DNA from: a virus
Taxonomy: Duplodnaviria; Caudoviricetes
Length of the DNA stretch: 43,619 nucleotides
Direction: 5' to 3' (one strand)
Virus record (IMG/VR): IMGVR_UViG_3300020044_008732
Coordinates: 1-43,619 of that record
Below the pieces are notes generated by a model that was not told where the DNA came from, did not search any database, and saw only the letters and a program-made list of their open reading frames with translations. This document shows positions 1-43,619 of this stretch, one piece after another. The position numbers were made by a program, and so were the translations under genes. Within the stretch, counting starts at the first letter, position 1; each line of letters begins with the position of its first letter.

Positions 1-121
1 GCGTGGCTGCGGCGCGTGCGCGTTTTAGGTGTAGAGCGGATCAATCCGAATATCCGAGTTCTCCTAGTAGGGCGCAGAGGGGTAGGGCGCAGAGGGGTGC
101 CGACGCAGGCGGCCGCTAGTA
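1..121. repeat. Terminal direct repeat copy 1 (identical to 43499-43619), most likely circular-assembly overlap
   Basis: First 121 nt match the last 121 nt exactly. Confidence 0.95.
67..96 (+). repeat. 15-bp tandem repeat x2 (GTAGGGCGCAGAGGG)
   Basis: Copies at 67-81 and 82-96 in a G-rich non-coding stretch. Confidence 0.85.
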
Positions 122-242
122 GGAGGCCGAGGGGTAGGCGGGGGGCGGCTAGCGTGGAGGTGTCAGAGGCTAGAGGTGTCGGAGGGGCGGGGGACCGAAG
201 TCGAGTCGAGAGAACGGGGGCGCGTCTATTAGAGCATCCCAC

Positions 243-335
243 CCCCTCCGCGCCCAACGATTTTGAATCTAGTGTATGACACACGTGGCCTTCTATCTTT
301 ACCCCTCCGCGCCCAACGGTTTTGAATCTAGTGTA
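243..335 (+). repeat. 34-bp direct repeat x2, period 59 bp, upstream of terS
   Basis: CCCCTCCGCGCCCAACG(A/G)TTTTGAATCTAGTGTA at 243-276 and 302-335, one mismatch. Confidence 0.9.
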
Positions 336-364
336 GGATGCACATCCGCCTCGCTTCTTTGATG

Positions 365-392
365 TTGACCGCCTATACCCCCTTGCTACACT
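365..392 (+). promoter_or_regulatory. Sigma70-like promoter for the packaging/structural operon
   Basis: TTGACC (365-370), 16 nt, TACACT (387-392) preceded by TGn; just upstream of the first + strand gene. Confidence 0.6.
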
Positions 393-409
393 CCCGCTAG
401 GGGCACTCT

Positions 410-841
410 ATGACCTTCTCTCTGATACGTTCCGCCAGGCCCCCTTTCTCCCTCAACAATAAGTTCTCCACATCGACCGCTCGCGCCATCCGGGAACGCA
501 TCCCCGTCGAAACCTTAGTAGACCTCGTAGTAGACGCCGCCATGTCGGGGAAGTGCCGACGCATCGACCCCGCGACTGGTGAAGAAGTGGAGCCAGCGCA
601 AGCCATCACGCCCGACCGCCAACTTGACCTGGCACTGAAACTGATCGACAAACGCCTCCCGACCCTGAAGTCCACCGACACCGACCTCCACGACTCCGCT
701 CCCACCTTCGACGCTATTGAAATGTCCCCCGAAGAAATCAAGCGGATGCCCCTCAGTGAATTAGGCCGCATCATGGAGGCGACATACACCATGAACCCGC
801 TACCTCACCCAGATGCGCTAACCCATGACAACGGAGAATAG
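410..841 (+). CDS. terS: Putative terminase small subunit
   Basis: 143-aa helical-looking protein immediately upstream of and overlapping terL; positional call. Confidence 0.55.
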   Translation: MTFSLIRSARPPFSLNNKFSTSTARAIRERIPVETLVDLVVDAAMSGKCRRIDPATGEEVEPAQAITPDRQLDLALKLIDKRLPTLKSTDTDLHDSAPTFDAIEMSPEEIKRMPLSELGRIMEATYTMNPLPHPDALTHDNGE

Positions 842-3359
842 GCTCCAAGCCATCCGCGAGGCATACTCCACCGCGATGGCCCGGCAACTGAAGGCCCGGA
901 CGTCCGTTCTCGCGCAGATCGAAGCGATGGAACCGGGGTGGATGACCGGGGAAGTCCACCGTGAGATAGGGATGCATCTCGACGGGGTAATCAAACTCGT
1001 AGAGAAGGGCGCGGCGAACCCCGGAGAGTGCGCCGGTGGACCGCGACTCATCTTGCAGACTCCGCCAGGTATTGGGAAAACCTTGATGACGGGGGTTCAC
1101 CTCCTCAGTCACGCACTCGGTCTTCACCCAGACTGGCAGTTCATCTATGCAACTTACGCGTTCGACAAGGCGGCGGAAGTCGGGCGCGACACGCGACTGA
1201 GGATCAAGGACCCACGCTACGCCGAGATATTCCCTAACACCAACCTCGACCCCAGTGCACAGAGCATGGACTACTTCCTCACCGATCGCGGCGGGAAAGT
1301 CACGTTCACCGGTATCGGGGGCGGAGCGTTGGGGAAACGTGCACATTGCATTGCCAGCGGGGAGATGGTCGCCACAGAGCATGGCGCACGCCCCATTGAA
1401 ACCGTTCAGGTAGGGGATCTGGTATGGACGTGGAACCACGCCACAGATACCCGCGAACTAAAACCCGTCCGCGCGCGTGTCCGCACCCCGCAGCAACCTG
1501 TGCAACGTGTCACGGCAAGAGGTGTGCAGATCCGCTGTACCGATGACCACTTGCTATTCGACGGCATCGCCTACACTAAAGTGAGCTCCCTTACCAGTAA
1601 GGACTCTCTTTATGTCGACTATTCCCTGCGGCTACTGCCACACGCCTATCCCCATCCTCCGCGCAGACAGGCCCCCGAAGTATTGCAACCACAAGTGCCA
1701 CGGCGCGGCGCGAGTCAAACCCCCTCGTCCGTGCGAGTATTGCGGGGCCGCGCTGAGCACGAAGCACAAACATGTACGCTTCTGCGGGATGAAGTGCCGT
1801 TCCGAAGCGTTACGGAAAGCACCACCAGCGCGGACGTGCGCATGGTGCAAGAAGGGGTTTTACGAGGAGAACTACAAGAGCGTGTACTGCGGGAAAGCGT
1901 GTGCGAACCACGCCCACAGCGCGAGGATGCTCGGAACGGGGAACCCGAACTGGAAGACGGGAGAGGGGGTGGACAGGTACTCCCCGACATTTCACAGCAC
2001 GCTGAGTGCGGGCATACGGAAACGCGACGGAGAGAAGTGCGCGTTGTGCCACGCCACGCCGAAACGCCTCGCAGTCCACCACATCGACGAGAAACCGCAC
2101 AACGACGACGTGACGAACCTGATAACCTTATGTTACGCCTGCCATGTGCGGTGGCACAAATATCCCCCGTCCCCTTTGAAGGCCGCGATGACGACGGCTA
2201 TTCAGACGTATATGACCTCGATGTATCCGACAACCACAACTTCTTCGTCAACGGTATCTTAGTTCATAACTGTCTCGTCGTGGATGATCCGTTCAAAGAC
2301 GAGTACGAAGCCCGCAGCGAACTCCACCAGAAACAAGTGTTCGATTGGCTCCTGTCCGTCGCCAGATCTCGTCTCCATCCGTTCGGTGCGGTCATCGTCA
2401 TCCATCAACGTTGGCATGTCCACGACCTGATCGGGCGGCTTCTCGCACACGCCGCAGCCAATCTGACGGGCGATCAATGGACCGACTGCCAATACCCGAT
2501 GGTCGCCACGGAAGACTGCGGTTGGCGGAAGAAGGGGGAGTCGGTCCACAAGGAACGGTTCAGTAACGCTTGGTGCGAACGGACCAAGAACTCGGTCAGC
2601 GAGTGGGTGTGGTCTGCGATGTATCAACAGTCCCCCACCCTCGATACGGGGCGGATCTTCAAACGGGAGTGGTTTAAAGTCCTTCCGCGAGAGAAGTTCC
2701 CTAAGAACCTGTTGTGGTATATCTCGACGGACTTCGGGGCGGCGGAAATGACAGGCGACCCATCAGTAGCGAGGCCGTTCGCGGTGGATGAGGACGACAA
2801 CGTCTATTTCATCGACCCCTTTCACGCCGCAGTCAGCCCGGACTTGGCGCATAAAGCAACGTTCGACCTGTACCAGAAGAACAACGCTAAAGCGATCTTC
2901 GTTGAAAAGGGCGTACTATGGAGCGCCGCACAGGGGGCCTACCGCCGAGAACAACAAGAACGCCGAGTATACCCTCGGATCGTGGAGTTCAACAGGTCTA
3001 AGAGTAAGGGCGAGTACGCTATGGCGCTAGTGGCGCATATGGCGTCAGGGAAAGTATACCATCTAGATTCCCCATTCACCCACCAAGTCGTGATCCCTCA
3101 GTACATGTCCTTCACAGGTGAGCGCGGAGTCAGCGAAGACGATAACATCGTAGACGCAGACGTCCTCCCCTTCCTTTCGTGGAACGAAGCCCGTTCACCG
3201 TCCCGTGCAGTGCCACTTCCGACTATCGAGCAGATACCGGAAGGCAATAGAGCGATTGAAGCCTCCATGGGGAAAGCCGGATACAAAGACCCGTCGGCAG
3301 AAGGCGATGAAAGTCCGGAGAAGTTTTGGGAGGAGTACAGTGCAGTATCTTGGTACTAG
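825..3359 (+). CDS. terL: Terminase large subunit precursor with intein (844 aa; about 536 aa after splicing)
   Basis: Walker A TPPGIGKT; Walker B CLVVDDP after intein removal; IHQRWHVHDL coupling motif; SAMYQQSP; nuclease domain STDFG...DDNIVDAD. Confidence 0.95.
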   Translation: MTTENRLQAIREAYSTAMARQLKARTSVLAQIEAMEPGWMTGEVHREIGMHLDGVIKLVEKGAANPGECAGGPRLILQTPPGIGKTLMTGVHLLSHALGLHPDWQFIYATYAFDKAAEVGRDTRLRIKDPRYAEIFPNTNLDPSAQSMDYFLTDRGGKVTFTGIGGGALGKRAHCIASGEMVATEHGARPIETVQVGDLVWTWNHATDTRELKPVRARVRTPQQPVQRVTARGVQIRCTDDHLLFDGIAYTKVSSLTSKDSLYVDYSLRLLPHAYPHPPRRQAPEVLQPQVPRRGASQTPSSVRVLRGRAEHEAQTCTLLRDEVPFRSVTESTTSADVRMVQEGVLRGELQERVLRESVCEPRPQREDARNGEPELEDGRGGGQVLPDISQHAECGHTETRRREVRVVPRHAETPRSPPHRRETAQRRRDEPDNLMLRLPCAVAQISPVPFEGRDDDGYSDVYDLDVSDNHNFFVNGILVHNCLVVDDPFKDEYEARSELHQKQVFDWLLSVARSRLHPFGAVIVIHQRWHVHDLIGRLLAHAAANLTGDQWTDCQYPMVATEDCGWRKKGESVHKERFSNAWCERTKNSVSEWVWSAMYQQSPTLDTGRIFKREWFKVLPREKFPKNLLWYISTDFGAAEMTGDPSVARPFAVDEDDNVYFIDPFHAAVSPDLAHKATFDLYQKNNAKAIFVEKGVLWSAAQGAYRREQQERRVYPRIVEFNRSKSKGEYAMALVAHMASGKVYHLDSPFTHQVVIPQYMSFTGERGVSEDDNIVDADVLPFLSWNEARSPSRAVPLPTIEQIPEGNRAIEASMGKAGYKDPSAEGDESPEKFWEEYSAVSWY
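1599..1603 (+). promoter_or_regulatory. Shine-Dalgarno for the nested HNH gene
   Basis: AAGGA at 1599-1603, 8 nt before the ATG at 1612. Confidence 0.65.
1612..2262 (+). CDS. Zinc-finger HNH (homing) endonuclease nested in the +1 frame within the terL intein
   Basis: Three CxxC...CxxxC modules; GTGNPNWKTG (NUMOD3-like); RDGEKCALC...VHHIDEKPHNDDVTNLITLCYACHVRWH HNH motif; own SD, ATG and TAG. Confidence 0.9.
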   Translation: MSTIPCGYCHTPIPILRADRPPKYCNHKCHGAARVKPPRPCEYCGAALSTKHKHVRFCGMKCRSEALRKAPPARTCAWCKKGFYEENYKSVYCGKACANHAHSARMLGTGNPNWKTGEGVDRYSPTFHSTLSAGIRKRDGEKCALCHATPKRLAVHHIDEKPHNDDVTNLITLCYACHVRWHKYPPSPLKAAMTTAIQTYMTSMYPTTTTSSSTVS

Positions 3360-3585
3360 GTGTTACACCCACCCAGATCATCCGGGGCAGTACCTCGCTC
3401 CCGTCAAGAATCGAGCGGGGCTACGCGTCATTGTCCCGCCGTCTCTGGTACCGACTCTCGCTCCGTGCGAAATCTTCCAAGATAAAGCCGGGCGGTTGAT
3501 CGTTCAGAACATCCTCGGGAAGAAGTCCCTTCTAGCGTCCCTCACCCCGTCTCCACAGACAATGCACCACATTATCCCTTCTTGA
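3340..3585 (+). CDS. Hypothetical protein (about 81 aa)
   Basis: GTG at 3340 preceded by GGAGGAG; same frame as listed ORF 3205-3585; fills the gap after terL. Confidence 0.55.
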   Translation: MQYLGTRCYTHPDHPGQYLAPVKNRAGLRVIVPPSLVPTLAPCEIFQDKAGRLIVQNILGKKSLLASLTPSPQTMHHIIPS

Positions 3586-3610
3586 CCTTGCCACCCCGCC
3601 TCCCTAGTAT
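3582..3610 (+). promoter_or_regulatory. Possible sigma70-like promoter
   Basis: TTGACC, 17 nt, TAGTAT in intergenic DNA. Confidence 0.4.
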
Positions 3611-3668
3611 CCGTACGGCGAGCAACAGGAGATGACGCCACTAACCCCTCGTCCCGAAAGGACACAAC

Positions 3669-4481
3669 ATGGCTGACGGCGTCTTTGTCCGCAACTTAGC
3701 TGCGGATACTCCTGTTCTAAACACCGCTTCCCCCTTCTTCGTCGGTAACCGCGTTCAAGCGCGTAGTACTGCGGGTGGCTTACTGTACGGCGTGAACAGC
3801 CCGGCACAGTCGGACACCAAAAAGTTTCAATCCTTTAACCAAAGCATCTCCGGTAACCGCGCCTTCGCGTTGTCCTCTGGAGCGAACACCCCCCAGAACA
3901 CGGTGGGTGGCGCGTTGTCAACTGCGAATCAGTTGCGCGTAGTCACGGTAGCTGGCGAAACGTTGAGACCACGTAGCCGTGGCGACCAAGCACCTGCGGC
4001 TGGCAACTCGGTTGTAGCTGCTGGCGGCGGAACCGCTGCTGGTCAAGCCGATTTGAGCACGCAAAATGCCGCGTCTTTCGCTCTTGGCGCTACCTCGGTC
4101 AACATCCGCGAAACCTCCGGCACAAGCACCATCTTAATCGGTGACAAAATACGTTTCGCAAACGATACCACCGATTACTACGCCACTGCCACCACGGCGA
4201 CGCTCGACGCAACCGGTGTCGCTGTCGCTATTACCCCGCCATTGCAAGTCGCTATCACCGCTTCCGTTGCCGTCACGGTAACGGCTGCGGACGGTAAAAC
4301 CATCATCTTAGGTACTGCTCCAGCCGTCCGCTCTCAGGTAGCCGTTTGGGTCAACGATGCCGCTGATGTTACCACGATCACGGGTGGGGCCTTAGTCGCT
4401 ACTCAAGACTACGCCATCGAAGTATCCCAAGTTATGGTCGCAGCCACAGCAACGGACTTAGTGCCGTTGTTCCGAGGATAA
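3669..4481 (+). CDS. Putative virion structural/decoration protein
   Basis: 270 aa, Ala/Thr/Gly/Val-rich beta-type composition; SD AAGGA. Confidence 0.6.
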   Translation: MADGVFVRNLAADTPVLNTASPFFVGNRVQARSTAGGLLYGVNSPAQSDTKKFQSFNQSISGNRAFALSSGANTPQNTVGGALSTANQLRVVTVAGETLRPRSRGDQAPAAGNSVVAAGGGTAAGQADLSTQNAASFALGATSVNIRETSGTSTILIGDKIRFANDTTDYYATATTATLDATGVAVAITPPLQVAITASVAVTVTAADGKTIILGTAPAVRSQVAVWVNDAADVTTITGGALVATQDYAIEVSQVMVAATATDLVPLFRG

Positions 4482-4482
4482 T

Positions 4483-5004
4483 ATGCCCGGCCCAACGTCT
4501 CCGGGCGGACGGGTCGGTACGTGGAAATACCAGGCTGGCCACACGTTCTCGCGTGGCCAGCCTGTGTATCTATCCACACCGGGGGTGTATGCCCTCGCAA
4601 CAATTTCAACTGGTTCCGACGGTATTGTCGGGGACATATCATCAACACGTTTTGAACTCGTCAGCGCAGGGGAACTCGACCGCCTTACTGGCCTCACCCC
4701 TGGCGCGACGTATTCTCTTTCTGCGGTCCCCGGCCAACTGGTTCAGGGAACCGCGAACCCACTTTATAAAGCTGTAGCCGCAGACGCCGCCATCCTTACA
4801 AGCGCGGTGCAGTCTCCGGTAGCCACCACTCCCCCAGACGAGGAAACAGAGGCTGGGCCTGACCCCCGGTACGCCCTTGTAGAACACTCGCACGATAGGG
4901 AGTACCTCCGCACTATTGACCACGGGGCAGTTATCAGTATTTATTCCCTTCAGCCGGGGCCTGTGTTCGACGTTTCGGACGGTCGACAGGTTCTTACGGA
5001 GTAA
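4483..5004 (+). CDS. Putative virion protein (capsid cement/fibre-associated)
   Basis: GQPVYL...GLTPGATYSLSAVPGQL pattern typical of small phage structural proteins. Confidence 0.55.
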   Translation: MPGPTSPGGRVGTWKYQAGHTFSRGQPVYLSTPGVYALATISTGSDGIVGDISSTRFELVSAGELDRLTGLTPGATYSLSAVPGQLVQGTANPLYKAVAADAAILTSAVQSPVATTPPDEETEAGPDPRYALVEHSHDREYLRTIDHGAVISIYSLQPGPVFDVSDGRQVLTE

Positions 5005-5007
5005 CCT

Positions 5008-5550
5008 ATGGGCGCACTTGCGACGAATAACCCGACAGGGAACACAGTACCTATCGCAGGACCCTTCGGTACGCTGGACCCCGGGTGGATCCCGGTCGCA
5101 ACGGGCGTTTCGAGCGGCCTGATCACCGCCACCATGCAAACGATCGCAGGGGATAAGATACTCCTCGGCTCGCTAACAGCCAGCCCGACGGCAGCCCAAG
5201 ACGGCGTAAAAATAGTAGGTCGCGCAGGAGGCGTCGGCAGCCTAATCAACGAAGTCACAACAGCCGCGCTGAGCGGCAACCGTACGTTCACTCTCCCCGA
5301 CGCGGACCTCGCGTTCGTGGGGGGTGGCACAATCCACACCGGAGGTGTGGCTACGCTTGTCGCAGGGGCGGTAACGGTCTCTCTTGCGACGGTCACCGCC
5401 GCGTCACGTATTTTTGCTTTTACACAAACGCCTGGAGGGACCGTTGGGTTTCTTCACTGTTCAGCTCGCGTGGTTTCCACTTCTTTCACCATAACAAGCT
5501 CTAACGTCTTGGACACCTCGACCATTGCTTGGTTCTGTATTGAGCCGTAA
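5008..5550 (+). CDS. Putative fibre/decoration protein
   Basis: NRTFTLPDAD and GVATLVAGAVTV...TSFTITSS..DTSTIAW fibre-like motifs. Confidence 0.55.
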   Translation: MGALATNNPTGNTVPIAGPFGTLDPGWIPVATGVSSGLITATMQTIAGDKILLGSLTASPTAAQDGVKIVGRAGGVGSLINEVTTAALSGNRTFTLPDADLAFVGGGTIHTGGVATLVAGAVTVSLATVTAASRIFAFTQTPGGTVGFLHCSARVVSTSFTITSSNVLDTSTIAWFCIEP

Positions 5551-5561
5551 GAAAGGTCCCC

Positions 5562-5990
5562 ATGGATTTCGAGCCTAAGACTACCGAAGAACTCCTCGTC
5601 TATGCAGCAATCATCGCGGTGATAGCGCTCTGGAGGGCGTTCGCAAAAGAGAAAGATCGATGCGAAAAGAATAACTCAGACATGAAACTGGAGATGGCCG
5701 CGCTCCATTCCACTCTGCACACGACAGCCGCAGAAGCGTCGAGACGAGGGGAAGAAAGGGAACGGCTGCTGTCCGTCATGGTACAACAAACGACACAGGC
5801 GATGAAAGATCAGCGAGAGGTAACTATACGCGCGGTCAGGTTGCTCCGTAGGTATGACCCAGACCCCGACGTGTCCTTCGCACCTCGCCCCGATGACCAC
5901 GAGATCGTTCTCCCTCCACGAGAGGCACCTGCGCGTGACGACGAAACGTCAGCATTGTTCAGAGATCCACCCGTGCGAAGGGTACGGTAA
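5562..5990 (+). CDS. Membrane protein, holin candidate
   Basis: Single N-terminal TM segment (LLVYAAIIAVIALW) then a charged coiled coil; adjacent to a lipoprotein gene. Confidence 0.45.
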   Translation: MDFEPKTTEELLVYAAIIAVIALWRAFAKEKDRCEKNNSDMKLEMAALHSTLHTTAAEASRRGEERERLLSVMVQQTTQAMKDQREVTIRAVRLLRRYDPDPDVSFAPRPDDHEIVLPPREAPARDDETSALFRDPPVRRVR

Positions 5991-6523
5991 TGAGGAATGC
6001 CCCCGCTATTTTCGTCGTCCTTACCTTATGTGGCTGTACAGAAACACGCACGGAAAAGCAGACACAGGTGGACCGCCGCGATGATCTGCATACATACGGC
6101 AGTATTTCCCTCCCTGTGGGCAACGGCGGCATGCTTGTGCCGATCCCGTTTGAAGTCACGACCGAGCGCATCGGTACTGAAAGCCAGAACGAAAAAGGGT
6201 CCCAAGAAACCAAGATAAGCGAAGCAGCAATCAAACAGATCGTTGGACCAGTGGTCAATGCCGCGTTAGCGGGGGCTGGGATACGTCTCCCCTCGTTAGG
6301 CGCGGCGAGCGGCGCATTAGGTGCCCTTGGCGGAGTCACTCCCGGAGAAGCCGGTGGCGCTGTTGGAGCCTTATTAGCTGCGCTGCTCGCTCTTCAACAG
6401 ATGCTCGAGCGCAGAAAAAGAGAAAGAACACTCGAAGAAGTCAAGCAGCAGCGGGACGAGGCACAAGAACGCGCTCTCCGCTACGCCGAACAAGTAAACC
6501 CTAAGTCGACGGAAGCATCCTAA
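5990..6523 (+). CDS. Lipoprotein with C-terminal TM, unimolecular spanin candidate
   Basis: Lipobox LCGC (Cys16); Gly/Ala-rich hydrophobic segment ending GALLAALLAL followed by RRKR. Confidence 0.5.
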   Translation: MRNAPAIFVVLTLCGCTETRTEKQTQVDRRDDLHTYGSISLPVGNGGMLVPIPFEVTTERIGTESQNEKGSQETKISEAAIKQIVGPVVNAALAGAGIRLPSLGAASGALGALGGVTPGEAGGAVGALLAALLALQQMLERRKRERTLEEVKQQRDEAQERALRYAEQVNPKSTEAS

Positions 6524-6526
6524 GTA

Positions 6527-6554
6527 TTGACTCCGGTGCGTATAGCGCCACACT
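6527..6554 (+). promoter_or_regulatory. Possible sigma70-like promoter (would give a leaderless transcript at GTG 6561)
   Basis: TTGACT, 16 nt, CACACT. Confidence 0.35.
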
Positions 6555-6560
6555 TACTTC

Positions 6561-7538
6561 GTGAGACCCCAATGGCTACGTCGTGGTGCAAGTCAACCTC
6601 TAGCGGGACCTCACGGGTTCCTGCTCTGGTTGTACAGCGGACTAGTCGCTGTAGGCGCTCCAGCTTTCCTACTGATTTACGGGGAAGTGCTAACCATCTG
6701 GGCGAATATGATGACCATCTTCGGTTCAGGGGTAAACGCACCATCACGCGTTTCCGCTACCGACCCCACATTTTTAATGGGGGCTAACGGCACTGACCCA
6801 GCAAAACTCGCGATCAATAGCGTAGGAAGGGCTCTAATCTCCGCCACGACCCCTATGCAGCAACGCGAAGTGTCTTACGCGAGCCCCATGATGTACGTCG
6901 GGCTGAGTGTAGCGGAAACCTTCCTAGGCATAACCAACTTGGAAGGGAATTTAGCGACAACGTCTTCAACAGGTTCAGCCGCATCGCAGGTAGTAAACGG
7001 GCGTGTCGGCGTTATTCGGCTTTCAGCGAGCACTACTGCAACAAACAACGCGAGGGCGTACGTAGGGTATGGCTCATCTGATAATTGCCTGACGACTGTC
7101 GCGACCCCCATGCATTTTGTCTGTGTGTTAGCGCCATCGGTCGCGCTCTACAGCGGAGGCTCGCCAGGGCGGATCGTCGCGGGGTTTTCAGATACTGACG
7201 GCACAGCATTGCCTCAAGACGCGGCGTGGTTCCGCTCGGACAATGGTGGGGACTGGCAGTGCCAGACGCGTCTCGCGGGCATGACGACTACGGTCGCCAC
7301 CTCCATCGCGCTTTCCCTCGGCGCTTATAAGACTTTCGCGATCAGCCTAACATCGACACTCGCGCAGTTCTGGGTTGATGGGGAGCTCGTGGCTTCAATT
7401 ACGAGCACACTACCCAGTGGCGCGGACCTCACCGGGATACAGGTAGGGACACATAAGACGAGCGCGCACGTAATAAACGGGTCCATTGACGTCGACCTCA
7501 TCAAGATTTTTATCCCTTCCTCCACTGTTTTAGCCTAA
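6561..7538 (+). CDS. Virion protein with lectin/concanavalin-like beta domain, paralog A (start may be 6708)
   Basis: Shares ATDPTFLMGANGTDPAK..INSVGRAL.SATT and WFRSDNGGDW motifs with the next gene. Confidence 0.6.
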   Translation: MRPQWLRRGASQPLAGPHGFLLWLYSGLVAVGAPAFLLIYGEVLTIWANMMTIFGSGVNAPSRVSATDPTFLMGANGTDPAKLAINSVGRALISATTPMQQREVSYASPMMYVGLSVAETFLGITNLEGNLATTSSTGSAASQVVNGRVGVIRLSASTTATNNARAYVGYGSSDNCLTTVATPMHFVCVLAPSVALYSGGSPGRIVAGFSDTDGTALPQDAAWFRSDNGGDWQCQTRLAGMTTTVATSIALSLGAYKTFAISLTSTLAQFWVDGELVASITSTLPSGADLTGIQVGTHKTSAHVINGSIDVDLIKIFIPSSTVLA

Positions 7539-7547
7539 AGAGGTTCT

Positions 7548-8387
7548 ATGGTAGACTTCCCCTCTGGAGTACCCGCGACCAACCCAACATTCTTGTTGGG
7601 GGCGAACGCCACAGATGCAGCAAAAATACCTATTAACGCGGTAGGACGCGCTCTCGTTTCCGCGACGACTGCGGGAGACCAGAGGAACCTTATTCAGGCA
7701 GCCGCAAGTTCTTCGCTCGTTTACGAGAGTGTTGTCCCTTTCCTTAACGGGACTACGGGCCTCGGCCAAGGTATCGCATCGACGGTGACCGGGGGGTCAG
7801 CAGCGAATATCGCGGTAACAGGAAGACAAGGGGTACTGAAGCTCGCAGTAGGAACCGCTGCAACAGCCTCACGCACAAGTCTTCTCGGCTCTATGCTCAC
7901 CGCCGGGATATCTCTAGGCAACGGAGAAATAGAGTTCACAGTAGAAGGGGCACCAACGGTGGCTCTTGCCTCGGGGGGCGTGCAAGGTTTTACGCACATA
8001 GGGCTCCACGACGCGCCGAACAGCGCCGTCGAGCCTACCGACGGGTGTTACTTCCGCTCGACAGATGGCGGTAACTGGTTCGCTGTGTGCCGTTCGAACA
8101 ACGTAGAGACTGCCGTGGGAACGGGGATAGCGCCAACCTTAGACGTGTACTTATTCCACCGCGTTATAGTAAACGCGGATGCTACCAGCGTGAGCTTCAT
8201 GGTTTATGATGCCGCCGGAGTGCTCCTAGATACCCGAACCATCACGACTAACATCCCTTCAGCAGCAGGGAGACAAACGGGGCACGGGGTGCGGATTGTG
8301 CGGTCCACTGCGGTGGGTACCGACCACTCTTACAACGTAGACACCTTCTTCTTCCGCCACACTTACACCACTCCGCTACCGTTCTAG
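7548..8387 (+). CDS. Virion protein with lectin/concanavalin-like beta domain, paralog B
   Basis: ATNPTFLLGANATDAAKIPINAVGRALVSATT; YFRSTDGGNW; SD AGAGG. Confidence 0.65.
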   Translation: MVDFPSGVPATNPTFLLGANATDAAKIPINAVGRALVSATTAGDQRNLIQAAASSSLVYESVVPFLNGTTGLGQGIASTVTGGSAANIAVTGRQGVLKLAVGTAATASRTSLLGSMLTAGISLGNGEIEFTVEGAPTVALASGGVQGFTHIGLHDAPNSAVEPTDGCYFRSTDGGNWFAVCRSNNVETAVGTGIAPTLDVYLFHRVIVNADATSVSFMVYDAAGVLLDTRTITTNIPSAAGRQTGHGVRIVRSTAVGTDHSYNVDTFFFRHTYTTPLPF

Positions 8388-8395
8388 GATATCTT

Positions 8396-8695
8396 ATGCC
8401 CCAAACCCCCTACCACTTATACCGCACCACCAACGACAACGGAGAGAGCTTCGAGTCCGAAGTTCTCCAGGACGTCGTAGACTGGCGCAACGCAAACGCG
8501 GAAGGCAAACCGATCTGGGATATCACTATTCAGACGAACACCTACCACGACGTGGCGTACGGAAACGAAACACACAGCTTTTTGTACCTGCCTGCGGCAG
8601 AAGCCCACCGAGACCGTCACGCGCCAGGCTCAATTATAGGTACCCACACCGAAGACTATGAAGTCGAGCCATTCGCCCTCGTAGAAGAGGAGTAA
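8396..8695 (+). CDS. Hypothetical protein
   Basis: 99-aa ORF tightly packed in the operon, SD AGGA. Confidence 0.7.
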   Translation: MPQTPYHLYRTTNDNGESFESEVLQDVVDWRNANAEGKPIWDITIQTNTYHDVAYGNETHSFLYLPAAEAHRDRHAPGSIIGTHTEDYEVEPFALVEEE

Positions 8696-8697
8696 TT

Positions 8698-9018
8698 ATG
8701 CCCCTTAATTTCGACCTACGCCCCATTGAACAAAACGGCATCCTGAACACGGACGCCGCGCGCAACAGGTCTGCTCAACTTGCTACCACGACGACAGAAG
8801 ACACCGTGACCATCGAAGTCGCAGGTAGTACCCCGCGCGTAGTAATGTTCCTGACCACCGAAGACATCGGGATCAAGAACGAGAGTACGGCGACAGGCGC
8901 GACGAAACCCCTCCTCTTAGGAGGAGCGGCGTTTCAGTTCGAAATCCCCGTTACTACGGTGTTTTATGTTCAAAACCTAGCCACCGCCGGGGCACTCACT
9001 GTGCAGTGCTTACGATAG
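8698..9018 (+). CDS. Hypothetical (likely structural) protein
   Basis: 106 aa, SD GAGGAG, beta-rich. Confidence 0.7.
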   Translation: MPLNFDLRPIEQNGILNTDAARNRSAQLATTTTEDTVTIEVAGSTPRVVMFLTTEDIGIKNESTATGATKPLLLGGAAFQFEIPVTTVFYVQNLATAGALTVQCLR

Positions 9019-9024
9019 GATTAT

Positions 9025-11202
9025 ATGCCGGACAACATGGAGAGCGACGACGCCAAGCTCATAATGGCGTATGCGGAAGAAACCAAGATCCCAGTACCAC
9101 TCGAAAAGTGGTACCGGGCGTTCGAGAATGACCGCCGCTACGTAAACACGACCTGCATGGCACTAGACGCGGAAGACTCTGTGGGGACAAACCACATTCT
9201 GCGCAACCAATACACCGTCATGGCTATGTTGAATAGTCGTGATGCGGATATCCGCATCAGCGTCGATGAAGCGGTCTGGCCGGATGTGCCAGTGATGGCG
9301 ACCGACCCGATGACGGGGATGCCCCTCTTAGACCCGGTGACGGGGACGCCAGTCCCAACGGGGCAAGTAGACCCCGGCGGCGCTCCGCCCGAACTCGGGA
9401 AATGGGCGATGACCCAACAAATACTGGCGAAAAAGTTGTTGCGAGAAGCACGGTTTCGTCAGCAGCTCGCAGGAGCGATCCAAGACGTAGAAACCGCCGC
9501 AGTGATGTTCGCAAAAGTCAACCAACAGGAGGACTACAACCGCGACCCTCTCGGCAACTTCCGCTTCGATGACCAACAAGATAACTTCGCGTTGTACCGC
9601 CACTGGGCGGACAAGGTTGCTTCCGGAGATATAGAACCTGAAACGGCGGAATATACGCGGTATAAGCAGCTTGAAGCGACGGTGCGCGAATACCTTGTGA
9701 CAATGCTGCAACAGGATATCGAAACGAACCCGCTTCCTCCGGTGCCTGTACTAGACCCGATGACGGGCGGCGTCGTGGTAGACTTCTTCGGTGCGCCTAT
9801 GACGCAGCCACAAGAAGACCCACGTACCGCGCAGATCCAAGCATTAGGCGACCCGGAGAGCCCGGTAGACCTCGCGATGGTCCCCGAGATTCCACGGTAT
9901 GTCGGGTTCCCAATAGACTTCATCCACCCAGAGGATGTGCGGTTCTCGTGGGATATTACCCGCATGGAAGACTTCTATCGCGCGCCACGTGTACAGGTCC
10001 GCGTGCGAATGACCCGTGACAAAGCCGCAGCTAAATACAATTTAACCCCAGAAGAAGCGAAGAAACTCCCAGAAGTTTCGACTATACAGAACACCTACTC
10101 GCAGACGTGGGAATCAGACCCGTCCTCACGAGACGGGGACCTCGACGAAAAAGCGATGGATAAAAAGGTCGAGTTGTGGGAATGCTACGACCGAGAAACT
10201 AACCGAGTCAGCGTGTACGCGCGCGGATTTCCAAGGTTTTTGTCGTCTATTACCCCACGGGTAGTATGGCGCAACTGGATCCCCATCGTCCCCCTTATGT
10301 TCAACCGCGTAACGGGGCGCGCTATAGGGATTTCTTCGACTACCCTCCAGCGCCCAGCGCAAGAAGAGATCAACACGAACCGGACACTGGAACGACACGC
10401 GAAGAAGGCGTGCTTCCCCCGTATATTGGTTCGACGCGGTATCTTCGCGCGAGGCGAAGCAGCCAAGTATAAACGCGCGCTTCCGTACGAAGTTATCGAG
10501 TTAGAGACCCCAGACGAACTCAGCGGCGCGATCAGAGAAACACAGCCGCTACCGTATAACCCTTCACTGACAGATAATTCCAACGCGCAGTTTGACCTAC
10601 AACGGATGTCCGGTACTTCCTTAGTGGCAGGCGGGGCGGTGGGCGTCAGCAATTCAGCGACAGAAACCGCGACCGCCCAAGCAGGGTCGGACGCGTTGAT
10701 GGAGTATCGTCGTGGGTTGATCGAAGACTTCTATCAAGATGTCGTTACTTGTCTCCTCGACCTCGCGGCGGCGGTGCTGCCGGAAGAAAACTACAAAGCG
10801 CTCTGCGGCCCTGGAGCTGTGGTACCTCAAGTACAACGTGAAGCGCTGTGGAGACAGATGCAGGTCAAGATTGAAGTAGGCAGCACAGGACGCCCGAATG
10901 CCGAGAAAGAACTGAAGATCATGACGGCTGCGGCGCAGATGGCGCGAGGCATGAACCTAGAGCCACAGGGGCCGGAGATCCTTGACTTCTTCTTCAAGAA
11001 CGCCGGGGTGTACGAAAATATCTCGAAATACTTCCAGAAGATGCCGACGCCAATGGGGATGCCGCCGAGCACAGGCGGAGCGCCCCCTTCGCCCCCTAAA
11101 CTAGATTCTAAACAAGGGCAAGGTGGCGGAGGCGGTAAGCCAATGGCGGAAGCCCCATCGCCAGAGTCTATCCCGAACAGACCGCAAACGCGGCCCATGT
11201 AA
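9025..11202 (+). CDS. Portal protein
   Basis: 725 aa upstream of scaffold and capsid; VELWECYD, QEEINTNRT, SATETA motifs and Pro/Gly-rich C-tail typical of podoviral portals. Confidence 0.8.
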   Translation: MPDNMESDDAKLIMAYAEETKIPVPLEKWYRAFENDRRYVNTTCMALDAEDSVGTNHILRNQYTVMAMLNSRDADIRISVDEAVWPDVPVMATDPMTGMPLLDPVTGTPVPTGQVDPGGAPPELGKWAMTQQILAKKLLREARFRQQLAGAIQDVETAAVMFAKVNQQEDYNRDPLGNFRFDDQQDNFALYRHWADKVASGDIEPETAEYTRYKQLEATVREYLVTMLQQDIETNPLPPVPVLDPMTGGVVVDFFGAPMTQPQEDPRTAQIQALGDPESPVDLAMVPEIPRYVGFPIDFIHPEDVRFSWDITRMEDFYRAPRVQVRVRMTRDKAAAKYNLTPEEAKKLPEVSTIQNTYSQTWESDPSSRDGDLDEKAMDKKVELWECYDRETNRVSVYARGFPRFLSSITPRVVWRNWIPIVPLMFNRVTGRAIGISSTTLQRPAQEEINTNRTLERHAKKACFPRILVRRGIFARGEAAKYKRALPYEVIELETPDELSGAIRETQPLPYNPSLTDNSNAQFDLQRMSGTSLVAGGAVGVSNSATETATAQAGSDALMEYRRGLIEDFYQDVVTCLLDLAAAVLPEENYKALCGPGAVVPQVQREALWRQMQVKIEVGSTGRPNAEKELKIMTAAAQMARGMNLEPQGPEILDFFFKNAGVYENISKYFQKMPTPMGMPPSTGGAPPSPPKLDSKQGQGGGGGKPMAEAPSPESIPNRPQTRPM

Positions 11203-11238
11203 ACTTTTTGCTTGCTATTCACTCCAGGAGAACATACG

Positions 11239-12369
11239 ATGCCCAGTACCATAGACCCGGATTCAAGCCCGGAAATACAGACCGAAGCCCCGTCAACTTC
11301 GGCGCCACAAGACCCCGTGTCAGTGGAAGGCGGTAAAACGGCCCCGCCAGCCGAACGTGACAAGAGCACCGGAGAGAAAGCGGAATCTAGTATTCCACTA
11401 CTCGGCGAAGGTGATGTTCTTGATCGCTTGACTAACCCTACACAGAAGACGAACACGCAAGAGAAGACGCCAGAGGAAGAAACCTCTGAGACGCCGGAAA
11501 AAGCTACAGGCACCCCCGAGACCGAGGAAAGTGCTGAAACCGAAGAAGAGGTGGCGTTTAAGCCAGCGGACGAAAAAGAGTTGGCAGGGTACCACAGCAA
11601 AACCCGCCGACGAATCCAACAATACCAACGTGAATTAGACCGCGCGAAAGCCTCCGCCGACTTTTCGGATATGCTTATCACGCAAGGCCACGAAATCGGC
11701 TTATCTGGGGAAAACATCCACCAATGGCAACAGCTAGGGTTTGGTGTCCGCAAGAAGGACCCCGCTGCGCTCGCGGCATTAGTCGAGGTTCTCGGCAGCC
11801 ACGGAGCCCTCCCGAAAGCGCAAGAGTTTGACGCTAAGCCTCTTCGAGACGTAGTGGAAAAGCTCCACCGCTCGATGAACTTAGACGACGACGCGAAAGA
11901 AGCACTGGAACGCGCACTTGAGGGGGTAGCCCCCGGGAAGCAAGCGCAGCCGCAACCTACTCAACAGCACCAGAGGCAGGCTCAACCAGCGCAGCAACCA
12001 GAGATTCAACGCACCCCGTACGAATTAGCATACCAAAGCACTGTCCGCTCGATCCGAAATGAGGAAGCCCAAGACGCGCAGAAATACGGGCAGAAATACC
12101 CCGAAATCAATAAAGCCATTTACGCGGAAGCGGCTCGCCGAGAGGCGCTGCTCCCCCCTCACATTAAGAACGACCCCGTTGAAATGCGTGTTCGATATGC
12201 GGCCTGCCGCGAAGCAGTGTTAGCAAAAGTTCTGTCCCGTCCTCCCCAACCCAAAGTCGAGTCATCGCTACGAGGGTCAGGGGCACCTACCCCGCTCAAG
12301 GTACCCGAAAGAGGTACCGAAGAGTACGATGACCACGTCATGACCCACGGCGTTCCGCCGGGTCGCTAA
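11239..12369 (+). CDS. Capsid scaffolding protein
   Basis: Acidic disordered N-half, helical C-half; between portal and capsid; SD AGGAG before ATG 11239. Confidence 0.7.
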   Translation: MPSTIDPDSSPEIQTEAPSTSAPQDPVSVEGGKTAPPAERDKSTGEKAESSIPLLGEGDVLDRLTNPTQKTNTQEKTPEEETSETPEKATGTPETEESAETEEEVAFKPADEKELAGYHSKTRRRIQQYQRELDRAKASADFSDMLITQGHEIGLSGENIHQWQQLGFGVRKKDPAALAALVEVLGSHGALPKAQEFDAKPLRDVVEKLHRSMNLDDDAKEALERALEGVAPGKQAQPQPTQQHQRQAQPAQQPEIQRTPYELAYQSTVRSIRNEEAQDAQKYGQKYPEINKAIYAEAARREALLPPHIKNDPVEMRVRYAACREAVLAKVLSRPPQPKVESSLRGSGAPTPLKVPERGTEEYDDHVMTHGVPPGR

Positions 12370-12385
12370 CCATATCGGAGGCTCT

Positions 12386-13468
12386 ATGCCTGTATCCGTC
12401 CCACCTCTTGTCTACCAAGAGCTCATCCAAAGCGCCGATGCGGGCTACCTGAACCGCATGAAACAGAAGCCCATCGACCGTCAGGCGATGCCTCTGCTCA
12501 ACTGGGCGGATTCGCTCAAAAAAGTCGTGGACATGTCGCAAGGCTTGATCCGCGTTGGTTTAACCGTCAGCGATGAAGGCGAGAACCAAGGTTGGGACCG
12601 TACGGACGGCGTGACCTTCGCAGAGAACATGCCAACTAAACAGGCAGAGTTTTGTGCGTACAACGAACACCGTGGCTTAGTTATGTGGGCCACCGACTTG
12701 ATGAACGCAGGTTACGAAGTCGATTTCAACTCAACCTCGAAAACCTTAGCCACCCCGTTATCCGCGAGCGAAAAGACCCGTTTGCGCGACTACATCGGTT
12801 CTAAAGTCAATAACTTCCGCGATGCTGCGAAAGTCAGTTGCGACAAGAACCTCCACTTAGACGGCACGCTTGACACCAAGCGCACCCCGGGCTTAGACGC
12901 CGCTCTACCGTTGAACCGCTTGGGTTCATACGGCGGCCTGTTAGGCACGGACCCTAAATGGCAGCACTACATCGCACTTGGCTTGACCAGCAGTTTAGGC
13001 GGCACCCTAGAAGAAGGTATGAACACCGCCTTCTGGAATGCGCGTTTGAACAGTCGCGACAATGAACGCGGGACTTACCGCATCATCTGCGGTCGTGGCT
13101 TCGCTGACCGTTACCGCCGTTATGGCCGTTTGAACAACATGCAGATCAACGTCGGCCCAGAACAAGTAAAAACACTGGACGTGAACATCGCTGACTCGGG
13201 TCTCCGCTACATGGGCTACCCACTCGAAATCGACCCGACTTTCGACATCTTAGATGCTTTATACGCCCCATCTAACCCATGGACCCTGCGTTGTTACATC
13301 ATCTGCGAGAAGTCGTTCTGCTGGGGCATGTTCAATAAGAGTGACTGGACCATGAGTGTCCCTGCTCCTACTGCTTCTGTCCGCGACCTGAAGCTCAGTC
13401 TCGACTGGCGCATGTCGTTCTTCTGCACGAACCGGAACGCTAACGCGGTCATCACCGCTGCGGCGTAA
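12386..13468 (+). CDS. Major capsid protein
   Basis: 360 aa after scaffold, SD GGAGG, followed by a terminator; HK97-type size and pattern. Confidence 0.8.
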   Translation: MPVSVPPLVYQELIQSADAGYLNRMKQKPIDRQAMPLLNWADSLKKVVDMSQGLIRVGLTVSDEGENQGWDRTDGVTFAENMPTKQAEFCAYNEHRGLVMWATDLMNAGYEVDFNSTSKTLATPLSASEKTRLRDYIGSKVNNFRDAAKVSCDKNLHLDGTLDTKRTPGLDAALPLNRLGSYGGLLGTDPKWQHYIALGLTSSLGGTLEEGMNTAFWNARLNSRDNERGTYRIICGRGFADRYRRYGRLNNMQINVGPEQVKTLDVNIADSGLRYMGYPLEIDPTFDILDALYAPSNPWTLRCYIICEKSFCWGMFNKSDWTMSVPAPTASVRDLKLSLDWRMSFFCTNRNANAVITAAA

Positions 13469-13529
13469 CCCGCCCCCACTTCGCGTGGGACATTTTCCCT
13501 GACCAGTTCTCTCCTGACTGTAAGGGGGT

Positions 13530-13565
13530 AAGACCGAAGGCGTCCTCGCCTTCGGTCTTGCTTTT
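13530..13565 (+). terminator. Rho-independent terminator after the capsid gene
   Basis: Perfect 13-bp stem AAGACCGAAGGCG / CGCCTTCGGTCTT with TCCT loop, then GCTTTT. Confidence 0.75.
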
Positions 13566-13604
13566 GGCGGGGAGGGGGCTACCTTCCTCGAAGGAGAAAC
13601 CCCT

Positions 13605-14273
13605 ATGATCAAAGTACCCGCTTATCAGTGCTCATACGAGCTGTTTAAGAACGAGACGGCTCGGTTCATCGGAAAGCACGAAATACCGATATATCGCGCT
13701 CACTTAGCGGGCCAACGCCCGGGCTTAGAGCTGAAAGTTTCCGCTCCTGCGCCTGACTTGTCCCCCGAAACGTATTGGTGTGCCTTCGAAAGCACGACGG
13801 CAGAATTTGCCCGTCTTATCCGTATGTACGGCCCTGGCCTTGTTGGGCGTATCTACCCTATTATAGACGAAATGAAAAACGTTGTTGACGCGGAATTAGA
13901 ACGCCTTGCCCGGAATGGTGGCGTCAATCCAAACGCTCCGAAAGCGATGGTAGCCAGCCACGCGTTGTCTAGCTTGATCGCTTCCGCGATGCCTGCCTTA
14001 CCTCCCGGCGCGAAAGCGGCGGAAAAAGCTGCCCGCAAGCAAGAAGCCGACAACATAGCTCTCCAACTCCAGAGCACTGGGATCTCCTCTGTGCCCGACG
14101 TTGCTGCGGCAAGTTTGTCCGCGCTGTGTCTCGCGAAGAATATCGACCCCGTTTTCGCGTTAGCATTGAACGAATTAGCAAAAGAAACCATAGAGTCAGG
14201 CAACGAAGCCGAAGAAGGCGAAGCAAGAAGCCTCGATCTTGGCGCGTTGGCTGGCCGCTCCTTAGAGGGATAA
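13605..14273 (+). CDS. Hypothetical protein (head-associated by position)
   Basis: 222 aa, SD AAGGAG. Confidence 0.7.
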   Translation: MIKVPAYQCSYELFKNETARFIGKHEIPIYRAHLAGQRPGLELKVSAPAPDLSPETYWCAFESTTAEFARLIRMYGPGLVGRIYPIIDEMKNVVDAELERLARNGGVNPNAPKAMVASHALSSLIASAMPALPPGAKAAEKAARKQEADNIALQLQSTGISSVPDVAAASLSALCLAKNIDPVFALALNELAKETIESGNEAEEGEARSLDLGALAGRSLEG

Positions 14274-14277
14274 TCAC

Positions 14278-15021
14278 ATGGCGCTTCCTGCCCCGTGGCC
14301 TCTTTCGCGGGTACGCGAAGAGGTTCTTACCCGCTGCACACTCAACACTGGCGGGGACCGGGGTGCGAGAGCGTCTAAACTCATCGACTCCTTTATCCGT
14401 GGGGCACAAGCACATCTTGTGCTCAGAGCGCCTTGGCTCCAGTTATCAGCGTCCCGTGTCATAACACTCCAATCTGGCGTGACTGCATACGACTTTCCGG
14501 ATGATTTGGAGCCAGGGCGCAACATGGAAGTGTATGTGCACAACATTATCTCTGGACGGGAACTCCCAGTCGCGTTCGACCCGACTATCGAAGTCAGGAA
14601 CGACTACCTCCAGACAAACAGCCGCCCTTTCTATTATTGGTACGAAGATGGGGTAATCAACGTGACCCCGAACCCCGATACGACTCTCTGGGATACTATG
14701 CGGTTGTCGGGGTATCTCCGCGACACCGGGCTCGTCAATGATACCGATCTCGCTTCAGTTGACGGAGAAGCGCTGGCGCAACGAGCGGAAATCGCCTCTC
14801 GCCCGCGTCTAGGTCTTCAAGTAACCCAGTTAATGATCGATGAACACTCAGCTTATGTCCGCGCGAAACGCGGCGCGGTGAACACGGTTCCTGACCGGAC
14901 TATGCCCGGCGGCGATACGTCGTACCGATGTGCCCCGCAAGACGGCGAAGGCGTGCGGCATAACTGGGGCGGTTGGGCGTACGACGCAGGATGGAACCCG
15001 CCCGGCTATTGGGGGCCGTAA
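14278..15021 (+). CDS. Head-tail adaptor (tail tubular A-like)
   Basis: ITLQSGVTAYDFPDD and RPFYYWY...INVTPNPD motifs typical of adaptor proteins; position. Confidence 0.65.
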   Translation: MALPAPWPLSRVREEVLTRCTLNTGGDRGARASKLIDSFIRGAQAHLVLRAPWLQLSASRVITLQSGVTAYDFPDDLEPGRNMEVYVHNIISGRELPVAFDPTIEVRNDYLQTNSRPFYYWYEDGVINVTPNPDTTLWDTMRLSGYLRDTGLVNDTDLASVDGEALAQRAEIASRPRLGLQVTQLMIDEHSAYVRAKRGAVNTVPDRTMPGGDTSYRCAPQDGEGVRHNWGGWAYDAGWNPPGYWGP

Positions 15022-15024
15022 CAG

Positions 15025-16500
15025 ATGCGCCCACGAGCTTTCCATACTTGGACGGGTATTGATACCCGGTCGGTGCAAGATAGCGCTGACCCGCGAACGC
15101 TGCGTGCCGCTATAAACGTGGATCTGCTGACAGACGGTTCTCTCCAAGAACGGGACGGGTGGAAACTTGTCGCGACCGTAGACCCGGACAGCGTAGGCTT
15201 ATACTCAGTTGGTGGGCGTTTGCGGTGCGTGTTAGCGGCGGGGCATTCTAAGCCCGCAGGAGCGCAGTCTTCTGTTCCGATCCTCTACGATTTCGTGGGC
15301 GACGGTACAATCTACCCGCTCAATTCTATCGCTCGCGTCAGTTCAGTAACGAGCTGGGACGCGGATTCTGCTGTCGGTCTGTACCCTGCTTTCATCATTC
15401 AACGAGACACCGGGGCGAATGAGTTGCACTGGGTCGTGGATGTTCCGTCCCCTGCGACGAACATGGCCCCGCCCCCTTCTTTCACCCCTTCGAACGACCC
15501 CGTCAACACGAAGGTGAACACGCCTTTCACCGTCGGGGAAACGCTGCTAAAAATACAGGAAAAGATCTGCGTTGTCGACAACACGAACGGGGCGATCCGG
15601 TTCAGTTCTACTGTCAACGGGATAACGGACTTCACCGCGCCTGGGGACGCGGGGTTTTTACCCGTGATCCGCCACGCGACAGGCGACCGCACCATTCAGG
15701 GGCTGTCGTTCTACGACGAGTTCATGGCGGTTCTTTTTGAAGACTCCATGCAGCTATGGTCCATGCACCCAGACCCCGCACAAATGGCGCTGCGCCGCGT
15801 GCTCGGAGGCCCCGGAACGCAGTTCGCCGGGTCGGTTGTCAACGTGCGTGGCGATCTCGTTTACTTTTCGCGCGGGACTTTTTCAAGCCTGCGTCGAGTG
15901 TTAGAAGACGGGCAACTGACCGACGGCGACATTGGCGCGCCGATCTTCCCTGAGACAAAGCCTTTCGCGAATATCCGCCCTACAGCGTTGTGGTCGCAAG
16001 CACGTTCCGCTTATTACTGTTTCTTCGGTAATACGGCGTTCCGCTTCGTTACCTCCCCGACGTCAGATACCCGTGGTTGGACGCAGTACATCTTACCGCA
16101 AGGGCTTACAGCGGAATACGCTGTGGAGCATCTTGGGGAGGTGTACATAAGGTCCGGCGCGGGTATTTACCGGATGGAGAGCGGATACGCGGACGGGTCG
16201 CAATACACGGTGTCCAGCCACTTCTTAGATCTCGGGCATTCCGGGGAATGGAAGCTGTTTAATTCACTCGACTTTACTGGCGGCGGAAGACCTGTAATCA
16301 ATTTCCACTACGATATGAGAGTTCCAGACGCCTTCGACCGCGTGTGCCGTTTAGATGGGTCTACCGCGTCGATGACGTATGTAGCGATCCTGGAGAACTC
16401 CGAGGCGGGAAGCCTCACCTTTACCGGGGACGTAGGTACGGGGTTCTTTCTTGATAAGTTCGTCATCCGATACTCTGTCGCCGGAAAGTTCATCCAATGA
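15025..16500 (+). CDS. Tail nozzle / DNA stabilisation protein (tubular B / P22 gp10-like)
   Basis: 491-aa beta-propeller-like; N-terminal GID...LRAAINVD...GSLQERDG pattern; follows adaptor. Confidence 0.65.
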   Translation: MRPRAFHTWTGIDTRSVQDSADPRTLRAAINVDLLTDGSLQERDGWKLVATVDPDSVGLYSVGGRLRCVLAAGHSKPAGAQSSVPILYDFVGDGTIYPLNSIARVSSVTSWDADSAVGLYPAFIIQRDTGANELHWVVDVPSPATNMAPPPSFTPSNDPVNTKVNTPFTVGETLLKIQEKICVVDNTNGAIRFSSTVNGITDFTAPGDAGFLPVIRHATGDRTIQGLSFYDEFMAVLFEDSMQLWSMHPDPAQMALRRVLGGPGTQFAGSVVNVRGDLVYFSRGTFSSLRRVLEDGQLTDGDIGAPIFPETKPFANIRPTALWSQARSAYYCFFGNTAFRFVTSPTSDTRGWTQYILPQGLTAEYAVEHLGEVYIRSGAGIYRMESGYADGSQYTVSSHFLDLGHSGEWKLFNSLDFTGGGRPVINFHYDMRVPDAFDRVCRLDGSTASMTYVAILENSEAGSLTFTGDVGTGFFLDKFVIRYSVAGKFIQ

Positions 16501-18869
16501 CCACACTCATAAACCGCGACGTCCGGTTCGGGCTTATCAACGGGTTCGGTTCTCCGGTGACCGCGTCGCGTATTATCGCTCTCGGCGGAGAGTCACGTAA
16601 GATCTTACTAGCGGAAATCGTCAATGGCACGCCAGTGCTGCTCGGAGAGTCGGAAGACCTCGGCGGAAAAGTGCTGGCGGCGAACGGCGAATCTACCCCC
16701 AATTACCACGTACTGACTTCAGCTGGGCTTGTCCGGGTCTCTGACAACGACAACCCCCAAGTCGTGTCTTCGCACGCGTTTGATCCGGGCGGCGGGCGCT
16801 GGCTCGCGAAGTTCGGCAACTTTATCGCGACCCCGCTTAAAAAAGGTGGGGTGCAGGTTCTCAACGCCACAACAGGGGCGGTGGTGGCTACGCAACTCTC
16901 GGGGATGCAGAGTTCCGAGTTCGCCGCATCGGACTCCGCCACAGGACGCCTGTGGGTCGCGGACACGTTGAATGCGACAGTATCTACGTTCACGGTGTCA
17001 AGTACCTCCGGGGCGCTCACGTTTCTCGGGCGGGTAAACGCTCCGAACTGCCGTGACGTGTTGAAAGTGGTCGCGGATGTCGGGGAAGAAATCTTATTCA
17101 TCGTGTGTCGAAACCGCATTGTCCGTCTCGATATACCGCTAGACCAGGATACGCCACGGTCGCCAGCGCCTTATAGCATGAGCACAGTCCCTTACACGGA
17201 CTTCATTGTACTGGAAGCAGGCAAGTACTGGATAGGCCGCGCCTCGTCGCTCGAGCCTTCACCTCTCGATCTCTACTACGGGCCGATGCTCGGTGCGTGG
17301 GAAGCCACGACGGAAGAGCTAAGCGTAGCAGCGCCCCAGAGCGCGGTGTGGACGGTCTCCGATGTGGTCCCGTTCTATACCCCAGATGACCCGCCACCTC
17401 CTCCCGGCGACGATACGCCGCCACCAGTAATTGCGCCGACACCTCCTGTTATCACGTCTGCCCTCACGTTGGATGGGCTGTTCGGCAACCCGTTTACCTA
17501 CACTATCACGGCAACGGGCGAAGGTCCGGTCACGTTCGGGGTCGTCTCACCGCCTCCTTGGGTCACGTCATTCAACGCGCTCACGGGCGTAGCGAGCGGA
17601 ACTCTTCCAGCAGCAGGGACATACTCGATAACAATCACCGCGACGAATGCAGGGGGGACCGACACAGAGACGTTAGTCGTTACCTCGCAGAACTTCGCGA
17701 GTCTGCTCGCGGTGGGCCACAACGGGGTGACAGAGGACACTGTGAAGGCAGGGAGTCTTCTCTACGTTCTCGGCAGTTTTTCCGCGGTACACGACGCGAG
17801 TGGCACCTATGCACGGAACCGCATAGGGTGCATCGACCTACAGACAGGGCTGTGGACTGCGTTTAACCCCACCGTCAACGAGTTGGTGCTGTGCGGGGTG
17901 CAAGACGGCACGTGGCTTTATATCGGCGGCCGCTTCACCGTTATAAACGGGTCCACACGGAATAGGGTGGCTAGGTTTAATTTGTCAACAGGAACATTAG
18001 ACCCGTCATGGAACCCGGGCGCGGATGGCACCGTGAACTGCATGATGCACGACGGGTCGGATCTGTGGATTGGCGGACAGTTTGCGCAGGTCAGCGGCCA
18101 GCCCCATGAATATGTGGCTAAGGTGGGGAGCGGGTGGCGAGCGCAGCACGTGCAAGCCCCGAGACCGACTTCGTACTTAGAAGCAGACACTGCGGGCATT
18201 GTTGGCTCAATCATAGACCGAGGGGGGTCGATTCTTATTCTCGGCGGGCTCCGCATACGGTATTACTACGCGCCTACAGCAAGCAACCTCCCGTTCGGGC
18301 AGTCGCTGATTCAACTGTCTAAAACCACGGGGGAACCGCAGGAAAGTGCTACTGGTGAGTCTACATCGCAAGCGATACGAAAAGCGAAAGTTATCAACGG
18401 GGTGGTGTACGCGGGGAGCGACTTCGGGGTATCGACCATCACTAACTACGCTTTTCCATCTCAGGCTGGGAACACGACCACAGGGCCGTTTTTTCCGGTG
18501 ACTCTCGGCGTCGCTATATCTGGGACAACGCTCTTATCGTCTTTCCGGCCTGACTTCACGCGTTACGAGGCGAACAACATCACCGACGTCTTAGGGGTGG
18601 GGAGCAACATCTTGATCGGTGGGACGTTCAGGGAGCTGAGCAGCGACCCAAACATCCGGGGGATAACCCTCGTAACCCCAACCGGGGCGCGTGTTACGAC
18701 GTTCCGAGGGGACTGGCTTTCTCCCGTCGTGCGCGTCAACCATCTCGGGACCCTTTCTTCCAATCTTGCCGTTGTCGGGGGAGACTTCGGCGGGGTGTCG
18801 CAAACGTTTAACGGGGTTTCGGCTCGCGGGATTATGTTCATCGACCCGGCCACGGGTGCGCGCTTCTAG
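16497..18869 (+). CDS. Receptor-binding/adhesin-like virion protein (propeller, Pro linker, Ig-like domain, propeller)
   Basis: PPVITS...FTYTITAT...TGVASGT...YSITITATNAGG Ig-like domain; repeated LYIGGRFT/LWIGGQFA/ILIGGTF blades. Confidence 0.65.
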   Translation: MTTLINRDVRFGLINGFGSPVTASRIIALGGESRKILLAEIVNGTPVLLGESEDLGGKVLAANGESTPNYHVLTSAGLVRVSDNDNPQVVSSHAFDPGGGRWLAKFGNFIATPLKKGGVQVLNATTGAVVATQLSGMQSSEFAASDSATGRLWVADTLNATVSTFTVSSTSGALTFLGRVNAPNCRDVLKVVADVGEEILFIVCRNRIVRLDIPLDQDTPRSPAPYSMSTVPYTDFIVLEAGKYWIGRASSLEPSPLDLYYGPMLGAWEATTEELSVAAPQSAVWTVSDVVPFYTPDDPPPPPGDDTPPPVIAPTPPVITSALTLDGLFGNPFTYTITATGEGPVTFGVVSPPPWVTSFNALTGVASGTLPAAGTYSITITATNAGGTDTETLVVTSQNFASLLAVGHNGVTEDTVKAGSLLYVLGSFSAVHDASGTYARNRIGCIDLQTGLWTAFNPTVNELVLCGVQDGTWLYIGGRFTVINGSTRNRVARFNLSTGTLDPSWNPGADGTVNCMMHDGSDLWIGGQFAQVSGQPHEYVAKVGSGWRAQHVQAPRPTSYLEADTAGIVGSIIDRGGSILILGGLRIRYYYAPTASNLPFGQSLIQLSKTTGEPQESATGESTSQAIRKAKVINGVVYAGSDFGVSTITNYAFPSQAGNTTTGPFFPVTLGVAISGTTLLSSFRPDFTRYEANNITDVLGVGSNILIGGTFRELSSDPNIRGITLVTPTGARVTTFRGDWLSPVVRVNHLGTLSSNLAVVGGDFGGVSQTFNGVSARGIMFIDPATGARF

Positions 18870-18907
18870 CCTCTTCCATTTTCTCCTTTCTGCGTTAGGA
18901 ATACCCG

Positions 18908-20476
18908 ATGCCTTATCCTCCGTATCCTGCGCGTGTTACCAACTTTGTTCAGGCGGCGGATGCCGGACTGGAGTCTCCAGCTCCAGCCGGGGTGGATTCC
19001 GAACTCAACAACCTCATAAACATCATCAACCAGCTCGTCTTACGTCATCGTGCGATTACGACTGTCGGAGGGGCGCTCCAGAATGTTGCTGCCGCGACTG
19101 CGCAAGCTTTAGCGGGTACACAGGACATCACTGCAACTGCCGCTCAGACGGTTTTCACGACCACCATAGAATGGGCGGCGTTCTCGTCCTCTAATGTTTT
19201 CGTCTTCGTCAATAACGTGAAACTCGCTACCACAGCGGTAGCCGTAGCGGACGCAGGCGGGTTTCTCCAAGTTACTATCCCCGCGCAGGCGGCGGGGAAC
19301 ATCGTCACGGTCGCGGCGTTTGAATCCGGGGCTGGGTTGCTGACCAAACTCCAGACAATCTCTGCAACCGCTGGTGCCTCTCTTATCGCTATCAACGACG
19401 CGGGTGGTCTGTACACGGCTGTCCAAGTAGAAGAAGCGCTCCAAGAGGTGAAGCTAGCGCTGAATGCGTTTATCGCCGCCGTCGGCCCGACGGCGGATCT
19501 CATCAAACGCACCGGAGCGGTAGCCTTTACTGCAAACCAACCTCTCGGCGGGAACCGCCTCACAGGGGTCGGCGACGGTATAGACCCACAAGACGCTGTC
19601 ACGGTTAGTCAGTTTAACGCTTTCACTACCGTCTGGAACGCGCTAGAGGCATACTTCCTGCGCTTAGACGGGTCTACCCCCATGGCTTCGTCTTTGCCGA
19701 TGGGGAATAACAAGATTACTGGCCTCCTCGCCGGGACAGCCCCGCAAGATGGGGTGAACTTCACCCAGCTCGACACGAAAGTGAACAAAGCAGGGGACAC
19801 CATGACTGGCCCATTGAACATGGGCAGCCAACTCATCACGAACTTAGCAAACCCGACTGCGGAAACAGACGCGATCAATCTCCAAACCGCCCGCACAATC
19901 GCGGCGGCTTTTGCCACCCGAGCGCAGTTCGCTGCGGCGGGAACATTCGCCTTTATCGTGCCCGCTGGGGTGACTCGGTTGAAAGCCCGCGCGTGGGCGG
20001 GCGGAGGCGGAGGCACCGGGGTCGGGGACAACACGCAAGGATACGGGGGTGGTGGAGGCGGATACGGTGAAGCCGTTCTCACCGTGACGCCAGGAGAAAC
20101 GCTAACGATTGCCGTCGGGGCTGGTGGGGGTGTAAACGACACCGGGGGAGACACGACGATATCTCGCTTAGCCACCGCCTTAATAACCTGCGGAGGAGGG
20201 CTCCGTGGAGGGCTCACCGGGACGGGTGGGGTAGTGACCTTTGACCCTTCAGTGGTAGGTTTCGGGATACAAGGGGGCGGTGGTGGCGCGCACTTCCGTC
20301 AGGCTGGAAATGGAGATACTATCATGCAGGCAGCGGGGGGAGATTCCCCGCAAGGAGGCCAAGGGGGCCGGGGCGGAAACTTAGGATCGGCAGGTACGGC
20401 TCCTGGTGGGGGCGGATCAGGTACTTGGGGCGGCGGAGCAAGCGGCGCAGCAGGACGCGTTGAGTTGGAGTACTAA
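18908..20476 (+). CDS. Tail fibre with adhesin-type neck repeats and Gly-rich C-terminal domain
   Basis: Three (R/K/L)(L/I)T.......DAV/DGV/DAI repeats; FIVPAGVTRLKARAWAGGGGG Gly-rich domain. Confidence 0.75.
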   Translation: MPYPPYPARVTNFVQAADAGLESPAPAGVDSELNNLINIINQLVLRHRAITTVGGALQNVAAATAQALAGTQDITATAAQTVFTTTIEWAAFSSSNVFVFVNNVKLATTAVAVADAGGFLQVTIPAQAAGNIVTVAAFESGAGLLTKLQTISATAGASLIAINDAGGLYTAVQVEEALQEVKLALNAFIAAVGPTADLIKRTGAVAFTANQPLGGNRLTGVGDGIDPQDAVTVSQFNAFTTVWNALEAYFLRLDGSTPMASSLPMGNNKITGLLAGTAPQDGVNFTQLDTKVNKAGDTMTGPLNMGSQLITNLANPTAETDAINLQTARTIAAAFATRAQFAAAGTFAFIVPAGVTRLKARAWAGGGGGTGVGDNTQGYGGGGGGYGEAVLTVTPGETLTIAVGAGGGVNDTGGDTTISRLATALITCGGGLRGGLTGTGGVVTFDPSVVGFGIQGGGGGAHFRQAGNGDTIMQAAGGDSPQGGQGGRGGNLGSAGTAPGGGGSGTWGGGASGAAGRVELEY

Positions 20477-20478
20477 CA

Positions 20479-21519
20479 ATGCAATATTCGAACGACGGAT
20501 ACCGAGCTTATCAAGCAAACGCGGCGCAATCCTATTCCCCGACGCCGGGGCAAGCGCAGACGCGGACTATCGGCGGGTCGCAGTACAACCCCTACGGTGG
20601 GTATACTTATACGACCAACATGCGTGGGTCAGATTTTGTGCGCCGGAACGTCCAACAGGACCTGAACCCGGCATTCAGTAACGGCGCGCCAAACCAGAAC
20701 GCGATTCTGGGCGGCGCGTCCATGGGCATTTCTCAGATACCTCGAGCCATTTCTGGGTATCGCGCGTACAAGAAAGCTCAAAAATGGGACCGCGCGCAGC
20801 AAGCCGCATGGGAGGAGGCCCAGCGAGATTTACAGGCACGCGCGCCCACGGAGTACCTAGGCTCCATAGATCCCACGTCTCGCGTGCACATAGAAGCTCA
20901 AAACCGCCTCAACTCGGGTCGTGCGATGTCACAGACCGAAATCGCTCAGGCGTATCAACAAGAGCAAGAAGCCATCCAACGTGGCCAATACGAACAGGCG
21001 ATCAACGCCTACTTCAGTGATCCCGCACGTTCCGGTTGGCAGCAGCAGGTTGTTCAAGACCGCCTAAACAACGACCTTGCGCAGGTGTCGGATCAATACA
21101 CCCAAGACCTCCTACGTTCTGTGCACGGTGCAGCGTCACGCGGGTTACGCGGGGGTTCTGTTGACGTGGAAGGACGAGGGGAAGCCTCTCGTATTCGAGA
21201 CACGCGGGCTATCGGTGCCGCCGCAGACGCAGATTCGCAACGTTTTGCGTTCCAGAACCGAGACCAGCGCGAACGCGCGAACCTACTCGGGTTAGTCAAT
21301 CAACGGGGTATTACGGATGGGCAGCAACTTTCTCAGGCGCTGCAAGGTATCCACACGCAGACCGCCGCAGAAGGAGCGCAGTACGCGTCCGGCCAGCGGC
21401 AGCGAGAAATAGATTTATTCGGTCAACAATCACAATCACAAGCGTACGGCCAAGGGTTGAACAGCATCGCTGGTTCAATTCGTAACCGATACGGGGGCAT
21501 GTCCCAAGGAGGCTTCTAA
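20479..21519 (+). CDS. Putative internal virion/ejection protein
   Basis: Gln/Ala/Gly-rich helical protein, ASRGLRGGS motif, after tail genes. Confidence 0.6.
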   Translation: MQYSNDGYRAYQANAAQSYSPTPGQAQTRTIGGSQYNPYGGYTYTTNMRGSDFVRRNVQQDLNPAFSNGAPNQNAILGGASMGISQIPRAISGYRAYKKAQKWDRAQQAAWEEAQRDLQARAPTEYLGSIDPTSRVHIEAQNRLNSGRAMSQTEIAQAYQQEQEAIQRGQYEQAINAYFSDPARSGWQQQVVQDRLNNDLAQVSDQYTQDLLRSVHGAASRGLRGGSVDVEGRGEASRIRDTRAIGAAADADSQRFAFQNRDQRERANLLGLVNQRGITDGQQLSQALQGIHTQTAAEGAQYASGQRQREIDLFGQQSQSQAYGQGLNSIAGSIRNRYGGMSQGGF

Positions 21520-22385
21520 TGGTATACGGTGCAATACTTGGCGCAGCGGGCGCAGGTCTCGGTGCATACGGGGCTCACCGCCAACAAGGCGCGATGGGCG
21601 ACGCAAACCAATGGTACAACAACCAGCTTCAGGGCTATTATGGGCGGCAACAGGACCAGGCTCGGCAAGACCAGACCGCGTACAACCAGCTCAGCAACCG
21701 GAGCATGGACAACCTAGGCGGTGCTCTCCAGGGGTACATGGCCACGCCCTACGGGCGACAAGCCGGGGATACCTCGATGTCGCAAGCGGCTCTCCAGCAG
21801 GTGGGTTCAGGTGGAAACCCCGGGCAAGGTGCGGGACTTGGAGGCGCGGCTCTAACGTGGGGGCGTGGTATCGCCGAACGCAATCAAGGGTACAACGACC
21901 GTCAACAGCGTGTCGCGGGTAACGCGGCGGCGCAACAACGCCAGAGCTACGGGCAAAACACCGCGCTTACCGACTACGATATCGGGCAACAACGTCTCGG
22001 CGGTGAAGTCCAGGATCTCGGAGAACTCCAGGCGATCCGCCAAGCGGACTCCGAGCAGGAACTGCAACGCCTCAATAGCGCCGCGCAAGATAAGTTCCGT
22101 TACGCTCAGGGCGTGGGGGAAGACCTGATGATGATCGGCGGGTTGATGGGGGCAGGGGGTGGGCTAGCAGATTTATATGGCCCCGGTGCAGGTGGCACAA
22201 CACGTGCACGGACCAGCACAACCCCCGGTGGGGACAGCAGTCGAACCGCTCGCGGAGGACGCCAAACCGCCACAGCGAACTGGTCCCCTACTGGGCGTCA
22301 GGCCGGCGGTGGGTATCAATCTTCTCCCGTCATCCCGCAGAGTGGCGGTTATTACAGCGGTTTACGCGAATACGGAGCATACTAA
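21519..22385 (+). CDS. Putative internal virion/ejection protein
   Basis: N-terminal GAILGAAGAGLGAYG hydrophobic Gly stretch, Gln-rich. Confidence 0.6.
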   Translation: MVYGAILGAAGAGLGAYGAHRQQGAMGDANQWYNNQLQGYYGRQQDQARQDQTAYNQLSNRSMDNLGGALQGYMATPYGRQAGDTSMSQAALQQVGSGGNPGQGAGLGGAALTWGRGIAERNQGYNDRQQRVAGNAAAQQRQSYGQNTALTDYDIGQQRLGGEVQDLGELQAIRQADSEQELQRLNSAAQDKFRYAQGVGEDLMMIGGLMGAGGGLADLYGPGAGGTTRARTSTTPGGDSSRTARGGRQTATANWSPTGRQAGGGYQSSPVIPQSGGYYSGLREYGAY

Positions 22386-23272
22386 TGATCCCTGCCCCTC
22401 GCTTCGATTACCAAGCTGCCGCGACTCCTGGTGGGATCTACCAGGGGTTAGGCGCGTTAGCTGGCGCAGCCTCCGAGGCTTTTGCTGTCAACCGCAAAGC
22501 GAAACAAGACCAAGCAATCGCCGAACAGGCTGCGATGCGGGAAGAACGAAAACACCAGCAAGGGCTCGCGCGCATCGCGGCGCAAGACGCCCAATACGAA
22601 CGTACGTACACTGGGCAGCAGGACGCGGCTAACCGCACTGCGCAGCATCAGAACAGTATGCTCGGCATCGCGCAACAGCGCTTACAGAACGAGCAAGAGC
22701 ACAGGATGAACCCGCCTGCCCGACAAGCTCCTATGCTCAGCCCCGAAGACCAAGAGTACAGGCGGTCTCTGACCGAGCGCAATCGCGCCGAGACCGAACG
22801 GCTAAAGAACCAAGCCCCCCCACTAGGACGGCCCCCTACCCCCGCAGAGCAGATCCGGATGGATGAGATCGATGCAGATGCTTATGCGGCGCAGGAGGTG
22901 GAAAAATGGGTTGGCCAGGAGAATGCGGCTCGGGCGGCGAACCACGGGGGTGGGTGGTTTTCTGGCGCAGCCCCGACAGTAAATCTAGTGGAGAGAAGCC
23001 AGAGAAAGGATGCGATACGGACGCAACGATTAGCAGAGTTACAACGTTCACGCAACAAAACTGCCCCTCAAGGAGGTGTCAGCGGACTCCCGCAAGGAAG
23101 GTCTTCCTTTCTACGTCAGGAAGCCCTCAAGCGTTTTGGCGGACAACTTCCGGCGGAAGTCGAGATGTCGCTGCAAGAAGCAGAGAACGGTGACACAGAT
23201 TCGCAAGACGAACTAGAGGAGTTGCTTATGCCACGCCGACAAGTAGACCTCTTAGACCAGCCGCTACAATAG
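22385..23272 (+). CDS. Putative internal virion/ejection protein
   Basis: GLGALAGAA segment plus Gln/Arg/Glu coiled coil. Confidence 0.55.
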   Translation: MIPAPRFDYQAAATPGGIYQGLGALAGAASEAFAVNRKAKQDQAIAEQAAMREERKHQQGLARIAAQDAQYERTYTGQQDAANRTAQHQNSMLGIAQQRLQNEQEHRMNPPARQAPMLSPEDQEYRRSLTERNRAETERLKNQAPPLGRPPTPAEQIRMDEIDADAYAAQEVEKWVGQENAARAANHGGGWFSGAAPTVNLVERSQRKDAIRTQRLAELQRSRNKTAPQGGVSGLPQGRSSFLRQEALKRFGGQLPAEVEMSLQEAENGDTDSQDELEELLMPRRQVDLLDQPLQ

Positions 23273-23280
23273 GGAGCCCC

Positions 23281-26200
23281 ATGCCGCGTCGCAATCTTGC
23301 CTCCTTATTTGCGCCACCTACCCCAGAGCCCGCGCCAACGCCAGCGGCGCTGCCTGCGCATATCCAACGGCCACAAAGCGCTGTTGGGGGGTTAGAGGCG
23401 CTCGCCTCGCAAGGTTTGCAGATGATGCCGGGCGGAGGGCACCGCCCCGGTGCGCCAGCGTTTGCGCAAGACCCCGCTGCGACACGCGGGTTTACGCCCG
23501 CGCCTCCCCAGGCAACAAGCCGCCCTTACGAGCCGGGGCTGTTTGAACGGGTTTCAGGTGGGTTGTCTTCGTTAGCGCGAGCGGCGGATCAAGGGGTCCA
23601 GCACGCGGTGGACCAGCAAGCCATCGCGCTGGCGAAAACTGCCTCCATTATGGGGGCAGTGGAACCGACGACGGTGAAGCGCTTACAAGCCGACGTGGAC
23701 CGTTCAGAGGCTCTTCGTACGCTCCCCTCGACAGGGACTTTAGCGGACGAGATTTCTCCCTACGTGCGCGAAACCACAAACCTCGGCACCCATATTGCCC
23801 CTTTCTTTATCCCCGGCGGAACCGCCGCTGCCGCCCCTCTGCTTATGGGCGAAACCACGTACGACGCTGCCGAAGAAGGCGTAAACCCTTACGAGGCTGT
23901 CGGAGTCGGCGGGCTCCGTGGCGTTGCTTCCGCAGCGTTACCTTTCGCCGCTGCACGCGGTGCAGCGGCTATCCAACGCGTAGCGCCACAGCTCCCGGCT
24001 TCAGTTCTGGCGACAGGTTCTGGTGTAGCGGTCGGCGCAGGACTCCCTCTCGCAGATGCCGCCGCGTACCAAACGGTGGGGATGGACGAGCGTGCTCAAC
24101 AAGCGCTAGGTTCGACTGGGCTAAGCTCCGGCGTCGGCGGTTTGATGGGTCTCGGCAGTACCTTCCTCTCCCGAGGCCGTGTCGCGCCGGTACCAGCCCC
24201 GCAACGCCCTGCGCAGCAGCCTCTATCACCGGAAATCACCGCGCGACAGCATAATTTAGACCCTATCCAACGTGACATCACACCTGAGATGTACGCATCT
24301 TCGACTACTCTTGACCCTGTTATAGTAGACGCGGGGGGCTTACCTAGGATAGGCACTCCAGGCCGCTTCGTTCGGACTGGCGATACACCTGCGGTTGGTC
24401 CAGACGGTTTACCGTTAGGCACTCCAGGCCGCTTCATTCGGACTGGCGATACACCTGCGGCGGGCCCTGAAGGCTACCGCGAACAGGTCGCGGCCCCTCG
24501 AGTTCCTGAAGGCTACCGTACCCCGCTACGTGAACAGAACATCCAACCACAACGTCAAGACCCCACGGTCTACGGGCTCGACCCCGTTATCGCATACAAC
24601 GAGCGTGTGCCTGTCGCTCCTCCCCTTACCTCAACTTCAGCGCAAACGCCGAAGAGGGCTGCCCCAACGACCCGCCCAGTCAAGCCCGAGTACGGAACAA
24701 CCACGGAGCAAGATCTCGCGTCGGTGCGCCCACGCGTAGACATCGACCAGTCACTACCAGAGACGTCAGAGTTTCCTGCGGTAGCGTCGCCACGCCCGGA
24801 CGCAGACACACCCACTCGTCTAGACACGCCAAACCCCGTCTCTACCCCTATACCACCTCCTAACCCCGGGCGGTTCAGTCTCAGGGGTAATGCAGTGCGG
24901 CGCGGGGCAGCAGACCTTGGAGGGCCTACCGCGCAACCGGGGGATGGCCTCGCCCACCTGTCGCCAGAAGCTCAGACCTACGTCCGTAGCCTTCCTGGCG
25001 ATGCGCGCGCACGGCTTCAACCGTCTATCGAATATTTCAAAGGTGCCCCGGACCCGCAAGGGGACAAGGCCAACCTAGAGATGCTTGCCGGAGTGAAAAC
25101 GAAAACAGCGAAAACAGCGGAAACAGCGAAAACAACGGAAACAACGGAAACAACGGAAACAACGGAACCAGCGGAACCGGGGCGGTTCAGTATTAAAAGC
25201 GACGCTACACGGCGCGGCGCAGTCCCTATAGGCAACACCCCCACACCGAAAGGGCCTGCTACCCCAGCCGACCCCCCTCAGAGCGGCAGCGTTCGACGGG
25301 CGCTCGACACCTACCATGAACGGATCTGGAAAGTCTTAGCGAATAAACCCGAGGGCAAAGCCGTCGGTCAAAAGGCTCGCGACACGTTGACATTAGCAAA
25401 AGAGTTCGAAGGGGTTCTAAGCGGTGACGCGTTCAAAGCGAAGAAGTCGGTACAAGGGAGCGGAAAAGGCCGCGCAGCGCGCAAGTCTTTCGCAGAACAA
25501 CGCCGTAACGGCGACGCGGTTTACGCGCGTGTCCACGACGTGTTAGAAGGGCGCGTAGTTACCCGCCCAGAGGAGGCCGACTTTGTAGCGAAGTTCCGCC
25601 CTTTGCATTACAAATCGGGCTTGATAAACCAGAGGATCGGCGTCAAGATCCAAACGAAAGACGGAGAGGTACCTTTTACCGCTGACCAACGTCGACTTCA
25701 CGCCCCTCGGGTCCACACGGACGAGCTCCTCTATTTATCGCAACGACCAAACGATCCCGCCACGATCAAACTCATCGACGTCCTCTCGAAAGAAAACCCG
25801 GGAGTGTCAATCAAGAAGATCCAAGAAGAGCTGTCTGACTTCGGTTCTTTAGCGCTCACACGTCGCGGCATGACCGAAGACTCCCGTGTCATCGAGAACT
25901 TCCCCACGCACTTCTATGACCATAAAGGGCGGTTGATCCAACTGCTGTCGGACGATCCTGCGAAACTCGTCGACACTATCGCGGTTCGTATGCCCGCCCG
26001 TTCCGCGTTCATCGCGAAATTCGGTCAAGAAGCGGTGCCGAAGGATTTCCAGGACTTACTCAAAGATTCCTCTGCTCCCGACGTTCGCCAAGCGGCTGAA
26101 AATACTTTTCGGGCGCTTAACCATATGCGCCTTCCGGACATAGGCGAAAGCACCTTTGCGGGTGCAACGGGACGCCCTGGCAGCGCCCGCCGTAAAACGT

Positions 26201-27762
26201 TCGAAACCTTAGGGCAGGCGTGGAACGTCGAAAAGGCGCTGAAGCTGTCCTCCGCGTTCATCCCGAACACTTTCGAACTCGCCGGTAAAGCCATGTCCCT
26301 CTCCGGACGGCGGAACATGGCGAAAGCAGCCATCAAATACTTAGGTACTTCGGGAAAGAAGCGAGAAGCTATCCGCGTGGACCAAGCAAACCGCGCCGTC
26401 ATTACCCGAGATCTCACGGACTGGTATTGGAACCGCAGCGACAAAACCGAGAGCGTAGGGAGATACCTCTCGAACATTCTTCACTCCCCCGTAAAGGCAT
26501 TGAACGAGTTCGGCGAATCCGCAGCAGGGATCGCCATGCAATCGTGGGCGAAGCAACTCCAAAACGGTAAGGGAGGCGCGGTAGACCGTATCAACTTGCT
26601 CGCGATGGACTTCACCCCGCTAGAAGTGCAGAAGATCCTCAAGGGTGGGTTTAGCGAACGGGTGTCGGATGACATTCAACGCCGTGCGGTCGAGTATTCT
26701 CTGTCGTCCACGTCTCAGCCTGCGGAAGTTTCTCGCTTACAGAACAGCGGAGCGTGGAGGTTCAGCACGATTGGCGACCGTTTCGGCTCCGCGAACTTTA
26801 ACCGTAACTTGAACCTGCTTTTAACCGCCGGGAAGAACGCGCTGGAAGATTCCGGCGTACCTTTCCCGAAATACGTCGAAAGCGTGTTGAAAGCTCTCCC
26901 GCCCTCTGCGCGAGAAGCCGCAAGCAAAGTGCGTTCGGTAGGCGCGTCCGCGCGGGCCGTAGGCCGCATGACTGTCAACCAAACGGTAGCAGCGGGGTCC
27001 GCTCTTATGTTGGGTGCCTTCTTAAAAGGGGAGGGGGAAGCCCTCCTCGACCGTCTCGAGTCTGGGGAAGGAAAACAGGATTTCGTCGTTGACGCGCTGC
27101 AATACGCAGCGGGCGGGACAGTAGCGAACTTCGCTGGAGCCGGAACCGACACCGAGAGGTCTGTTGCTGACCGTATTGCGCGGAACTTCCTCCCCGCCAA
27201 CAAGATCCAAGAGCTCCGTGACTTTATGCACGGAGAGGGGGCGTATGCCACGAGCGACGGCACTCTCGAAAGCGCGACCACGTACCTGCGCCGAAACACT
27301 TCTATCACCCCGATTGTCGCGCATACAGCGGGCGTCATCGGTCTAGCTGACCCTACCCCAGAGCTTCAAGGCGCACAGAAACAGCTCAAGTCCTGGCAAA
27401 TGCGCCACGACCCGCAGCAGTATTCTGTAGTCAAAAACCGCGAGGAAGCCTCTAGGGCCTTCTCCGCCGCGATGAGCAAAGCAGCTAAAGCGATCCAGAA
27501 CGGCAACGACCCGACGCCTGAAATTGAGAAGGCGTTCGCTATGGACGGCAAGAAGGGCGAGAGCCTCGCGCAAAGTCTGCGTAGTCGCCGGGTGCTTGCG
27601 CAGTACGATGCCTCTGTTTCCGACCCCCCGGAGAAACAACAGCAGAAGGCGGAAAAACTGGCGGCGCTGACCGAACAGCTCGGCGCGCGGTCGGTCTCTC
27701 ATCTCCGCGATTATGACGCTTTGCTGGAAGAATGGGCAAAAGCCGTTAAAGAAGTGAAGTAA
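23281..27762 (+). CDS. Large DNA-transfer/ejection protein (1493 aa)
   Basis: Last and largest structural-arm gene; hydrophobic Gly/Ala segments, Pro-rich linker, helical C-terminal region. Confidence 0.65.
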   Translation: MPRRNLASLFAPPTPEPAPTPAALPAHIQRPQSAVGGLEALASQGLQMMPGGGHRPGAPAFAQDPAATRGFTPAPPQATSRPYEPGLFERVSGGLSSLARAADQGVQHAVDQQAIALAKTASIMGAVEPTTVKRLQADVDRSEALRTLPSTGTLADEISPYVRETTNLGTHIAPFFIPGGTAAAAPLLMGETTYDAAEEGVNPYEAVGVGGLRGVASAALPFAAARGAAAIQRVAPQLPASVLATGSGVAVGAGLPLADAAAYQTVGMDERAQQALGSTGLSSGVGGLMGLGSTFLSRGRVAPVPAPQRPAQQPLSPEITARQHNLDPIQRDITPEMYASSTTLDPVIVDAGGLPRIGTPGRFVRTGDTPAVGPDGLPLGTPGRFIRTGDTPAAGPEGYREQVAAPRVPEGYRTPLREQNIQPQRQDPTVYGLDPVIAYNERVPVAPPLTSTSAQTPKRAAPTTRPVKPEYGTTTEQDLASVRPRVDIDQSLPETSEFPAVASPRPDADTPTRLDTPNPVSTPIPPPNPGRFSLRGNAVRRGAADLGGPTAQPGDGLAHLSPEAQTYVRSLPGDARARLQPSIEYFKGAPDPQGDKANLEMLAGVKTKTAKTAETAKTTETTETTETTEPAEPGRFSIKSDATRRGAVPIGNTPTPKGPATPADPPQSGSVRRALDTYHERIWKVLANKPEGKAVGQKARDTLTLAKEFEGVLSGDAFKAKKSVQGSGKGRAARKSFAEQRRNGDAVYARVHDVLEGRVVTRPEEADFVAKFRPLHYKSGLINQRIGVKIQTKDGEVPFTADQRRLHAPRVHTDELLYLSQRPNDPATIKLIDVLSKENPGVSIKKIQEELSDFGSLALTRRGMTEDSRVIENFPTHFYDHKGRLIQLLSDDPAKLVDTIAVRMPARSAFIAKFGQEAVPKDFQDLLKDSSAPDVRQAAENTFRALNHMRLPDIGESTFAGATGRPGSARRKTFETLGQAWNVEKALKLSSAFIPNTFELAGKAMSLSGRRNMAKAAIKYLGTSGKKREAIRVDQANRAVITRDLTDWYWNRSDKTESVGRYLSNILHSPVKALNEFGESAAGIAMQSWAKQLQNGKGGAVDRINLLAMDFTPLEVQKILKGGFSERVSDDIQRRAVEYSLSSTSQPAEVSRLQNSGAWRFSTIGDRFGSANFNRNLNLLLTAGKNALEDSGVPFPKYVESVLKALPPSAREAASKVRSVGASARAVGRMTVNQTVAAGSALMLGAFLKGEGEALLDRLESGEGKQDFVVDALQYAAGGTVANFAGAGTDTERSVADRIARNFLPANKIQELRDFMHGEGAYATSDGTLESATTYLRRNTSITPIVAHTAGVIGLADPTPELQGAQKQLKSWQMRHDPQQYSVVKNREEASRAFSAAMSKAAKAIQNGNDPTPEIEKAFAMDGKKGESLAQSLRSRRVLAQYDASVSDPPEKQQQKAEKLAALTEQLGARSVSHLRDYDALLEEWAKAVKEVK
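24350..24460 (+). repeat. 45-bp in-frame direct repeat x2, period 66 bp
   Basis: 24350-24394 and 24416-24460, one mismatch; encodes GTPGRF(V/I)RTGDTPA. Confidence 0.9.
25102..25173 (+). repeat. 9-bp tandem repeat x8 (KTA/ETA/KTT/ETT/EPA)
   Basis: (A/G)AA(A/C)CA(G/A)CG units. Confidence 0.9.
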
Positions 27763-28243
27763 GGAACTCGTCCAGAGTAACCCACGCTTCCGGGGCGTGG
27801 GCGTGGAAATACAGCATGCATCTGCACTCGCGGATGTCGTGGGCGTCCGCGTAAATAGGCGTGCGTTTCCCCTTCTTCGACAGCTTGTATTTCAACGGCA
27901 TAATCCCCGCTAACGCGTGCCTGTCCTCTTCTTTATACCCCTTCGTCCACGTTGTGGACGTGGCGAATCGGGCACGGTCTAACCCCACCGCGTGGGCGAG
28001 TTGAACCGCCGCTGCGACATTGAAGATCATCCACCTGCGGTGGCTGTGGCTTTCCGAGTGGTGCATAACCGGGCCCGCTATTTCGATGAGCACCGGGCCT
28101 TGTGCCGAAACACGTTTGAATACAGCGGGATGTTCCGACCACGGAGCTTTATGCGCCCACACCGCCCCGGTGTCGTCTACGACAGTGAAGTTGTTGAGGT
28201 CAATGTCTACGGCTGTTACGGGGCTTTTTAGCTGGTTTACCAC
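27746..28243 (-). CDS. Putative RuvC-like Holliday junction resolvase
   Basis: VTAVDID first strand, VLIE, late HDIRE acidic residues in RNase H-like order; end of recombination module. Confidence 0.45.
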   Translation of the reverse strand: MVNQLKSPVTAVDIDLNNFTVVDDTGAVWAHKAPWSEHPAVFKRVSAQGPVLIEIAGPVMHHSESHSHRRWMIFNVAAAVQLAHAVGLDRARFATSTTWTKGYKEEDRHALAGIMPLKYKLSKKGKRTPIYADAHDIRECRCMLYFHAHAPEAWVTLDEFLTSLL

Positions 28244-28376
28244 CTGGTTTTTCCTTTAAGAAAGCGCGTAGGCGCTCCGTGATGACCCGTGCGGGGGTGT
28301 TCGGCTCCCCTTCCGCTTGGAAGGTGATGGATACCCCTTTTGGGGTGTCTTGGATGGTGATTGTGTAGACGCTCAT
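28200..28376 (-). CDS. Small hypothetical protein (58 aa, MSVYTITIQDTPKG...)
   Basis: Not in ORF track; ATGA overlap with the exonuclease stop. Confidence 0.55.
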   Translation of the reverse strand: MSVYTITIQDTPKGVSITFQAEGEPNTPARVITERLRAFLKEKPGGKPAKKPRNSRRH

Positions 28377-29200
28377 AGTTCCGCCTTCCCGCTCGCAGCG
28401 GTAAAGGGTTTGTTGAATTGGCTGTCGGCTTTCTTGAGGTACTTATCGCGACACACTCCGGTGTAGGGGCAGAAGTCGTCGCCGCACGCATCGCCTAACA
28501 TCTGCGGGTAAGCCGTATCATAGAGGGTGTCGCCTGTCCAGTACTGGACGAGTTTCGGGAGGAGTTCCAACACGAAGGCAGGCTCTTCTTCCGTGGCGAA
28601 GTCTACGTCAATCGGGACGCACCACGCTGCGGTAAGCGAGTCCACGTAGATGGCGCGGACTTGCCGCGCACCCGTGGCCAAGCAATAGGACGCTAACTGT
28701 ATCAACGCCGCGCGTTTGATGCGCGACGGTTTGAGGCGCGTGGTCTTCAAGTCGCAGATGATGAGGCCGTCACTGGAAATCAGGTCGATGTGACCCTTCG
28801 GGCAGTTCTCGGCTTTGACTTCCGGTTCCGCCAACCAGTGGACACCCGCGGGGAGGGTAGGGACGTGGGCCAGAGCGAGACGGGCCGATGCCGTAGCGGA
28901 TTGGATCATCCGCGCACGGTCGCCGCCGAACAGGGACGCGGCGGCTTCGTATTCTTCCGCCGTAGGCGCGTAGTCTTTCGCTGGACCGGGAAATTTCGCC
29001 CTCATCCCGTCTTGCAAGATGAAGTGGATTACCGTGCCAAGCGCAGCGTTCGGTTTCGCGGTGTCGGGAACTTCCAAGTCCACCACACCTTCGTGGCGTG
29101 CGCGGTCGTAGGCCGCCCGCATAGAGCACCCCCAGTAATACCCGCTAGAGGAGGCGCGAGGCCACCACGGTTTCTTCTCTTCTGTGATCGGCTCGTCCAT
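28373..29200 (-). CDS. PD-(D/E)XK exonuclease, Cas4/RecB-like
   Basis: ASS...C, GTVIH, E, GHIDL, DLKT, QLASY, C-terminal C..FCPY..VC; SD AGGAG before ATG 29200. Confidence 0.85.
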   Translation of the reverse strand: MDEPITEEKKPWWPRASSSGYYWGCSMRAAYDRARHEGVVDLEVPDTAKPNAALGTVIHFILQDGMRAKFPGPAKDYAPTAEEYEAAASLFGGDRARMIQSATASARLALAHVPTLPAGVHWLAEPEVKAENCPKGHIDLISSDGLIICDLKTTRLKPSRIKRAALIQLASYCLATGARQVRAIYVDSLTAAWCVPIDVDFATEEEPAFVLELLPKLVQYWTGDTLYDTAYPQMLGDACGDDFCPYTGVCRDKYLKKADSQFNKPFTAASGKAEL

Positions 29201-29214
29201 GTTCTCTCCTAACT

Positions 29215-29243
29215 CAAAACCCACCCTGTTTTGCAGGGTGGGT
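29215..29243 (-). terminator. Rho-independent terminator (minus strand)
   Basis: ACCCACCCTG / CAGGGTGGGT stem followed by a T run on the minus strand. Confidence 0.65.
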
Positions 29244-29255
29244 GAGTGTGTTTAG

Positions 29256-29492
29256 CTAGATGTCTTCGGCTACCCGTATGGGGTAGCCTTCGAAGATGTC
29301 CCATTTACCTTTAAGCACTTCCGGGTGGCGGGCAGAAATCCATGACCATAGCTTGACGTATGCCTCGTTACGCCCGTCGTTTTTATCGCGCGCGTTGCGA
29401 TGAGCGTCTATGAAGCGCGCGAGCGTTAGGGCGTCCTCCCCGAAAAACTCGTAGACTCTCGGGGCTGGTTTATCTCGAGAGAACCAGCTCAC
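29256..29492 (-). CDS. Hypothetical protein
   Basis: 78 aa, GTGA overlap with the upstream gene. Confidence 0.65.
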   Translation of the reverse strand: MSWFSRDKPAPRVYEFFGEDALTLARFIDAHRNARDKNDGRNEAYVKLWSWISARHPEVLKGKWDIFEGYPIRVAEDI

Positions 29493-30478
29493 CGTTTTGT
29501 TCTCATACCAGCGATGGCAGTCAAACTCTCACGGGCTTGGTCGCCGATGTCGGAGGTGTTCCACGCGGTGAACTCGGCTAAGAACTCTTCGTCTTGGAGC
29601 AACTGAGGGCGCATGGCTTGGTAGGATTTCCAGACTGCCGCGCCTTCTCCGGTCATCGCGCCCGCGAAGGACAGCGAATGAGTGAGGAACTTGGTTGCCT
29701 TGCCTTCTTCCGTGGTGACCGGGGTCACGATCACCGGAGTGGACCGCAGACCACCGATGCCTTGCATGACAGAGGTCAAACTCTTGAGGGTGCGGACGGT
29801 GCCCGACACGACGTTCGGAATCTGCATCACGTACAACGTTTCTTCGCGGTACATGAGGACTTCCAAACCTAAATTGAGATGGCCTAAGCCGTCGAACTTC
29901 GAGCGGTCGGCTTTCTTCGTGTACTGGACCGCTTCTGCGGCGTCGAGCGCCAACATCACATCCGCAGCTTCCGTGCTGTTGACTGTGATGTCCCATAGCG
30001 GAGCAGCTTTGATGCCTTGTGCTTTCGCTTCATCGTAGGCAATTGACCAAGCGACACCGCGTAAACGGTAGGCCAGGAAAACGCCCGTGGTTGGTTGCGC
30101 AGCGACTGGAAGGAACGCGCGCATCGACGGTTCGACGTTCGCGCCGTAGGCCCATTTGCCGCCGGATTCGCCGTTGCCACCTTGGAGGGTGAGGACGGGG
30201 AACGGGCCGTCGAAGTCCTTTTGCCCGCCTTCTGGGCGTTCCATGAGGGCATTCAAGCCGTCCATGGCTGCGCCTTCATCGGACAGCAACGCGAGGATCG
30301 ACGGGGCGAAGTTTGTGGACAGAGCGCGAACAGGTTCGGCTTCTTGCACGACGGTTTTCGGTGCCGGAGGTGTTGGCTTCGCCGCAAACACGGGGGTTTG
30401 CTTCGGAGCAGCAGGGGTTGGGGTTGGGGTAGTGCTAGCGGCAACTTTAGCCGCGTGCTTAGCGAGGATGGATACCAT
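29489..30478 (-). CDS. Hypothetical replication/recombination protein (possible ssDNA-binding protein)
   Basis: 329 aa with its own promoter and SD AGGAG, between helicase and exonuclease; function inferred from position only. Confidence 0.5.
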   Translation of the reverse strand: MVSILAKHAAKVAASTTPTPTPAAPKQTPVFAAKPTPPAPKTVVQEAEPVRALSTNFAPSILALLSDEGAAMDGLNALMERPEGGQKDFDGPFPVLTLQGGNGESGGKWAYGANVEPSMRAFLPVAAQPTTGVFLAYRLRGVAWSIAYDEAKAQGIKAAPLWDITVNSTEAADVMLALDAAEAVQYTKKADRSKFDGLGHLNLGLEVLMYREETLYVMQIPNVVSGTVRTLKSLTSVMQGIGGLRSTPVIVTPVTTEEGKATKFLTHSLSFAGAMTGEGAAVWKSYQAMRPQLLQDEEFLAEFTAWNTSDIGDQARESLTAIAGMRTKR

Positions 30479-30501
30479 GGGATTCTCCTGAGTAGATGTG
30501 T

Positions 30502-30530
30502 AACGTAGACAAGAGGTTTTCTCTTGTCAA
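30502..30530 (-). promoter_or_regulatory. Sigma70 promoter with overlapping palindromic operator
   Basis: TTGACA, 17 nt, TACGTT; inverted repeat GACAAGAG-N5-CTCTTGTC at 30508-30528. Confidence 0.75.
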
Positions 30531-30538
30531 GGGGTGGT

Positions 30539-31141
30539 TTATCGGCGAACGAGGACTTCCTCGTAAGCCAGTTGAGCCCCAGGAACTTGGCGTTCCTTCA
30601 AAGCGGCTTTCAAGCGGGTTTCATTGAGGTCAAAGAACTCGCGGGGGATCTGGGATAAGTCGTGGATCACGACTCGTTCGACTTTACGCAACGGGATTTT
30701 CGGGGCGTCGTCCACGATGACGGAGGCAACGAGAGGCGGGGTGACGTGTTCTTCGCCGCCTTCGCCTTCCGAGACTGCCAGCGCTTCTTCTCGCGAGCGT
30801 GCTTCCGCTTCGGCGCGGAGACGGTCTTCTTGGAGTTTAGCGTGGTATTCGCGGATTGCTGTGGCAAGAGCCTCGGAGTATTCGTTGGCTTGCGCACACG
30901 CAGCTTTCTCCGCCGCAATAGCGGCTTTCTGTGCGGCAACCAGCGGTTTCGTCCACTTCTCGCGTTCAGCGGTAAGGGCTTTCATTGCTTTGCCAAGCGC
31001 GGTGTTCGCCGCAACAGCGGCTTCGCACGTCGGCGTATCTACGATTTCGTGGAGACATTCCACCGCAACGCACGCGGCGCTGAGGGGGTTCAGCACAGCA
31101 ACCGAGAACGCGACCTCAGGGATGGTGACGACGTTAGTCAC
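30539..31141 (-). CDS. Coiled-coil protein with Gp157-like C-terminus
   Basis: VVIHDLSQIPREFF...LKAALK..QVPGAQL; likely GTG start at 31141. Confidence 0.6.
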   Translation of the reverse strand: MTNVVTIPEVAFSVAVLNPLSAACVAVECLHEIVDTPTCEAAVAANTALGKAMKALTAEREKWTKPLVAAQKAAIAAEKAACAQANEYSEALATAIREYHAKLQEDRLRAEAEARSREEALAVSEGEGGEEHVTPPLVASVIVDDAPKIPLRKVERVVIHDLSQIPREFFDLNETRLKAALKERQVPGAQLAYEEVLVRR

Positions 31142-31340
31142 GTGATACCCCGTCGACCGTGTTGTTACGCGGGAAGCGTCGGGTTTGCTCTTCCATAAAG
31201 GATTGCGCGCGGTCGAACGCTTCACTCGGTGAGATGAGGTGTTGCAAGACTAAGTTGCGGGCGAGGTTCTTCGTGTCGGCGATCAAGCCATCCCGCGCTT
31301 CTTTGTCTTTCTGTTCTTGAAAAGGGTTGATGATGCTCAT
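31134..31340 (-). CDS. Hypothetical protein (68 aa, MSIINPFQ...)
   Basis: ATGA overlap with the helicase stop, SD AGGAG. Confidence 0.65.
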   Translation of the reverse strand: MSIINPFQEQKDKEARDGLIADTKNLARNLVLQHLISPSEAFDRAQSFMEEQTRRFPRNNTVDGVSRD

Positions 31341-32923
31341 CCTACGTTCTCCTGTGCCGACATTGTGGGTAAGGCTCTGCGGAGTTCGGCGTACTCTGCA
31401 CAGTCGGAAGCGAAGTCCTGTCCTAATCGTAGGCGGGACAGTACGTTTTGTTGGAAGCGGTTTGCCACTAAATCTACGTGCACACAAGGGGCTGTTTGTC
31501 CTCTCCGGTGTGTACGGCAGAGGAACTGGGCGTAGTCTATGGCGCTCCACGATACGTCAAGGGTCAGGCTAATAGTCGCGCATTGCAAGTTCATCGACTC
31601 GCTTGCCGCGTGGATTTGTCCGAGGAATATCTGAGCGCGACCCTGCTGAAAGTCTTTCTCTGCGGTGACACGTTCTGCGCCAGTGACGGAACCGTCCACC
31701 CGCACCAGCGTGTATCCTGCTCCCTTGAGTGCGGCTTCCGCGAGGTCGAGTGAGTTGGTATAGTTCGCAGCGATCACGACCTGCGTGCCTTCCGGCAGCT
31801 GCATCAGTTCATCCATCAACCAGTCGATCTTACCTTCCGCGCCTTCTCTCGCCAGCCAGTGCGCGACCGCTTGCGCGTGAGGGAGTTCGCCTGTCTCTGC
31901 GAGGATCGTGTGTGCACCCTTTGCCACGGATTGCGACAGCGACAGCCAGGGTTCGGCGAAGGACACTTGCTGCGTCTCTTGGCCGGGGAGGGTGAACGAC
32001 ATCTGCACGTCTCGGGATTCGGGGCGGACTTGATAGATGCCGTGATCCAACCACGCCATGAACCTTTCTTTCGCCGCGCCCGATGGGCGTTCGAGCGCCA
32101 TCACTTTACGGTTGCCGAGGTCTTTCTGCGCGAGGCAATTGAACGCCGCGCCGACTTCCCACTTCGAGGTAAAGAGGGCGCGACCTGGCACGCCGAGGTC
32201 CATCATCGAAGCCGCTTTCTCAACCCCACCATGAGCGACCGTACCGGTTAGACCGATACCGAAGCGGAACTTTGAGCGGATCGTGTGGAGAGACTGGGTG
32301 CGCCGCGCTTTCGCGGAACCTGCGTGGTGGATTTCGTCCACGATCAGCACATCTCCGCGAGAGACGGCAGTGTACTTATGTGCGCTGTCTTTCGACATGA
32401 CCTTGACTTCTTTGAAGTAGTTTGACAGCTCGGCGTCTCGCGCACGTTCCCACGCCGGGAACGCGTTCAACGGACATACGATCCAACACCGCTCGGCCCC
32501 GTTTACACTTTCCCCTATCGCCGCGAGTGTCGCCATCAACGTTTTACCTGCGCCCATGAACGCCCCAATCACGCCGCCCGAAGCGGACAAACCTTGGATC
32601 GCTGAGATTTGATACGAGTCGGGGGTGAGCCCCATCGCGGTGGACGGGAAATCCTGCGTGAACTTTTCGCCATTGATCGAGTTCGCCCACCGTTCCACGT
32701 TCTCTTCCGTGACGCCGAACTCCAACATGAAGTCGTCGATCCATGAGGTTATCAGGTCGGTGCGCGACGGGGAGAGTGTCCCCATGATCTTTCCCGTCTT
32801 GAAGTACGAGGCGAGACAGGACAGGTAGGAGGAGAGGCGGCGTTCCGCATTCTCACATGTCTGAAGACGCGCCTTCGTGCATCCCGGATAGGACGTGATG
32901 TCGTAGGCTGGATACTGTCTCAC
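31337..32923 (-). CDS. SF2 (SNF2/DEAH-like) helicase
   Basis: MGAGKT, DEIH, LTGT, SESMNLQ, QFLCRTHRRGQ; GTGA overlap with the polymerase stop. Confidence 0.9.
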   Translation of the reverse strand: MRQYPAYDITSYPGCTKARLQTCENAERRLSSYLSCLASYFKTGKIMGTLSPSRTDLITSWIDDFMLEFGVTEENVERWANSINGEKFTQDFPSTAMGLTPDSYQISAIQGLSASGGVIGAFMGAGKTLMATLAAIGESVNGAERCWIVCPLNAFPAWERARDAELSNYFKEVKVMSKDSAHKYTAVSRGDVLIVDEIHHAGSAKARRTQSLHTIRSKFRFGIGLTGTVAHGGVEKAASMMDLGVPGRALFTSKWEVGAAFNCLAQKDLGNRKVMALERPSGAAKERFMAWLDHGIYQVRPESRDVQMSFTLPGQETQQVSFAEPWLSLSQSVAKGAHTILAETGELPHAQAVAHWLAREGAEGKIDWLMDELMQLPEGTQVVIAANYTNSLDLAEAALKGAGYTLVRVDGSVTGAERVTAEKDFQQGRAQIFLGQIHAASESMNLQCATISLTLDVSWSAIDYAQFLCRTHRRGQTAPCVHVDLVANRFQQNVLSRLRLGQDFASDCAEYAELRRALPTMSAQENVG

Positions 32924-35052
32924 GTCAAATGCTCCACCCAAGTTGGGTCGTCATTGTAAAGTTTAGTCCAAGCTTTCCTCGCTTCGCCCTCTTCCTCATA
33001 GCGGGTCCGCGTCACGGTGATGTCATCTGGTTTCGCATAGAACGCCCAACCCATCCCGTGCGGCCCGTTCGGTCCCATCACTTCTTCGAGGTCTTTCCGC
33101 GCACGCAACACCGCGTCGCGTTCGCGCGGGCAGATCACGAGTATTTCATCATAGACTGAATCTGTCAACCACCCTCTTCGCGCCAATTCGTTCTCGCAGC
33201 GGAGGAGGCCGATACGGGCAGAACTCTGCGTCACGTTCTCCATGAAGAGTGAACGATGGACGTTGCGCGGCCCCTTGTTCGCGGTGACAGCGCCCAAGCC
33301 TTCGATGCCGGGGTGGGAACACGACAGGTGACGCCACGTCACGGTTGGTATGGAGTGGCCGAACAACCGGACACGCACGGTGGGGAATTCTAGGGCGTAG
33401 TCGATGGACAGTTCGAGTTTGTTCCTGTCGGGCGCATCGCCGCGCCGGTACAAGGTGTCGATCAAAGCTTCAGGGTTCGGGTGCGCAGTGAGGAGAGTCA
33501 CGGCGTCGGTCAACCAGTCGCCCATGCGGAACATTTCGGGGTGGATCGAGTGGAAGGCTTTGCGCGACTCGTAAGCCGCGACGCCTACCGACCAGTGGCA
33601 CCCGGTCTTCGTGATGATACCCTTCAGGTAGCGGTCGTTCGGTTCTTTCCACCCTCTTGACAAGCAGAGTTCGTGCATCTGTTGTACCGATACTTTGTTG
33701 ATCGGGTCGGCGACGGCTTTGTTCATTTCTTCGACGGCGCGGCCAACCCCCATCGCGAAGGAGTAACCAAGTACAGCGGCTTTAGCCACGACGTCGCGCA
33801 TCGGGTCGCCCTTGTGGCAATTCACCCCGAAAGCGGCGAGGGCGAAAGCGGAGTAGGGGTCGGCGTCAATGTTACCGGAGAACAAGTCGACCACGAATTG
33901 GCAGTCGGAGAGCAACCCACCTACGCGAAATTCCACGTTTGCCGCATCGGCGCGGACGTAGCACAAGTGTTCCGGCAACGCCAGCATCTGGCGTAGAGGT
34001 TTGGCTATTTTCTTGTCTTTCTTCGTCAGATTTGCTGTGTTCACGCCCCGGCCTTGTGTGGGGGCGGAAGTCCGCCCAGTGTTCGTGGCGCGGAAATACC
34101 CCTTTTCCATGTCAATCTCGTCCACGCCTTGGAGCGCCGTGGCGCGGTTCGCGTAGTACAGGCTTTTACTTGTCTGGGACGTTGCGAGGAGAACTGCGTC
34201 CACATCAGGACGCGCGGCCAAGTGGTTCGGGTTAATCTTTTTCCGTGAGGTCGTCAGGGTGGAAAACCCAAATGCCGAGCGGAGCACATCGCGGAGAGCG
34301 AGCGGTTTGACGGAGCGAACCTTGCCCTCGGCGAACCCTCCGAAGATCGCGCTCCCGTAGTCTTCTCCTTGCCGCCCTTCTGCTGTGAGGAGGGCCAACG
34401 CCGCTGCTACCCCCTCGGCAGCATTCGCGGTAAACGCGTCGATAGATGCTTGCACGGTGTCGCGCTTGATCTGGTACGCGAGGCCCCGCACCTGGTTACA
34501 GTTCTCCGCGTAGTAAAGTTCTTCCGCAGAGAGGCGAGGAAGGGCGCGAGCGTAGATTGCTTGAAGTAGTTCACAGTCACGGTTGCAATACTCTTCCCAA
34601 GTGCATCGACCGTGGCGGATGTCTTCCATGGAGAGTTTCGGCGGTAGGCATAACCAAGCGGCGACGTTGCGCAGGGAGTACCCACCTGGCATGTTCGGCC
34701 ACGCGGCCATTGCCATTTCCATGGCGTCGTGAATCTTGAGGGGCCACCGGCAACCGAGTTCATCCCCGCCAACTTCGAGCACGCCGTACCGGAGCACGCG
34801 CATGTCGAAAGCCACGTTGTAGGCGATCAGGACGGTGTCGGGGTCTTGCCCCGCTTCGTCCAGTTCCGCGCACAGTGGCACGAAGTCAGGGGACGTGATG
34901 GGCACCCACGTCGGGGCGGAGTCGTCAACGGCTACGCTCATCCCGATGACTGGGGCTTTCGGTAGGTACGCGCGGAGGGACATCTTCTGAAGGGTAAGCC
35001 CCTTCTTCAGGTCCATGTGCGTTTCTGTGTCGAGGAAGATCCGCCGAGTCAT
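32920..35052 (-). CDS. polA: Family A DNA polymerase with 3'-5' exonuclease
   Basis: ExoI DTET, ExoII YNVAFD, ExoIII YCNRD; TGR; motif A DAANVEFR; motif B RDVVAKAAVLGYSF; motif C VYDE. Confidence 0.9.
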   Translation of the reverse strand: MTRRIFLDTETHMDLKKGLTLQKMSLRAYLPKAPVIGMSVAVDDSAPTWVPITSPDFVPLCAELDEAGQDPDTVLIAYNVAFDMRVLRYGVLEVGGDELGCRWPLKIHDAMEMAMAAWPNMPGGYSLRNVAAWLCLPPKLSMEDIRHGRCTWEEYCNRDCELLQAIYARALPRLSAEELYYAENCNQVRGLAYQIKRDTVQASIDAFTANAAEGVAAALALLTAEGRQGEDYGSAIFGGFAEGKVRSVKPLALRDVLRSAFGFSTLTTSRKKINPNHLAARPDVDAVLLATSQTSKSLYYANRATALQGVDEIDMEKGYFRATNTGRTSAPTQGRGVNTANLTKKDKKIAKPLRQMLALPEHLCYVRADAANVEFRVGGLLSDCQFVVDLFSGNIDADPYSAFALAAFGVNCHKGDPMRDVVAKAAVLGYSFAMGVGRAVEEMNKAVADPINKVSVQQMHELCLSRGWKEPNDRYLKGIITKTGCHWSVGVAAYESRKAFHSIHPEMFRMGDWLTDAVTLLTAHPNPEALIDTLYRRGDAPDRNKLELSIDYALEFPTVRVRLFGHSIPTVTWRHLSCSHPGIEGLGAVTANKGPRNVHRSLFMENVTQSSARIGLLRCENELARRGWLTDSVYDEILVICPRERDAVLRARKDLEEVMGPNGPHGMGWAFYAKPDDITVTRTRYEEEGEARKAWTKLYNDDPTWVEHLT

Positions 35053-35219
35053 TTGTCCTCTGCGTCGCGTTGTCCGTCTTCAAAGCCTTTGTCGTACTCC
35101 GCTTCCAAGTCGTCTTCCATGTGGAGACGCGCCATATCGAGGAACACTAGGTACTCGGTGGTCGTCCATACTCTGTCTCGGAGGTGGGAGAGTTCGTGCG
35201 CGAATGCGGTAGGTGTCAT
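35049..35219 (-). CDS. Small acidic hypothetical protein (56 aa, MTPTAFAHEL...)
   Basis: ATGA overlaps at both ends. Confidence 0.65.
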   Translation of the reverse strand: MTPTAFAHELSHLRDRVWTTTEYLVFLDMARLHMEDDLEAEYDKGFEDGQRDAEDK

Positions 35220-37660
35220 GCTTGCCCCTTTGGCCTGACGGCCAACATGAGTGTGTTTGCTGAGAGAGATTCCCCGTCCCATGCGCGCGGTCTGACAGCG
35301 GCTTCCCATTGGAAGGCTTCTCCGGGGAGCGTGTGCCAGACTACCTGCTTGTCCGCGAGCGATGCGGCGTAGAAGGCGCGAATGCTGAGGGTAAGGGCGC
35401 GAGTGATGGCGACGTTGGTAGCACGGATCTCTTGACCTGTCAAGGCCGGTAGGAGACGGTGGAAACTGGCGCAACCAGGGACCATGCCTTGCAGGCGCAG
35501 CTTGCAGAGGGTGGAGACGGGTATCCACCGCACCCCGCCGATGTCGTTGCCTTCCACTGCCGCACCGATCACGATGGGGCTGATAGTCGCGTCGTCCGCG
35601 CCAGCCCAGAACGAGTGCCACGACAAGCGAACATTTTGCCCCGTAGCAGAGGATGCGCTGACGCCGTTTTGGTCCGCGAGTTGTTGGTGGTATTCCAAGT
35701 CGTTGTCCATCGACAGCCGCACATCATCGACCAGTCGTTGCGCGTGCTCCATCGTGCAGTCAGGAATCCCGGCGCAGGCGATAGCGGAGGCGATGGCGCG
35801 GTGAGACGTGAACCGCCACGCATGCGGGGACGCTTTCAACACGCGGCTTTGTTGTTGCAGTTCGAGACGTTCGACCAGGGACACCGCAGCGAGGCGGAGG
35901 TACAAGGCATACTTCCCGCTCTCCAAGTCGTCTTTGATGTCGGTGCGTGCGCGTTGTTCATCGGGGAGCGAGTCGAGGAAGATCGGGATCGTGCGATTGC
36001 GCAAGTCGGGGGAGAGGTCCAACCATTTCGCATTGAGGACCAGGGAGTAGTGAAGGCGGACGGTGCCTTCATTCTTTAGCGCTTTACCGGACGAGATGAC
36101 GCCGCCAGTACAGAGAGATTGTAGGTTGTCGCGTGCCAGGACATGCGAGGGGGTATCGGGGATACGAAACTCGTCGAGTGCGAGTGTGCCCCACCGTTCG
36201 AGTTCAGCCGCCACGCTGCGGGAATCGGGCGCGGAGGAGGAGTTGGGGGCGGTCAGGACGGGAATACCTACCGCCATGGCCCCGGCGATGGCTCCGACCA
36301 GTAAGCCCTTACCTTGGTTCGTGGTGAGTTCTGCTGACGGGTACACGGGGAGGACAGCAACGAGGGGGTATTCGCGTAGCAGGTCAGGGCGCGAAGGACG
36401 GAGAACAGCCGCGCATAGGATGGAATCAACGAGGGCGAGGTACCCCACCCGGTCCTCTCCTTCCGGTAACACCCAATGGGGGTATATCTCGGTCAGAATC
36501 GCGGAGGGGGACGTTTCGGGGTAGGAACCGGGGAGGGAATACTCGAAGAGTTGGCGTTGCTTAGCGAAGTCGGAGGCGGTCGTCGTGTTCCACGCGTATG
36601 CGAGCACGTCGTCTTCGGTCCCTTCGTAAGGGGTGATGAGGCCGTTCGCGGCTCTCCACGCGCCTGAGATGCGGACACCGGGGGAGAGGAACGCAGCGGG
36701 CCCCGGGTAAACTTGTGGGAGAAGGGTTGACCAAGGTCCCGCAAGGACCGCACCGGGGAGTTCTGTCACAGGAGCGCAGCGCAGGAGGTCGTCGGCACCA
36801 AGGGAAGCTGCCGCCCACGTGAGCGCTTTCTTCTTCACTGAGTGCTTCGCTTCAGGTCGTCGGAGGCAGTGAGCCGCTGCGTTCCAAAACTGGGGGCAAC
36901 CCACAGAGCGGAACACCCGGGTGTTGTGGGGTATGGACTCGATCACACCACGGTATGCCATATGCAGGTGGTCAGGGGCGCATCGAACGTGCTTCAAGAA
37001 GTGGCACATCGCTACGGCGCGGAGCCATTCCGGCGCTTCGTCGCCGTCCCAATCAGGGATCGACGCCCAGTCAATCCAGAGCAAAGAGGTAGGCCACCCG
37101 CATGCGCGGTGCGCTTCGATCAGGTGCTTATCCCATTCCGCGTTCGATTCGAGTGGATCGAAAGGGCATCCTTCGGCTTGTTCGCACACTGCGCGTGCGA
37201 GGAGTTTCCAGTGGGTAAACCCGGCCCCGCTGAGGACACACCGGAGACGATAAAACGCGAAGTCTGCGTTCTTCTCTTCGACGCCAGCTTTAGGTAACGC
37301 GTACCACCTAGCCAATCTCCCCACCATGCTCTGATAGACGGGAAACATGCCGGGAGCCTCACCCATCGGTGCGGCTTGGCAGAGGTCCGTGATGGCTTCT
37401 TGTGCGTCAACGGGGACGTTGAGCGCTTGCCAACCTTTGCGCTCTTCGTCGGGGTAGATGGGCAAGCGCGGGTCCGCTTGCGCGGCCAAGTGCGTGGACT
37501 CGCGGTCGATCTCTGCGCGGAACTCGTCCCACGTCACACCATCGACGAACGGTTTGCCGAGGTATCGGAGGTACGGGATATCTTCTTCCGTGACCTCCTC
37601 AGGCGAGGGTATGCCTATTATGCGGTGCGCGTTCGCGTGGTACAGTTCGAGTAGGTTCAC
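35216..37660 (-). CDS. Divergent primase-helicase-like protein with SF3-type ATPase domain
   Basis: NQGKG Walker A, LALDE Walker B, VLNA motif C, DLRNR arginine finger; N-terminal half unrecognised. Confidence 0.6.
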   Translation of the reverse strand: MNLLELYHANAHRIIGIPSPEEVTEEDIPYLRYLGKPFVDGVTWDEFRAEIDRESTHLAAQADPRLPIYPDEERKGWQALNVPVDAQEAITDLCQAAPMGEAPGMFPVYQSMVGRLARWYALPKAGVEEKNADFAFYRLRCVLSGAGFTHWKLLARAVCEQAEGCPFDPLESNAEWDKHLIEAHRACGWPTSLLWIDWASIPDWDGDEAPEWLRAVAMCHFLKHVRCAPDHLHMAYRGVIESIPHNTRVFRSVGCPQFWNAAAHCLRRPEAKHSVKKKALTWAAASLGADDLLRCAPVTELPGAVLAGPWSTLLPQVYPGPAAFLSPGVRISGAWRAANGLITPYEGTEDDVLAYAWNTTTASDFAKQRQLFEYSLPGSYPETSPSAILTEIYPHWVLPEGEDRVGYLALVDSILCAAVLRPSRPDLLREYPLVAVLPVYPSAELTTNQGKGLLVGAIAGAMAVGIPVLTAPNSSSAPDSRSVAAELERWGTLALDEFRIPDTPSHVLARDNLQSLCTGGVISSGKALKNEGTVRLHYSLVLNAKWLDLSPDLRNRTIPIFLDSLPDEQRARTDIKDDLESGKYALYLRLAAVSLVERLELQQQSRVLKASPHAWRFTSHRAIASAIACAGIPDCTMEHAQRLVDDVRLSMDNDLEYHQQLADQNGVSASSATGQNVRLSWHSFWAGADDATISPIVIGAAVEGNDIGGVRWIPVSTLCKLRLQGMVPGCASFHRLLPALTGQEIRATNVAITRALTLSIRAFYAASLADKQVVWHTLPGEAFQWEAAVRPRAWDGESLSANTLMLAVRPKGQA

Positions 37661-37971
37661 AGGGTGACGCCTTTGTAGAAGACTTTTGCTGTATGGGGGT
37701 TCTTTATCCGCTTCGCTTGCCCTGCGCTCTCCAAGGCAGCGAGAACTGTGCGGAGTTCCGTCTCGTACGCATCGAGTTCAGGGTCTTTGAGAAGATCCGG
37801 TACACACCGTGGGCGAGCCAGAATCTTTTTGTGCACTTGACGCGTGAGCCTGGCTAAGCGTTCTTTTCGTTCGTCTAACGGGAGACGCCGTTTCCCGACC
37901 TTACCGACTTTTGCATAGGACGTACCAACGGAGCCGAGCCCCTTCGTCGAGGCGTGGCGGAAGGGTATCAT
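37657..37971 (-). CDS. Basic hypothetical protein, possible winged-helix (104 aa)
   Basis: ATGA-coupled start at 37971; LRTVLAALESAGQAKRI pattern. Confidence 0.55.
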   Translation of the reverse strand: MIPFRHASTKGLGSVGTSYAKVGKVGKRRLPLDERKERLARLTRQVHKKILARPRCVPDLLKDPELDAYETELRTVLAALESAGQAKRIKNPHTAKVFYKGVTL

Positions 37972-38210
37972 GCGCAACCTGGATGCACAATTACCATCAA
38001 ACCCGGTGTGCTCACGGGGATCTGAATCCCCGCGCCAGCACGCACCGTTTCCCCGCACAACCAGCACTTGACTTCTCTCGCGGGTTCCGTGGTGCCGGAA
38101 GCGCGGAGCTGAGACGCCGTGTTGTCAAGTGGGGCGGGTTTAGAGATGTTGATGCGAGGGCATTGGCGGGCCAGCGTCACGCTGTCCACATAGAGGGGGG
38201 TATAAGACAT
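37968..38210 (-). CDS. Hypothetical protein with CxxC...HxxC metal-binding motif
   Basis: CWLC...HPGC; SD AGGAG. Confidence 0.65.
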   Translation of the reverse strand: MSYTPLYVDSVTLARQCPRINISKPAPLDNTASQLRASGTTEPAREVKCWLCGETVRAGAGIQIPVSTPGLMVIVHPGCA

Positions 38211-38248
38211 GATGTTCTCCTGAGTCTATGAGTCGTAGAGGACAATTT

Positions 38249-38482
38249 TCAGTCGTCAAGTGCCTTGCGTTCGTCTTCTTCGTCGAGTTCAAGACGTTCC
38301 GCTTCCGCGTCGACCCACTCCAGGGCTTCAGTCATTGCGCGGTAGGGGTCTTCGTCGCACGCCTCGAACTCCGATTGACGGGACTTGCTGCCCTCTTTGT
38401 AGACGAAGGCAGTGTACTCGCCTGTGCGATCGTTCTGCGCGATGGTTATGGTGAATTGTGCGGTATAGTCGTAGTCAGTCAT
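38249..38482 (-). CDS. Small acidic protein, HicB-N-like pattern
   Basis: FTITIAQNDRTGEYTAFV...DEDPYRAMTEALEW; about 23 D/E in 77 aa. Confidence 0.6.
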   Translation of the reverse strand: MTDYDYTAQFTITIAQNDRTGEYTAFVYKEGSKSRQSEFEACDEDPYRAMTEALEWVDAEAERLELDEEDERKALDD

Positions 38483-38539
38483 CGTAGCCTCTTGGTGCGT
38501 AATGGTGCACCTTCCTAGGTTTTTTTTTTAGCTGTGTGG

Positions 38540-38791
38540 TTATTGTTTAGTCTTATACGAACGGATAGTTGAAGACAGCCGACGCCCGGCTTCCGTCATC
38601 CGCGCATAATCTGGGGTTCTGTAAAGCCCGTTATTGTTTACTCCCCCTGCTGCACGCAATAATTCGGTGGCGTGCATAACACCTATATCTAATTGTTCGG
38701 CGACAGCGCGAGTAGAAAGTCCTGAGGTGCGCAGTAAACTTAATTGCCTTTCGTTTAATGCTACATCAGGCCTAGGTCTTGGTTTTGTCAT
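38540..38791 (-). CDS. HTH DNA-binding protein
   Basis: GLSTRAVAEQLDIGVMHATELL. Confidence 0.65.
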   Translation of the reverse strand: MTKPRPRPDVALNERQLSLLRTSGLSTRAVAEQLDIGVMHATELLRAAGGVNNNGLYRTPDYARMTEAGRRLSSTIRSYKTKQ

Positions 38792-39167
38792 TTACCCCCC
38801 GCGCCGACTTCACTAAAGCTTCTATTTCTCTATCGATCTCCTTCACCGCCTGTAGCAACACCTCATTCTCAGCCTTTAGTTCGTTGAGCTTTTTTGTGCT
38901 TCTGCTAACCACCCACGAAACCTCGTCAGCAACGGTAAGGTGGGCTATATGCGAGGCTTTCTCACTACACGAAGTCCCGACATAGGCAGCGATTCTTTGT
39001 AATGCTGAGCGTAATTGTCCGTGCTCGTCCTTTAATTTGTCGCGCTCTATTGTCAGCGCCTTATACGTGGGATAATCCACATAGTCAGCATCTTCCTCGT
39101 TGCATTTTTCAGCCGTCATCCAGCATTCCATGCCCCTTTGTTTTTGTTGTTGCCCGTAAAAAGTCAT
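38772..39167 (-). CDS. Coiled-coil hypothetical protein
   Basis: 131 aa, SD GAGGAG, ATGA overlap. Confidence 0.65.
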   Translation of the reverse strand: MTFYGQQQKQRGMECWMTAEKCNEEDADYVDYPTYKALTIERDKLKDEHGQLRSALQRIAAYVGTSCSEKASHIAHLTVADEVSWVVSRSTKKLNELKAENEVLLQAVKEIDREIEALVKSARGVNDKTKT

Positions 39168-39328
39168 TTTATCTCCTCTTGGTTGGTTTGTTCTGCGATA
39201 AACACTTCAAGCGCCGCTCGCATCTTGGCGAGGTAGTACGGCTTCCAATCGTGCTGTATTTTGTCCCGTCGGGTTGTTAGCGGTGTGCTTCCCTTGCCGA
39301 CATTTCGCGCAACGGTATTTTCTCTCAT
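39164..39328 (-). CDS. Small hypothetical protein (54 aa, MRENTVAR...WKPYYLAKMRAALE)
   Basis: Stop coupled to the next start; helical pattern seen in phage hypotheticals; overlaps 39207-39539. Confidence 0.45.
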   Translation of the reverse strand: MRENTVARNVGKGSTPLTTRRDKIQHDWKPYYLAKMRAALEVFIAEQTNQEEIK

Positions 39329-39539
39329 CCGGCAGAAACGACATCGGCTTATTGCAACAGACTGGCCACGGCTTCGGGGTGTCGAACGCGGTGATGATAC
39401 GACGTTCCCCGCGTCGTGGCCGTCGTATCCGCATGTCGCGTGAATACTTCCGCCAACCTGGGCCACGGTATAACGCGAATGCACGTCTCCAGGTGGCGCG
39501 TTCGATAGCTTTCAAGTAATATCGGTGGGGAAATATCAT
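39207..39539 (-). CDS. Basic protein with zinc ribbon
   Basis: PVCCNKPM...YRCAKC; starts 1 nt after the upstream stop. Confidence 0.55.
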   Translation of the reverse strand: MIFPHRYYLKAIERATWRRAFALYRGPGWRKYSRDMRIRRPRRGERRIITAFDTPKPWPVCCNKPMSFLPDERKYRCAKCRQGKHTANNPTGQNTARLEAVLPRQDASGA

Positions 39540-39540
39540 A

Positions 39541-39660
39541 TCACTCTTTTTTCTTCGGCTTGTAGGCTTTCACTTCCGCGACCACCTTGGCGAACCGTTC
39601 TGCGCGGCGCTGTCGCCACTTCGCGGACATGTCATCAAGACGTTCACGTGTCAATGTCAT
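39541..39660 (-). CDS. Small basic protein (39 aa, MTLTRERLDD...)
   Basis: Not in ORF track; ATGA overlap with the upstream gene. Confidence 0.55.
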   Translation of the reverse strand: MTLTRERLDDMSAKWRQRRAERFAKVVAEVKAYKPKKKE

Positions 39661-39929
39661 AACGTTGCCTTTAGACTCGCGATCACACGTTGCAGTGCAA
39701 TCTCGTTGTGTAAGCCGTGTTCCTCGCGCACGCGTTCCAAGATGGCGACCATCTTGCGTCGGTTCATTGCGCGTGGTTCGGTGTTCCGCCTCGGGTATTT
39801 GTCGGGGTACGTCCGACGCAGGTTGGCGACCATCGCGCTGACTTGGCTGGGGGCAATTCCGAGTTCCACGCCTATTTCTGCGCTCGTTTTACCGGCAAGC
39901 CATAGTTGAGAGAGTAGGGAGGTGTTCAT
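39657..39929 (-). CDS. GcrA-like N-terminal HTH protein (90 aa)
   Basis: LSQLWLAGKTSAEIGVELGIAPSQVSAMVANLR; TGATG overlap start at 39929. Confidence 0.6.
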   Translation of the reverse strand: MNTSLLSQLWLAGKTSAEIGVELGIAPSQVSAMVANLRRTYPDKYPRRNTEPRAMNRRKMVAILERVREEHGLHNEIALQRVIASLKATL

Positions 39930-40390
39930 CAGTCCACCACACGGCGCATCGTTGCGCGGTCGAGTTGATACGTGACGAGGTAGATACCCGCGGGGAACTG
40001 ATGGTGTGCATGTGTTGGGTGCGGGTTCAACCAAGCCTGTTCTGCGACTACGATAGGGCCGATACATTGTTTTCGCGCCTCTGCTTCGTCTTGGAAGAAA
40101 CCGGGGAATATCTTGAGAACTTCGGCGGCGGCTTCGTCAGTGTCGCGGGGCCAGAACACGCGGACTTTACCTTCTGCGGTGTGATGGCTACCGACACCTT
40201 GCCCGATAGCGATCTGGCGGGAGTTGTCCGTGTTCTCCACATCCCAGCAGTCGGGTTTGGAGGCGACGGGGTGGACGTAGATGTCTCCCTGGTGCCCATG
40301 CTGGCCTTGCGTGTGTTTGCGTAGCTCTTGGCCTTGGCCACAGCCTGCGGCTTCGAGTTGTTGGGTGAGTTGGGTGATAGTGAGTGTCAT
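39929..40390 (-). CDS. His-rich partner protein of DUF6745-type genes
   Basis: HQGDIY, IAIGQGVGSHH, HPTH...PAGIYLVTYQ...RRVVD. Confidence 0.7.
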   Translation of the reverse strand: MTLTITQLTQQLEAAGCGQGQELRKHTQGQHGHQGDIYVHPVASKPDCWDVENTDNSRQIAIGQGVGSHHTAEGKVRVFWPRDTDEAAAEVLKIFPGFFQDEAEARKQCIGPIVVAEQAWLNPHPTHAHHQFPAGIYLVTYQLDRATMRRVVD

Positions 40391-40410
40391 GGGTAGTTCC
40401 TTGGTGTTGG

Positions 40411-41535
40411 TTATGACTGGTGCGCAATGAGGGTTTCTTTGAATCCACAGATGTCTTCGTGCGCTTCCGTGCAGGTCCGGCAGGTGAGGGATACTGGCAT
40501 CGCGTAGATGCGGCCAGTGCTATTGTCGCTCCCGTAGAGGTAGCGGTTGCCGTCTCGGTCCTCGAACAGGCCGCGAGGGAGGCTGTGCCACACGTCAGCG
40601 TGGAGTAGTTTGGCTTTCGTTTCGCTGAGGTACTTAGCTCGCCCGAAGCGGTCGATCATAATGCGTCGGACTTCTGCGTTGTTTTCTTTCTTGATTTCTT
40701 CTACCGTGATCTTTTCGGGTGTCAACACTACCCAACTAGGCACGACCTGCCCGTGGATGTGCCACAGTTCCCAGCCGTCGCGCCAGCGGTGAGAGGGGCC
40801 GTCGTCGCAATGGGGACGGTTCTGCGAGTCGGTGCGGATAAACTCCGGGTTGTCTGATACCACACAGAACTTTTCGTGCATACACCGGAACCCCGCGTCT
40901 GCGGCGTCTTCCCAGTGTTTGAGTGCCGCGTGTTCGGGTAGGTCTAACCATCCTAGGTCGCGGTAGGCGGTGAGGTAGCCGAGCCAAGCGGCCCACATTC
41001 GTCCACCTTGGTAGGCGTTGGTCCATTTACTCGCGCAACCTAAAGCGGCTAGCATCGATATGCCCGTGTCTTGGCAGAACATCGAAATACCTGCCGTGTG
41101 GGGGGTCGCAGCATCGGTCGCAGCATCGGTCGCAGCATCGGTCGCAGCACGGGTCGCATCATCGGTCGCAACGTAGGTCGCATCATCGGTCGCAGCATAG
41201 GTCGCAGCACGGGTCGCATCATCGGTCGCAGCACTGGTCGCAACGTAGGTCGCAGCACTGGTCGCATCATCGGTCGCAGCATCGGTAGACGTACCCTTGT
41301 TGACGTGCCACCACCAAGCAGCCGCACCGTAAACTAAGGCCATTTGCAACGGACTCTGGACGACCACAACGCGAGGGGCGGCAAGTTTCGCTGCCGCATA
41401 CATCCCGAGGATGCCACGGGTCACTTTCTCGCGGTCGCACGGCTCGCAGCCGTAGGCGTGTTTTATCCACTTGGCGGTATGTGCTGCGAGTTGTTTGTGA
41501 ACTTCTGGTGTGAAGTCGATGTGCAGTTTTTTCAT
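40411..41535 (-). CDS. DUF6745-like protein with central tetrapeptide repeat (374 aa)
   Basis: VVSDNP...DSQNRPHCDDGPSHRWRDGWELWHIHG..VP, ENNAEVRRIMI, STGRIY; start at ATG 41535. Confidence 0.75.
   Translation of the reverse strand: MKKLHIDFTPEVHKQLAAHTAKWIKHAYGCEPCDREKVTRGILGMYAAAKLAAPRVVVVQSPLQMALVYGAAAWWWHVNKGTSTDAATDDATSAATYVATSAATDDATRAATYAATDDATYVATDDATRAATDAATDAATDAATPHTAGISMFCQDTGISMLAALGCASKWTNAYQGGRMWAAWLGYLTAYRDLGWLDLPEHAALKHWEDAADAGFRCMHEKFCVVSDNPEFIRTDSQNRPHCDDGPSHRWRDGWELWHIHGQVVPSWVVLTPEKITVEEIKKENNAEVRRIMIDRFGRAKYLSETKAKLLHADVWHSLPRGLFEDRDGNRYLYGSDNSTGRIYAMPVSLTCRTCTEAHEDICGFKETLIAHQS
41104..41283. repeat. 12-bp tandem repeat x15 (GGTCGCA plus 5 variable nt)
   Basis: Encodes xxAT tetrapeptides on the minus strand. 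Confidence 0.95.
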
Positions 41536-41651
41536 GGTGTGGTCTTTCCTAAGAGGCGGTCGAGTTCTTCGTGTGTAGGTTCCCGCCCTAACTTCTTGGC
41601 TAGGACGTTGTAGATCGTGTTTGTCCATGTGGTGTTGACGGTAACGGTCAT
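41532..41651 (-). CDS. 39-aa peptide with sigma70 region-3-like motif
   Basis: MTVTVNTTWTNTIYNVLAKKLGREPTHEELDRLLGKTTP; ATGA overlaps at both ends; not in ORF track. Confidence 0.6.
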   Translation of the reverse strand: MTVTVNTTWTNTIYNVLAKKLGREPTHEELDRLLGKTTP

Positions 41652-41740
41652 GGCTTGATTCCGTGTTTAGCGGCGAGGCGTAGGAGCATCATGGCGCAAT
41701 GGTTGAACCATTTGCCGTTGCCTAGAGGTATTCGTTTCAT
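41648..41740 (-). CDS. 30-aa peptide (MKRIPLGNGKWFNHCAMMLLRLAAKHGIKP)
   Basis: First ORF after promoter 41776-41804; leader identical to that of 41814-42143. Confidence 0.55.
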   Translation of the reverse strand: MKRIPLGNGKWFNHCAMMLLRLAAKHGIKP

Positions 41741-41775
41741 GGTGTTTGTCTTTCTTCGTTGATTGTCGAGTAGTG

Positions 41776-41804
41776 AGTGTACTGTACTAGCGGTCACTTG
41801 TCAA
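41776..41804 (-). promoter_or_regulatory. Sigma70 promoter (early)
   Basis: TTGACA, 17 nt, TACACT. Confidence 0.8.
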
Positions 41805-41813
41805 GGGGCGAGT

Positions 41814-42143
41814 TCAATGGTGGATCTTGTAAGTGAGAGATAAACATCCCGTCTCTATCTTGAATGCGTTGGTGAATAGTGGCGCATGCACACCTTCCCC
41901 GTCATACGCCTCTATCGTGGTCAGTTCGTGCGCCTTCGGCCAAGACATGTAGGACCACGTCGCGGCATTGTCGGGGTTGCCTAACGCAAAGTCCTTGCTT
42001 CCTGCATGGACTACTTGGCGCGGGATGCCGAGGAACTTGTGGTTTGCCGGTTCCCCGCGCACTTTGTACGTCACGAGCCCCAAGGTCGGTTTCGTTGACA
42101 GAAACCGCTTGAGACTTGCGAGGGAGTTTAGACGGGGCTTCAT
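41814..42143 (-). CDS. Hypothetical protein
   Basis: 109 aa, conserved leader AAGAAAGACAAACACC. Confidence 0.7.
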   Translation of the reverse strand: MKPRLNSLASLKRFLSTKPTLGLVTYKVRGEPANHKFLGIPRQVVHAGSKDFALGNPDNAATWSYMSWPKAHELTTIEAYDGEGVHAPLFTNAFKIETGCLSLTYKIHH

Positions 42144-42185
42144 GGTGTTTGTCTTTCTTGGTGGAGTGTTGGGTAGGTAGGTAGT

Positions 42186-42665
42186 TTAGCGGTTACAGGA
42201 GAGGAAAAGGGCCGCGCAATAGCTCGACCGTTTTGGTGTTTGGCGATGCCATCGACTGTCCAGACACTCTTGTGCCGCTTTCGCCCAATTCTTTTTGGTT
42301 ATCGCCTGCTTCAGATTTACGAAGCGCGATAGGCCAGTCTCGCCTAATTGGTAGGCCATATGTAGGAGCGCATCTTGTGCGTTAGGTGGCAAGGTGTCGT
42401 AGATTGGATCGTACACTTTGCGTGCGGAGTCTCGGGCTTTGGCGGTATCGAATAGGAGGAGTTTTGATGCACCTTCGTGGGTGATGTGGGGGATAGACTC
42501 CCCTGGACCTAATTTGTGCCCGTAGCCGACCGTAAGGTGCCCTGCCGGGCATGTGTATTGAACGAGGCTTAGCCCTTCATGGTGTTTTAGGACTTCCGCA
42601 CAACGTGTTAGTTGCGGGTCTGGTTGGGTTGCGGATAGGAGGAGGAGGGGGAGAATGCTGATCAT
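42186..42665 (-). CDS. GH24 (T4-type) lysozyme/endolysin with N-terminal hydrophobic signal
   Basis: HEGLSLVQYTCPAGHLTVGYGH, ALLHMAYQLG, SRWHRQTPKR; start MISILPLLLLSA at 42665. Confidence 0.9.
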   Translation of the reverse strand: MISILPLLLLSATQPDPQLTRCAEVLKHHEGLSLVQYTCPAGHLTVGYGHKLGPGESIPHITHEGASKLLLFDTAKARDSARKVYDPIYDTLPPNAQDALLHMAYQLGETGLSRFVNLKQAITKKNWAKAAQECLDSRWHRQTPKRSSYCAALFLSCNR

Positions 42666-42693
42666 TTCTTGCCCTTTGCCGCATTGGCCTTCA

Positions 42694-42780
42694 TTATTTC
42701 GATGCACTGTTTTTCTTGGCGCGGCGGTTCATGTTGCGCTGTAAGCGGCGTTCTTCTTTTTCGTAGGACGAAAGTTTCAT
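42694..42780 (-). CDS. 28-aa basic peptide (MKLSSYEKEERRLQRNMNRRAKKNSASK)
   Basis: SD AAGGGG, ATGA overlap with the upstream micro-ORF. Confidence 0.45.
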   Translation of the reverse strand: MKLSSYEKEERRLQRNMNRRAKKNSASK

Positions 42781-42845
42781 TTGTTCCCCTTCGCTTTTAT
42801 TTTAGCGAGTAGCGCGGTCGAGGTGGTGAAGATGTGGAGCCGCAT
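42777..42845 (-). CDS. 22-aa peptide (MRLHIFTTSTALLAKIKAKGNK)
   Basis: First ORF after promoter 42874-42902, SD AAGGGA. Confidence 0.4.
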   Translation of the reverse strand: MRLHIFTTSTALLAKIKAKGNK

Positions 42846-42873
42846 AGTGGCGTGTCCCTTGGTTGATGTGTGT

Positions 42874-42902
42874 ATCCTACCACACTACACCACGTTTGTC
42901 AA
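42874..42902 (-). promoter_or_regulatory. Strong sigma70 promoter at the head of the minus-strand arm
   Basis: TTGACA, 17 nt, TAGGAT with extended -10 TG. Confidence 0.8.
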
Positions 42903-43056
42903 CGGTCTGGGGACAATCAAGGGCGCGTGTGTGACACCAGTGCCGGTTTATAGTGGAAACAGGGTTCAAACGGACACTTTTTAGGGTCCGTTTGTCGGTG
43001 TCTCGGTTATAAGTGCTTGTCAGAACGGGGGTTGTGGCGGAAAGTCGAGGCGCCAT

Positions 43057-43165
43057 AATCAACTCTACATATGGTCCATGGTAATATATATACGTATATA
43101 TACCCCCTTACTATCAGATACTTATTTTTTCAATAGAAGTCCATAGACCATATATAGAGTAGATT
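43057..43165. other. AT-rich element bounded by 25-bp inverted repeats, candidate replication origin
   Basis: Arms 43057-43081 and 43141-43165 (22/25 match); 18-bp palindrome TATATATACGTATATATA at 43085-43102. Confidence 0.55.
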
Positions 43166-43253
43166 CTGTGGGGGTAGGGCGGGCCGAGGCAGAGCCACAA
43201 GCCAATGCCGCAACAGGGGTTTACGGCTTGGTGCATCGATTGGAACAATCGCT

Positions 43254-43310
43254 GGTGACAATTCGTGTCATAGGGTCTGTTTTGACCCTATGCGGTGACA
43301 ATTTGTGTCA
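43254..43310. promoter_or_regulatory. Paired palindromic boxes flanking a hairpin
   Basis: GGTGACAATT(C/T)GTGTCA at 43254-43270 and 43294-43310; CATAGGGTC / GACCCTATG between them. Confidence 0.55.
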
Positions 43311-43498
43311 CGCCGGGCCTACCCGCCCCGCCGTTGCACGCCCCACCTCTCTGGCTCTAGCCGTGTGTCAAACAACACCTCTTTTTCTCCTCGCAGGGCT
43401 ACTAGAGTGGGCAGGGGTGACGCACCGGCGCGCCAGAATAGTGGCTAGGATCGCCTGCAATTTAGTGTTCATATGGGCCTATCCCCTCTATATCGGCG

Positions 43499-43619
43499 GC
43501 GTGGCTGCGGCGCGTGCGCGTTTTAGGTGTAGAGCGGATCAATCCGAATATCCGAGTTCTCCTAGTAGGGCGCAGAGGGGTAGGGCGCAGAGGGGTGCCG
43601 ACGCAGGCGGCCGCTAGTA
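43499..43619. repeat. Terminal direct repeat copy 2
   Basis: Identical to 1-121. Confidence 0.95.

Follow-up and report, generated by a model that had tools for sequence, protein, structure and literature searches.

A nested out-of-frame HNH endonuclease gene in a predicted terL intein of a tailed phage

Organization of the terL locus

The window, meaning the whole stretch of 43,619 nt that was analysed, is a complete IMG/VR virus record with 121-nt terminal repeats. Its terL gene is a single open frame encoding 844 aa, which predicted splicing would reduce to 536 aa, and matches phrog_38, the terminase large subunit, in a PHROG profile search (E 2e-60). Within this frame lies an intein, and within the intein, in the +1 frame, a second gene (Table 1). 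Upstream of terL, a 143-aa ORF (410–841) encodes the probable small terminase and has no family match; it is preceded by two 42-nt direct repeats (90%; 243–284 and 302–343) and a promoter-like site (365–392). Elsewhere in the window, a 405-aa DUF6745 gene contains a 12-nt tandem array (41104–41295), and a 1493-aa ORF carries a 9-nt array and a 58-nt duplication (25091–25180; 24350–24473). An adjacent gene pair at 6561–8387 encodes SO2946-like C-terminal domains (Pfam PF22237; E 6e-6 and 1e-16), and an 814-aa ORF on the minus strand (35216–37660), with no Pfam or PHROG match, adjoins the DNA polymerase and helicase genes.

Table 1 Features of the terL locus in window coordinates
Feature	Position	Strand	Evidence
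terL precursor gene	825..3359	+	open frame, phrog_38, homologs
N-extein with Walker A TPPGIGKT, ending ...GKRAH	825..1346	+	frame and homolog alignment
Class 1 intein, 308 aa, directly 5' of Walker B strand CLVVDDP	1347..2270	+	Pfam, motifs, empty homologs, fold
Intein N-terminal splicing region, C1 and block B TDDH (1539–1550)	1347..1622	+	model, motifs
Passenger segment as read in the terL frame; without a domain, model mostly of low confidence	1623..2159	+	Pfam, model
Intein C-terminal splicing region, block F VYDLDV and block G HN	2160..2270	+	motifs, model
Shine-Dalgarno-like AAGGA, 8 nt before the nested ATG	1599..1603	+	
Predicted RNA hairpin pairing the Shine-Dalgarno and ATG	1573..1615	+	weak RNA folding signal
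Nested gene for a zinc-finger HNH endonuclease, 216 aa, +1 with respect to the terL frame	1612..2262	+	ORF, PHROG, fold
Three CxxC...CxxxC modules, HNH residues 6–97	1627..1902	+	motifs, model
HNH nuclease core, residues 143–182	2038..2157	+	
C-extein from Cys+1, with Walker B DD and nuclease domain	2271..3359	+	

An initial annotation, made from the sequence alone, described a 308-aa terL intein with all splicing blocks, and each of these was found: C1, T65-D-D-H68, V288-Y-D290-L-D-V, H307-N308 and Cys+1. The Pfam Intein_splicing model scores 36.8 bits against a cut-off of 35.8, a profile match links the insert to the NrdJ-1 intein (E 2e-24), and its limits coincide exactly with a gap in all 17 intein-free close terL homologs. 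T65 and H68 are invariant across 31 family inteins. The structural model is confident over residues 1–90 (pLDDT 95–98), and the predicted N- and C-terminal regions together adopt a HINT fold (TM 0.88 by target length to gp41-1, rmsd 1.9); a PDB search with the model returned 32 chains at E ≤ 0.001, those listed being inteins or other HINT domains. By its residues, its modelled HINT fold and its precise in-frame insertion, the insert is a class 1 intein, whose splicing is predicted from the intact residues and the location in the Walker B motif.

As annotated, the terL frame has no recognisable motifs between blocks B and F, and Pfam finds no domain there; within this passenger segment, pLDDT falls below 50 at intein residues 100–124, 143–157, 190–244 and 246–253. 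A canonical bifunctional intein with an in-frame LAGLIDADG or HNH domain was rejected because the intein's own frame carries no endonuclease.

The complete 216-aa ORF reported in the +1 frame was confirmed, with its Cys pairs, GNPNWK motif and intact HNH active-site residues. Three CxxC/CxxxC pairs occupy residues 6–29, 41–62 and 76–97, and the core residues are C143/C146, H156-H157, N169, C174/C177, H178 and H182. The match to Pfam HNH is weak (E 1e-3, under the cut-off) and that to PHROG HNH strong (E 2e-23); an HNH fold is supported, with Foldseek by itself reaching only E 0.014. Model confidence is high over the Cys modules (pLDDT 91–97) and below 50 in the tail (residues 203–216). The three modules are likely zinc-binding DNA-recognition repeats, judging from motifs and model. 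The gene also has, as claimed, its own Shine-Dalgarno, ATG and TAG inside the intein; the start lies 265 nt after C1, the stop ends 8 nt ahead of the intein end, and the third frame is full of stops across the locus. The annotated division into an HNH frame and a junk frame holds for most of the insert, where the terL frame is the passenger; it reverses over the final ~26 HNH codons, which overlap block F and where the HNH tail is the passenger.

The predicted hairpin pairs the Shine-Dalgarno (1598–1602 with 1589–1593) as well as the ATG. Its z-score is −1.6, with 9 of 200 shuffles folding equally well, and the Shine-Dalgarno has an unpaired probability of 0.13 in the window; across the family loci, the hairpin gave no family-wide signal. 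No promoter-like site was found inside the intein. Hairpins that bury the Shine-Dalgarno limit endonuclease output in T4-like phages.

Frame selection and close terL relatives

Chance openness of the terL frame was assessed by holding the HNH protein fixed over 191 codons, redrawing synonymous codons and checking the terL frame. The resulting probability ranged from 0.0003 under genome codon usage up to 0.009 when the gene's own codons were shuffled, so the earlier estimate of less than 1% was fair. The same frame is open in 5 of 610 overlapping 191-codon windows drawn from 20 ordinary genes of the phage, and none of the 38 positions at which a synonymous T would create a terL-frame stop has one. 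In the HNH frame, GC content by codon position is 0.52/0.53/0.78; inside 1612–2184, the GC peak shifts from the third position of terL codons to that of HNH codons. Across the family, 51 of 59 dereplicated loci have their highest GC3 in the HNH frame.

Contigs from other studies were compared with the window over 800–3400. One spans 824–2710, and others cover 1429–2162 (12 differences), 1596–2155 (10) and 1534–1998 (18). No indel appeared within 1347–2270 in any of the contig pieces (4/4 runs of 4 studies); the layout is therefore not an assembly error. The intein is ~98% identical in these samples while the extein pieces differ by 7–13%, which fits either recent spread or strong constraint.

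The expectation of constraint in the +1 frame only was borne out in part: dN/dS was 0.16 for the HNH frame versus 1.41 for the host frame, pooled over only two usable pairs, neither from the window's clade. Between the window and P0006, a homolog bearing the same intein, 8 of 191 passenger residues changed and at most three of the changes force a change in the HNH protein. For two further homologs, P0007 and P0008, the +1 frame was deduced from the protein rather than read from DNA. Their passenger-frame identity to the window is only 39% and 36%, yet they can accommodate 129 and 117 of the 191 HNH residues, where shuffles reach 56 at most, and no +1 stop is forced; the start codon, GNPNW and HHID all fit the +1 reading of both. 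Codon bias and conservation in the +1 frame thus fit selection acting on the HNH frame.

Among 27 terL matches, these three have this intein at the identical site, and 17 close matches have no insert; the window's near relatives come from aquatic and sediment metagenome runs. Every intein allele has a close intein-free sister, and in the plus/minus pairs P0007/P0013 and P0008/P0016 the exteins are ~95% identical. P0006 matches the window throughout the flanks of the intein (35/35 residues before, 38/38 after); its distal C-extein equals that of the intein-free P0009 (239/239) and matches the window at 176/240 residues. Its source contig also shares P0009's three-codon insertion near the start. 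This mosaic, a single case at protein level, fits homing with two-sided co-conversion and could also have arisen by ordinary recombination. Relative to the window's N-extein, the contig from run X1 has one base missing and one added (946 and 1224), where the window matches the 17 empty homologs; as a result, the P0006 protein starts late.

The +1 residue is Cys in 4/4 intein alleles, whereas 16 of the 17 empty ones have I, V or L there, so the splicing nucleophile would mostly have to arrive with the intein. Intein divergence among the window, P0007 and P0008 is similar to extein divergence and hence gives no sign of transfer among these sublineages. Overall, the distribution of empty and filled alleles fits a homing-like pattern.

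A wider family of nested HNH inteins

A HMMER scan identified 600 relatives of the HNH protein at E ≤ 1e-10. Tails were analysed in 148 proteins with a usable tail, comprising the window's own, two others and 145 of the best 150. Of these tails, 58 can be read as the +1 frame of block F, against 9% expected from shuffles; 24 match at 16 of 18 motif positions, for which shuffles predict 0.1%. Two such proteins turned out in the tree to be identical to nested ORFs read directly from DNA. The nested-HNH label clusters on this tree, requiring 22 changes versus 67 when shuffled (0/500), with few forks supported. Free-standing relatives of the same HNH type also exist.

A frame-neutral DNA pattern, LCxxCH joined to an intein C-terminus, recovered at least 120 loci from IMG/VR; because its spacing was chosen from this HNH intein family, the 120 loci listed are a sample and not a census. 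The HNH lies in +1 in 111 of them, in frame in six and in +2 in three. Long flanks are available for 80 of the listed loci, of which 75 are +1, and 68 of these 75 lie at Walker B. In 70 of the 75 the host frame stays open over 300 codons or more, and in the other five the contig end cuts it. Asked whether the +1 frame is routinely broken in homologs, these 70 open-host loci largely answer in the negative: 63 keep a long HNH frame, whereas seven are decayed or shortened (five mini-intein deletions with a vestigial HNH tail, one HNH-only stop and one N-terminal shortening). Such decay forms fit a homing cycle. A Shine-Dalgarno and start precede the first CxxC in 21 of 51 family loci, and the enrichment is frame-specific (+1, 17/51; +2, 5/51).

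The same layout occurs in four cultured phages. An unannotated +1 ORF is present in Ralstonia RS-CA1, Gordonia Clown and Synechococcus S-EIVl; in S-EIVl, no His-Asn-Cys end was matched. Among 57 matches to the HNH protein, 41 are Brucella phage records.

Several loci depart from the common arrangement. Seven (L032, L063, L066, L099, L113, L119 and L124) carry the +1 nested HNH intein apparently near the N-terminus of a terminase (for example, WHLDAI|C...HN|CDHL), and the family thus uses more than one target. At L012, L050 and L075, a Cys-rich HNH in +2 precedes an intein C-part whose own frame is open for only 41–63 codons, an arrangement suggestive of a free-standing HNH gene between the halves of a split intein. 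The six in-frame loci, where the HNH shares the frame of the intein C-terminus, are L026, L056, L092, L093, L112 and L118; five of them end 12–16 residues past HN in a CxC-type tail, in a different host gene. Host frames far longer upstream than in a single-intein terL were seen at L008, L019, L044, L052, L067, L068 and P0145, with a second, LAGLIDADG-like intein upstream in L019, L068 and P0145. In P0034 and P0145, the N-extein of TerL and the N-part of the intein run in frame into an HNH of this type, while the tail remains the +1 reading of block F; an indel from assembly, a split intein or a frameshift product may lie behind these forms.

Relation to known systems and proposed working of the element

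The initial annotation had proposed a two-frame selfish element of undescribed architecture. Its first part fits the absence of indels, the +1 codon bias and conservation, and the homing-like distribution; its claim of novelty is wrong. The terL intein with its HNH belongs to a known, widespread phage family, in print for Brucella phages since 2015: the relevant passages of PMC4422536 state the arrangement for the brucellaphage terL, GenBank JN939331 annotates both ORFs (ORF7/ORF8), and two preprints, of 2025 and 2026, describe out-of-frame intein endonucleases.

In Brucella phages Tb and Pr (Perisivirus), the terL intein with nested ORF8 HNH resembles the window in its host gene, its insertion before Walker B (GNRAD|C...HN|CVIIDDP) and its +1 same-strand HNH, whose tail overlaps block F and whose stop lies 8 nt before the intein end. 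The HNH proteins are homologous (37% over 203 columns, E 9e-25), and in Tb AAGGA likewise precedes the start, annotated as GTG rather than ATG. Lengths differ modestly, with 308 aa in the window versus 332 for the intein and 216 versus 228 for the HNH. The sequences are distant and the phages unrelated, the window's relatives being found in aquatic and sediment metagenomes. The same passages of PMC4422536 contain no frame-selection or homing analysis.

Gosselin et al. 2025 likewise describe an endonuclease encoded between the splicing blocks but in its own frame, an unstructured in-frame passenger and terL among the hosts, and propose a free-standing nuclease invading an intein as the origin. 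Their same-strand case is endonuclease VII-like and in frame 3, whereas the window nuclease is a zinc-finger HNH and lies in frame 2; they describe their HNH class as in frame, unlike that of the window. Assignment to their frame-3 class was rejected, given the +1 start and the stop-filled third frame; the Pfam, PHROG and fold matches of the window nuclease are to HNH. The terL intein of Gordonia phage Clown, included in their set, carries a +1 HNH homolog, and either Gosselin et al. 2025 or Phillips et al. may already class it. The cyanobacterial dnaX intein, in the parts of Phillips et al. (bioRxiv 10.64898/2026.09.14.751524) that describe it, shares an overlapping ORF, Shine-Dalgarno motifs, frame-specific dN/dS and, as in the window's family, coexisting empty, mini and full alleles; it differs in its LAGLIDADG nuclease and bacterial dnaX host. 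The ShiLan insertion in mycobacteriophage methylases, as described in the relevant part of PMC11855218, also places an HNH in another frame with the host frame kept open, but is without a splicing domain and a Shine-Dalgarno. In the literature searched, we found no experimental test of translation or homing of any out-of-frame intein nuclease.

Self-excision of inteins is established chemistry. We consider it probable, at roughly 0.78, that the terL intein is spliced out with its passenger, that the zinc-finger HNH is translated from its own ribosome site, and that this nuclease nicks intein-free terL, whose repair copies the insert. TerL would be made as a precursor from which the intein removes itself and roughly 180 passenger residues, restoring GKRAH-CLVVDDP and the ATPase; removal would be needed because the intein separates the Walker B strand from the remaining ATPase. 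The HNH would be made separately from AAGGA and the ATG on the terL message, and its three Cys modules would read a target near the empty site. In mixed infection, the HNH would nick the empty allele, and repair would copy the intein and convert its flanks, bringing the Cys+1 codon that most empty alleles lack. The element probably originated by insertion of a free-standing zinc-finger HNH gene into a mini-intein, with nothing but terL-frame stops needing to be purged, an origin that the free-standing HNH relatives fit.

Other readings of the locus are improbable. The foremost, itself unlikely, is that the HNH arises by +1 ribosomal frameshifting before the ATG, yielding a fusion of TerL N-part, intein N-part and HNH. 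Thirty of 51 family loci are without a clear Shine-Dalgarno and start, P0034 and P0145 have the corresponding parts fused in frame, and the window contains CTT TAT G four bases past AAGGA, which we take to resemble a CUU-U shift site. Against this stand the good Shine-Dalgarno at 8 nt, an ATG five codons before the first Cys and compatible with P0006, P0007 and P0008 at the same position, and a +1-frame stop 9 codons above that ATG; neither a stop nor a rare codon is present to stall the ribosome, and the two fused forms may be assembly indels.

A little less probable again is a well-preserved relic, unexpressed or inactive, within a splicing intein. The predicted burial of the Shine-Dalgarno and ATG and the decayed copies in 6 to 7 of 70 family loci would suit such a relic, whereas the catalytic and Cys residues are all intact, the changes relative to P0006 mostly spare the HNH frame, and the intein is far better conserved between samples than its flanks. 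Slightly weaker still is the idea that the phage keeps the HNH because it helps in packaging or replication, in the manner of terminase-associated HNH proteins: passages of PMC4422536 raise both ideas for the brucellaphage ORF and the gene is, by position, co-transcribed with terL, but 17 close terL homologs are without the whole insert, and 6 of 70 loci have lost the HNH through deletion or a stop while terL stays intact. The reading as a conventional intein with an in-frame HNH, obscured by a pair of compensating indels from sequencing, is conceivable for a single metagenomic assembly but already refuted by the indel-free contigs of four other studies, by the same layout in the cultured phages and in most of the listed pattern matches, and by an HNH tail that overlaps block F out of frame, inexplicable by indels.

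Returning to the selfish two-frame element, a broader proposition seems to us evenly balanced: that +1 nested HNH inteins form a large family, both ancient and stable and perhaps the chief HNH-type intein of phage terminases, which homes into a nucleophile-less Walker B through flank co-conversion to Cys, and in which the separate frame lets nuclease dose or loss vary without touching TerL. Such a family would have been overlooked because gene callers drop the inner ORF.

The window locus offers a clean test case, combining a strong Shine-Dalgarno and ATG, a short intact HNH and close intein-free sisters that give the target site. The 111 of 120 listed pattern matches in +1, together with the unannotated ORFs, suggest that many terL inteins regarded as having a decayed endonuclease carry an intact nuclease in a different frame. 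Such hidden intact nucleases bear on annotation and on models of endonuclease acquisition by inteins.
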